The notes under the pieces are model-generated. The model was not told the DNA's origin. It ran no database searches and was given only the letters and a program-made list of their open reading frames with translations. Shown here in pieces: positions 1 through 64,000 of a DNA stretch of 64,000 bases (within the stretch, counting starts at the first letter, position 1; every line of letters starts with the position of its first letter). Source of the stretch: Callorhinchus milii (lineage: Eukaryota); the NCBI RefSeq assembly GCF_018977255.1, contig NW_024704743.1, forward strand, positions 12,340,001-12,404,000, in the 5' to 3' direction. A program made the position numbers and the translations under genes.

Positions 1-249
1 GAAGTTTTTCCCAGTGTCCTGGCCAACAACTTTCCATCCCGTCTCCAATAACATCAATCATTCACTTTGTGGATGTTTGTTGTTTGTGAAATATTACTTT
101 GTTGGCTACAAAATATACATCACCACACTTCACAGTAAATTTTCTGAATGTTTTGAGATGTCCTCCTGACGTGAAAGGTGCTATATAAAATTAAAGTGTT
201 ACAGAAATAATAATTTGCCTGCACAGACAAATGGGACCTTGGCTCATCT

Positions 250-695
250 GAAGCGTGCTCTGCAGCACTCCATCCTCGCCCAACTTCACTGGCTTCCCAT
301 CACACAGAGGATATAGTTCAAGATCCTGCTCCTCACCTTCAAAGCCCTCCATGGTCTTGCTCCCCCCAACCATCCTGCCCACTCCCTCTGCTGGCTCCGG
401 CCTGTTTCACCTCCCCCGCCTCGTCCACCCCACCATTGGCAGGTGGGCCTTCTGCCACTCTGTCCCCACCCTCTGGAACTCCATTCTGCAGTCCCTCCAC
501 CTCGCCTGCTCCCTTGCCTCCTTCAAGACCTGTCTCAAGGCCCTCCTCTTCGACCATGCTTTCGGTCAATCTCCTTCCCCCTCCTGCCCTCCACCCTCCC
601 CAATCTCAACCCCCAGCTCGGGACTGAAACATTGATAGTCCAGCGTCTTGGGACACCCTCTTCACGAGAAATGTAATTTTGTTATTGATGTTGTT
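250..695 (+). mobile_element. L2 LINE 3' fragment
   Basis: ORF2 C-terminal remnants (LHWLP-type, PTLWNS, SLASFKTCLK) followed by the 3' UTR and a ttgttattgatgttg tail. Confidence 0.8.
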
Positions 696-977
696 AGATT
701 AGCTCAAGCCCCAACCCCAGGCTCAAACCCACAGCCCTCTTTCTTTTCTCACCTGAGAGAAGCATGGGTGGACTACGTGACATCCAGGCAGGGAGGAGGC
801 AATGAGCAGGCCAACGTACTCAATACTCTCTGTGCACTGTGACCCACCTTTCTCATGAATATTGTATTGTCGGCAGGGGAAGGGAAGGTGAATAGTTCTG
901 TCCAGAGAGGCGCACTGATGCTGAGTTTGAAGATTATCAGCAGCTCTGAAGCATTACGCACTTGATCCATTATTACC

Positions 978-1275
978 AGGATTCAAAAGGTTCAATTCCC
1001 GGGCAGGGTGAAACCTTAGGCACGTTTCCTCCACACGCCTCTGTTTTATCTAAAAGTAAATAGGAACCTGGTTGTTAGTCGATTGGCGGATCGCTTTCCC
1101 CAAAATGTGTGGTCACTCAATCCATGACTGTGGGACACTGCTGTGTGCAACTGGTTGACGCGTTTTGTCCACAAAATACACAGTCAATCTACTTTAATGC
1201 ATATTCTGTGAAGTACTATGTGACGTCTCAATGATGTGATAAGGCACTATATCAAATGCAAGGATTATTAATGTT
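978..1275 (+). mobile_element. Older tRNA-derived SINE with central domain, head partly lost
   Basis: ggttcaattcc B box, gcctctgttt...aggaacctggttgttagtcgattggcggatcgc central domain, tail atcaaatgcaaggattatta. Confidence 0.75.
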
Positions 1276-2089
1276 ATTATCAAGGTTATTCACAATTCCC
1301 AAACCTTGGCTCTTGCCAAACAGCACCTAATGCTCTCCGGAATTAGATGAGCAAAGTCTGTCTCTGAGAGAGAGAGCAAGCATTCCATCCCAGACAGGGA
1401 AGTTTTTACCATGTGTGGTTGACATGTGGATGTCTCAGCGCAACCAACTCAAATCCTATTAATTCCACCCACCCACCCCCTGGGCACCCCGGAGTCCAAC
1501 TCCATCGCTGTAAAGTGCTCCCAAGACGTCACCCGACATGACGAGTGCAATACAAATACAAGTTGTTGTTGATACTCTAGAGCACAATGATGGATTTCGA
1601 TGATGGTATGCAGAAGGCTGACCAAAGAGTAACATTTGTTGGGGGAAAAATTTAAAGACTTGCTTTGAGCCTGTTGTCCTGGTGTCAGCCCATACAGGGA
1701 GTTTTGTGCATAAAACTTCCCCCAAATGTTCTGTGGTCAGAAGATGTAGAATAATTGGAACCTATTGTGGGAATCTATGCTCATCGAGGTGAGGAATTAA
1801 GGGCTGACACCAGTTCTTAATTTGCAAACCATCAGAATTTCCTCTCCAGTCAGGTTATAGGATGCGATTGGCACCAGTAGGCGTGGATTATGTTCTGTTT
1901 TACAATGTGACCTTAACAGCTAGCCAGAGAGGTGTCCTTCAGACAGACAGTAATGAGTGTCAAATTCCCATTTCCCCATATCAACCGTACTTGTGGCCAC
2001 TGTTAGACAATGCATTACATTTAATAATAATAATAATCCTTGCATTTGATATAGCGCCTTCATCACATCGTTGAGACGTCTCACAGAAT

Positions 2090-2445
2090 AAATAACAACT
2101 TGCACTTTTAGCGCCCTCCTCACAGGATAGCGTCTCAAAGCACTTAATAGTGGTGGAGCCTGACTCAGAGGCGGGGGGTCGGGGGAGGGGGCTGTAAGCA
2201 CGATCGAATAGGAAAGTTTTCAGGCAGGACTTGAAAGAGGGGAGAGAGGGCAAGGTGGAGGGATTGGGGGAGAGTGTTGCAGGATTTTGGGATGTAGTGG
2301 CTGAAAGCACGACCTCCGTAGGTGGGGCGGAGGGTACAAGGGATGAGCAGGAGGCTGGTGCCAGTTGAGCAGAGGCGCCGGGTGGTGGATTGGGGAGTGA
2401 GGATCTTGAAGTCGATCTGTTCGGTGATGGGAAGCCAGTGGAGCT
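2090..2445 (-). mobile_element. L2 LINE 3' fragment (second L2 family)
   Basis: LHWLPITEQIDFKILT and SFKSCLKTFLFDRAY on the minus strand. Confidence 0.8.
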
Positions 2446-2967
2446 TTTTATATTTGAATATATTGTAAAATGGATTGACTGTATATTTTATGGATGAAAT
2501 ATGGTAGCCAATTGCACACAGCAGTTTCTCACAAACAGTTGTAGATTTAGTGACCAAATTTTGGGGGGAATTCAATTTAATTAAATCTAACAATGAGGAG
2601 CTGTAAGCCAGAGGAAGACAGTTTGCCTATCATTTTCAACAACAACAACAAAGAGCAAACACTCATGTTTGGCCCAGAAGGAACTGGCTTGGGGACGGCT
2701 GAAAAGTGCATTCTAAATAGTAACATTTCAGTTGGCATGGATCCACTTTATTCTTCTGGGCTGAATTCCAAAGTAGAAAAAAGAACTCTGTCCTGTACCA
2801 AAGTGCCACCCAACCCTCTCCGGGTTCATGTTTTTTCTTGCTGACAGTTACTCCTTGCCTCATGCATTCTTTCCACTAGCCTCTTTCTGCTGGGGACAGA
2901 GATTCTTCCCACTCAACTCCTCGTTAACCCTGCAAGCCAAAGCCATAACGGAGGGGGACTCAGAACT

Positions 2968-3182
2968 CATATCATAGAATCATAGAATTATAAGGCACAG
3001 AAGGAGGCCATTCAGCCCATCGTGTCTGTGCCAGCTTTTTGATAAGAGCTATCCAAATCAATCCCACTCCCCCGGGCTGTCCCCATAGCCCTGCAAACTT
3101 TTCCTCCCCAAATAATTATCTACTCTTTCAAAAGTTGTTATCGAATTGACTTCCACACCCTTTCAGGCAATGCATTCCAGAA
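2968..3182 (-). mobile_element. CR1 LINE 3' end
   Basis: (atcataga)n tail followed by cacagaaggaggccattcagcccatc. Same family as 37583-38420 and 40583-41381. Confidence 0.8.
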
Positions 3183-6100
3183 TAGTCCAGACCAACCATT
3201 TATGTCATCAATCAAGACAAAAATGAAAATACACTACCAACTGAACACAGACATACCCAGAATTGTGTGAATGTTTATGATGGGTCCGCTTCTTGATGGT
3301 CCCACGAGCCATTTGGGGCTCACGTGTCACTTCACTCGTCTAGGCTGACACCAATACAGTATTGGGGGGGAAGGTGGTGGGGGGCTGAATTACTGGAGGT
3401 GCCGTCCTTTGGATGAGATGTTAAACCGAGGCCTATCTGTCTGTTCAGGTAGATGTTAAAGATGATAATAATTCTTGCATTTGATATATTGTAAAGTGGA
3501 CTGATGTGTATTTTGTGAGCAAAAAGCGGCAGTCAATTGCGCACAGTAGTGTCTCACAAACCGTCGTGGATTGAGTCACCAAATTTTCTTTTTTTTGATG
3601 GATTATTACCCCCGGAAAGTGATCCTTTACCTGTTGAAGTATCCTGGGCAAATCACCTGCAGTGTTGCTCTCTGAATACTTGTGTGGCTCATCCATCAGA
3701 TTCATGTTTTCTCCTGTGTTTAATCTCTGTCATTGCTGATGCACGGCCAAGGTCAGGGACATGGGTTGGGTGAGAATCAAGGCAGTAAATCCACAGCGTG
3801 AGTGAAGGATTTTTCATTGGATTAATGCGTTCTACTTTCAAACCTATTCCCTTCTCCCTCATGTGAAGGTGCCTCCCTCTTGAATGCATACATACAATCT
3901 GAAGCGGTTGTTGAATCGGATAGTAATAATAATAATCCTTGCATTTTGATATAGTGCCTTATCATGTTGTTGAGATGTCTCAAAGCGCTTCACAGAATAT
4001 ACTGTAAAGTGAATTGCCTGTATACTTTGTGGGCAAAAAACGGCACACAGCAGCGACCCACAAACAGTCGTGGATTGAGTGACTCCCTCAATTTATTTAT
4101 TTATTGAAGGGATTATTACCCCAGAAAGTGATCGACTAACAAGCGGGTTCCTACTGTGATCTCCTGTGGTCCTGCTTTCTTGCCCTTGCTCCCCATTTCC
4201 TCCCAAACTTGCTCCCTCCGCACTTTCTGCTGTGGTAACTCAGGCCTGCTCCATATTGTCTTGCCACCACCCCACCCCACCATCGATGGTGGAGCTATCA
4301 ACTCCTTTGCCTGCTGCTCTCTGGAAGTCCCACTCTAAATCTCTCTGCCAAGTGCCCTTCCTCTACACTTTCTAAACCCATTTAAAAAAAATTATCTCCT
4401 TGACTGCACCTTCACTCCCCACCACCACCCCAATCGTATCGCACGGAAGGTCGCCATTTGGCCCATTGTGCCTTTGCCGGCTCTTTGGAAGAGCTACCCA
4501 ATCAGTCCCCACTGCCGCGCTCTTTATCCATACTTTTGCAATATTTTTCTTTTTAAGTAAATATCCAAAGTGCTCCCACTCTGTCTGTATGAAGTGTTTT
4601 GAGATGACAGGGCTCTGAGTGAGTTCAAGTTGTTCTGTTTGAACGGGTTTCTATTCCTTAAATCTTCTGCCGCTGAAACACGTTGTTTGTTTGGAGGAAG
4701 TAGGCAAAGGCTGCAGATTGCCAGCGCTATTTGCATAGGTCATTTGGAGTGCAGCTGCCAGGATCCAGCTTCCTGACAGATCAGAGCTTCTTCCACATTT
4801 TGAAACCAGAAACTCGAGCCTGGAGGTCACCAAGTCTGGAATGAACAAGGCTCAATAACGCGCACTTATGTAGCTTTGTTCGTGGAGGATTCTTTCAATA
4901 ATTCTTTATTTGATATAGTGCATTACCATGTCGTTGAGATGTCTCAAAGCACTTTACAGAATATACTGTAAAGTGAATTGACCATGTTTTGTGGGCGAAT
5001 TGCGATAGGAGTGTCCCACAAACAGACGTGGATTGAATGACCAAATTATTATTATTATTTTTGAAGGGATTATTACCCCAGAAAGTGATCCTCCAATCGA
5101 CTAACAAGCGGGTTCCTACTGTGATCTCCTGTGGTCCTGCTTTCCCGCGCTTGCCCCCCCCTCCCTGCCAAAGTAATCCACCGATCGGCTAATAAGCAGG
5201 TTCCTACTTACTGCTAGGTAAACAGTGCTATGTGGAGTAAGGAAAGTTGCCTAAGGTTTCATCCTGCCTGGGAATTGAGCCTGAGTCCTCTCACTTCTAA
5301 GTGCTCTAAGCAGTTGCTACAGGTCTCTGCCATGTCTGCCTGAAGGCAGTTTATATGGTGCATTGAGATGTTGTTACTGAGCGAGCTAAGCAGAGGAGGT
5401 AGAGATAGAGAGGAGGGAGGGAAAGGGGTGGAGAAAAGGGAGGAGGCTAGGGAGGAAGTGAGAGTAGGGATAGGGAAGGAGGGAGGGGAGGAAAGAGGAC
5501 AGAGGAGAGGGGGGGTGGAAGGAATAGATGGGGAGGAGGGGAATGGTTAGGGGGAAGGTGACCAAAAAAACAATAAAAGACGATTTTGTTTTAAAATAGA
5601 AAAGGTAATACTTTGAAAATAGCAGAAAATTATATGTTTTTATGAACATTTCTGAATAATTATAACACTTTTTTAATGCAGTTGCAATTGTATGCCATTG
5701 TTGTTAAAAATGCTTTGTCAGTAAAAACAAATTGACCTCTTTTTGTCCTTGCGTTTACTCTGGGTGTTGGCTGTTCAAATCCCTGCTATAGGGACAGGTG
5801 CAGACTGACATGAATAAAATCTCTTGAGAGATAATATATGGGGCGAAATTCCAAATAAACAGTCAACTACACTTTACAGAACCTTTTTGAAATGTATTGA
5901 GTTGCTATAATTAATGTTACAGTCAGGATTTGAACTGATATAATCTAGTCTGACATTCCACTGCAGTGCTGGCTTAATGCTGCATTGTCAGAATTGTGGA
6001 CCTTCTAAAGTGAGGTCCTTTTCAGGTGGATGTTAAAGATCTTGTGGCACTACTCGAAAAGAGAAGGGAAGTTCTGCCCAGTGTAGTGGCAAACAGTCCT

Positions 6101-6949
6101 GCGGATAAAATTGGTCACTCACTTCATGGCTGTTTGTGGGATATTGTTGTGTGCAAATTAGCTGCCAAGTTTGCCTACAAAATACTCAGTCACTGCACTT
6201 TAAAGTACATCTTGTAAAGCATTTGAGATGACGTAATGTGACCCTGTGTCAAAATGCAAGGATTATATATAAATGTAGAGTGTTATAGTTTAGAGTACTT
6301 TAACTTGGAAAGTTTTCAATTATTATTAACCTGTGAATACAAGGACAGTATTAATCAAAATAGTGGCAGTAAATTGTTTTGCTTGGGTATACAAGTCTGT
6401 GTAAGCAAATATTTGAATGTTACTCTTATTGTGGACTGGAATTCACAGAATGTCTCTTCTTCCTTCAATCAATTCTTTGACCAAGGTCACTAAAGGAATC
6501 TGAAGGCCTCAAACCTTTGACTCACTCTGGTTTTGGCTCACTATACACTACTGTACATCAGGACTTTGATCTTGTGTAGACTAGGCTGTGTTAGGCAAAT
6601 AATAATAATAATAATCCTTGCATTTGATTGAGCACCTTATTGCATCTTCGAAACGTCACCAAGTGCTTCACAGGATATACTGTAAGGTGAATTCACTGTA
6701 TACTTTGTGGGCGAAACTCGGCAGCCAATTTGCATACAGCAGTGTCCCACAAACAGTCGTGGATTGAGTGACCAATTTTTTTTAATATATTGCATATAAT
6801 GTCCACTAACTATATAACTAACTCACCAACAACAATAATAATATTCTTTGCATTTGATATAGCGACTTATTAAGACATCTCAAAGCGCTTCACAGAATAT
6901 ACTGTAAAGTGAATTGACTGTATATTTTGTGGGAGAAACAATACCTCAG

Positions 6950-7345
6950 CCTATCAGCCTAGCTCAGTCGCTAGCACTCTTGCCTCTGAGTCAGTAGGTT
7001 GTGGGTTGCAGCCCTAGATCAGGACTTTGAGCTCCAATGCCACGCTGCTGTAGCACTATCCTTTGATCAGATATCAAACCATGTTCCCTTTGGTCTGTTT
7101 AGGTGGACGTTAAAGATCCTATGGCACTACCCGACAAGAGAAAGGAGTTTCTCCAGGTGTCTTGATCAACAATCCCCCAGACCAAAAAAAATATTCACAC
7201 ATGTTATGGCTGTTTGTGAGACATTGTGGGACATTGCTGTGCACAAATCGGCTGGTGCCTACAAAATAAACAGTCATTACACTTTATAGTAAATCTTCCT
7301 GATATGAAGGGCATTGTATCGAATGTAAAGATTATTGTTATTTAT
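6950..7345 (+). mobile_element. Deu-domain SINE (representative; related copies near 5950, 10800, 13250, 16330, 21100, 31750, 38550, 42900, 51270, 57640)
   Basis: tRNA-like head (agctcagtcgctagcactcttgcctctgagtcag), core ...aggtggacgttaaagatcctatggcactac...ggagtttctccaggtgtc resembling the DeuSINE domain, L2-type tail. Confidence 0.7.
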
Positions 7346-7679
7346 TATCTCAAATTACAAATGTGCTGTACCCCTCACTCCACCCCTCCCTCCTCCGGCC
7401 CCAATTTCCCTCCCATGCACTGACTCCAACTGAGAAAGAGCTTTCAGAGGGTATTTCCTGCTTAAAATACAAAAAATGACAAAGTATTTACAGCACAGAA
7501 ACAGGCCACCTGGCCCAAACAGTCCATGCCAGTGCCTGTGCAGTGGAGATATTAAGGACGAGAGGATAGGGATTTGGGATTAAAAGACCTGCACAGATCT
7601 AATAACCTTAGGCTCTATGGGCTGAGTGAGTGACCTCTTTCTGTTCCAGTTTCTCTGAGTTGCAACAAGGCTGAACTGT

Positions 7680-8070
7680 GGAGTCCTGTAGCTCAGTGGT
7701 TATCACGCTCGCTTCGCAAGAGAGAGGACCTGGGTTCGATTTCCGGGCAGGGCAAAACCTTAGGCAAGTTTCCTTACTCCACACACCTCTGTTTACCTAG
7801 CAGTAAGTAGGAACCCTGTTGTTAGTCGATTGGCAAATCGCTTTCCGGGTATAATAAATCCCCTCCCCGCCCACCCCAAATAAAATTGGTCACTCAATTC
7901 ACGAATGTTTGTGCGGAAAAAACCCACAAAATACTGCAGATGCTGGAAATCTGAAAATGCTGGAAATCTGAAAAAATCCCACAAATCTGAAAATGTTTGT
8001 GGAACACCTCTGTGCGCAATTGGCTGCCGTGTTTCTCCCACAAAGTATACAGTCAATTCACTGTACAATA
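7680..8070 (+). mobile_element. Older long-form tRNA-Ala-derived SINE
   Basis: Head ggagtcctgtagctcagtggtt...ttcgcaa...ggttcgatttcc, then central domain ccacacacctctgtttacctagcagtaagtaggaaccc, with a short internal insertion. Confidence 0.8.
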
Positions 8071-9252
8071 TATAAGGCTAAACTAAATAATAATCCTTGC
8101 ATTTGATACAGTGCCTTATCATGTTTTTGAGCATGTCTCAAAGCACTTGCCAGAATATACTGTAAAATGGATTGACTGTATATATTGTGGGCGAATAAAT
8201 GGAAGACTCTTAGACGAGAGGTACTGGGGTGATTATCTGAATATCGCTCGACCTTTCAGTCTTTATTTCTTGGTACTGTTTGTCTTTGTTGGTGGTTGTA
8301 ATCTGATGCAGTGCTGCTCTTATATACTGGGGAAAGCGAGCAGGGAAAGTTTACAATAGATGCCCGGAGATTAAGCCATGATAATGGTTATTTATAGATT
8401 GACGTGTGAGTCTGTTTGCTGTTATCAATGAGCCTGAACTTGAAATTATAAAAATGATCTTGCAGTGTAATAACATCCCATGGCACTATTCCAAAAAGAT
8501 GGGAGTTTCTCCTGGTGTCCTGGCCAACAATTCTCCCAAATTAAAATTAGTCATTCACTTCATGGCTGTTTGTGGGACACTACTGTGGGCAAGTTGGTGG
8601 CAACATTCCCCACAAAACACAGTCACTCCAGGTTACAATATATCCTGTGAAGTGCTTTGAGACGTCTTAATGACGTGATAAGTCGCTATATCAAATGCAA
8701 GTATTTTTATTCCCATTCTTCACACAAGGCCAATTTCCATTCTGTTCCTGTGTTGGATGAAGCTAAATGGATAACTCCACACCATCGATACTCATCATAA
8801 CTCATCTGTGCTAATGGTAATCTTGATGTCTGGGGATAATAGACAGACTTGCGTGCCAGACAATGATTCTGACTTTTAAACTTTTATAATGGTGCAGAAG
8901 TCAACTTGTCCTGAATGTTACACATCATCTTCAGGGAGAAGACATTCTAATCATAATAATTAATTCATAATGAATGAATCATTAATCCTTGCATTTGATA
9001 TTGTGGCTTTCTGCTGGGAGGACATCCCATAATACTTCACAGGATGTACTGTAAAGTGGTGTGATTGAATTTTGTGGAAGAGTGCTGCAGCTAATTGTGC
9101 ACAGCAATGTCCCACAAACAGCCTTAGAGTAAGTGACCAATTTTATTCGGGGGATTGCTGACCAGGACACTGGGAGAAAAAATTCCCGTGAAGTGCTTTG
9201 AGATGCCCAACGTGAAAGGCTCCATACTAACTGTAAGGTTATTATAATAATA

Positions 9253-9569
9253 CAGTAAAACTTGCATAAGTCTTTATCTAAATTGTACAGTCCCATTCGT
9301 TTTCTATGAAAACCACTTAGATTTCTTTGCACTAATCATATTAATCAAATTGTAATGCTGCCCCACCACCCTCCATTATTCCCGTACTTATGGCTGCATT
9401 GAATCGCTGGAAATGATATCCTGATCCGTCGACTACTGTGCACTTACCGGCTGTATTGAATTATATATGTACAGTGTAGATTATTGATTCCATTGGATTT
9501 TACACAATTTATACAGTTTGCTTGTAACTCGGATTTCACGTAAGTCTATTAAATATTTGAGTTTTACTG
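9253..9569. mobile_element. Non-autonomous Tc1/mariner (Tigger/pogo-like) MITE
   Basis: TIRs CAGTAAAACT (9253-9262) and AGTTTTACTG (9560-9569) with TA on both sides. Internal sequence is shared with 36118-36681. Confidence 0.75.
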
Positions 9570-11934
9570 TATAAACATGTACAGGGATGCAATATGCAAC
9601 TAATTTTTTAATTAATCAGCAGATTCATAGCATCAGATGAATTCTACCCGTTAGAGCTTTGCCTTGCAGGGTTAATAGGAGTTGAGTGGGATGACTCTCT
9701 GCCCCCAGTGATTGGTCTGCCCTTCCAATTCCTACCAATAAGGTAGCCTGGGTTTGCTGTCATCAGCAGTGCCCTGGAGAAGTGTTCTTTCAAAGATCCG
9801 AACTTTCAAATTCCACCTAAAAACCTTCCTTTTTGATCGTGCTTACGAACACCTCTTCCCTTGGCTTGGCGTCAGGCTCCGTCACTGTCAAGCATTCTGG
9901 GAAGCTATCCCTCGTGAAAGGCGCTATGTAAATGCAAGTCGTCATTGTTGTTGTTGGTGGTTTCCATATTGGAGATGTTTCTCTGTTAGCTTATAAGGTA
10001 AATACAGGAATATTGGCCGAGAGGTTTCTTTTCTGGATCGTAAAGAGCTCAGTTAAAGCACTCGAGGTCTGTGTTGTGAAAGGTCTGACCAATAGCCCAT
10101 GTCACAAAGATTGTAATGCTGGCTGCTTTGCTTCTCCCAGGCTAATTATTATTCAAAAGATACACCGACTTCTTTTAAAACATTGAATTTTTGGAGCACT
10201 GAAGAAGGCTGTTTGGATCTTTGAAAGAACAAAGATTTTAATCTCACTCCCCTGCCTTTTCCCCTGCCAAAAAACTGGTCGTTCACTTCATGGCTATTTG
10301 TGGGACATTGCTGTGCACAACTAGCTGCTGCGTTTCGCCCGCAAAATACACAGGGAATGCACTTTATAGAATATCCTGTAAAATGCTTTTTGCCTTCTCA
10401 ACAACCAGTTAAGGCCCTAAATCAAATGCAAGGATTATTATTATTATTTTCCACCTACCCTTTTATATTGTAAATGGCCACCAGTCATAGGGATACTGAA
10501 AGGCCCACTATTGACCTCTCGTTGTCACAAGGTTTGTAGTATCTCTGGTCTGGAATCCCCGCAGTGTTTCAGCTTCCACAGGCTTCACAGAGTATCAGGC
10601 CCGGAAGGCTTGATTTTCTTACAGTGTCTGAAGTCCCACAGGTCTCCCAGTCTCAGGCCGTATGGGCTTATAGTCTCATATTGTCGGGCCCTGCAGCCTT
10701 GCAGTAACACTTCTATTTAGTCTAATATTAACAGTGACACCTCTATATGGCCATATATTAACAGTGACACTGCAGTAACGCTATCTCGCAAGTTGTTATT
10801 GGCCAGGACACTGGAAAAAATCTACCTTCTCTTCGAATAGTGCTATAAGATCATTAACATCCACCTGAACAGGCAGATGGGATCCCGGTTTAAAGTCTCA
10901 TCTGAAGGACGGCACCTCCAACAATGTAACACCCCACCAGCACTGTGATTCCAAGTCACAACCTTCTGATTCAGAGGCAAGAATTTGATTTACTGATCCA
11001 AGCTAACACACACACAAAATGACGAGAGACACAATGGTGTTGCCTAATTGAATACTGAGTTTGAACGCAATGGTGAGTAAGTGATTAGACAGATGCCTCC
11101 AAGAGAGATTGTTGTAGACTAGATAATAGTAGTAATAAGTTAACTAAAAAACTTTGAGATCTCTTAAGTCAGAGCCCCGGTTAGGTGTTTATCCTGAGAA
11201 CTCGATTGAGACCCATTAGAGTTGTTTAGAACTGTTCAGTTTTACTTTATATTTTTCAGTCTGTGGCAGCGGTGAGCATCTCTGGTATGTTTCCTTATAT
11301 TCTGTAGTGTGTGTGTGTATTTGCTTAACTCCAACAGTTGGGTGTTTTTGTCTGATTTCAGCCAGAGTATAGCCAAACTGGTACTGGAAAGTAATATAAT
11401 AACAACAATAACGCCTGTGTTTGATATAGCGCCTTTTACATCTCAAACGCGGTACAGGATTTACTGTGAACCCGAGTGACTTTGTGTTTTGTAGGCGAAT
11501 GAGGTAACTAATTTCTGTGCAGCACTGTCCCACAAGCAGGCACAGAGTGTGTGAGCAATTTTATTTGGGGGTTTATTGGCCAGGATACTGAGAGAAACTC
11601 TTTTTGATTAGTGGCATACGATCTTAAACAACCACCTTGAACAGGTATAGATGGTACCTGGATTTAACGTCTTATCCGAAGGACGCCAGCAATGCAGCTG
11701 CACTTCCCCCAGCACTGCATTGGAGCATCAGCCTGGTGACAATTAACTCAAAAGTCCCAATATGAGGGTCGATCCTGCATCTTCTGTCTTAGAATTGAAT
11801 TGAATCTATCTTCACCTTGCTACTCCAAACACCCCTGGCTTTTTTTCTGTGATGGGTGACTCTGTGATGGGTGGGCGGTGGAAAGACAGATGAAAGATCC
11901 GAAACTGGGCTCAGATGAAAGATCTGAAATTGAG

Positions 11935-12237
11935 CCAGACAGCGATATCAATGGCGAGCTATGTGGTTTTAGCTGATTAGACTCCAGCTGTTACCCTAGC
12001 ACACACTGTGGGTTCCCCAAATCTTTGGCTCTTGCCAATCTAAACCTAATACTTTCCAGAATTAGGTAAGCAGGATGTGTCCCTCCAGGGAGAGAGTGTG
12101 CATTTTATTCCACCAATCTATCTCTGGGATTTTCATGTGAAAGATGGGATGTATGGAAATTTCAGCTTGGTTTGGATACTCTTAAGTATGGTGGTGGGTT
12201 TATGCATGTGTCAGACATCCAGTTGGCCAAAAAAAGT
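11935..12237 (+). repeat. Unclassified ~450-bp interspersed repeat, 3' part
   Basis: Aligns by eye to 43818-44286 and 39228-39678 and ends in an A run. Confidence 0.75.
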
Positions 12238-13249
12238 AAGACATGCCCATGCTACATTGGTGGAATTGCCATTATATTGTTAAACTCAAGTTAATGTCAA
12301 AGGTGCTATGACACTACTTAAAGGAGAGAATGCAGTGTCACCTATTAATCTCCAGAAGACACTCCCTGACCAACAATCTGCCTCAAGAATAAAAAACAGG
12401 GTTATTCACTTCATAGCTGTTTGAAGAACGTTGCTGTGCACAAATTGGCTGGTGCGTTCGCCTACACAGCCACTCCACAGTAAAATCCTGTGAGGCGCTT
12501 TGAGACATCCACCCATGTAAAGTATTATTGTATTATAAAAGGCACTCCCATCAAATGCAAGGATTATTATTAATTCATTAATGTTTGAATGGGTTACCAT
12601 GGAAATTGGCTGAGGGCAGGTCGCTGGACTTGTTTTGCAGGGAGAAAAAGCCACAAGCTGAACTACCAATTATGCTGGAGGATTGTTGGTCAAATTAATG
12701 GGTGAAACCTCATTCTCTCCTCGAAATAATGTCATATCACCTTTGAAGTTGACGGGATGCAGACAGGACCTTTTTTGAATACTGCTGTGTCTTTAAAGTC
12801 CATCTGAATTGCCTGTGAGTTCAAACTCCTCGATGCGGGGCTTGCGATAACAACAAACAACAAATTGGAATTACATAGCAAGTCCCAAGGTGCTGACTCA
12901 GAGACAGGAGTGCTACCAACCGAGCCAAGCTGACATCTTTGTGATTGCCTTTCTTGTAGCCCGAGAAATGCTTCCTGGTGCCTTTCACGACCATAAAACT
13001 GTTTTCTATTGTGCTGTTATCTTGACTTATCTGAACGTATTATTGTGGTTTTATTTTTAAGATGACTGAGATGCCTAGTTGGGTAGGGCATGAGAGGGCT
13101 GATAGCAGATTAGGAGAGCATGTTCAGAGGATTTATATTACTTTTACTCTGCAAACTTACTTATCTTGCTTTTACTGTACTCTACGAGAGGGAGGGTAAG
13201 GCTGTGGGCCTCTAGTTTGGAGTTCCAGAGAGTGGAGGAACATTCACTT

Positions 13250-13610
13250 GTCAGCCTGGTTCAATTGGTAGCACTCTCGCCTCTTAGTCAGAAGGTTGTT
13301 GGTTCAAGCCCCGCATTGGGACATTAACCGCATATGATTGAAGATGCCATTTAACTGAGGTCCCATCTACATGTTCAGGTGGACGTTAAAGATTCCATGC
13401 CTCTACTCGAAAAGAGTTTCTCCCTGGATCCTGGCAAACAAATCCCTGGGATAAAATCGATCATTGACTTCATGACAGTTTGTGGAATATTGCTGTGTGC
13501 AAGTTGGCTACCACACAGTCATGGCACTTTACAGTGAATCCTGTGAAGTGCTTTTGAGATGTCCTCCTGACGTGACAGATGCTGTATCAAATATAAAGAT
13601 TTTTTTTTGT
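13250..13610 (+). mobile_element. Deu-domain SINE
   Basis: Head tcagcctggttcaattggtagcactctcgcctc...ggttcaagccc, Deu core and L2-type tail. Confidence 0.7.
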
Positions 13611-15044
13611 ATTGTTATAGTAATGTATTATAATAATAAAACTTGCATTTGGTATAGCGCCTTCGCAAGACAAGTCTAGCCATTGTTTTCACATTTTTAT
13701 CTTTAAATAACAAAAAATGTTTCTCATGTTTTCCATTCTTTGCTTGGGTTTGGCTCACACAGTGGAGTCGAGGAGGAAAAACAAACCATCTGGCTGGACT
13801 GCCTCTGTGCTTTGTTTTAACAAGCAAATAATACAAAGTTTGCCAGATCAGTCTTCACTGATCTGCTGAATGGTTTGGCTGCTGTGCTGGGTTCATAGTG
13901 TTAACGTGCACAGCTGAACAGTATTGGTACTTGCGTTGTTTGACTTGACCAGTCTTGAAGGGAGCTGGATCCCCCTGTTGCCCTGACCAACAATAATACA
14001 CCAGATAGAATAATAATAATCATCCTTGCATTGGATATAGCACCTTGTCATGTCATTGAGACGTCTCAAAGCACTTCAAAGAATATATTGTAAGTGAATT
14101 GACTGGATATTTTGTGGGCGAAAAGCAGCACCAATTGCACACAGCAGTGTCCCACAAACAGCCATGGATTGAGTGACCATTTATTTTTGAAGAGATTATT
14201 ATTCCCGAAAGCGATCCGGCTACTTACTGCTAGGTAAACTGAGGTTATTCTGTTTGCGGGGACTTTGCAGTGTGCAAATTGGCTGTCATATCTGCCTGAA
14301 AAATGAGCAGTCGCTACGCTATCTGGTCAAATCCCGTGAAGTGCTTTGAGACGCCACCCCGGCTCGAAAGGGCGCTGTATCAAATGCAAGGATTTTTATT
14401 ATTACGGTTATTATTTTGACTCGGACTGACCTGGGAGAGCGCTTGTTTGTTTATCGCTGTTACCATGTTATTCAGAGACCTTTGTTCAGTGGTCTCATGT
14501 TCTGCCCTGGCTCAATAACAAACAGCAGGTTTACATTCAGAGAGGCTGCAACATATGCTCGCTCGTAGAAACAATGTTTGGCCAAGAAATTTGCCAACTG
14601 TTAGCATGAGGGCATTGCTCAAAGCTTATTGATTATTTTCCCAGTTCCTCTCTGCCCTTTTCCGAGTATTGGTACATAGTGCACTCACCTCCATGTCCCA
14701 GGAATACTGGGTAAAATAGGTTAAAATTATTACGGAGGTCATTACAAACCAAGGCGGTTTTGCAATAGCTAATGAATACAAATAATTGTTGGGAAATGAG
14801 TTCAAAGTGTGTTCAACCCCCCCCGCATGTGTAGCACATGGCTTTATTTCAGTCCAGTGGTTTGTTTGTGTTGTTAATCTTCTAAGCAGCTTGTCAGCTA
14901 TAATTTTTCTTGCACATACATTGCTTTTAGAGTCTTGTAGTGTATTGGTTAGAACATGGGTTTGATTCCCAGTAGGGGCGGATATACTAGATGCGGGTTT
15001 GTGGGACACTGCTGTTTCGCCCAAAAATATGCAATCAATTCACT

Positions 15045-15338
15045 ATAATAATAATAATAATCCTTGCATTTGATATAGCGCTTTTCACGTTGGGAGGACG
15101 TCCCAAAGTGCTTCACAGAACACACTGTAAAGTGAATTGACTGTATATTTGTGGACGAACGCGGCAGCCAATTGTGCACAGCAGTGTCCCACAAACAGTC
15201 GTAGATTGAAAATGACCAATTTATTATTGTTTTGTTTTTTTGGAGGGATTATTATTAGTAAGGAAACTTGCCCAAGGTTTCGCCTTGCCTGGAATTGAAC
15301 TCAGGTCTCTCGCTTGCAAAGCGAGTGCTCTAACCACT
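15045..15338 (-). mobile_element. Young short tRNA-Ala SINE, slightly 5'-truncated
   Basis: Near-identical to the copies at 19451, 22824 and 59017, with a (TAT)n tail. Confidence 0.88.
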
Positions 15339-16034
15339 TAATTTTATAAACCCTAATTCGTGAACCTGACATAGCATCTTTCAGATCAGGAGGGCGTCTC
15401 AAAGCACTTCACATGACTTACTGTAAAGTAGTTGTGCCCAACAAAATAAATTTTCTTGATCAAATATTTCTTGATTTGTGCCATATCACGATATATTCAA
15501 TCAAGAAAAAAAATGAAAACAATACATTGATTTGACACAGACTCACTGAGCCCATGCAAATGTGACTTCTCGACAACCTCGCGGGCCATGCAGTGACTGT
15601 GTATTTGTGGGCAAACGGTAACTTAATTTGTGCACAGCCTCAGCTTCCTAACTTGGGGAAAGCTTCCTTGGATGAGACCAGCAAACTCTGCATGGACCAG
15701 GATTTGATCTGTAATCTGCTCTACCTAATCACTCTCCCCTACACTATGGGGCTGCCCATGACCATTTTAGTAAAATGGAGACACTACAGTGGAATTCTTT
15801 TAGATGTTGCAATTTTGTTTTATTTCACGAAGATTAAAACATTGCGAGGATTCTGTACTGTAATGTGATCTGAAACTGTGTGCATTATTGAATTAACAAG
15901 GGCTGGGAAACTCCAGAGATTATAATACTGTAATTAATAGCTACAGTGATAGGTTTTAAATTACAGGAATGCTGACATACATGTTTGTTCCCCAATTTTT
16001 ATTGCAGGAAGTGTCAACTTGGTTCAGTCATTAG

Positions 16035-16325
16035 TAATTTACCCCCGCCCAGCCTGCCCCACCATCGGTGGTCGGGCCTTCAATCTGTCTTCCCCCACCC
16101 TTTGGAACTCCATTCCGCATTCCATTTGCCTCACTCCCTCTGTTGCCTCCTTCAAGGTCTGTCTCAAGACCCTCTTCTCGACCCTGCCTTTGGTTACCTT
16201 CCTGCCCTCCTCTCCTCCTGATCCCAACCCCCTGCTCGGGTTCAAATCCCCGACTATCCAATGTCTTGGGATGTCCTCCCAACGTGAAAGGCGTTATACA
16301 CGCGTAATGTGTTGTTGTTCTTGCT
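16035..16325 (+). mobile_element. L2 LINE 3' end
   Basis: PTIGGRAFNLSSPTLWNSIP...SFKVCLKTLF followed by the 3' stem-loop and a ttgttg tail. Confidence 0.8.
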
Positions 16326-17089
16326 CTTGGGTCAGAAAGTGGTGGGTTGGACCCCTGCACCGGGACTTGGAACTTGCAGTGCAGTGATGCTTCAGTGGAG
16401 TGATGTTTCAGTGCAGTGCTGGGGGTGGGGCGAGTGCTGCATTGTCGGAGGCGCTGTCCTTCAGATGATGGGTTATATACTTGTACATTAAAGATGGATG
16501 GCGCTGTTGAGAAAGGAGAAGGGCATTTTGTTTTTAGCGACCTCTGGATAAAGTGGTCATTCACTTCATGGTTGTTTATGGGGCTTTTCTCTGGCTGCGC
16601 TGATCAACTGTTCTAACACATATAGTTAAAACAGTTGATGGCAAATCCATATGAAGTGCTTTGTGACAATTCTATGCATCACATTAAATGAAGATTGTTA
16701 AATGTGGAGGGGAAACTGGAGAGAGAGTCATCCCTGACTGCTCTCATATTACCCCCTATTGGGTTGTTCTGCTGTTATTGACAGAGACCTGAGAGTACGA
16801 TAACACCCTAGGTGAAAAGTAAGGCGAGGTAGACTGCGGGCGGGCACGGGCGGAGCGAGAAATTTCAAATCTCCTGCCTGTATAACGGATGCGAGAGACT
16901 GGCAAGGCCACGGGTGGACGAACTGGCAGTGGTGAGCGACCAGCGAGGTGAAGGTTCGGCTGCTTCAGGTGCAGTGAGGCATTTCAAAACCCCCCGCCTA
17001 TAAAACAGTCGAATCTCGCTGCTGGACATCACTTCCAGGAGCCATTTTCAAATCCATCAGGGTAGGGTAACTATAGGGTATATTCTACT

Positions 17090-20000
17090 ATTCTTCTGAT
17101 ATCTTGTTCTCCCTTCCCTCCCGGTCTCTGGAACCTACGCCATGACCGTTATCCCTGCTCTCCCCCCCCCCCGCGCTGTCTTCCGTAGCCCGCGGGCTGC
17201 TGTTGCCCCACTGATCGCTCGCTCCCGGTCTCTGTGAGCGCGTTTTGGCTGCCGCCCTGACTTGAGCTGCTCCCCTCGACAATGTTCCTGTTCCCACCCT
17301 CCACATTACGCTACTCTGTCCTTCTCTTCCACCGTCCTCCTCGCCTTCTCTCATCTGGACCCCACCATTACCTCCCTCTGCTCCAGCCTGTCCTATCGCT
17401 CATTCTCTCTGCACCAACCACCTCCGAAAGGCAAACCACCTCCCTTCTCCCTCCCTCATCCATACTGTCTCCAACACTGCCTGCTCCTCAAACTCCATGG
17501 TCATTTCTCCCCCACGACCTCAAATCCTCTCTATACCATTCTCCCCATCACTGCCCCCCACTAGCAAACCTATCCGCATTTCCCTCCAAAATGTCTGCTC
17601 CCTCTCCAACAAAGCCCTTACTACCCATGACCTCATTCTGGATGAGCACATTGGTATTCTTGGGCTTACCTCCCCCCCACCCCCAACCAATGTGATGGTG
17701 GGGTGGCCCTCATTCCCAACTTTCCTTTGTCTATCCTTCTATTTCTCTGGCTGTTTCTCCTCCTTTGAGCACCTCACCCTCTACCATCACTCCTCTCTCT
17801 CCCTCAAAATCCTTCTAGTTTACCGCCCCCAAACCTCCTGGCTCCTTCCTCACTGATATCTTCTCTCATCCCTGACCCTCGGCGCTGAACACCTGCTCCT
17901 AATAGATGATTTCAACCTCCACCTAAACTCCCCTTGCAGCACCTCCTCATATTTCACTGGCCTCCTCTCCTCTCTAAACATCACCCTCCACATCGACTCG
18001 CCGACCCACAACCGTGACCATCCCCTTGACCTCGTCATCACACACGCCCTTGACATTTCCGACCTGTCAATCATGACAAGGCACCGTCAGACCACTTCCT
18101 CATCTCCCTCTCCTCCTATATCCCCGGCCCCTCTTCCAAATCCTCCACCATTTTTTTTCGCCCCTGGAAAAAGCTTCCCTGAGTCCCTCACAAAAGCCCT
18201 CTGTTCCTTGGATCTTCTCTCCCTCTGGCCCTCTACCCACAGCGATCCTGATAAAGCCATCAAGTTGTTGAATGACCGTCTCCCCACAAACTTCAATTCC
18301 CGGCTTCCCTGAAATCCAGGGTTGTTTCCAAATCCCTCTCCCCCTGGTACAATAGTTATCTCCGCTCACTCAAAACACAAAACCAGATGCTCGAGCACAA
18401 ATGGCAGAAATCTGGCCTCACGATTCACCGCCAGCTGTGGCTCGAGCACCTCCTCACCCACCGCCTCTCTCTTTCACAGGCCCAAACTGGCTTTTACTCC
18501 AAAGTCATCCTGGAGGCAAACAACAATCCAAAGACACTGTTTTCCATATCCATCACCTCCTCTGTGCACTCCCTCAAGGCCCCTCTATCCTCACATTAAA
18601 AGCCAAATGTGAAGAGGTCCTCAACTTCTTCGCCTCAAAAATTGAAAACATCCGCTTGGTTGCATCGTCCTCAACCCTCAACCACCCATGTCCCTTTCCA
18701 CCCCACCCAGACCATCCACACCGCATTCTCTCTCCACCACGGCTCCTGCCACTCCCCCCTCCTTACACTTCTTTGTCCCCATTTCTCCCTCCTCCCTCTC
18801 AACCATAATCACCCGGATGAAGTTCACCACCTGCTGCCTCGATCCTCTCCCCACCCAGTTGCTGGTCATTCAACTCCCCCTTCTCTCCCCTCTGTGGCCG
18901 ACACGGTCAACCAATCTCTGTCTTCAGGCTCTGTTCCACTCCCCCTGAAAACCTCTGTCATCACACCCCTCCTCAAAAAACCCACCCTCGATCCCTCTAA
19001 TCTCTCACACTACCGTCCCATCTCCAACCTGCCCCTCCTTGCCAAAGTCCTGGAATGCACTGTTGCAGGTCAACTTCGGTCACACCCTCCCTCCACTGCC
19101 TCCTCAAGCCCCCGCAGTCTGGTTTTGGCCATGGCCACAGCACAGAGACAGCACTTGTCAAAGTCACAGGCAACATTCTCTCTATTTGGGACCAGGGCAC
19201 CCTCTGCCTCCTCGTCCTCCTGGATCTCTCTGCTGTGTTCGACACAATCGACCATACTCCTCCATCGGCTCTCCTCCCTCATCTACTTTAGTGGGACTGC
19301 ACTCACATGGTTTGAGTCCTACACAGTCCACTGTGTGGAGCCAGTGCAGAACTCCTAACTGTCCTTTAATCCCCACGTTTGTGCTGTGACCCATTCCGCT
19401 TTCCCCCACCTCCAAAGCATTCCCTGCCTCCACCACTATCTGTCATTTGTGGAGTCCTGTAGCTCAGTGGTTAGAGCACTCGCTTTGCAAGTGAGAGACC
19501 TGAGTTCAATTCCAGGCAGGGCAAAACCTTGGGCATGTTTCCTTAATCCATAAGCCTAATAATAATCCCTCCAAAACCAAAAACAATAATAAAAATTGGT
19601 CATTTTCAATCTATGACTGTTTGTGGGACATTGCTGTGCGCAATTGGCTGCCGCGTTCGCCCACAAATATACAGTCAATTCACTTTACAGTGTGTTCTGT
19701 GAAGCGCTTTGGGACGTCCTCCCGACGTGAAAAGCGCTATACCAAATGCAAGGATTATTATTATTATTATTATTATTACTTAACCAACCGCCTCCATTTC
19801 ATCTCAGCAAATGGTTTCTCCTCTTGTGGGGTACCTTAGGCCTCCATCCTTGGCCCTCTTCTTTTCTTTAGCTATATGCTCCCTCTGGGTGATGTCATCC
19901 GCAGACACGGGGTAAACTTCCACATGTTTGCTTTCTCCAATACCAACTCCAGGTCCACTGATGTTCTATCAGCTTGTCTGGCAAACATCAAGGTCTGAAT

Positions 20001-20150
20001 GAGTGTAAACTTCCTGCAGCTGAGTATGGACAAGATGGAAGCCATACTCCTTGGCTCCCATCAACGTCTTCACTTCTGCGGATCTAACCTCCTGAACTTC
20101 CCTGGGCTCCCCCTCAGACTCAGTGAACCAGTGCGCAATCTAGGCGACTC
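17090..20150 (+). mobile_element. Long decayed L2 LINE with APE endonuclease and RT, interrupted at ~19323-19778
   Basis: EN motifs LQNVCSLSNK, FEHL, VYRP, DFNLH, PTH..HPLDLVIT and SDH. RT motifs PLLKKPTLDP..YRPISNLP and HSTETALVKV..LDLSAVFDTIDH. Many frameshifts and stops. Confidence 0.9.
19451..19778 (+). mobile_element. Young short tRNA-Ala SINE, full length
   Basis: A box tagctcagtgg, B box gttcaattcc, TTTGCAA anticodon-like loop, 3' stem-loop and (TAT)n tail. Confidence 0.92.
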
Positions 20151-20339
20151 TACATTAAACAGGCACAGGCGTAGGAAAGGCGGCACCTCTGGCAATGCAA
20201 CATGCTCCCCAGCACTGCACTGGAGTGTCAGCCTATATCTTGTGAGCTGAAAACCCCAACATGGGCTTAAACCTGCAACCTTCTAGCTCAGAAGCGAGAG
20301 TGATACCCACTGAGACAGGCTGACATCCTGATGGTAGTT

Positions 20340-20664
20340 TAATAAATAATAATAATAATCCTTGCATTTGATATAGCTCTTTTAACGTCGGGAGGACGTC
20401 CCAAAGCGCTTCACAGAATATACTGTAAAGTGAATTGAGTGTATATTTGTGGGCGAACGCGGCAGCCAATTGCGCACAGTAATTTCCCACAAACAGTCAT
20501 GGATTGAAAATGACCAATGTATTATTGTTTTTGGTTTTGGAGGGATTATTATTAGGCTCTGTGTGGAGTAGGAAACTTGCCCAAGGTTTCGCCCTCTGCC
20601 TGGAATTGAACTCAGGTCTCTCGCTTGCAAAGCGAGTGCTCTAACCACTGAGCTACAGGACTCC
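20340..20664 (-). mobile_element. Young short tRNA-Ala SINE, full length
   Basis: Near reverse complement of 19451-19778. Confidence 0.92.
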
Positions 20665-22823
20665 AAGATAAATCCAGATTTTATTTATGATACTTGTAAT
20701 CCCATTCAAAGGTTTGTCCACTGATATTGAAACTCTCTCAACAGCATGTTTTCAGCTATAAATGCAATTTGTTCCATCCTCTAATAACTCTAAAGGAGTT
20801 TAAAGTCCATGATCAGATTTTACAAAATTCCCCTTTTAATAGGTCACAGATTAATGTGCTGTCAGATTACACTCCCGCTGACAACAGTATTATAATAATC
20901 CTTGCATTTGATGTAGTGCCTTTCATGTCGGGAGGATGTCTCAAAGCTCTTCACGGGATTCAATGTGAAGTGTAGTGACTGTTTTTTTGTAGGGCGCACG
21001 CGCAGCCAAATTGCCCACAACAATCTCCCACAAGCAGCCATGAAGTGAACTAACAATTTTATTCAGGGGATTGTTGGCCAGGACACTGGGAATAATTTCC
21101 CTTCCTTGGAAATACACCTACAAAATACAGTCATGACTCTTTACAGTAAATTGTTTTACATCCTCCCGATGTGAAAGGCACTATTTCAAATGGAAGGATT
21201 ATTATTATTGTTGTTATTATTATTGTTATTATTATAAATAGTGCCATGGGATCTTTAACCTGTACCTGAGCATGCTGATGGGACTGTTCAACATTTCATC
21301 TGAAGGACGGCACATCCGACAATGTAGCGCACCCCCAACACTGCACTGGAACGTAAACCTGGACTATGCGCTCAAAGTAATTGTATGATGTGAGAGTGCT
21401 AACAGAACCAAACTGGCCGAATCAGCCAAATCATTGAGAGGTCAGTGGTTGTCCACAATCATTGGCAAGAAAGAGAGAGGGATTTTACTCTAGGTAAAGG
21501 AAAGGTTAGAAATTGGCTGTGAGAAATGGACAGTCATATTTATAGAGTTGATCAGAATAATCCTTGCATTTGATGCAGTGCTTTATTACTGTCAAACTGT
21601 CTCAAAACTCCTCACAGAGTTTTCTTTATAGTGTAGTGACTGTAAGTGAACGCGGCAGGCAATTTTTATGGGGGGAGGTTCATTGACCCTTCGCTTTTGG
21701 AATATTGTCCTGGGATCTTTTAATGGCAATTTGTCTGCCTTTAAAGTGCCATGAGTGCTACCCCGTGTGATGGTCGCTATATAAATGCAAGTTGTTGTTG
21801 TTGCCTCTGATAATGCAGCGCTCCCCCAGCACTACAGTGGGGTATCAGCATAGACAGTGCGAGCTCAAAGTCCCTGACCTTGTTATCATTCTTGTTCAAT
21901 CTTTATTCCAATTTCTTGATGATTTAACAACGGTTCTGAAATCCTGCCTGAGATTAATAATATATAATAATAATCCTGGCATTTGATATAGCGCCTTATC
22001 ACGTGTTCGAGATGTTTCAAAGCATTTCACAGAATATACTGAAAGTGAATTGCTTGTATATTTTGTGGATGAAACGTGGCAGTCAATTGATCACAGCAGT
22101 GTCCCACAAACAGGCGTGGATTGAGTAACTAAATGTTTTTTGTTTAAGGGATTATTACTCCTGAAAAGCGATCTGCCAGTCGATTAACAACTGGGTTCCT
22201 ACTTACTGCTAGGTAAACAGAGGCGTGTGGAGTAAGGAAACTTGCCTAACGTTTCGCAATGTTTCTACACAGCCAGGGACAGAAATAGGATGTTGATCTG
22301 GGAGAATCCTGTTAGCGTGCATAATCTTCTCACTCGCAAATAAAAATAAAGTCTCTGTTGACTTTACAGCAAGCCCAGGGTTTATTTTCCGATTTTTGCA
22401 AAAAGGATTTTTGTTTCCACCTTTTTGTCTGGAAAGCAAGGGACACTTTGTATTGGCTGTTGTAGTGGGGGTGGGGGAAGAGAGAAGGAAAATTGAAAGA
22501 TAATTATAGACCAAATTATGGGCGAAACGCAGCAGCCTGCGTATAGCAATGTCCCACAAACAGTTGTGGAATAAATTACCAAATTATTTTTTATTATTTA
22601 TTTGTTTTGAAGAGATTATTACTGTTTTGTAAACAAACTTTGCTGTGTTCTGCGGGTCTTGTCCTCTGTATTGAGTGTCATTATTATTATTCAATGTCTG
22701 TGGGACACTGCTGTATGCAACAGGCTGCTGCGTTTCGCCCACTAAATACACAGCCAATTCACTTTACAGTGTGTCTTGTGAAGCACTTTCAGACATCTCA
22801 ACGACTTGATAAAGTGCTATACT

Positions 22824-23125
22824 GAGTCCTGTAGCTCAGTGGTTAGAGCACTCGCTTTGCAAGCGAGAGACCTGAGTTCAATTCCAGGCAGGGCGAAACC
22901 TTGGGCAAGTTTCCTTACTCCACACAGAGCCTAATAATAATCCCTCCAAAACAAAAACAATAATAAATTGGTCATTTTCAATCCCTGACAGTTTGTGGGA
23001 CATTGCTGTGCGCAATTGGCTGCCGCGTTCGCCCACAAATATACAGTCAATTCACTTTACAGTCTATTCTGTGAAGCGCTTTGGGACGTCCTCCCGACGT
23101 GAAAAGCGCTATATCAAATGCAAGG

Positions 23126-23163
<38 letters not shown>
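22824..23163 (+). mobile_element. Young short tRNA-Ala SINE nested in an older SINE tail
   Basis: Full head and long (TAT)n tail. It splits the host sequence aaagtgctata|tcaaatgcaag. Confidence 0.92.
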
Positions 23164-23167
<4 letters not shown>

Positions 23168-23751
23168 CAAATGCAAGAATCATTATTATTGATTTGAGTC
23201 TCACTGTGTCCTATGCTGTTTGAGGGACTGGAGCAGAGAATCTTCCCACTAAGCTCCCGTTAACCTTGCAAGCCAAAACCCTATCGGGTATGATGGTCCT
23301 AACCGAACAAGCAGCGGGAAGACTAAACCACGAATGGTGAGATTCGGGGAGAGAGAAGGCAGCAGTAAACTAGAGTCAGTATCAGGTATGGGCAGGTAAA
23401 TGGACCTGGAGGTGATTCAGGCTTATGACAAGATGACTCAGTGGCGATCTTATACTGTGGTTTGACTGTGTATTTTGCGGCCGCAATTTCACACAGCAGT
23501 GTCCCACAAACAGCCGTGTGTGTATTTGCATATAGGATGAACCAGTACAGTAGAACAAGAGACCACAGATTTAGAGCTGCAAGGAGCAATTTTGAGACAT
23601 ACCAGAAAGTTTATCTTTCCTTGGAGGGTAATCAGTAACCAGAACAGGGTGGCCAGGAATGGTGGTTGGAGCCAGGACACTTATTTAAACTGCAGCTTGT
23701 TGAAATTGGAGCCAAAGAGCTTTTATCATCCGAGTCGATCTTGTGAAGACC

Positions 23752-24255
23752 ATGAAGGGATTTCAGAAAAGAAGATAAGGGGAAGAAGACCGAGTGGCGT
23801 AGATTGACGATGTTGTGTCTGCAAGAATACCCAATCAAGTCCCACTCGAGCATGCCTCCAAACAACACCAGCATCGACTTTGAGAAGTTCTCGAGAGTCC
23901 TGGAGGAAATCAGTGCCATGGAAGACAGCATTCAGGAGCTGGTGAGAAACAAGAAATCCTTCAAGGAGGATGTTGACGCCCTCATTTCAATCTACAAGAA
24001 GGAGTCCTGGTACAAGGAGGAGAATGACAGGATCAGCCAAGACCTGGGGCAGATTAAGAGTGAGATGTGGAAGATGGAGACTCTGTGAAACCAGGCCCAG
24101 CATGAGGTTAAATCCATGATGCTTTCTACCAACATCTTCCTGAAGAGGAGTACTCCAAGCTGGAGTCCCGTTATGATGAATTAGCTGCAGAACTGAAATG
24201 GGTGGAGGAACTCCTCAAGTCTGTGGAGCAGGAGCGAATGCAGGGAGAGGTTGCT
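23752..24255 (+). pseudogene. Decayed coiled-coil-like coding remnant of unknown identity
   Basis: ORF 23804..24088 (IDFEKFSRVLEEISAMEDSIQELVRNKK...) continues after a stop and frameshift as EEEYSKLESRYDELAAELKWVEELLKSVEQERMQGE. Codons are G/C-ending biased and E/K-rich. Confidence 0.45.
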
Positions 24256-24679
24256 GATTATGGCTGATTTGGGAGGATATTTTAGTTCCCATAATTTGGA
24301 AATCCATTTTTTACCCACTCTGGGCAGCCAAACTGAACTTGCCATTGGGATCCTTTTAGCCGTTGTCTTAACTGTGTCCAACTTCCCAACCGCATATTAG
24401 TGATTTTGGGTTTCTTGCTGAAATTTCAATTTTAAAAAGTCTCTCCATGAGTATAAAATCCCATTCTCAATTGACCAAATGTTCCACAGAATGGACACTG
24501 CCCACAGTCGTTCTCTATATTACCTAACATCATGATTTGCCCACTCCTCCTAAATCCAAACCCCAGCTCAGGTGCAAACCTTCGACTGTCCAGCAATTTG
24601 GGATGTCTTCCCAGTATGAAACGTGCTGTATAAATGCAATTTGTTGTTACCTGTCTGAAAACATCACGTCTATTTCCAG

Positions 24680-26390
24680 TGTGAAGAGATCATAAGCTTC
24701 CTTATCTCTAAAATAGAAAACATCCGCCTGGCAACCTCATCCCCTACGACCCAGCCCCCCCATTCCGTCTCCTTCACACACACCCCCCCCCTCAGCTCCT
24801 ACCATAGCCCCCATCCTACATTCCTTTGCCCCATCTCTCCCACCACCTGCTGCCTCGAACCCCTCCACACCCAACTGCTGATCAATCTACTCCCCCTCCT
24901 GTGCCCACTGCCAGCAGACATCATTAATCAGTCCCTTTCCTCAGGATCAGTCCCACTCCCCATCAAAACCACCGTCATCACCCCCCTCCTTAAAAAAAGC
25001 TACCCTCGATCACTCCAAACTCATGCACTACCGCCCTATCTCAAGCTTTGGAATGCGTTGTTGCCAATCAACTTTGCCCACACTTCTCACTCCACTCCCT
25101 ACTCGAACCTTTCCAGTTCGGTTTCCACCCTGTCCACAGTACAGAGACAGAGCTCGTCAAAGTCACAAACAATGTCCTCTCTATCTGTGACCAGGGCTTC
25201 CTCTGCCTCCTCGCCCTCCTGGACCTTTCCGCCGTGTTCGACAGAGTCGATCACGCCATCTTCCTCCACCTTTCCTCCATTATCCACCTCAGTGGGACCG
25301 CACTCGCTTGGTTCGAGTCCTACCTTACAAACCGCCAGCACTACATTTCCGCAAATGAGTGTTCTTCTCGCTTCCATTGTTGGTCCCCTTCTCATCCTCA
25401 TCTATATGCTCCCCGTCGGTGATGTCATCCACAGACACGGGGTTAACTTCCACATGTATGCGGATGACATTCAACTCTACTTGTCCTCCTCCAGCTGCGA
25501 CCCCCAGTCCTCTGATATTCTGTTATCTTGTCTGGCAGACATCAAGGCCTGGATGATCGCAAATTTCTTGCAGTTAAATGTCAATAAGGCTGAAGCCATA
25601 CTCTTTGGCTCCTGTCGATGTCTTCTGTTCTATGGTTCAGACCTCCTCAACCTACTCGATCTGTCCTTAAAACTCTCTGAACCTGTGTGCAACTTAGGCG
25701 TCAGGTTCATTCCCCAGTTATCCTTCCTCTCTCACATCTGGTTTCTAACCAAGTAATTTTCCTCCACTTCCACCATGTTTCCTGTCTTCGACAACACTTC
25801 CCTCCACAAGCTGCCAAAACCCTTGTCCACGCCTTCATCACCTCTTGGTTGGACTACTCAATTGCCCTCCTCTTTGGTCTCCCCTCCTCCACTATTCACA
25901 AAATTCAATTCATCCAAATCTCCGCCGCCCGCATTCTCACCTGCACTAAACTCTGTACCCCGATTACCCCAGTCCTTACCAAACTTCATTGGCTCCCTGT
26001 CACAGAGTGGATCGACTTCAAGATCCTCACTCTAGTGTTTAAATCCCTTGCCACCTTGGCACCCCCCTAACTCCTCACAGAACTACCCGCTGCCTCCGCT
26101 CTACTGACTCCGGCCTCCTCCTTGTCCCTCGAATCCTCCACTCCACCATCGGCCACTGTGTCTACAGCCATTATGTCCTGAACCTGTGGAACTCCCTCCC
26201 TCAATCCATTCGCCTTGCTGCATCTTTCCTCATTTTCAGGATGCGTCTGAAGACCTTCCTCTACAATTGTGCCTATGGTCACCTTCCCCACCCCCTGGCT
26301 CGGCATTGGGATCCACCATTGTTACGCGTCTGAGACGCCGCCCGGCTTGGAGAGCGCTATATAAATGGAAGTTGTTGCTGTTGCTTGTTG
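24680..26390 (+). mobile_element. 5'-truncated L2 LINE (RT to 3' end)
   Basis: HSTETELVKV, LDLSAVFDRVDH, FHMYADDIQLY, NFLQLNVNKAE and LHWLPVTEWIDFKIL, with tail atataaatggaagttgttg. Confidence 0.9.
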
Positions 26391-26974
26391 CTGATACTGG
26401 GAATATTTTTGTTTGCTAATCTGACTGGAAGCGGCTCTATGCTTCTTTTCTTGTTGATGTGTTTCTGTGGAGGACTCAGTGTTCTGTTGTGGGAACAAGG
26501 CCAGGGAGCAATGGGAGCGGGTGCATTGTGTTTGGGTTAGTTGTTCCTGATGAAGTTGGAGGAACAGAATTTTGTTTCTTTGTCAGACACAACATGTCCT
26601 CTTGTGCACAGGCAGCCTTTGCATTTCTGGATGAGTCAGGATGCTGCTATAATAACAATCCTTACATTTGATACAGCGCCTTTCATGTCAAAGGACGGCT
26701 CAAAGCGCTTCACAAGACATACTATAAAGCAAAGTGTGTGTTTTGTGGGCCAATGTGGTGGTCAATTTGCCCACAATGACATTACCTTTTTTTTTAACCT
26801 AGGGGAATTGTTGGCCAGGACACTGGGATCTGTAACGTCCACCTGAACCAGCAGACAGGACCTTAGCTTAATGCCTCATCCGAAGGACGGCACCTCTGAT
26901 AATGCAGCACTCCCCCAGTACTGCTTTAAGCTCATATCGTCAGCCTGGACGATATGAGTTTAAAGTCCTGATTT

Positions 26975-27282
26975 GGGCACAGCCAGCCTGGCTCTTTGGC
27001 AGGACCTGTAAGGGCAGACCAGTCCATGGGGCAGCTCCTGTTAACCCTGGAAGACAGCGCCCTAATGAGTAGGGTGCTCCTAGCTGGACAAACAGCGGAA
27101 AAGCTTGTCAGACAGTGAAAGTAATGGCAAGCTATATGGTTTTAGCCTTGCTCTTACCAACCTGTGCCTAATACTTTCCAGAATCTTTGGGATGCATGGA
27201 ATTCTCAGTTTGGTTTAGATGCTCTTTAAACATGATGATGGGTTTCCACATGTGTCCGACACCTGGCTGACCAAAACAAAAT
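26975..27282 (+). repeat. Unclassified ~450-bp repeat, internally deleted copy
   Basis: Shares ctgttaaccctg...gctggaca...ggttttagc...ctaatactttcc...ctggctgacc with the other copies. Confidence 0.72.
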
Positions 27283-27529
27283 GTGTGCTTCAAGCCACAT
27301 CTGCAGTGACCTTATGACCCCAAACTCAGCCATTTTTATACTTCAAACAGATTTTAAAAACTGTAACAACTATGCATTTGATAATGGGAATACTTTTTCC
27401 TCAATTTTGATAGAATCAGAAAACTTTACAAATACCATTTTTTAAAAATCTGATTAAAATCAGAAGTGAAGCTTAAATATATAATACAGTGAAGGAACTC
27501 AACTGTGACTACCCTTTGAGATATAAGAC

Positions 27530-27900
27530 CCAACTACATCCATTTATACAGCATCCTTCACGCAGGGTAGCATCTTGGGAGCACTGAACAATGGCATAAT
27601 TTGACACCGAGCCAGGGAGAAAAGGTAACTGACCATAGGAACGGTTGAAGTGGAAAGTCTTCAGGTGCGATCTGAAGACGGGTAAAGAGGGAGCAAGCCA
27701 GAGAAATTGTGACAGGGAGTTCCAGGTTTCCGGGATGTAGTGGCTGAAGGCACAGTTGCTGATGGTGGAGTGGAGAGGTCAAGGTTATACACAGAAGGCC
27801 CAGGCTGGTTGAATGTAGAGAATGGGTAGAGGAGTGGGGTGTGAGCAAGTTGGAGAGGTACGGAGGTGCTAGGGCATGAAGTGATTTGTAGGTGAGTTTG
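27530..27900 (-). mobile_element. L2 3' fragment
   Basis: Diverged L2 C-terminus and 3' UTR on the minus strand. Confidence 0.65.
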
Positions 27901-28129
27901 CAGTCAGTACTAGTACTGTTGTCAGCCAGCCTCAGTGGGTAGTACCCTCACTATCAATCTGCTAATGTGTTCAAGTTTCCTATCTAGTTAGTGATCCTGT
28001 TAACAAGTTTCCACTGCACAGCATTTTCTTCCCTTCTTTTGCTGTGGCTTTAACATCAGGGTGGAATTTGTTGGCAATCTGATGGAAAAGGAGTGGGTGA
28101 TGATCCATTATTGCCTGTCTCTGACAATA

Positions 28130-29210
28130 TCTCACCCTAAAACCTGCCAAAATACCTTGTCCATGCCTTTATCACCTCTCGGCTGGACATACTCTAACGC
28201 CCTCCTCGCCAGTCTCCCCTCTTCAACTATTCATAAAATCCAGCTCATTCAAAACTCCGCTGCCCCCATTCTCACCCGCACCAAACTTTGTAACCAATTA
28301 CTCCAGTCCTTGGCAAATTCCACTGGCTCCCTGTCACAGAGTGGATCGACTTCAAGATGCTCAGTCTAGTGTTTAAATCACGAACCGACTCCTCCACCCA
28401 CTTTCTCACACCTCACCCATCCTCACCTCAAATGCCAACTGCAAGGCGATGCTGGACTTTCTCAAATCCAAAGTCAAGGGAATCCGCTCAGCAGATTGCC
28501 TCTGTCACTGCATCTGCTATCCGCTCCCCATCTCCTCCTCCCACCCTCCCATCCCGGCCCCTGCCCATCCTCCCTCCACACCTTTGAACTTGTCTCCGCC
28601 TCCTCTCTCATCACCACCATAACCCAGATGAAACCCACCACCTGGTCCCTCAACCCTATCCCTACCCCACTCCTCACCTCCCAGCTTCACCTCCTTGCCC
28701 CTCTACTCACTGACATTGTAAACCTCTCCCTGTCCTCTGGTACTGTTCCCACCCCTTTAAAAAACGCTATCATCATTCCTATCCTTAAAAATCCCTCCCT
28801 GGACCTTTCTCTACTCCCTAACTACCACCCCATCTCCAACCTCGCCTTCCTCTCCCTCCCTGCCTTGCCACCTTTAAGACCCACCTCAAGACCCTCCTCT
28901 TCGACATGCTTTTGATCTCCCTGCTTCCCCCCCTGCCCTCCCCCCTCCCCCACCTTGACCCCCAGCTCAGGTCTGTAACTCTGTCTGTCCAGCGCCTTGG
29001 GACGTCCTCCCGACGTGAAAGACGCTATACAAATTTGTTGTTGTTGCAAATCCCTCCATTCCTTGGCACAACCTTCTCCAACCTCCTCTCTCCCCACAGC
29101 AGTACCCGCTGCCTCCGCTCTACTGGGTCTGGCCTCCTCCGCGTCCCCCGAATCCTCCGTTCCACCATCGGCGGCTGTGCTTTTAGCCACTGCACCCCAA
29201 AACTTTGGGA
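28130..29210 (+). mobile_element. Nested L2 fragments (internally deleted L2 at ~28377-29047 inside another L2)
   Basis: The host L2 breaks after ctagtgtttaaat and resumes at aaatccctccattcc, after a complete 3' tail (ttgttgttg) of the insert. Confidence 0.75.
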
Positions 29211-30659
29211 GTTGGGGGAGGGGGCTGCATTGTCGGAGCTGCTGTTCTTCAGATGAGATATTAAATCGAGGTCCTGCCTGTGCCTGTCCAGGTGGACTTC
29301 AAACATCCTGTGGCAATATTTGAAAAGAGGAGGAAGTTTCTTTCCTGGTCAACAATCTCCAGGATAAAATTGGTCATTGACTTCACAGCTTTTTGTAGGA
29401 CATTGACTAACTAACCCATACAGAATTAATTGCTATCAACATCCCCATTATTGTAGAATGCGACTACCAGAATGGTAGAAGGCAAACTAGATGCACCTTG
29501 GTCTTTCTTCATCTAGCAATTCCTTTGTTATAATAATAATTATAATAATCCTTGGATTGGATATAACACCTTATCAGGTCTTTGAGACGTCTCAAAGCGC
29601 TTCACAGACTATACTGTAAAGTGAATTCACTACAATTTACAGCAGAACCTGTGAAGCGCTTTGAGATGCCCTCCCCAAGTGAAATACTCAGAGGACGACG
29701 TCTCAAAGCGCTTATCAATGCCATTATTATTATCCTTATGGTCTGAATAATCGTCGTCTGCCCTGGCAGTGCATCAGTTAACACAGTTGCCTTTATTGAC
29801 TTTGACATGAGCTGCGGGTTTCTCTGCTGGCATGTGGTTTGCTTTGAACCTCTTGCCTGCAATGTCGGGAGCTAGTATTTAACTTGGGCCTGGTTCAATT
29901 GGCTTTGACCGTACATCGTTGTGTGTCACCTCACATAAATAACTAAGGCAGGGTCCAAGCATGAGTGGTGAGACTGTGAGCGGATGTTTGCTTGCTTTGT
30001 GGAGCCCACCAATGAATAAACTACATAGTTTTCAGCCCTGTGTTCCAATTCCGAAACATCAATGTGTTTTTTTATCTGGAAGCTGAAGTTGTACCTTTTG
30101 CTGATAAAATAATAAATAATCCTCACATTCGATACAACACCTTTCAGGTCAGGAGGCCTCAAAGCGCTTTGTCGGATTTACTGTGAAGTGTGGTGACTGT
30201 ATGCTTTGTAGGCGAACGCGGCAGCCAATTTGCACACAGCAATGCCCCACAAACAGCCATGAAGTGAATGAGCAATTTTATTGCTCTACAAAATACACAG
30301 TTACTACACTTTACAGTGAATCCTGTGAAGCATTTTGTTGACCTGATAAAGTGTAGGGGTTTGAACCTACAGCTTTGTGACCGAGAGTGACCAAGAGTGC
30401 TACCAACTGAGCCAAAGATATTATTTTCACTGAATGAGTTGTGAATGCAAATTTTATTAGCGTTATCCGCAGTGCCAGCTTGTATATTTAGGAAAGGAAC
30501 GCAATGATTTCATGTGTTTTTTCCTGTGTGGTGAGACCGTTCCCATTGAGAATATTTTTCGCGGCTGTGGGGAATGCAGCTGTGGGGAAAGGAGAGGGGA
30601 GTTTGCATTGTCAGAGGTATCATCCTTTGAATGAGACGTTAAGCTGAAGTTCCGTCTAT

Positions 30660-31300
30660 CATTAAACATTCTCTGTCAGACATCAAGTCCTGGTTGAGAG
30701 CCAATTTCCTACAGTTGATTGTCAAGAAGACTGAGGCCCTCCTTACTTGGCTCCCGTCAGTGCCTCCACACCTCAGGTGCTGACAGTAAATCCATGGCAC
30801 TCTATGCTTCACGAAGCCAGTAAGAACCTTAGTGTCTTGTTTGACCCTCCACTGTCTTTTAAACCACCATATCCATGCCATTACCTATTCTGCCTTCGCC
30901 CACCTCCGCAACATTGCCTGTCTCCACCACTACCTCTTACCTTAGGCTGCTGAGGCCTTCATTTCGCCCAAGTTGACTATGTTAACTCCTTGTTTGCTGG
31001 ACTTCCCAACTGTCCCCCCTACAAGTTGCAGATTATTTAGAACTCTGTGACCCGTGTCCTCTCAAGCACTGAGCTTCATGAGCTGTTCACCCTAATCCTC
31101 ACCCGGCTTCATTGTCTCCCCACCCCCCAGAGGATTGAGTTTAAAATTCTCGTCCTCACCTTTAAAGCTAACCACAGTCTTGCTCCTGCCTACCTCTGCG
31201 ACCCGTTAAACACCAACCTGTCTGTCTGCAGGCCCTGGCCTGCTCCATGGCCTCCACCTGCCTTCTCCACTATCAGCGGTCAGGCCTTCAGGCTTTCTGC
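30660..31300 (+). mobile_element. Diverged L2 ORF2 C-terminal fragment
   Basis: SDIKSW..NFLQL and LHCLPTPQRIEFKILVLTFKA. Confidence 0.78.
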
Positions 31301-32649
31301 TGCCACTGGCTGGAGAGTGCCGCCACTGGCCAGGCTGACATCTACAGGCAGCACCGCCGACAATGAGGGGACTTCCCCCCTCTCCCCAGCATTGCACTGA
31401 AGTTTTCAGGCACACTTCAATACTTGTGTGACTTTTGTGAAGAAAAACATCAACTTTACTCCCACTGAGACAATCGCTTATTGATGCAGGCAATAGACTT
31501 GTAGTTCTTAATGTGTCTGCAACTCTTATTAGACAAAGGACTAATGCATATAGGGTGACCCCTGCTGGACAACTACAGTAGATTACATGGTTACCATTAA
31601 TCTTCTCTTATCTAGTAATAATAATCATCTAGCATTTGATACAGCTCCTTCCACATCAGGAGGACATCTCAAAAGTGCTTCACAGGATTTACTGTAAAGT
31701 GCTATGATTGTATTTTGTGGGCAAAGCCCAGCAGCTAATTTATACTTAACAACGTCCGTCCCTCAAACAGCCATGAAGTAAATGACAAATTTTATCTGGG
31801 GGATTGTTGGCCAGCACACTGGGAGAATCTCCCTACTCTTTTTGAGTCGCACCATGGGATCTTTAACTTCCACCTGAACTGGTAGACTGGACCTCGGTTT
31901 AACGTTTAAGGACGGCACCTCCAACAATGCAGCACAGTGGTGCTTTGGTGTGTCAGCCTCAAAACATACAGTCAGTTCACTTCACATTATATTCTGTGAT
32001 GCACTGTGAGACGTCTCTCTCACTCAATCCCTCTGCTTTGCCCCGTCCCTCCCCACTTTCAAATCCCGCTTAAAGACCTTTCTTTTTGATCGTGCTTATG
32101 GTCACCTCCCCCCTCCTATTCCCCCTGGCTCGAGGTCAGACGCGGTCACTCCGGGACGCTACCTCGTGTGATGGGCATTATATAAATGCAAGTTGTTATT
32201 GTCTCAAATAAGTGATAAGGCTTTATATTAAATGCAAGGATTATTATTATTATTAATTATTATGGTGTTGTGATTTATTGTGACCCAAGAACGCAGTGGT
32301 TGTTTATTGGCAAATAAGGAAACTGCTGCTGGCTTGTCACTCCACATCCTGTGAAGGTTGGTTTCACATGTTGGGTGAATCAATCGTCCTTCCAATGAAA
32401 CATTAACCCGAGGTTCAGTCAGCCTGTTCAGGTGGATGTTAAAGATCCAATGGCACTATTCGAAAAGAGAAGGGAGTTTCTCTCTCCCATTGTCCTGACC
32501 GACAATCCCCCAAATAAGATTGTCGCTCACTCCCCGTGGGACGTTGCTGTGCGAAAATTGGCTTCCGCCTTCACCCACAAAATACACATTCGCTACACTT
32601 TACAGTATCCTATGAAGTGCTTTGAGACATCTCAATGACGTGATAAGGC

Positions 32650-34715
32650 TCTCCCTTAAAACAGGTTCGTGCTGCTGAGCGCACCTGGCTTAAATCAAAC
32701 TTAATGGTCCATTGGCAGATCTGGCTGGACCTTATCAAAATCCTACTGCTCCGCCGTCACTTCCGCTAAATCGTCGTTCTACTCCAAGACAATCCAGGCT
32801 CCTCTTCTCCATCACGAACTGACCCATCCGCCTTCCCTCTCACGCCTCACCCATCCTCACCTCCAATGCCAACTGTGAGGCGATGCTGGACTTCCTCGCA
32901 TCCAAAGTATTGGCAAGAGGAAATCCGCTCAGCTGCCTCTGCCCTTCATCTGCTACCCCCTCCCCATCTCCCCCTCCCACCCCGGCCCCTACCCATCCCT
33001 ACCTTCGAACCTGTCTCCCCCTCCTCTCTCATCACCCCTATAACCCGCATGAAACCAACCACCTGCTCTCTCGACCCAATCTCCACCCCTCTCCTTACCT
33101 CCGAGCTCCACCTCCTTGCCCCTCTACTCACAGACATCATGAACCTCTCCCTGTTCATTGGTACTGTTCCCACCCCATTAAAAACTGCAGTCATCATTCC
33201 TATCCTTAAAAAACCCTCCTTGGACCCCTCTCTGCTCCCAAACTACTTCCCCATCTCCAACCTCCCTTTCCTCTCCAAGACTCTGGAACGAGTTGTTGCT
33301 TCGCTCCTTCCTCTCCCACCACTCCCTTCACAAACCCCTCCAATCGAGTTTCAACAGCACAGAAACTGCCCTGGTCAAAGTGACAAATGACGTCTGTCCA
33401 CCTGTTACCAGGGCTCCCTCTGCCTCCTCATCATCCTTGATCTTTCTGCTGCCTTCGACACGGTTGACCACTCTATCTTCATCCACCGCCTCTCCTCTCA
33501 CGTCAACCTTCATGGCTCTGTCCTTGACTGGTTCAGATTGTATCTCTCACACCACCTCCACTTCATCTCCACAAACCGTTTTTCCTCTAGCCCCCACACC
33601 GTCTCGTGCGACATTCCTCAGAGCTCTGTTGTTGGTCCCCTCCTCTTCAATACTTAATAATTATTAATAATTATTGAATTCAGTAATTCAATGCTCCCTC
33701 TTGGTGATATCATCCGCAGACATGGGGGTCAACTTCCACATGTATGCGGATGACACCCAACTATACCGCTCTGTCTCCATACTTGACTCCAGAACCACTG
33801 CTGTCCTGACAGAATGTCTGTCGGACATCAAGTCCTGGATGAGAACTAACTTTCTTCAGTTGAACATCAACAAGACCGAGGCTCTCCTGATTGGCTCCCG
33901 TCAGCGCCTCCTCACCTCAGGCGCTGACAGCATCACCATCCATGGTTGCACACTCCACCTTGCTAAGCCAGTCCGGATCCTGGGGTCTTCTTTGACTTGA
34001 AAGCTATCCTTTCTACCCCACGTCTGCGCCATGACCCACTTTGCCTTCCCTCACCTCTGCAACATCGCCCGGCTCTGCTACTGTCTCACCCCGCTGGCCG
34101 CCGAAACCCTCATACGTGCTTTCATGACATCGAAGCTCGACTATGCAAACTGATTGCTTGTCGGCCTCCCCAAGTCCTCCCTCCATAGATCGTCCAGAAC
34201 TCTGCAGCCCGTGTTCTCTCCCGCACCAGGCTACGTGACCCTATCACCCCCATCCTCGCCCGACTCCACTGGCTTCCCACTGACTGTCACACAGAAGATA
34301 CAGTTCAAGATCTTGGTCCTCACCTTCAAAGCCCTCCATCGTCTTGCTCCTCCCTAACTCTGTGATCTCCTAACCCCCTACCATCCTGCTCGCTCCCTCC
34401 GCTCAGCAGGCTCCAGCCTGCTTCACGTCCCCCGCCTCGCTCGCCCCACCATTGGCGGGCGGGCCTTTAGCCACACTGCCCCCACCCTCTGGAACTCCAT
34501 CCCACAGTCTCTCCACCTTGCCCCCTCCCTTGCCTCCTTCAAGACCCATCTCAAGACCCTCCTCTTTGACCATGCTTTCGATCTCTCTGCTTCCTCCCCT
34601 ACCCTCCCTGACCCCGACTCCCAGCTCGGGTCCGAAACTCTGTCTGTCCAGCATCTTGGGAAGTCCTCCCGACATGAAAAGTGCTATACAAATGTAATTT
34701 TGTTATTGCTGTTGT
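32650..34715 (+). mobile_element. 5'-truncated L2 LINE
   Basis: PILKKPSLDP..PISNLPFLSK, TETALVKV and FHMYADDTQLY, with the 3' UTR and tail present. Confidence 0.92.
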
Positions 34716-35691
34716 ATATCAAATGCAAGAATTATTATTATTAAAATCTCGATTTTGATATAATATAAAGCTGAATAATGTTAAATATTTAACAAGTGGA
34801 TTGCTGAGCATGTAGTGCTACAATTCAGCTCTCTGTGTGCCTCTCCTGTAAATATCCCTATTGATTTGGCCTCTACAGCTTTTTGGGACTGTGAGAGTAT
34901 TGCGAGTCTTCACAAAAGCTTTCAAGTCTTTAGCATCGCCTGCCCTGATTCAGTTAGTCCAATGAATTGAAATCTTTATAATGCGCTTACTGTTTCCAAG
35001 GGGGAAATATTGCCCCATTCGGAGTATCATAGCATAGAAAGAGGCCATTCGGCCCATCAAGTCTGCACCAACTCTCAAAGCAAGGTGTTCAATCAATCTC
35101 ACTGCCCTGCCTTATCCCCATACCCCTTCAAGCCTCAATTGGTTACTTTATCTTCATTGAGAAACGTGCAAATAATGATAATAATCATTATCATTTGATA
35201 CAGCGCTTTTCACATTGGGAGGACGTCTCAAAGTGCTTCTCAGAATTCACTGTAAAATTCAGTGGATGTGTGTTTTTTGTAGGCCAATTTGGTGCTCAGC
35301 AATGTCCCACAAACAGCCATGAAGTAAATTATCTGGGAGGTTATTGGCCAGGACACTGCGTGAAACTTCCTTTTCTTTTCAAATAGTGCCATGGAATCAT
35401 TCGTTCTGCCTGAACAGGCAGACGGAACCTTGTTGAATATCTTATCTGAAGCCTGGCTCAGTTGGTTATAGCATTGAAGATTCAAAAAATATCACCTTGT
35501 CCTAGTTTTTGGATCATTTTGCCCACACAATAGTCACTCCACTTTACAGTATATCTTGTGAACTGAACGGACACTACCATATATCTTGTGAACTGTGTTG
35601 AGACATCTTAACAACATGATAGAGCACTGTGTCAAATGCAAAGATTATTACTAATTAACCATTAATCCTTGATCTTTTATTTTACTATCAG

Positions 35692-35763
35692 GACCTCAGT
35701 TCCTTTGCGATGCCTTTCCTGGATGGAGATGTGGAAAGCTCTGAGAAAGATGGATCTCGAAAG
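35692..35763 (+). CDS. PRKAG2: PRKAG2 (AMPK gamma-2) exon 2, [24 protein letters not shown]
   Basis: Acceptor tttactatcag, donor aag|gtaggg, 72 nt, phase 0/0. The peptide closely matches human PRKAG2 exon 2 as recalled ([24 protein letters not shown]). Not in the ORF track. Confidence 0.95.
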
Positions 35764-36117
35764 GTAGGGGGACATGATTTTAATCATGGCAAAATTTGAG
35801 GCTGGTTTCTTTGTACATCTACACTGTACAGTTTACACTATTAGATTCGCTACAGATAAAGCCATCTCCTGGCAACGCCCTAGCACCCCAGAGTGATGCA
35901 GGTCTGAATCTGGAATGATCGCAACAGAGTTACTGTAGTTTGGGCAGACAGGACCTCAGTTTTTAACATCTCATCTGAGAGCCGGCACTTCCGACAATGT
36001 TCTCCCCCCACCACTTGAGTGAGGTGGGTAGGCAGCGTAGACTGGGAGCTCCAAAGCCAAAACTGTCACGTTCGCACACTCATCCGCATTAAACTCCATA
36101 CCCCTGTCACAACATCC

Positions 36118-36681
36118 CCGTCAAAACTCACTTAAGTCTTTTCTTAGGAAATTATCAGATTTTTAGAGTTGCACATTCACCTGAGTTCCGTTCAGTTTCC
36201 TATTAAAAAAAGCTACCTAGATTTCTTTGCACTAGTCTTATTAATCATCCTCAAACTCGTAACACCGCCCCCCCCACTCCCCCCATTACTCCTGCACTTA
36301 CCGGTTGCCTTGAATTGTGGGAAATGATATCCTGACCTGTTGCTGCCAACTTACATATGCACTTACCAGCTGACTGCGTTAAATCACGGGAAACAGTCAT
36401 GATCCGTCAACCAGTCAGAAGAATTTCATTTCCTGAAATTCAATGCGATTCCAACGTTTTATGGTAAGTATGCATGTGGCGACGGGTCAACATGCAATGA
36501 ATTACTGGAAATTCTTGACCCTTCACCACTCTCATTGGCTGCATTGAAATACACATGCACAATGTAAATTATTTATTAAATTGGATTTTCTACGACTTGT
36601 GCACTTCGCCTATAACTCAGACTGTGTAAGTTATATTAAATGTTATGGTCTCGAGTGATACGATTCATGTAAGTTTTGCTG
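36118..36681. mobile_element. Longer, more degraded copy of the Tigger-like MITE family
   Basis: Shares tagatttctttgcacta...gaaatgatatcctga with 9253-9569. Right end aagttttgctg|ta. Confidence 0.6.
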
Positions 36682-37582
36682 TATTATTGTTCTCATCTTT
36701 AAATCCCTCCATGGTCTGGGCCTACCCTATCTTTGTGAACTCCTCAAAACCAACTGACCCAGCCGTGTGCTCAATGGACACCAGCCTGCTTAACGTCCCC
36801 ACCCACCCCACCATCACCGGGTGGGCTTTCAGCCTATCTGCCACCATCCCGGAGTCCCTCTGACTTGCTCCCTCCCTCTCTCACCTCAGTCAAGGTCCCT
36901 CAAGACTTACCTCTTTGACTGTGCTTTCGGTTATTGTTCCCCTCCCAACCAATCAGCTCCCACCCCCAGCTCGGGTGCCAAGTCATTATTACTGAGTGCC
37001 TCCCAACATGAAAGATGCTGTTTAAATGTATTGTATTGATATTTATCACATCTAATGGAATCTTCTTTCCCAAAATATCACACCCCTTCTCTCTCTTCCC
37101 CCCACCCTCTCTCCCGCTTCCCTCACCAATCTCATCAACACTGTTCTCAACTGTCCTATGTCTGCAACCTTGCGTAGACATGGGCATTGCCCCTGTGTGT
37201 CAGCCTCGCTCACTCTTGCCTCTTGAGTCAGAAGGTACAGGTGGCATATACTTGTGGAATTCTCAGTCTGGGGTTTCGATACTCTTGAATATATTGCTAT
37301 GTGTGTCAGACACTCAGCTGAAAACAAACGGTCTGTTTTGTTTATTACAAAAACAGTTCCCACACTTGACAATAATAATAATCCTTTTATTTTGATGTAG
37401 CGTCGTATCAGGTTGTTTGCAATGTCTCAAAGCTCTTCACAAAATACTTTGTAAAATGGATTGACCATGCATTTTTTGGGCAAAATGTGGCAGCCAATTG
37501 CGCTTGGGAATCGAACCCTGGTTCTTTCGCTTGCCAGGGGAGTGCGCTAACCACTACACTATGGCGTGCAACTCTACCTATG

Positions 37583-38420
37583 AAATCATAGAATCGTAGA
37601 ATTATACAGCACAGGAGGCCATTTGACCCATCCTGTCTGTGCCGGCTTTTTGAAAAGAGCTACCCAATTCAATCCCACTCCCCCGCGCTCTCCCCATAGC
37701 CCTGCAAACTTGTCCTCCCCAAATAATTATCTACTTCTTTCTTAAAAGTTGTTATTGAATCGGCTTCCACCACACTTTCAGGCAATGCATTTCAGATCTG
37801 AACAACTCACTGTGCGAAAAAATTTCTCCTCACCTCCCCTCTGTTTCTTTTAACAACTATTGTAAATCGGTGTCCTCGGGTTACCTCCCCACTCACCAGG
37901 GAAATAGTTTCTCCCTGTTCACTCTATCGAATCCCCTCATAATTTTGAAAACTTCTACTTAAGTCTCCTCTTAACCTTTTCTGCTCCAAGGAGAATAATC
38001 TTAGCTTCTCTAGCCTCTCCTGATAACTGAAGTCCCTCTTTCTTGGTACCGTCCTGATAAATCTCCTTTGCAGCCTCTCCAATGCCTTGACATCCTACCT
38101 AAAGTGTGGTGCCCAGAACTGAACCCAGTCTCTCGCTGAGGCCTAACCAGTGTTTGATAAAGGTTCATCATAGCTTCCTGACTTTTGTATTCTATGCCCC
38201 TATTTATAAAGCCTAGTATCCGTATACTTTTTTAACAGCTTTATCTACCCGTCCTACCACCTTCAAAGATTTACTTATATGAACCCCAGGTCTCTCTGTT
38301 CCTTCACTTCCTTCAAGATTGTACCATCAGCTTACATTGCCTCTCCTTATTCTTCCTCCCAAAATGCATCATTTTGTATTTCTCCACATTAAATTTCATC
38401 TGCCACATGTCTGCCCATTT
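37583..38420 (-). mobile_element. CR1 LINE 3' fragment
   Basis: atcatagaatcgtagaatt tail and tgtggtgcccagaactgaac (VQFWAPH on the minus strand). Confidence 0.88.
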
Positions 38421-39227
38421 AAAAGTATGTCTACATTCTCTTGCGAAATGCTTCGAGATGTTTGGTTATGATAAGCCTCTGTATCTAATGCAGAGCTTGT
38501 TAAATTATAGAGCTGCCTGCCATAGAGTTGCTTTCTTTGAGCTTATGGTCCAGGCTGACACTCCAGTGCAGTGCTGGGGTTGTACTGTATTGTTGGAAAT
38601 CCTGGCCTTTGGATGAGATGCTAAACCAAGGTCCTGTCTGAGATTGTTCGGGTGAATGTTAAAGATCCCATGATGCTAATTGAAAAGAAAAGGAAGTTTC
38701 TCCCAGTGTCTTGTCGGATAATCCACCAGATAAAATCTGTTATTCATTTCATGGGACATTTGTGGGACATTGCTGTGGGACACAGCTGTGGGCAAACTGG
38801 CTATGTGTTCACATACAAAATACAGTGTCACTAAGCTTTACAGTTCTTGTGAAGTGCTTTTGAGACGTTCAAGGCGTGATAAGCCGCTATAGCAAATGCA
38901 AGGATTATTATTAATATTTCTGTTTGTATGGTAAACCCAGATTTACATTAGGATTTATCAAGACAGTTTATTTATTTATCAAGAAGGACGTAGTTTTAAA
39001 GAGTTGTAAAGGGTAATTTGGGGTCAGACAGGAAGTTTTTCTTTATGCAGAAGGTAATCAATCACTGGAACAGGGTTGCCCAGGAAAGGTGATAGAAGCC
39101 AGGAGACCTGACTCATTTAAAAGCTGCTTGATGTAGTGATCAGGTGAGGGTGGGTGTTTTGGAGGGATGAGATCAGATGGGTCGAAGGGTCTTCTTTATC
39201 CAGATAAATCTTGTGCGATCTTGTAAT

Positions 39228-39678
39228 TTTTTGGGGTCAGCCAGATGTCTGACACATGCGAAACCTATCAACATGCTTAAGAGTATCTAAACCAAGCTGA
39301 GGTTTCCATGCACCCCACCTGCACATGGAAATCCCAGAGATAGATTGTTGGAATGGAATGTGCACTTTCTCTCTGGAGGGACACATTTGTTTACCTAATT
39401 CCGGAAAGTATGATGTGCAGGTTGGCAACAAGCAAGACTTGGGGACCCCAGAGTCTGCGTTGGGGTAAAGTCTGGCATTTATCCAGCTAAAACCACATAG
39501 TTTGCCATTGATATCACTGTCTGGCAGGCATTCCCACTGCTTGTCCAGATAGGACCACCCTACCCATTAGGGCTTTGGCTTATGGGGTTAATAGGAGCTG
39601 AGTGGGATGACTCCCTGCCCCCCAGTGACTGATCTGTCCTTCCAAGTCCTGCCAATGAGCCTGTGTTGTCATCTAAGG
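39228..39678 (-). repeat. Unclassified ~450-bp repeat, near-complete copy
   Basis: Reverse complement of 43818-44286, with a T run at the left end. Confidence 0.8.
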
Positions 39679-39824
39679 TGAACCTGTGATTGCAGTGAAG
39701 AGCTGGGCAATAGCACCCGTTTTCGCCCACAAAATACAGTCACTACAATTTACAATATATTCCTTGAAGTGCTTTGAGACGTCAACGACGCGATAAGGTG
39801 CAATATGAAATGCAAGGATTATTA

Positions 39825-40038
39825 TTAACAATCATTAATTATCAATTATTACTTGTTACTTGTTACTTGTTAATTATTAATTATTAATTATTAATTATTA
39901 ATTAGAGTAATAATAATTAATAAGCTTTATAATAATGAATAAGATTAATAATAATCTTATTAATTATTATTAATCTTATTAATTATTATAAAGCTTATTG
40001 ATTATTATTAATTAATTAATCTTATTAATTATTATTAA
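39825..40038. repeat. AT-rich low-complexity tract containing a 48-bp-arm palindrome (39908-40010)
   Basis: Arms 39908-39955 and 39963-40010 are reverse complements at 46 of 48 positions, with a 7-nt spacer. Confidence 0.9.
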
Positions 40039-40090
40039 AGTGTGTTCCTCAGCACCTCACTCACTCAGACCCTTTTTGTGTCTCTTTCAG

Positions 40091-40379
40091 GGGGAAGACG
40101 CCTCTCATTCCGCAAGTCCTTCCAAAGGATTTTTTTCCCGGAATTTCCACAACCGGCCATCCAGCCCGGTGTCCGCTCCGGCGAGGTCCAAGCATAGCCC
40201 CAGCTCTCCCAGGTCGGTGTTTCCGTTTCCTCAGGATTCTCCACCCAGGCCTTCCCGCCGGATGAGCTTCACTGGGATGTTCCGTTCTTCGTCTAAAGAC
40301 TCACCGTCCCGGGATTCATCCGCCAGCTCCAGCTCCACCTCGCCCGTCTCCATCCGCTTCTTTTCCCGGACCAGGAAAG
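40091..40379 (+). CDS. PRKAG2: PRKAG2 exon 3, [17 protein letters not shown]...[17 protein letters not shown]...IRFFSRTRK
   Basis: Acceptor tctctttcag, donor aaag|gtagat, 289 nt, phase 0/1, inside ORF 40040..40414. Motifs [29 protein letters not shown] and IRFFSR match the gamma-2 N-terminal extension. Confidence 0.96.
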
Positions 40380-40582
40380 GTAGATGTTTTATTATTAATA
40401 TTTATTCTAATTAATATTTTTATCATTAATGAGTTGAGGTACAGATCAGCCATGATCTACTAGAATGGCAGAACAGGCTCGAGGGACTGAAAGGAATACA
40501 CCTGTTCCTATGTTGACTGGCTCAGATAGTGCTCTCGCCTCTTGAGTCAGAAAGTTGTGGGTTCAACAATGACTTCCTACCA

Positions 40583-41381
40583 AAATGCAACACTTCGTGG
40601 AGAAACGTTGGATTTTGGGTGGAAGAATGAGGAGAGGCAGTATAAGCTGATGGTACAATCTTAAAGGGGGCAAATGAACAGAGAGACCTGAGGGTTCAAC
40701 TAAGTAAATCTCTAAAGGTGGCAGGACAGGTAAATAAAGCTGTTAAAAAGCATACGGGATACTAGGTTTTATAAATAGGGGCAGAGAATTCAAAAGTCAG
40801 GAGGTTATGTTAATATTTATAAAATGCTGGTTAGGCCTCAGTTGGAGTACTGCGTTCAGTTCTGGGCACCGCACTTTAGGAAAGATGTGAGGGCATTGGA
40901 GAGGGTGCAAAGGAGGTTTACCAGGATGGTACCAGGAATGAGGGACCTTAGTTATGAGGAGAGGTTAGCGAAACTAGGGTTATTCTCCCTACAGCAGAGA
41001 AGATTAAGAGGTAATTTAATAGAGGTTTTCAAGATCATGAGAGGAAAGCTTGAACCGGGAAAAACTGCTTCCACTGGCATGTAGGTCAGTAACCCGAGGA
41101 CACCGATTTAAGTAAGTTGTTAAAAGAAACAGAGGGGAGGTTAGGAAAAAAAAATTTCACCCAGCGAGTTGTTTGGATCTGGAATGCATTACCTGAAAGG
41201 GTAGTGGAAGCCGGTTCAATAACAACTTTTAAGAGAGAAGTAGATGGGTATTTGGGGAGGACAGGATTGCAGGGCTATGGAGAGAAAGCGGGCCAGTGGG
41301 ATTGAGTTGGATTGCACTTTTCGGAGCTGGCGCAGACACGATGGGCCGAATGGCCTCTTTCTGTGCTGTATGATTCTATGA
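40583..41381 (+). mobile_element. CR1 LINE 3' fragment
   Basis: LVRPQLEYCVQFWAPHFRKDVRALERVQRRFTRM...RRLRGNLIEVFKIM and FTQRVVWIWNALP, with tail tatgattctatga. Confidence 0.93.
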
Positions 41382-42387
41382 CTTGCATTTATACAGCCAC
41401 CTTCAAGCTGGATAACATCTGGTGTAGTTTGATGCTGATCTGGGGAGAAAGGGGAGGTGACAGTTGAAGAGGAAGGTCTTCAGGTGCCATTTGAAAAGCT
41501 CGATGGGCTGAATGGCCTATTCATGTTCCTATGCCAAGAAGGGTATTGTACATGCAGGAGCACAGACCGGCTGACATGTGGGAGCGTAGAGCACCTGTGT
41601 GATAAGCGTTCCTGCGTGTTAGCGAAGTGCATTCTAACGGAGTTTTACTGTGTATTGTTGGCTCCTGAGGTGTGTTCCTGGGGTGGGTGAGTTTCTGTTT
41701 CCAGCAGTACTGCACCTCTTCAGATGCAGTTAGTGAAGAGTTTCTGTCCCAACCACAAATTGACTGTCCCATATATGCAGTTAGGCAGCTGTCCACTAGA
41801 GGGCAATATTACCTGGGTCCACACAATGCTACAATGAATGATTGCTTAACAAAGGCATATTAGATAGGGAGAAAATCCACTACACTTATTCTCATTTTGT
41901 GCAGCATTTTTGAGCTTCCAGGATCTGGTAAACTGGCAGTGTGTAGGAGGTGACACTGGTGCCATTCCCCCNACCCCCTGAGGAAATCCATGAGAAAAAA
42001 TCCCCTTTGGCTCATAAAGATAATAGTCATATAATAATAATCCTTCTATTTGATGTAGCCCTGTATCACGTCATTGAGACATCTCAAAGTGCTGCACAGA
42101 ATTTACTTCAGTGCTTACTTTGTGGACAAAATAATAATAATAATTATTAATAATAATAATCCTTGCATTTGGTATAAAGCAACTTGCAACAACGTGCGTA
42201 TGTATAGTGCCCTTCACACCAGACAGCGTCTCAGAGCGCTTGACAGTATATCCTGTATCCTTTACAATATATTCATCTCAACGAATTGATTAGGCACTGT
42301 ATTAAATGCAAGGATTATTATTGTTATTAATACATGTGTGTGAAATGAACCAGACAAAAGATTCAGGGATAATAATGCTCACACATA

Positions 42388-42739
42388 AAAATAATAATAG
42401 TAATATAATAATATAATAAATATAATATAATCCTTGCATTTGATATAGCGCTTTTCACGTCGGGAGGACGTCCCAAAGCGCTTCACAGAACACACTGTAA
42501 AGTGAATTGACTGTATATTTGTGGGCGAACGCGGCAGCCAATTGCGCACAGCAATGTCCCACAAACAGTCGTAGATTGAAAATGACCAATTTTATTATTG
42601 TTTTTGGTTTTTGGAGGGATTATTATTAGGCTCTGTGTGGAGTAAGGAAACTTGCCCAAGGTTTCGCCCTCTGCCTGGAATTGAACTCAGGTCTCTCACT
42701 TGCAAAGCGAGTGCTCTAACCACTGAGCTACAGGACTCC
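42388..42739 (-). mobile_element. Young short tRNA-Ala SINE, full length
   Basis: Near-identical to the other young copies, with a degenerate AT tail. Confidence 0.92.
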
Positions 42740-43817
42740 AAAATGACAATAATCCTTGTATTTAGAATGCTGGTGGGCCTTTTCATTTCAGGAGGATTTT
42801 TCAAAGAGCTTCACATGATTTACGAGTGTAAATTTGAACACAGCAACATCCCACAGCAATCTCCCATAAAGTAAATGGCCAATTTTATCTGGGGGATTGT
42901 TGGCCAGGACACTAGGAAAAATTCGCTGTGGGATCTTTAACATCCACCTAAACATTTGGTTTAATTTCTGAACAACAACAATAAATTACATTTATATAAC
43001 TGTGTTCATGTTGGAAGGACATCCCAAGGTGCTGATTTTGTCTCATCAGAAGGATGGAGCCTCTGATAATGCAGCGATTTCCCCCGTCACTCCACTGACA
43101 TGTCAGCCCAGACTGTGAGTTCTAAGTCTCAATGTGGAGCTTGAACTCACAACCTTCATGACTCAGAGGCGAGAGTGCTTCCCACTGCGCCAGGCTGATA
43201 CAGTAATGGCTGTTTGGATGTGATCCCGGTAATGCCAGTGGAATTGTACCTCAGGGGACGTGGGATGGGGGGGAGCGGAGGAATCAAAATGCCTTCAGTA
43301 AACGGGAGAGGGGAAAGAAAACTATCAAATCTGGGTCAATTGTGGGTTTAAGTTTACATAAGGACAGCATTGAGCTCTGGCTGCTCCCAAAATAACTTCA
43401 GTGATGTATCTTAGTGGAGCTGAGGTCAGAACTGATGCAGTAGGGCTGTGTTTCCATTCCCTTTACGCCATCTGTCTGCTGATCAGCGTGAGGATAGCAT
43501 GGTACCCCAGACAGTAAGGTTGCCTCATGACGGCTGTTAACCAGCTCTGTGCTCAGTGTGAACACCACAGCAAGAAATCTCACCAGGTTTAATTATGCTT
43601 CAGTTTTGTTTAGTGAATAAATTGGGAATATCTGCATGTATGTTATAATTTATGTGTATGTTGTATAATTTGTGTCTTTCTCTCCGGCTCTGTTTCTCTC
43701 TTAAGTGGGCTCCCCTTGAAGCTGAACTGGCTCCAAGGTGACATGTTTGACAAAGGAATGTCAGAATCCAGCCAGCCCTCTCTAGTCCTGTTTTTGAGCC
43801 TGGTGGGTCCGCAGTAT

Positions 43818-44286
43818 TCCAGGGCACAGCTGATGACAGCATAGGCAACCTGGCTCATCGGTAGCACCTGGAAGGGCAGACCAGTCCTTGGGGGCAAGAA
43901 GTCATCCCACTCAGCTACTGTTAACCCTGCAAGCCAAAGCCCTAATGGGTAGATTGGTCCTGGCTGGACAAGCAAGGGAAATCTTGCTGGACAGCAATAT
44001 CAATGGCAAGCAATACAGTTTTAGCCAATTAAACTCCTGCAGTACCCCAACGCACACTTTAGCGTCCCCAAGCCTTGGCTCTTGCCAACCTGCGCCTAAT
44101 ACTTTCTGGAATTAGGTAAACAGGATGCATTCCTCCAGGGAGAGCATTCCATTCCAACAATCTATCTCTGGGATTTCTGTGTGTAGGTGGGATGCATGGA
44201 ATTCTCAGTTTGGTTTGGATACTCTTGAGCATGGTGATGGGTTTCCACATTTTTCAAGACACCCGGCTGACACCCCCACAAAAAAA
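43818..44286 (+). repeat. Unclassified ~450-bp repeat, most complete copy
   Basis: Runs from tccagggcacagctgatgacagca to cccggctgac plus an A run. About nine full or partial copies occur in the window. Confidence 0.8.
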
Positions 44287-44633
44287 TATTCTCTCTCTGT
44301 TTTTCTCCTTCTCACTCTCTTTTCACTTTCTCATTCTCCACCTGTGTCTCTTTCTCTATTAGCTCTCCATCTCTCTTGTGTTCTCTCTCTTTTTCTCTCT
44401 CACACTCAAGAATAGAGAATAAATATAATCCTTGCAAGTAATACAGCGCCTTATCTTGTCAACAAAACATCGCAAAGCAGGAATTCTGCCACAGGACCTT
44501 TAACATCCACCTGAACAGACGGAAGGAATCTCAGGTTAACATCTCACCTCAAAGTTGCCACCTCCAAAAATATAGTGCTGCCCCCAGTATTGCATTGGAG
44601 AGCCATCCTAGACTGTGTGAGTTGAAAGGCCTG

Positions 44634-45015
44634 TATATATGGCCTTTAAGGCTTGTATATATGTGTATATATACATATATATAGATATATATATACACAC
44701 ATGTGTGCGTTATGTATGTTATGTATGTTAGTGTTAGTGTATACACATATATATACACACACAGAAATCTCTTGATAACTCACCCCCCACACAAATACAC
44801 ACACATAGTACACACTACCCCCCTCCCCCCACACACGTAATACACAGTACCTCACCTCCCCACACATACACATAATACACAGTACACACTACCACCCCCC
44901 ACACACACATAATACACATGCACATATAATATCCATGCACATATATAATACACACATACATATGATACACTCACATATATAATACGCACACACATATAAT
45001 ACACATGGACACACG

Positions 45016-45055
<40 letters not shown>

Positions 45056-45092
45056 AGTGTAAAACACTCACACACACATATAATATATACAC
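44634..45092. repeat. Compound (TA)n/(CA)n/(TG)n microsatellite region
   Basis: Directly visible dinucleotide runs. Confidence 0.9.
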
Positions 45093-46814
45093 AAATAGTC
45101 TTCCGTCTGGGAGTCAGGGTGGGAAGCAATGTGGAAGGCCCATCACATTGAGACTTTTATTCCATTCAATTGGTTTTAATTGAAATAGCCCCAGGGCTGT
45201 TGGTATAAGTGAACGGGGGCAGGGTGGGGGGTTGGGAAAAGCAATGCTTCAGAACAGCTTGTACTTGGCTGTGTGGTTAATGCCCTCAGGCACTTTCAGG
45301 TCTCCCGCACCGCACTGTGAATGACTCACTTTATTTATTTCAATCACTTCCGATGCTGTTCAATTAGCGAGACTGGGCTTTGAGAGTCGGGGGAGGGGAG
45401 GTTAGAGGTTAGTTGCATGATCAGTTTCAATAAAATAACAATTAAAATAAAATAATCCTCATGTTTGATATTAATCCTGGTCATTCAATCTTGGGGGGAG
45501 ATGTCTCAAAGAAAAACCCAGGATTTCACTGTGGCATGTTGTGATTGCATGTTTTGCAGACGACCATTGCTAATAATAATAGCGATCCTTGCATTTATAT
45601 AGTGCCTTTCACGTTGGGAGGATGACACAGGCACTGGATAGTGGAGGGTTTATACCTGAGGTGGGGGTTGGATTTGGGAGGGGTGGGTGCCATTGAGGCA
45701 TGGGGGCAGGGGTGTAAGATGACTGAAGACATGGTCAGGGGAAGGTCTCAGGGTGCTTCGTTGTGGTGGGTCGAATGCTGAGCGAGGGGGAAGGAGGTGA
45801 CCATAAGCGTAGTCGAAGAGGTAGTTTTTCAGGGTTAGGGGTGGATTTAAAGATTGATTAAAACGGGACTGAGGCAAAGAGGTAGAGACAGGGAGTTCCA
45901 GCAACAACAATAACTTGCACTTATACAGCACCCCTCACGCGGGGTAGCGTCTCAGAACACTTAACCCTTCCAGAGGTTAGAGGGGCAGTGGCTGAAGTCA
46001 CAGCTGTTGATGGTGTCTAGCAATATACCAAAGAGGCAACTCACTGAACATACAGTAAATAGCACCTTTCATGGATACATGTGAAACCCTCTGAGTAAGC
46101 CTATGAAATGTCTGAGCCAAAATAAAAATCAGACATTCCCACCCCCCTCCTCACTGACAGTAATCTATAATCAGTCCAAAGAGAATTGATCCTCAACAGC
46201 ACCTGAAAGAGAGCGAGCGAGAGTGGATTGTGCATTTTATACCTTTATTGATTCACCACAGAAAGAAACAAATTAGCTTATCCCCTCTTTATCCTTCTAT
46301 CTATCTCTCCCACCCTCTGTGCCCCTCCCCTCCCTCTGCGGTACCTACTGTTAAGCCCATTTCCATGCTTGTTTCTGTATCTTCAGTCTCTACCTAATTT
46401 CCCTTTTAAATTGCATAGTTGTCTTGGTTTCAACAGCCACTCACACTAATGGGTTGCTCATCTTAATAACGTTTTATGCAGCAAAGAAAAATAGTCTAAT
46501 TTCTTCCTTCATGCTTTTGGTAATAATCCTACCGATCCTTTGTGTCTGCAGTCTGATGTGCCTACAGTCCAAAATGTTCATGGTTTGTGTATCAGCGTGG
46601 CTCAGTGGTAGCACTCTCACCTCTGAGTAAGAATGTTGTGGGTTCAAGCCCCATGTTGGATACGCTTAAGAAAATAAGGACCAATTAACAAAGGGAATCA
46701 GGAGGTAGAAAAGCAAGAACCAGGGAGCACTGACTAGAGGTTTCTTGATTGGATTGTTTGATTTGTAACTTGTGAGCTGAGAATAAAGGAGTTTTCTACA
46801 AATTGATTGTTGAG

Positions 46815-49345
46815 CCCTGCGACCAGGGCTCCCTCTGCCTCCTCAATGCTGTTGATTATTCTATCCTCCTCCACTGCCTCTCACCTCAACCTTCATGGTT
46901 CTGGCCTTGAATGGCTCAGATCCTATCTCTCACACCGTCTCCACTTCATATCCACAAGTGGTTTCTTCTCTAGCCCCGCACCGTCTTGTCCAGTGTTTCT
47001 CAGGGCTCTGTCCTTGGTCCCCTCCTCTTCAATATTTATATGCTCCCTCTTGGTGACATCACCCGCAGACATGGGGTCAACTTCCACATGTATGCGGGTG
47101 ACACCCTGCCAGAGAACTATCATTTTTTATAATGGTTGCAATTATAATGCAGCAACTGATATGTGAAAGTGTCTCCCTGAGATGCACAAATAGCAAACCT
47201 CTAACCATGGCTGCCCTGTACGCTCCCACATACACACCATATGCACCTCAGATTAATGAAGTCTGCCAGAATAGAAGTGGGCAAGAAAAACACTTTAAGG
47301 ATGCACCTCACTGAGCCAGTCCGGATTCATGTTTGACCCTCAACTATCCTTTCTACCCTACATCCATGCCATGACTCGCTCTGCCTTATCTCGCTTCAGC
47401 TTGTCGGCCTCCCCAACTCCTCCCTCCATAGGCTGCAGATCAGCCAGAACTCTGCAGCCCATGTACTCTCCCCCTCCATGCTTCATGATCCTATCACCCC
47501 CATCCTCATCCAACTCCACTGGCTTCCCATCACACGGAGGATATAGTTCAAGATCCTGGTCGTCACCTTCAAAGCCTTCCATGGCCTTGCTCCCCCCTAT
47601 CTCTATGACTTTCTAACTCTCTACCAACCTGCCCGCTCCCTCCGCTCAGCTGCCTCTGCCCTTCCGACTACTACCCCCTCTCCACCCCCCCCTCACACTC
47701 CGTCCCCTACCCATCCCTCCATCCACACCTTCGAACTTATCTCTCCCTCTTCTCTCACCACCATCATAACCCACATGAAACAGACCAACTGCTCTCTCGA
47801 CCCCATCCCTACTCCTCTCCTTACCTCCCAGCTCCACCTCCTTGCCCCCTATTCACAGACATTACAGACGCTTCCTGCCACTGGCACCATTCCCACACCT
47901 TCAAAAAACCCTCATTGGACCCAACCCCTCTCTTAAACTATCGCTCAATCTCCAACCTCCCTTTCCTTTCCAAGGTCTTGAAACGAGTCGTTGCTTCCCA
48001 GCTTCGCTGCTTCCTTTTCCGCCACTCCCTTCCCAAACCTCTCCAATCTGGCTTCCATGTTGCCCACAGGGCAGAAACAGCTTTGATCAAAGTGATAAAT
48101 AACATTCTGTCCATCTGTGACCAGGGCTCTCTCTGCCTCCTCATCCTTCTTGACCTCTCTGCTGCCTTTGATACCATTGACCACTCTATCCTCATCCACT
48201 GCCTCTCCTCAACCTTCATGGTTCTGTTCTTGAAGGGTTCAGATCCTACCTTTCACACTGTCTCCATTTCATCTCCACAAATGGCTTCTCCTCCAGCCCC
48301 CGCACCATCTCGTGCGACGTTCCTCAGGGATGTGTCCTTGGTCCCCTCCTCTTCAACATCTATATGCTCCCTCTTGGTGACATCATTCGCAGACATGGGG
48401 TCAATTTCCACATGTATGAGAATGACACCCAACTCTATCTCTCTGCCTCCATCCTCCACTCCAGGACCTCTGCTGTCCTGACAGAATTGTCTGTCAGATA
48501 TCAAGTCCTGGATGAGAGCTAACTTTCTTCAGCTGAACGTCAACAAGACCGAGGCTCTCCTGATTGGCTCCCGTCAGCGCCTCCACACCTCAGTTGCTGA
48601 CAGCATCACCATCCATGGTTGTACAATCCACCTTACTAAGCCAGTCCGGAACTTTGGCATCTTGTTTGACCCTCAACTATCCTTTCTACCCCACATCCGT
48701 GCCATGACCCGCTCTGCCTTCCCCACCTCCGCAACATCGTCCGGCTCTGCCAATGTCTCACACCAGAGGCCGCCGAGACCCTCATACATGCATTCATAAC
48801 ATACAGACTTCACTACACAAACTCCATACTTGTTGGCCTCCCCAACTCCTCCCTCCATAGGCTGCAGACCATGTCCTCTCCCGCACCAGGCTCCGCGACC
48901 CTATCACCCCAGTCCTCGCCTAACTCCACTGGCTTTCCATCACACAGAGGATACAGTTCAAGATCCTGGTCCTCACCTTCAAATCTCTCCATGGCCTTGC
49001 TCCTCCCTACCCCTGTGACCTCCTAACCCCCTACCAACCTGCCTGCTGCCTCTGCTCAGCGGGCTCTTTCCTACTTCACATCCCCTCCCTCCCCCACCAC
49101 ACCATTGGCGGGCAGGCCTTCAGCCACATTGCCCTCACCCTCTGCAACTCCATCCCTCAGTCCCTCCGCCTCGCCCTCTCCCTTCCCTCCTTCAAGACGC
49201 ATCTCAAGACCCTCCTCTTCGACCATGCCTTTGATCACTCTCCTGTCCTCCACCCTCCATGATCCCGACCTCCAGCTTGGGTCCGAAACACTGATTGTCC
49301 AGCGCCTTGGGATGTCCTCTCAATGTGAAAGGCGCTATACAAATG
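46815..49345 (+). mobile_element. Two tandem L2 pieces (46815-47645 fragmented; 47645-49345 RT to 3' end)
   Basis: [35 protein letters not shown] and [14 protein letters not shown], plus the 3' UTR stem-loop. Confidence 0.88.
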
Positions 49346-49654
49346 TAGTAATCCCTCCAAAAAACAAAACAATAATAAATTGATCATTTTCAATCCACGA
49401 CTGTTTGTGGGACACTGCTGTGGGCAATTGGCTGCCGTGTTTCGCCCACAAATATACAGTCAATTCACGTTACAGCATATTCTGTGAAGCGCTTTGAGAG
49501 GTCTAGAAGACGTGAAAAGTGCTATATCAAATGCAAGGATTATTATTATTAATGTTGTTGTTCTTGGTCTGAAATGCTGTACACTGTCCAGCGCCTTGGG
49601 ACGTCCTCCCGATGTGAAAGGCGCTATACAAATGTAATCTTGTTGTTGTTGAGA

Positions 49655-50625
49655 ATATAACGTGGTGTCAGATGTAAAACTGAACGGATCTGTAAAAGAC
49701 AAAGAGATTGAACAGGGATAATAAAAGAAGACAAAATGAGTGTTGGAGAAGCAGAGCTGGATGCCATGACAAGATATGTGCAAATACTGCGAACATTGAG
49801 GTTAGATGTTAACTGAAGACATAATTGGCAAAGATTTGAGTGGAATTTTTAAATATTTGCGCTAGCCTCAATTGTGAAGAAATTGCCACAATTACAGCAG
49901 TTGGCTATTTTCCTAAATGTGACTGGAGAAGAAGTGAGGGATTATTTTGCAACTACGGGAAAAAAATGGACATGCCATTAAATGCAATGATAAAGGTCAT
50001 GCAGGAAAGATGTTGTGGGTATAACAATGTCACAATAGATAGATATAAATTTGGAACAAGGAAGCAAGGGCCTACGGAATCATTTCAGCAATACTGTGTA
50101 GCATTATGATCACTAAGTAAAATATGTAATTATGGAGCTTTAAGAGAAGAAATGATCAGAGACCAAATTGTATTAGGATTGAAAGATAATGAAATACGCA
50201 GCAAGCTCTTGAAAGAGGAGACTTTAATGCTTTAAAAAGCTCTGCAAATAGTCGATATAGAAATAATGTCCAAAGCACACATGAGGGTTAGAAATACAGA
50301 AGAGATGGTGAAATTGATGAATTAGCTCAAAGAAAAAACTGGAATGATTCAGATAGGAATATGGTGTATGGAGGATATACAGGTCTAAAAGGTAAATAAA
50401 TATAGAGGAAATTTGAGAAGTGTGGATTAGTGCATCCTTTTCGGAGATGTTTAGCGAAAGGAAAATAGTGTTATGAGTGTCATTGGTGTGGGCATTACGC
50501 AGGACAATGCAGAAATGGACAAAGAGAACCTGTAAGGAGCTATGGCAGAGGAACCCAGGAGGAAAGGCGTACAAGACGAAACAATTACAGAAGGCCAAAT
50601 AAGATGCAGAGAATTAGAATTGAGC
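49655..50625 (+). mobile_element. Gypsy-type LTR retrotransposon gag relic
   Basis: NVTIDRYKFGTRKQGPTESFQQYCVAL*SLSKICNYGALREEMIRDQIVLGLKDNEIRSKLLKEETL is typical of Gypsy gag. Stops and frameshifts present; A-rich composition. Confidence 0.8.
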
Positions 50626-51589
50626 AAATAAAATTGACTGTTTGTGGGACATTGCTGTGTGAAAATTGGTCACCCACAAAACATAATGTCACTAGACTTG
50701 ACAGTATATCCTGTAAACCGCATAGAGACGTCTCAACGGCACAATAAAGTGCTGTATCAAATGCAAGGATTATTGTTACAGGAATCCCTCCGACTTACCA
50801 GAATCGGGTATCCGGAATTCAGACATAGCTGAGGCCCGAGGCCGAAACAGAGACATTTAAAAAACATCCACGGATCCACACATGTGTTGACTCCCGCTGG
50901 CCCACTCTCCCAGCCTGCCCCCCTCTCTGCTTGCGGGATTCAGACAATTACAAACCAAGTAAGACCCCCAACCCCACCCCCGCCCGCCCATGCTGTCAGA
51001 CCCCCATGTTGCTGCGATCAGCTCTGAATGCCTTTAGCAAGGTCAAACCCTACAACTGTCTCAGCTGCTATGGGCACATTCCTCAGTGATGCTGACGCAT
51101 GGCTAAGGACATCTGTTGTGACAGTGAGAGTGACACATGGTGCAGCACAGTGTGGCCGCTGCTAACACACACCCTGGGCGGGCCCTGCTCCAGCCACCTC
51201 TGATGAAGCAATATTAGCTTCTGAACTGCGACTTAGCACAAACAAATACAACCCTGTCAAACATGAGGTGGCAGCCTGGCTCAGCCGGCAGCATACTCAC
51301 CTCTGAGTCAGAAGGGGTGGTGGGGGGGGAGGTCAGGGGTATGCTGCATTGTTGGAGGTGCCGTCCTTCAAATGAAACGTTAAACCAAGATCCTGTATGC
51401 CTGTTCAGTTGGACGGTAAAGGCGTAAACAGAAGGGAGTTTCTCCCGGTGTCCTGGCCGCCAATCCACCACATAAAAATTGGTAATTTGTTTTGCGGTTG
51501 TTTATAGGGACAATGCTGTGCACAAATTGGCTGCTGTGCATTTATATAGCAAGGTAGCATCCCAGAGCGCTTCACAGTGGCAGATCCGC

Positions 51590-52500
51590 CAACAAGCCAG
51601 TGTGAGAGGGAAGGGGGAGGTGATCGTAAGAACAATCAAAAAGATAGGTTTTTATGTGGGATTTGAAGGTGAGGAGGTAGGGGGCAAGGTGGAGGGATTG
51701 AGGGAGAGAGTTCCAGAGTTTCGGGGCATAGTGGCTGAAGGCACGGCCACCAATGGTGGAACCGAGGGCACGAGGGACAGACAGGAGACTGGAGCCTGCC
51801 GAGTGGAGGCAGTGGGTGGTGGAGTGGGGGGTAAACAGGTCGGATAGGTAAGGGAGTGCGAGGGCATGAAGTGATTTGAAAACAAGTGGAACTCCGTCCC
51901 ACAGTCCCTCAGTCTTGCCCCCTCCTTAGCCTCCTTCAAGTCGCATCTCAAGACCCTTCTCTTCGGCCGTGCGTTCGATCACCCTCCCCAATCCCGACCC
52001 CCAGCTCGGGTCCAAAACACTGACTGTCCAGCGCCTTGGGACGTCCTCCCGATGTGAAAGGCACTACACAAATATAATTTTGTTATTGTTGTTGAGTGAG
52101 GATCTTGAAATCGATCTCTTTGGTGATTGGGAGCTAGTGGAGCCTGGCAAGGACTGGTGGGATGGGGGGATGGAAGTTTCATGTGGGTGAGTATCCGGGC
52201 GACGGAGTTTTGAATTAATTGTATTTTGTGTAAGGTGAAGCTGGGGAGACCCACCAGGAGGACATTGAAATAGTCCAGCCGGGAAGTGATGAAGGCATGG
52301 ACAAGGGTTTCAGCTGCGTCGGTTGTGAGGTATGGATGAAGGAGGGCAATGTGGTGGAGGTGGAAAAAAGTGGTCCTGGTCAGGGAACGGATGCGTGGTA
52401 GAAAGGTAAACTGGGGATTGAACCTGATGCCTACGTTGCGCCCGGGAAGGTTGAGGAGATAGGTGCATGCACAGGGCGGTCAAATGAAATCTAGGCTGAA
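51590..52500 (-). mobile_element. Minus-strand L2 fragment interrupted by a plus-strand L2 3' end (51887-52093)
   Basis: LHKIQLIQNSVARILT on the minus strand. The + insert tggaactccgtccc...ttgttattgttgttg has its own tail. Confidence 0.78.
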
Positions 52501-52609
52501 GCACCGAGTGGCTGGTGTGAGTGACATTGATGTGTTGTGAGAAGCATGTGTTAGTCGGCCTGACTTGCAGCTTTGCATTGTTGAAGGTGTCTCTTTTCAC
52601 ATGAAATGT

Positions 52610-52680
52610 TGACTGATTGATTGATTGATAGATAGTTAGATAGGTAGGTAGATAGATAGAGACAGATTGAGATATATAAA
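52610..52680. repeat. (GATT)n/(GATA)n microsatellite
   Basis: Directly visible. Confidence 0.85.
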
Positions 52681-53419
52681 TAACCAAGGTTAATTGGTCC
52701 ATTTATCAGATCAGTTCTTTTATTAACCACTGTCATAACATCAACAACAACAAAAAATTACATTTATAAAGCGCCTTTCATGTTGGGATGATGTCCCAAG
52801 GCAAACCCCTTATTATCCCACTGCATAATGAGGGTTTGCACCCTAGCTGTGGGTTGGGATCAGAGAGGGGTGGAGGCAAGACGGGAGTGGGTGTTGTGCG
52901 GAGGAGGGAAGATGACCAAAGTGTTGGTCAAAAAGTGATGGTCAAAAAGAAAGGTCCTAAGACTGGCCTTGAAGGAGGTAAGGGAGGGGGCGAGACGGAG
53001 GGATTCCAGGATGGAGTACCAGAGGGTGGGGGCAGAAAGACTGAAGTCCCGACCGCCGAAGGTGTAGCAGACCAGTACCTTGACGGTTAGAGCATCTGCC
53101 TCGCAAGCGAGAGAACCTGGGTTTGATTCCCAGGCAGGACGAAACTTTAGGCAAGTTTCCTTACTCCAAGCGCCAGTTTACCTAGCAAATAAGCTGGAAC
53201 CCGGTTTGTTATTCGATTGGCGGATCGCTTTCCAGGAGTAATAATCCCTCCAAAAATAAAATAATAATATAATTTGGTCACTCAATCCATGACTGTTTGT
53301 TGGCCACTGCTGTGTCACTACACTTTATAGTATATTTTGTAAAGCACTTTGAGGCGTCTCGAAGATGTGATGAGGTGCAATATCAAATGCCAGGATTATT
53401 ATTATTATTATTACCCTGT

Positions 53420-54017
53420 CCTGCAGATCCCTCACGTTGTGTTTCTCAGGAGGAGCTTTAATCAAAATAGACGTGATGTCATCCCATAATGAGACGGCCT
53501 CCAATGGCTGGTCAGGCTTGTCAGCAAGGAGGTGGTTTCCTTTTACAGCCTCCTCTGTCCAGGCTATTTTAAAGAGACATTGAGCACAGCTGCACATGAC
53601 AATCTGCAATCAGAGGCAGTGTGTGTCTCTCCTGCAATCGCAACAGCAGTCACAAGCAGGAGCGTAGAATTCTGCCTGGGAGCTCGTCTATCTCTTTTTC
53701 TCTCTCTCTCTTTCTGTGTGACTGAACCTCGCTCCTGACGGATTTTCCCTGACTGGAGACAAGTGGAGTGGAAGGAGGGGCTGGGTGGTTGGGTTTGGGG
53801 GGGTAGCAACCTGAACTGAGACAAACCCACAGTGGTTAGCGTGCGCGTGTTGAGAAGAAATTCCCTGCTGAGGTGTTGGACGGAGGATCGATTTCGGTAG
53901 ACCTCGCCCGGGGGGACCCTCTGGCTGGCCACAAGGTGCCCAACGCACGCCTCCCAGCGCCCTGACTCCTGGCATGGGCTGCCCTCGCCGCCACCCTAAC
54001 CCTCGCTGCTCTTGTCC
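53420..54017 (+). promoter_or_regulatory. PRKAG2: Putative internal promoter and 5' UTR of the exon-3b transcript
   Basis: Repeat-free island with TGATGTCA (53474), CCAAT (53501), TATA/MEF2-like CTATTTTAAA (53564) and E-box CAGCTG (53587). CpG-enriched at about 53830-54010. Confidence 0.6.
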
Positions 54018-54021
54018 ATGA
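53974..54021 (+). other. uORF MGCPRRHPNPRCSCP* overlapping the exon-3b start codon
   Basis: ggcATGg at 53974, 15 codons, and TGA at 54019-54021 overlapping the ATG at 54018-54020. Confidence 0.6.
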
Positions 54022-54111
54022 AGCGCTTTGGAAGCTTACGAGGGAGCAAGAAACGGAAGGACCAGGAAGTAAAGGCAGAGAGACGCCAGTCGGAGCCTCA
54101 TGGCCTTCTAG
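54018..54111 (+). CDS. PRKAG2: PRKAG2 alternative first coding exon (exon 3b-like, gamma2-3B), MKRFGSLRGSKKRKDQEVKAERRQSEPHGLL + 1 nt
   Basis: ATG at 54018, 31 codons plus 1 nt, donor g|gtaaag. Phase 1 matches exon 3, so it can splice to exon 4. It lies in intron 3 after a repeat-free CpG-rich stretch. Length and sequence resemble the ~32-aa unique N-terminus of gamma2-3B as recalled. Confidence 0.85.
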
Positions 54112-54586
54112 GTAAAGGTGTCAAGCTTTAATGGGGGTGCAGGGGGAATGGAAGGGGGCGTGGAGGGAATGGAAGCGAGGGTGTAGGGGTAATGGACGCG
54201 GGGACATAGGGGAAATGGAGGGAGCGCGGGGATTTGCGGGATTTTTGAAATGCACTTTCCAATATCCCAGTTCTGCATGATGCTGCATTCTGCTGGAATG
54301 CTGCTCAGATTCCAGTCTCATTTCTGATTTCCAGATACCAATCCCCACTTTGAGATCCAATTCCAAATCTCCAGATCCAAATCCCTGACCTCAAAATCCA
54401 ACTCCCGACCTCGAGGTCCCATTGCCAACCTCCAGATCCCATTCCCAACTTCCCATCGGTCAAAGGAGTCTCCGGCAGGAGATTGTGATCCGAATGTGCT
54501 CCAGTAATAGATGTGTATCCGTGACCCTGGGTGCTAAGTTATTAGTGAATCCTTTTAGGAATCACCGCATGTCAAAGGCGGGTGAA

Positions 54587-54730
54587 TAGTAATAATAATA
54601 ATAATCCTTGCATTTGATATAGCGCTTTTCACGTCGGGAGGACGTCCCAAAGCGCTTCACAGAACACACTGTAAAGTGAATTGACTGTATATTTGTGGGC
54701 GAACGCGGCAGCCAATTGCGCACAGCAATG
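54587..54730 (-). mobile_element. 5'-truncated young SINE
   Basis: Matches the 3' half of the young SINE copies, with an (AAT)n tail. Confidence 0.9.
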
Positions 54731-54984
54731 AGGATGGACCCCATCACCCACAGGTATCTGGATTAGACAGTGCCATGTGTCTGCTTTCTCTCTCTCTCTC
54801 CCAAGCTAACCCTCATTGCTCTCACGGTCCCCACTCCCCCTACATGCACATGCACATTGAATAGGAGTAAACAGGTTGATCATCACTTTGCTTCAGTAAT
54901 CGGGCTGTTTATTTGTTTATGGATAAATGGGTTGAGCTTGGTGTCTTGGTTCATTTTTCTACTGGAGTGTGGCCCAAAATAGAT

Positions 54985-55625
54985 ATGGTGTGTGTGTGTG
55001 CGTGTCTGAGGGTGTGTATGTGTTTGGGTGGTGTGTGTGTCTGCGCGTGTGTGTATGTGTGTTTGCATGTGTGGGTGTGTGTAGTGCGTGGGTGGTGTGT
55101 TTGTGCACACTGAGGTGGCTGTGTGTGCGCGGATGTCTCAGTATGTGTGTGTATACACACGTGTCTAAGGATGTGAATGTGTGTGAGCACATGTTTGAGG
55201 GTGCGTATATGGTGTGTGTGAGTGCGTGTCTGAGGGTGTATGTAGTGTGTTTGTGAACGTGTGTCTGAGATTGTGTGTGCGTGAGCGCGTGTCTGAGGGT
55301 GTGTGGTGTGTGTGTGTGAGTACATATCTTATGGTATGTGTGTGTTTTTGTATGCACGTGTCTGAGGGTGTGTGTGGTGCGTGTGTGAGTGCGTGTCTGA
55401 GGGTGTGTCAGTGCGTGTTTGAGGGTGTGTATGGTGTTTGTGTATGAACATGTCTGAGGGTGTGTGTGTGAGCGCGTTTCTGAGGGGGTGTGTGGTGTTT
55501 GTGTACACATGTGTCTGAGGGCGTGTGTGTTTGTGTACGCACGTGTCTAAGGGCGTGTGTGATGTGTGAGCGCATGTCTGAGGCTATGTGTGTGAGCGCA
55601 TGTCTGAGGGTGTGTGTGAGTGTAG
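54985..55625. repeat. Degenerate TG-rich minisatellite with recurring gtgtctgagggtgtg
   Basis: More than ten recurrences of the motif separated by (TG)n. Confidence 0.9.
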
Positions 55626-57119
55626 TGGGTGAGTTGTTGGTTACGGGAGGAGATGTAATCTGAGAGCAACTGTAGACTTCGTAAAATTGTAGATGTAAAA
55701 CAATTAGTAAAGAACAAGCTTTCTGTTTGCCGGTTGTGTTAAGTGTTGTAGGTGATGGCTGGGAGGGGCTCAATATCATGGGAGTAGCTGGTGTAATACA
55801 GATTAGCTTCATAACAAAGAAAGAACTTGCACTTTTTATCAGGCCAAAACTTCTCACCTGCTCCGTGACGCTGCTGTATAAATGCAGCTGTTGTCATTGT
55901 TGACTTGGAGCGCTTCATAGGCACTTGTCATCAAGCAAAGTGACTGTTTTTATTGATATGTGTTTGTTGGATGCTCTGAGACGCAGTGATTCTGAGGGGA
56001 GGGTGCTGAATGGGGGAGGTTATTGTGAATTATAGATATGGATAACTATTCTGAAAGTATTGCTCAATCGCTTCAGAGAGAGGACTTTCAACCAAGAGAG
56101 TGTAGGACGCAGTCTTGTCAGAGCCTACAAGGTGATGTGCTTGGTAATGGATTGTCAGAATCAAACCAACCCTCTGTGACTGTCCCTCGTTCATTTCCTG
56201 AGCCAGGAGAGTCCGCACTATTCCAGGGCAATGCTGATGCCAACACAGCCAGTCTGGCTCATCACCTCATTAGGGGAAGAGAGTGCATGTTCCATTCCAG
56301 CCACAGGTTAATTTCCATGTGTAGGTGGCATATATATATATATGTAACGCAGGGCACTACCCTGCGTGAGGGGCGCTATATAAATGCAAGTAGTTGTAGT
56401 CTGGTTTGAATACTCTACAGCATGGTAATGGACACACTGTTGACCAAACAAAAGGAGATGAAATGGAAGTGGGGTGGGCAGTCAGCCTTGGTTCCAGCTT
56501 ATTACTAAGTACTTGTGTCTCAAACCTGAGCTCAGCATCACTGGGTGTCAGCCCAGCTCAGTTGGGAGCACTCTCACCTCTGCGTCAAGAGTGTTGTGGG
56601 TTCAAGCCTTGTGTCTGCTTTTGAGTTTGTGGTGAAGGCTGATACCAGTATTTGTAGTTAGGTGAGAGGCCATGTGTTGTTGGACATGTTGCTGTTATTT
56701 TAAATGAGGCGTCAGAAAGATCTGTCTCAAGACCTACTTCTTTCTCTGGCCCCTTGGCCCCCCAACCCCAGCTCGGATGACAAGCCAGGACTGTTAAGAG
56801 CCTTGGGATATCCTCCAGATGTGAAAGATGCTGTAAAGGTGTAAATTTATATTGTATTGTATGCAGGTGGGTCTCCATCCTGGAGCCCCTCTGCCTCCCC
56901 CTCTCCCGTGCCTCCTTCAAGGTCCGTCTCAAGACCTTCCTCTTTTTACAATGCTTTCAATCATCCTTCCACCTCACTTGCCCTGAACCCCAGCTCGGGT
57001 GCAAAGCCTTCACTGTTCAGAACCTTGAGATGTCCTAACAACATGAAAAGTGATGTGTATATGCAACTTGTTGTTCTTAAATTGATATGAATAACGCATT
57101 TGTATGAGATATTACAATC

Positions 57120-57530
57120 CAATACAAAATTACACTTGTATAGTGCCTTTCATGTCGGGAGGACGTCCCAAGGCGCTGGACAGTCACGGATTTGGACCCA
57201 AGCTGGGGGTCAGGATTGGGGAGAGTGCAGGGCAGGGAGGGTAGGAGGATGGCCGAAGGCTCCGTCAAGGAGGAGGGTTTTGAGACACGCCTTGAAGGAG
57301 GCAAGGGAGGGTGCGAGACGAAGGGAATGTGGGATGGAGTTCCATAGGGTGGGGACAGAGAGGCTGAAGGCCCGACTGCCTATGGTGGGCTGGGCCAGGC
57401 GGGGTACGTGGAGCAGGTCACAGCCTGCTGAGTGGAGGGAGTGGACATGTTCATATGGAGTTAGCAAATCACAGAGGTAGCGAGGGGCAAGGCCGTGGAG
57501 AAAGACGATTTTGAACTCTATCCTCTGGGA
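57120..57530 (-). mobile_element. L2 3' end
   Basis: PTIGSRAFSLSVPTLWNSIPHSLRLAPSLASFKACLK. Confidence 0.82.
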
Positions 57531-59016
57531 CGTGTGTGAAACTGGATCTCGCTCACACCCTCAGCAGAAGGAAACTATCAAAACCTTGAAGAGGGGAGCA
57601 GACTATTGACTAATATTTCGGTACAGGAAGATATTTGTGTGTCAGCCTGTCTTGGTCGGTCTCCTCGGAGTCAGAAGGTTGAGTTTCAAGCCCCATGTAT
57701 GGACTTTGAACTCACACATTGACACCCTGCTGATGTGCAGTGCCTCAGGGAGCGCTGTGTTGTCAGAGGTGCTGTCTTCGAGATGTTAAACCTAAGCCCG
57801 GTCTGACTGTTCAGGTGGATGTTAAAGATCCTGTGTGGCTTCGCAAGAAATTAGGAGAGTTTGTCCCGGTGTCCTGCCCTACGATCCTCCAAAATCAAAT
57901 TAGTTTGTGGGACAATGCTGTACACAAACTGGATGCCATGTTTCACCCAAAAAACAGAGTCAAAACCACTTTATAGTATATCCCGTGAAACTCTTTAAGG
58001 CATCTCGGTGATGTGATAAGTCGCCATATCAAATGCAAGGATTATTATTATTGTCCTGTCCACCAGATAAAAAAAATCTTTCACATCATGGCTGTTTGTG
58101 GGAATGGTACTGTATGGAAATTGGCTGCCGAGTTCACCTACAAAAATACAGTCACTGAGCTTTACAGTGAATTCTGTGAAGCTTCTTTGAGATGTCCTCC
58201 TGATGTGTAAGGTGCTATATCAATGCAAGGATTATGAATATAATTATTAAATACCCACCCTCATGTCTTCCACATTATAGCAGAACTAGCTGTTAACTGG
58301 GTGAGTCCTGGCTTCTGCCAGCCAGGCATTTTATTGTTTGAAGCTTCCCTCGCACCCTGCAATTGAAGCTCACTTTAATGAAGATTAAACACTGGGCTGG
58401 AGTGGAGACCAGTAATTAGGTTTAGTTGTGTAAGTGCAAAGCCAACACATTCCAGAGCTTTTAAATATAGATAAGTAAAGCCAGGTGATACTGGGCATGC
58501 AAATGAATCTAAATGGAGGGTGGGGATGGTGGTAAGTAGGATGTGGTGGGGAGGTTAAGAATTATTGCCATCTGGATGTTGATAAGAACTTCAGAGTACA
58601 TTTTGGAGTTTGCATTATATTGGTGAAGCATTCAACCCTGCTCCCTCGCAGGTTTCAGATCAGCCTTCGGGGGTGGGTGTGGAGGACCCTGAGCTGGGAT
58701 AAAGGGAGCTTGCAATCCGGGATCAAGTGTGGTTGAAGTGTGCCTGGGATCTTAAAGCACAAGGGGTGCCCTGAAGCTTGGTCTGGTTTATAAATACCCC
58801 ACCCGCCGGCCTGCCCTTACACCAGTTATTCCAAAAATGAGCCACTGGCAGGAATTTACAGCATCAAAATAAATGCAACTGGATTGAAAGGCTTTCATTT
58901 TATTCTTCGACTGCTGCGCTGTGCCAAGCCGCGCCATGCTGAGCTGAGCTTGGCTGAGCTGGAATTCACTGGGCTGTGCTGTGTGGTGCGAGATTCATCA
59001 ATGAGGGCGTCGAAGA

Positions 59017-59352
59017 TAAATAATAATAATAATAATAATAATCCTTGCATTTGATATAGCGCTTTTCACGTCGGGAGGACGTCCCAAAGCGCTTCACAGA
59101 ACACACTGTAAAGTGAATTGACTGTATATTTGTGGGCGAACGCGGCAGCCAATTGCGCACAGCAATGTCCCACAAACAGTCGTAGATTGAAAATGACCAA
59201 TTTTGTTTTATTATTGTTTTTGGTTTTGGAGGGATTATTATTAGGCTCTGTGTGGAGTAAGGAAACTTGCCCAAGGTTTCGCCCTGCCGGGAATTGAACT
59301 CAGATCTCTCGCTTGCAAAGCGAGTGCTCTAACCACTGAGCTACAGGACTCC
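59017..59352 (-). mobile_element. Young short tRNA-Ala SINE, full length
   Basis: Complete head and (AAT)n tail. It abuts an older long-form SINE at 59385-59710. Confidence 0.92.
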
Positions 59353-60984
59353 ACATTTATTTAATAAAATAATATTAACAAGAATAATCCTTGCATTTGA
59401 CATAGCACCTTATCACATTATTGAGACATCGCAAAGAGCTTCACAGAATATATTGACTGCATTTGTGAACAAAATGTGGAAGCCAATTGCGTCCAGCAGT
59501 GTCCCACAAACAATCATAGATTGTGTGACGCCATTTTTTTTGGTGGGATTATTACCTGCCGAAAGCGATCTGCCAATTGACTAACAACTAGGTTCCTACT
59601 TACTGCTAGGTAAATAGTGTGGAGTAAGGAAACTTGTCTATGGTTTTACTCTGTCTGGGAAACAAACTCAGATCCTGTCGCTTGTGAGGCGAGCAGTCTA
59701 ACCACTCCATTGTAGGTCTGGTGAATGACTTTGAGACATGAAAGGAGCTGTATCAAATGCAAAGATTATTATTTAAGAAATAATTCCTGTTTCCTTATGA
59801 AAGAACTCCATTTGAAATCGCCACGCTCCAAGAAGCAGTGAGGAACACCCATGCTCTGTATGGGGGGGGCTGGACTGTGTTGGGGTTCTGTCAAGGACAC
59901 TGGAGTACAGTACGGGACATGTTCTTTGGCTGGCACTACACTCTCAACACGGTGAATGACAGGAATTTGGTGGCACGCTGCAGGCTGATAAGGGAGACGG
60001 CATCTGTCAGAGTCAAACTTCACGCTGCATTCCAGAGGAAAGTGTTATTCTGCACGTCACAATCAGGTCAACATCAGGTGTTCACCCAATGTGGCAGAAA
60101 GTGCTCTCCTTGGGCTTCTGCTGCACATTTTAACTCTGCCATTGACTTCCTGTGCATGAGAAGCTTATTATTAGTCATCTTTCCCCCTCCTCATTTCTGT
60201 TTCTCAACCAGTATTATCAAGCCCTTCGGGAACTCCTACCGATGAGAAAGATGCTTTATAAGTGTGTATTTACTGTGTGCACTCAGCGGGCTCTGGCCTG
60301 CTCCAAGTCTCCAAGCCTGTTACTAATTGAACTATACTGACACCCACATGTCAAATTTGTGGAAGGAATCCCCACTAATGTACTTAAAGAATTCCATTGC
60401 CCATAAATACATAGCCACTCCACTTCACAGTAAATCCTGTTATTTCTAAATGTTTTGCAAGGAAACAAACTTTGATAAGCACTGTTGACAAAAGGTCAAT
60501 CAATACAAGTTGCAAATCCAGATACTGATTCAGCCTGGCCCAGTTAGTAGCAGCCTTGCCTTGTTCAAAGGAAGGCTTGTCCTGTTACTTGCTAGTAATA
60601 GTAAGGCCCCTGTTATGGCTTCTGTTGGGGGGCGCGCTACCTTTTCAAAGGTGCTGTCCTTCAGGTGAGATGCTAAACCAAGGTCCCGTCTGCCTCTTCA
60701 GGTGGATGTTAGAGATCTCATGGCACTGTATGAAAATGTTCAACTAGTATTGACATCAGAGGAGGGGGTCACATTACAAGAATCAATGTGAGACAGAAAT
60801 CAATTACCAGGATCAATGTGAGGCACTCTGAGAGATCAACAAAGACTATGGTGGCCTGTAACTGAGAGTGAAGTTAAAGAAAACAAATTAATGAGCAGTG
60901 AACTTGATGACTAGGTATTAGCATTGTGCATTTTACAGGCACATATTATGCAATGTACCTGCACATACTATACAAGAGCTGACA

Positions 60985-61820
60985 ACAGCAGCAACAAAAT
61001 TACATTTCTATAGCGCCTTTCACGTTGGGAGGAGGGTGACCAAAGGCATGGTCAAAGAGGAGGGTCTTGAGATGGGTCTTGAAGGATGCAATGGAGTGAG
61101 GAGAAGCTGTTTGTGGTGTTAAAGTGGAGACGGTGTGAGAGGTACGATCTGAACCATTCAAGGACAAAATCATGAAGGTTGAGGTGAGAGGAGAGGCGGT
61201 AGAGGAGGATGGAATGGTCAACAGTATTGAAAGCAGCAGAGAGGACGCGGAGGCAAAGGGAGCCCTGATCGCAGATGGACAGAATATCATTTGTCACTTT
61301 GACCAAAGCTATTTCTCTGCTGTGGGCAGCACGGAAACCTGATTGGAGGGGTTTGGGAAGGGAGTGGCAAGAGAGGAAGGAGCGAAACTGGGAAGCAATG
61401 ACTCACTCCAAGACCTTGGAAAGAAAAAGGAAGTTGGCGATGGGGTGGTAGTTTAAGAGCAGGGTTGGGTCCAGGGAGGGTTTTTTTGAGGATAGGAGTG
61501 ATGACAACCGTTTTTAAAGGTGTGGGAATGGTGCCAGTGGAGGTTTTTGATGTCTGTGAGTAGAGGGGCAAGGAGGTGGAGCTGGGAGGTAAGGAGAGGG
61601 GTAGGGATGGGGTCAAGGTCGGTTTCATGTGGGTTATGATGGTGGTGGGAGAGGTGGAGGAGACAGGTTCGACGGTGTGGAGGGAGTGATAGGTAGGGGA
61701 CGGGGTGTGAGGGAGGGATGGGGAGGTGGTAGTGGTTGGAAGGGCAGAGGCAGCTGAGCGGATCCCCTTGACTTTGGTTTTGAGGAAGTTCAGCGTCTCT
61801 TCGCAGTTGGCGTTGGCATG
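60985..61820 (-). mobile_element. Internally deleted L2 LINE
   Basis: VITPILKK and VKVTNDILSICDQGSLCL, joined to SFKTHLKTLLFDHAF and the tail. Confidence 0.85.
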
Positions 61821-62029
61821 TTGCCCAAACATATTGCACATGTCGTGTACACAGTGTCCATATTGAATCAGCTTAGCTCAGTTGGTAGCACCCTTGCCTC
61901 TGAATCACAGATTTATGAGCTCAAGTTTGGACTTGCACAGTCTATGCTGACACTACTACAGGGCTGGGTGAGTGCTGTTTTCAGAGATGCTGTCCATCAG
62001 GTGAGAGTTTGATAAAACGGAAGCCATAG

Positions 62030-63615
62030 TCTTTGGCTCCCGTCAATGTCTTCTCTCCTGTAGTTCAGATCTCCTCGCCCTCCCCGAACTGCCCGCCCTC
62101 CCCGAACTGCCCGCCCTCCCCGAACTGCCCGCCCTCCCCGAACTGCCCGCCCTCCCCGAACTGCCCGCCCTCCCCGAACTGCCCGCCCTCCCCGAACTGC
62201 CCGCCCTCCCCGAACTGCCCGCCCTCCCCGAACTGCCTGCCCTCCCTGACCTCTCCCTGAGACTCACCGACCCCAATCCCCAGCTATTATACCACACAAC
62301 TGGTCCCTGGCCAAGACCTCCACCTTCACCACATCGTCTGCCTCCATCAGTACCTCACTCCCAAAAGCTGCTGAAACCCTCGTCCATGCCTTTGTCATCT
62401 CCTGCCTCGACTACTCAAATGCCCACCCCTCTGACCTCCTACTATTCACAAAATTCAACTAATTCAAAACTCCACTGCCCGTATTCTCACCCGCACTAAA
62501 CTCCGTACCTCCATTACCCCAGTCCTTGTCAAACTCCATTGGCCCCTGTCACAGAGCGGATCGATTTCAAGATCCTCACTCTTGTATTTAAATCCCTTCA
62601 TGCCCTGGCACCCCACTATCTCTCCAACCTGCTCCCTGCTCTCTCCCTACACTACAACTAGTTGCTCCCACTCCACTGGCTCCAGTCTCTTCCTTGTCTA
62701 CTCTACCTCTCTGTCTTCACCCTTGTCTCCAGGACCACTGCTGTCCTGACAGAATGTCTTTCGGATATCAAGTCCTGGATGAAAGCTAACTTTCTTCAGT
62801 TGAACGTCAACAAGACCGAGGCTCTCCTGATTGACTCCCATCAGCGGCTCCTCACCTCAAGCGCTGACAGCATCATCATCCATGGTTGCACGCTCCACCT
62901 TGCTAAGCCAGTAGGGAACCTTGGGGTCTTGTTTGACCCTCAACTATACTTTTTACCCCACATATGCGCCATGACCCGCTCTGCCTTCCCCCATTTCCGC
63001 AATGTTGCCCGTCTCCGACACTGTCTCACACTGCAGACTGCCGAAACCCTCATACACTCCTTCATTACATTGAGGCTCGACTATGCAAACTCATCGCTTG
63101 TCGGCTTCCCCAACTCCTCCCTCCACAGGCTGCAGATCATCGAGAACTTTGCAGCCTGTGTCCTCTCCTGCACTAGGCTCACAACCCTATCACCCCCATC
63201 CTTGCCCAATTCCACTGACTTCCCATCACACAGAGGATACAGTCCCAAGATCCTGATCCTCACCTTTAAAGTCATCCATGGTCTAGCTCCCCACTACCTC
63301 TTCGACCTCCTAATCCCCTATCACCCTGTTCATTCCCTCTGCTCACCGGGCTCTGTAATTTTATTATTGTTGCTGTCCTCTGGACTCCCACCCCACCATC
63401 GGTGGTCGAGCTTTCAGATACTACGCCCGAAGCTGTGGAACTCTCCCTCAATCCCTTCAAATTGCCCATTTCTAACCTAATTTTTAGGTCGTGCTCGAAG
63501 ACCTTCCTCTTCGACTGTGCGTACAGTCATCTTCCCCTGGCTCGACATTGGACTCTGCCACTGTTAAGTGCTCCGAGATATGAAGGGCGCTGTATAAATG
63601 CAATTTGTTGTTATT
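62030..63615 (+). mobile_element. Two L2 ORF2 C-terminal pieces
   Basis: ORF 62662..63480 ([21 protein letters not shown]...RLDYANS), with tail ataaatgcaatttgttgtt. Confidence 0.85.
62076..62237. repeat. Perfect 18-bp minisatellite (cgccctccccgaactgcc) x9
   Basis: Nine identical units counted, with gaact at 62086 through 62230 in steps of 18. Confidence 0.95.
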
Positions 63616-64000
63616 AAACTGAGCGCCTGGCCCGTCTGTCTATTCAGAAGGATGATAAAGATACCATGGTGCTTTTTGAAAAGAGAAGGGTATTTCTTCC
63701 TATGTTCTGGCATACAGTCCTCCAGATAAAGCTTATCATTCACTTCATAACTGTTCGTGGGACATTGTGTGCAAATTGGCTGCCTCATTCGCCTACAAAA
63801 TACACAGTCATTGGTTTTGACAGTAAATTCTGTGAAGTGTTTTGAGACATTTCGAGGACATGATAAGGTGCTATATCAAATGCAAGGATTATTGTGTGCA
63901 TACCATGCGCGCCTCTGAGTTTATCATTTTAGTACGTGCCAGTTGTTCTAAAATAGACTATTTTGTGACACCTCGCGAAGCTGTTTGAGATTAAAAATGC

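What the first reader, a model, noticed from the sequence alone, without database searches (positions are those of the whole stretch)
53420..54117. Internal PRKAG2 promoter and exon-3b (gamma2-3B) equivalent in an apparent cartilaginous fish
Seen: a repeat-free CpG-rich island, an ATG, 31 codons (MKRFGSLRGSKKRKDQEVKAERRQSEPHGLL) and a phase-1 donor compatible with exon 4. The ORF track misses it. Known (from memory): mammals have a heart-enriched gamma2-3B isoform with a ~32-aa N-terminus from exon 3b. Inference: this isoform dates back at least to the jawed-vertebrate ancestor. The peptide carries an NLS-like KKRK and basophilic kinase sites (RFGS, RRQS).
Basis: partly seen in the sequence, partly recalled or inferred. 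Interest (0 to 1): 0.7.

Follow-up and report, generated by a model that had tools for sequence, protein, structure and literature searches.

The report
Ancient AMPK exon with translation brake
This chimaera (cartilaginous fish) DNA holds the alternative first exon of the energy-sensor gene PRKAG2 that gives the heart-enriched isoform in mammals, already annotated in this lineage, and just before its start codon lies a tiny upstream reading frame, also present in a bird-like genome, human and mouse, that likely limits how much of the isoform is made.

Summary
The exon is real. ATG 54018, 31 codons and a phase-1 donor are there. Three RNA-type contigs from two studies leave the genome at 54111 and continue into exon-4 sequence. 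The peptide is 31/31 identical to Callorhinchus milii UniRef isoforms and is annotated in sharks, rays, bony fish and tetrapods; it is 23/31 identical to human gamma2-3B. Jawed-vertebrate age holds but is implicit in databases. 'CpG island' is only partly right, the NLS is unsupported, and heart enrichment could not be tested. (1) A non-coding block at 53460-53636 is conserved in an amniote locus. (2) An out-of-frame upstream ATG sits at -44 here, -41 in that locus and -38 in human and mouse. It is always in the same frame, in better Kozak context than the main ATG, and open to a stop overlapping the main start. I found no report of it. It likely throttles gamma2-3B translation; its translation is not shown.

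The parts
35692..35763 (+). PRKAG2 exon 2 (context)
   Evidence: tblastn of C. milii and ray long isoforms; AG/GT ends
40091..40379 (+). PRKAG2 exon 3 (context), phase-1 donor; skipped by the 3b transcript
   Evidence: 96 residues identical to C. milii P0030; matches the human gamma2 peptide of PDB 29ii_C
53460..53636 (+). Conserved non-coding block upstream of exon 3b; likely promoter/enhancer; holds an acceptor-like pyrimidine tract with AG at 53547-53548
   Evidence: 66% identity over 187 columns to L001, E 6e-9 against the whole window, the only hit besides the exon; score 48 vs maximum 24 in 1000 shuffles; exact blocks of 11, 10, 21, 10 and 16 nt; also seen through P0007 (38.9 bits vs maximum 30.8 in 200 shuffles)
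53685..53726 (.). CT microsatellite between the conserved block and the RNA-covered part
   Evidence: sequence; flagged as skipped repeat
53775..54111 (+). Exon 3b as covered by RNA-type contigs (5' end is a lower bound, not a mapped start site)
   Evidence: contigs of X1, X2, X3 begin at 53798, 53783, 53775 without 5' loose ends and all end at 54111 with the same loose end
53800..54250 (.). Modestly CpG-enriched stretch over exon 3b
   Evidence: GC 0.59, o/e 0.69; L001 o/e 0.63 vs 0.35 over the whole locus
53974..54021 (+). Conserved out-of-frame uORF, 15 codons; its TGA overlaps the main ATG (ATGA)
   Evidence: same frame and overlap in L001 at -41 and in human and mouse at -38 (counted by eye in Fig. 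S1A)
54018..54111 (+). Coding part of exon 3b: 31 codons + 1 nt, the gamma2-3B N-terminus
   Evidence: identical to C. milii P0003-P0005; 23/31 identical to human and to mouse (by eye)
54112..54117 (+). Phase-1 splice donor GTAAAG, joined to exon 4 outside the window
   Evidence: same donor position in L001

Best explanation
This is exon 3b of PRKAG2 in a chimaera: it is spliced at 54111 to exon 4 and encodes the 32-residue N-terminus of AMPK gamma2-3B, it is likely transcribed from an internal promoter that includes the conserved block at 53460-53636, and a conserved short upstream ORF ending on the main start codon likely represses its translation. How it would work: scanning ribosomes meet the upstream AUG first (G at -3 in all four species seen) and translate 13-15 codons. 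They stop at a UGA that shares its letters with the main AUG, which has a pyrimidine at -3 in all four. gamma2-3B would then be made mainly by ribosomes that leak past the upstream AUG, so its output could be tuned after transcription. The transcript leaves out exons 1-3, and with them the exon-1 NLS and the exon-3 14-3-3 sites described in mammals. It puts in their place a basic peptide (seven Lys/Arg in residues 1-14) with two invariant serines, S6 and S25, predicted to act as a phosphorylation-controlled targeting or 14-3-3-binding tag. Shown: exon, junction, orthology, sequence conservation of the block and of the upstream ATG. Inferred: promoter activity, uORF translation and repression, function of the peptide. 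The confidence given is for the whole chain; exon identity alone is about 0.98, own promoter about 0.9, a functional uORF about 0.6.
For: Junction: 3 of 3 RNA-type runs laid (two studies) stop at 54111 with the same loose end; with G54111 it reads A-S-G-H-S-T-P-P-T-P, the residues that follow both the 3b peptide (P0004) and exon 3 (P0030) in C. milii proteins; the fourth, DNA-like run is collinear. Orthology: 25 of 36 candidates, 18 hits, 63 of 71 candidates; every hit named by family is an AMPK gamma subunit, mostly gamma-2. M1, F4, S6, R8, K14, S25 and P27 are present in 58 of 58 distinct peptides. Against L001, 14 of 25 base differences in the exon are at third codon positions. First-exon status: in-frame stop 21 nt upstream, no 5' loose ends, and the peptide starts the protein in nearly all annotated records. 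uORF: inside the RNA-covered part; same frame at -44, -41 and -38 with 15, 14 and 13 codons; shuffles give such a uORF at -53..-35 in 3.5% (window) and 2.9% (L001) of 5000. In-frame read-throughs of other vertebrates carry a dipeptide compatible with that ATG at -18..-12 codons in 8 of 11 records, 4 of 7 lineage representatives vs 1.2 expected, P 0.013. Out-of-frame uORFs that substantially overlap the main ORF typically repress it and are bypassed by leaky scanning (PMC10275272, passages). S25 is reported as an exercise-regulated, PKA-like site (PMC11752127, passage).
Against: Contig ends are not start sites; they lie beside a polymorphic G-run (53796-53804) and may be assembly breaks; the runs are only guessed to be RNA and their tissues are hidden. 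The overlap of stop and start follows automatically from Met-Lys (ATG-A), so it is not independent evidence. The 100 nt before the ATG do not align to L001 better than shuffles (41% of 3000 reach the score), and the uORF peptides are not conserved. The dipeptide test is indirect, its range was set, and 3 of 11 records fail; one cyprinid-like record has an in-frame Met there instead. The human and mouse heart uORF tables reproduced in PMC10547706 list PRKAG2 only for the long transcript, and the catalogue in PMC10032668 only an exon-1 uORF and an antisense-gene ORF. The overlap here is only 4 nt, so reinitiation is not excluded. The RRxS form of the S25 site is absent in 5 of 58 peptides (two rays, two monotremes, one catfish model). 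The MEF2-like site at 53564 is not kept in L001.
Confidence: 0.62

Rival explanations
1. Exon and promoter are real, but the upstream ATG is kept as part of a DNA- or RNA-binding element or by chance and has no effect on translation.
For: No ribosome evidence; not listed in heart uORF tables; uORF peptide not conserved; about 20% of shuffled 243-nt leaders contain some uORF of this type.
Against: The distance to the main ATG differs by exact multiples of three (-44, -41, -38) and the frame stays open in all four species, while the bases between have diverged.
Confidence: 0.2
2. The uORF does not simply repress: ribosomes that end on the AUGA overlap restart at the weak main AUG (coupled termination-reinitiation), so the uORF feeds or buffers gamma2-3B synthesis.
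For: Stop and start share nucleotides as in viral AUGA junctions (PMC10275272); the uORF is short; the main AUG context is weak in all four species.
Against: The described AUGA cases follow long ORFs and need a structured upstream element; the exon folds less stably than its shuffles (z +1.73); ATGA follows from Met-Lys.
Confidence: 0.12
3. The conserved block is a splice acceptor rather than a promoter element: exon 3 or an unknown upstream exon splices to 53549, giving an extended exon 3b that would hit an early stop (a poison exon) or a longer leader.
For: The longest exact block (21 nt) is a pyrimidine tract ending in CAG at 53548; the gap after it is 15 nt, a multiple of three; read in phase 1 it stops after 11 codons here and 24 in L001.
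Against: Conserved blocks lie on both sides of the AG, 60-90 nt upstream and 20-55 nt downstream; the tract is short and preceded by a G-rich stretch with other AGs; the length from that AG to the 3b donor is in different frames in the two species (563 vs 613 nt). This reading can coexist with the best explanation.
Confidence: 0.12
4. The basic patch is a classical NLS and gamma2-3B is a nuclear-targeted AMPK form.
For: K-K/R-x-K/R in 53 of 58 peptides; some nuclear staining in mouse cardiomyocytes (PMC3853370, passage).
Against: Staining is mainly striated at Z-disk/T-tubule/SR, with none in skeletal-muscle nuclei; gamma2 proteins were almost all in the cytoskeletal fraction; the gamma2 NLS is assigned to exon 1. 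The antibody data are themselves questioned (PMC13142926).
Confidence: 0.2
5. The ORF is a chance intronic reading frame, or the joined contigs come from a processed DNA copy.
For: Runs are only guessed to be RNA; the table of joined forms in other runs was not given.
Against: Peptide conserved from chimaera to human at the same length and phase; the DNA-like run is collinear.
Confidence: 0.01

Closest known systems
Mammalian PRKAG2 gamma2-3B, exon 3b (Pinter et al. 2012, PMC3477313; parts 1-3 of 5 of the text and part 1 of 2 of the supplement read)
   Same: Position in intron 3, 31 codons + 1 nt, phase-1 splice to exon 4, 23 of 31 residues identical to human and to mouse.
   Different: Tissue pattern and protein are unknown in the chimaera. 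In the parts read the paper compares only human and mouse and does not mention the upstream ATG visible in its Fig. S1A.
Annotated cartilaginous-fish isoforms: C. milii V9KC43, A0A4W3HMI8, A0A4W3I627; Heterodontus XP_067871159.1; Mobula XP_062900538.1; Hypanus XP_059827811.1
   Same: Identical (C. milii) or 81-94% identical N-terminal peptide, joined to the same exon 4.
   Different: Their names as shown do not call them gamma2-3B; protein records say nothing on the leader or promoter.
Repressive out-of-frame uORFs bypassed by leaky scanning (PMC10275272, passages); cardiac examples GATA4 and FLCN (search listing only)
   Same: Short AUG-started out-of-frame ORF in the leader that does not end before the main start.
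   Different: Overlap is only the four letters ATGA; position and frame, not the peptide, are conserved; translation is not shown.
Viral termination-reinitiation at AUGA/UAAUG junctions with TURBS (PMC10275272, passages)
   Same: Stop of the first ORF shares nucleotides with the start of the second.
   Different: The first ORF is 13-15 codons, not a long gene; no stable structure upstream.
PRKAG2 exon-1 uORF (c7riboseqorf151) of gamma2-long
   Same: Same gene, uORF in a leader.
   Different: Different transcript, 68 codons, listed as primate-young; unrelated to the 3b uORF.

Membership tests
PRKAG2 gamma2-3B (exon 3b) | Alternative exon inside intron 3 | tested here: met
   Exons 2 and 3 upstream; exon 4 not in the window
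PRKAG2 gamma2-3B (exon 3b) | 32 unique N-terminal residues homologous to the mammalian peptide | tested here: met
   31 codons + 1 nt; 23/31 identical to human and mouse (compared by eye)
PRKAG2 gamma2-3B (exon 3b) | Spliced in frame to exon 4 | tested here: met
   Same loose end at 54111 in 3 of 3 RNA-type runs, equal to the C. milii exon-4 start
PRKAG2 gamma2-3B (exon 3b) | Transcription starts at this exon (own promoter) | tested here: inconclusive
   No 5' loose ends, ends within 23 nt in two studies, conserved upstream block; contigs cannot map a start
PRKAG2 gamma2-3B (exon 3b) | Heart-enriched expression | not testable with these tools
   Run tissues are coded
CpG island | At least 200 nt, GC above 0.5, o/e above 0.6 (thresholds recalled) | tested here: met
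   Only for about 53800-54250 (o/e 0.69); not for 53420-54117 (0.51)
CpG island | Strict form: at least 500 nt, GC 0.55, o/e 0.65 (thresholds recalled) | tested here: not met
   No 500-nt window here passes; 53751-54250 has o/e 0.64
Conserved repressive uORF | AUG inside the transcript leader, out of frame, not ending before the main AUG | tested here: met
   53974-54021 within RNA-covered 53775-54111
Conserved repressive uORF | Kept across distant species | tested here: met
   L001, human and mouse; bony fish only indirectly
Conserved repressive uORF | Translated by ribosomes | tested here: inconclusive
   Not listed in the published tables searched; their transcript choice and length limits were not checked
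Conserved repressive uORF | Represses the main ORF | not testable with these tools
   Needs reporter assays
TURBS-type termination-reinitiation | Long upstream ORF with a structured RNA element before the overlap | tested here: not met
   15 codons; folding z +1.73
Classical monopartite NLS | K-K/R-x-K/R motif (consensus recalled) | tested here: met
   53 of 58 distinct peptides
Classical monopartite NLS | Drives nuclear import | not testable with these tools
   Published localisation is mainly non-nuclear

The most novel reading that the evidence does not exclude
gamma2-3B, a major cardiac form of the cardiomyopathy gene PRKAG2, has been under uORF control since the ancestor of jawed vertebrates: a position- and frame-conserved upstream AUG whose stop overlaps the start codon gates its translation, perhaps stress-dependently. 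The rise of 3b mRNA reported in failing hearts would then not map directly onto protein, and variants or antisense oligonucleotides at that AUG would change cardiac AMPK make-up.
Probability: 0.4. Interest if true: 0.72.

Novelty: new member of a known kind. Interest (0 to 1): 0.48.

Why it matters
Why mutations in the widely expressed PRKAG2 cause a heart-restricted disease is an open question, and gamma2-3B is a leading candidate (PMC3477313); its promoter share rises from 28% to 59% in failing human hearts (bioRxiv 2020.03.17.988790, passages). The exon in a chimaera shows long purifying selection on the 32-residue tag and singles out S6 and S25, but that much can be read from existing annotation. 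The new, directly testable points are a conserved uORF in the human and mouse leader and a short conserved non-coding block. They give exact targets for reporter assays, Ribo-seq re-mapping and a search for non-coding variants.

Tried and rejected
No whole genome was held, so exon 4 could not be located on DNA. The look-up of sequencing runs listed no holder on record as RNA; 4 of the 12 listed runs were laid. No RNA-type contig covered 53420-53774, which is no evidence either way. A MEF2-type site at 53564-53573 (9 in the window, 0.08 expected per 600 nt, motif recalled) first looked attractive, but it falls in a 15-nt gap in L001 and was dropped; of the two E-boxes only CACATG is kept. Transcription-factor names for the conserved blocks (MEF2-like, AP-1/ATF-like, NFAT-like, E-box) are recalled and untested. 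Upstream read-throughs of teleost-like records gave no significant match to the conserved block. A protein search with a frame of L001 through the block found 1 unnamed record and no annotated protein, so nothing suggests it is coding. The only out-of-sample record for the dipeptide test (P0130) has an exon-2-like upstream part and was not counted; P0091 and P0092, near-copies of P0080 and P0083, were left out. The S6 tally was circular (records picked by that motif) and was replaced, still limited to hits found by similarity. No lamprey, hagfish or invertebrate record, and none named gamma-3, was among the named hits; a few are named 'gamma-1' or 'gamma-1-like' but carry the gamma2 exon-4 sequence or cluster with gamma-2 records. 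Clustering hides isoforms, so an older origin is neither shown nor excluded. No stable leader structure. No earlier scan finding matched. The primary human-heart Ribo-seq paper was not held; its uORF table was seen only as reproduced in PMC10547706. Three supplementary files of PMC11473369 and one of PMC10547706 were not searched, one file was cut when stored, and bioRxiv supplements are closed; any of these may list the uORF. No structure or complex prediction was run, since the proposed binding depends on phosphorylation.

Full report
Observation. The ATG is at 54018. The stretch 53414-54583 has no self-match in a window that is 54% repeats and is the second-longest such stretch. The CpG claim is weaker: 53420-54117 has o/e 0.51, only about 53800-54250 reaches 0.69 (window 0.41), and several other stretches score as high.

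Gene context. Long isoforms from C. milii, rays and marsupials place PRKAG2 exon 2 at 35692-35763 and exon 3 at 40091-40379; exon 3 is identical over 96 residues to C. milii P0030 and matches the human gamma2 peptide in PDB 29ii_C. Exon 3 and the new exon both end in phase 1. Exon 4 is outside the window. The animal is C. milii or a very close chimaera, inferred from these identities.

Splicing. Of 12 runs listed, none on record as RNA, four were laid. Three guessed to be RNA, from two studies, each gave one contig covering 53798, 53783 or 53775 to 54111, with no loose end on the 5' side and the same loose end behind 54111. With G54111 that end reads A-S-G-H-S-T-P-P-T-P, the residues that follow the 3b peptide in P0004 and exon 3 in P0030. 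The fourth run is collinear across the stretch, as DNA would be. Contig ends are not start sites, they lie next to a polymorphic G-run, and tissues are hidden, so the promoter position and heart enrichment remain open.

Orthology and age. Pinter et al. 2012 (PMC3477313; text parts 1-3 of 5; supplement part 1 of 2) define gamma2-3B as starting in exon 3b within intron 3, spliced in frame to exon 4, with 32 unique residues. Their human and mouse peptides are each 23 of 31 identical to the window's (compared by eye). Searches returned 25 of 36 candidates, 18 representatives and 63 of 71 candidates. The peptide is identical in three C. milii UniRef entries and is annotated in horn shark, rays, sturgeon, gar, eels, bonytongues, otocephalan and salmonid teleosts, amphibians, reptiles, monotremes, marsupials and placentals. 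Presence in both cartilaginous and bony fish dates it to the jawed-vertebrate ancestor at least. It is therefore already in the databases. I found no paper stating this age (searches; the library lacks most subscription papers).

The peptide. Among 58 distinct peptides from 95 of 134 stored records (all found by similarity), M1, F4, S6, R8, K14, S25 and P27 are invariant; RRxS-E/D-P is in 53, K-K/R-x-K/R in 53, KKRK in 38. A review passage reports S25 as an exercise-regulated site in human muscle that fits PKA (PMC11752127; primary paper not seen). 14-3-3 binds T97 and S122 of the long forms (PMC13142926, passages), which lie in the exon that 3b skips. S25 followed by Pro two residues on resembles a 14-3-3 mode-I motif, and S6 a PKC-type site (both recalled). 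An NLS role is weak: the gamma2 NLS is assigned to exon 1 and 3B staining is mainly at Z-disk, T-tubule and SR with some nuclear signal (PMC3853370, passages), although those antibodies are questioned. I favour a phosphorylation-controlled targeting tag; this is inference.

Conserved non-coding block. A genomic read-through record, P0007, matched 53482-53628 through its upstream part (38.9 bits; maximum 30.8 in 200 shuffles). A metagenome scan then gave one locus among 156 pattern matches, L001, an amniote sequence that looks bird- or crocodile-like by its peptide. Against the whole window it has two hits: exon 3b (77%) and 53460-53636 (66%, E 6e-9; score 48 vs maximum 24 in 1000 shuffles), with exact blocks of 11, 10, 21, 10 and 16 nt. 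The block ends about 140 nt before the RNA-covered part, as a promoter or proximal enhancer would. A MEF2-type site in the window is not kept in L001. The longest block also reads as a splice acceptor (AG at 53547-53548), which I keep as a rival.

Conserved upstream ORF. The only upstream ATG in the RNA-covered leader is at 53974 (-44). It is out of frame, has G at -3 and +4, and runs 15 codons to a TGA that overlaps the main ATG, which has T at -3. L001 has an ATG at -41 in the same frame, 14 codons, same overlap, and the alignment pairs the two. In Fig. S1A of Pinter et al., counted by eye, human and mouse both have one at -38, same frame, 13 codons, open to the same overlap, G at -3, with C at -3 of the main ATG. 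The frame of that text is confirmed by the tree-shrew record P0084, which ends Q-L-P before the Met as the human line does. Shuffles produce such a uORF at -53..-35 in 3.5% and 2.9% of 5000, and anywhere in 243 nt in 22% and 18%. Read-through records carry a compatible dipeptide at -18..-12 codons in 8 of 11 cases, 4 of 7 lineage representatives against 1.2 expected (P 0.013), and 2 of 11 for the other frame; the range was chosen after and the grouping was by eye.

Evidence against the uORF. The overlap with the start follows from Met-Lys alone. The 100 nt before the ATG do not align better than shuffles (41% of 3000). The peptides differ. One cyprinid-like record has an in-frame Met instead. 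The published tables searched list only a different, exon-1 uORF or the long transcript or no PRKAG2 ORF, with some files not searched. Full-text searches gave three papers holding both PRKAG2 and uORF: one was read by passages and does not link them, two were seen as listings only; searches added nothing.

Mechanism. Most likely an internal promoter makes a transcript starting in exon 3b, which splices to exon 4 and swaps exons 1-3 for a short basic tag. Ribosomes meet the better-context upstream AUG first and end on the main start, so gamma2-3B would be made by those that leak past. A review states that out-of-frame uORFs which substantially overlap the main ORF typically work this way, while AUGA-coupled reinitiation is known after long viral ORFs with a structured element (PMC10275272, passages), which is not evident here (z +1.73). 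With an overlap of only four letters, reinitiation remains a rival.

Verdict. The added value lies in the conserved uORF, which extends to the human and mouse transcripts of a cardiomyopathy gene whose 3b promoter share doubles in heart failure, and in the conserved upstream block. Both are new members of known kinds of element and neither is yet shown to function. Interest 0.48.

Noticed in passing
window 40184-40201 (exon 3): Human T97, one of the two 14-3-3 phosphosites of gamma2-long, aligns to His here, while S122 (RRMS) is kept; devil-ray long isoforms have Gln and marsupial ones Asn at that place, so the two-site 14-3-3 clamp may be recent.
   Followed up: partly
window 53531-53551: A 21-nt block identical in L001 reads as a splice acceptor; splicing from exon 3 would give an early stop in both species.
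   Followed up: partly
protein hits: No named spiny-rayed (acanthomorph) fish is among the hits, although eels, bonytongues, otocephalans and salmonids are; exon 3b may be lost or diverged there. Weak, since clustering hides isoforms.
   Followed up: no
P0021, P0056, P0110, P0112, P0130: Two rays, two monotremes and one catfish model lost one Arg of the RRxS motif before S25 but keep S25 and P27.
   Followed up: no
P0032, P0051, P0059, P0060: Shark and ray isoforms of 413-414 residues have another short N-terminus (eight residues) joined to exon 4, hinting at one more alternative first exon in intron 3; no match was found in this window.
   Followed up: partly
L001 2581-2592: An in-frame ATG four codons before the main start in L001, also seen in P0081 and P0087, could give a four-residue extension in that lineage.
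   Followed up: no
PMC3477313 Fig. S1A (human leader): Human, but not mouse within the 97 nt shown, has a second upstream ATG at -93 opening a 10-codon ORF that ends before the conserved one (counted by eye).
   Followed up: no
window 62000-62260: A tandem array with a nine-base unit inside a LINE-like fragment gives a long repetitive reading frame and one of the highest CpG counts of the window.
   Followed up: no
window 53796-53804, 53864, 54232-54233: Length and base differences between the window and the laid runs, none in the coding part or the uORF.
   Followed up: no
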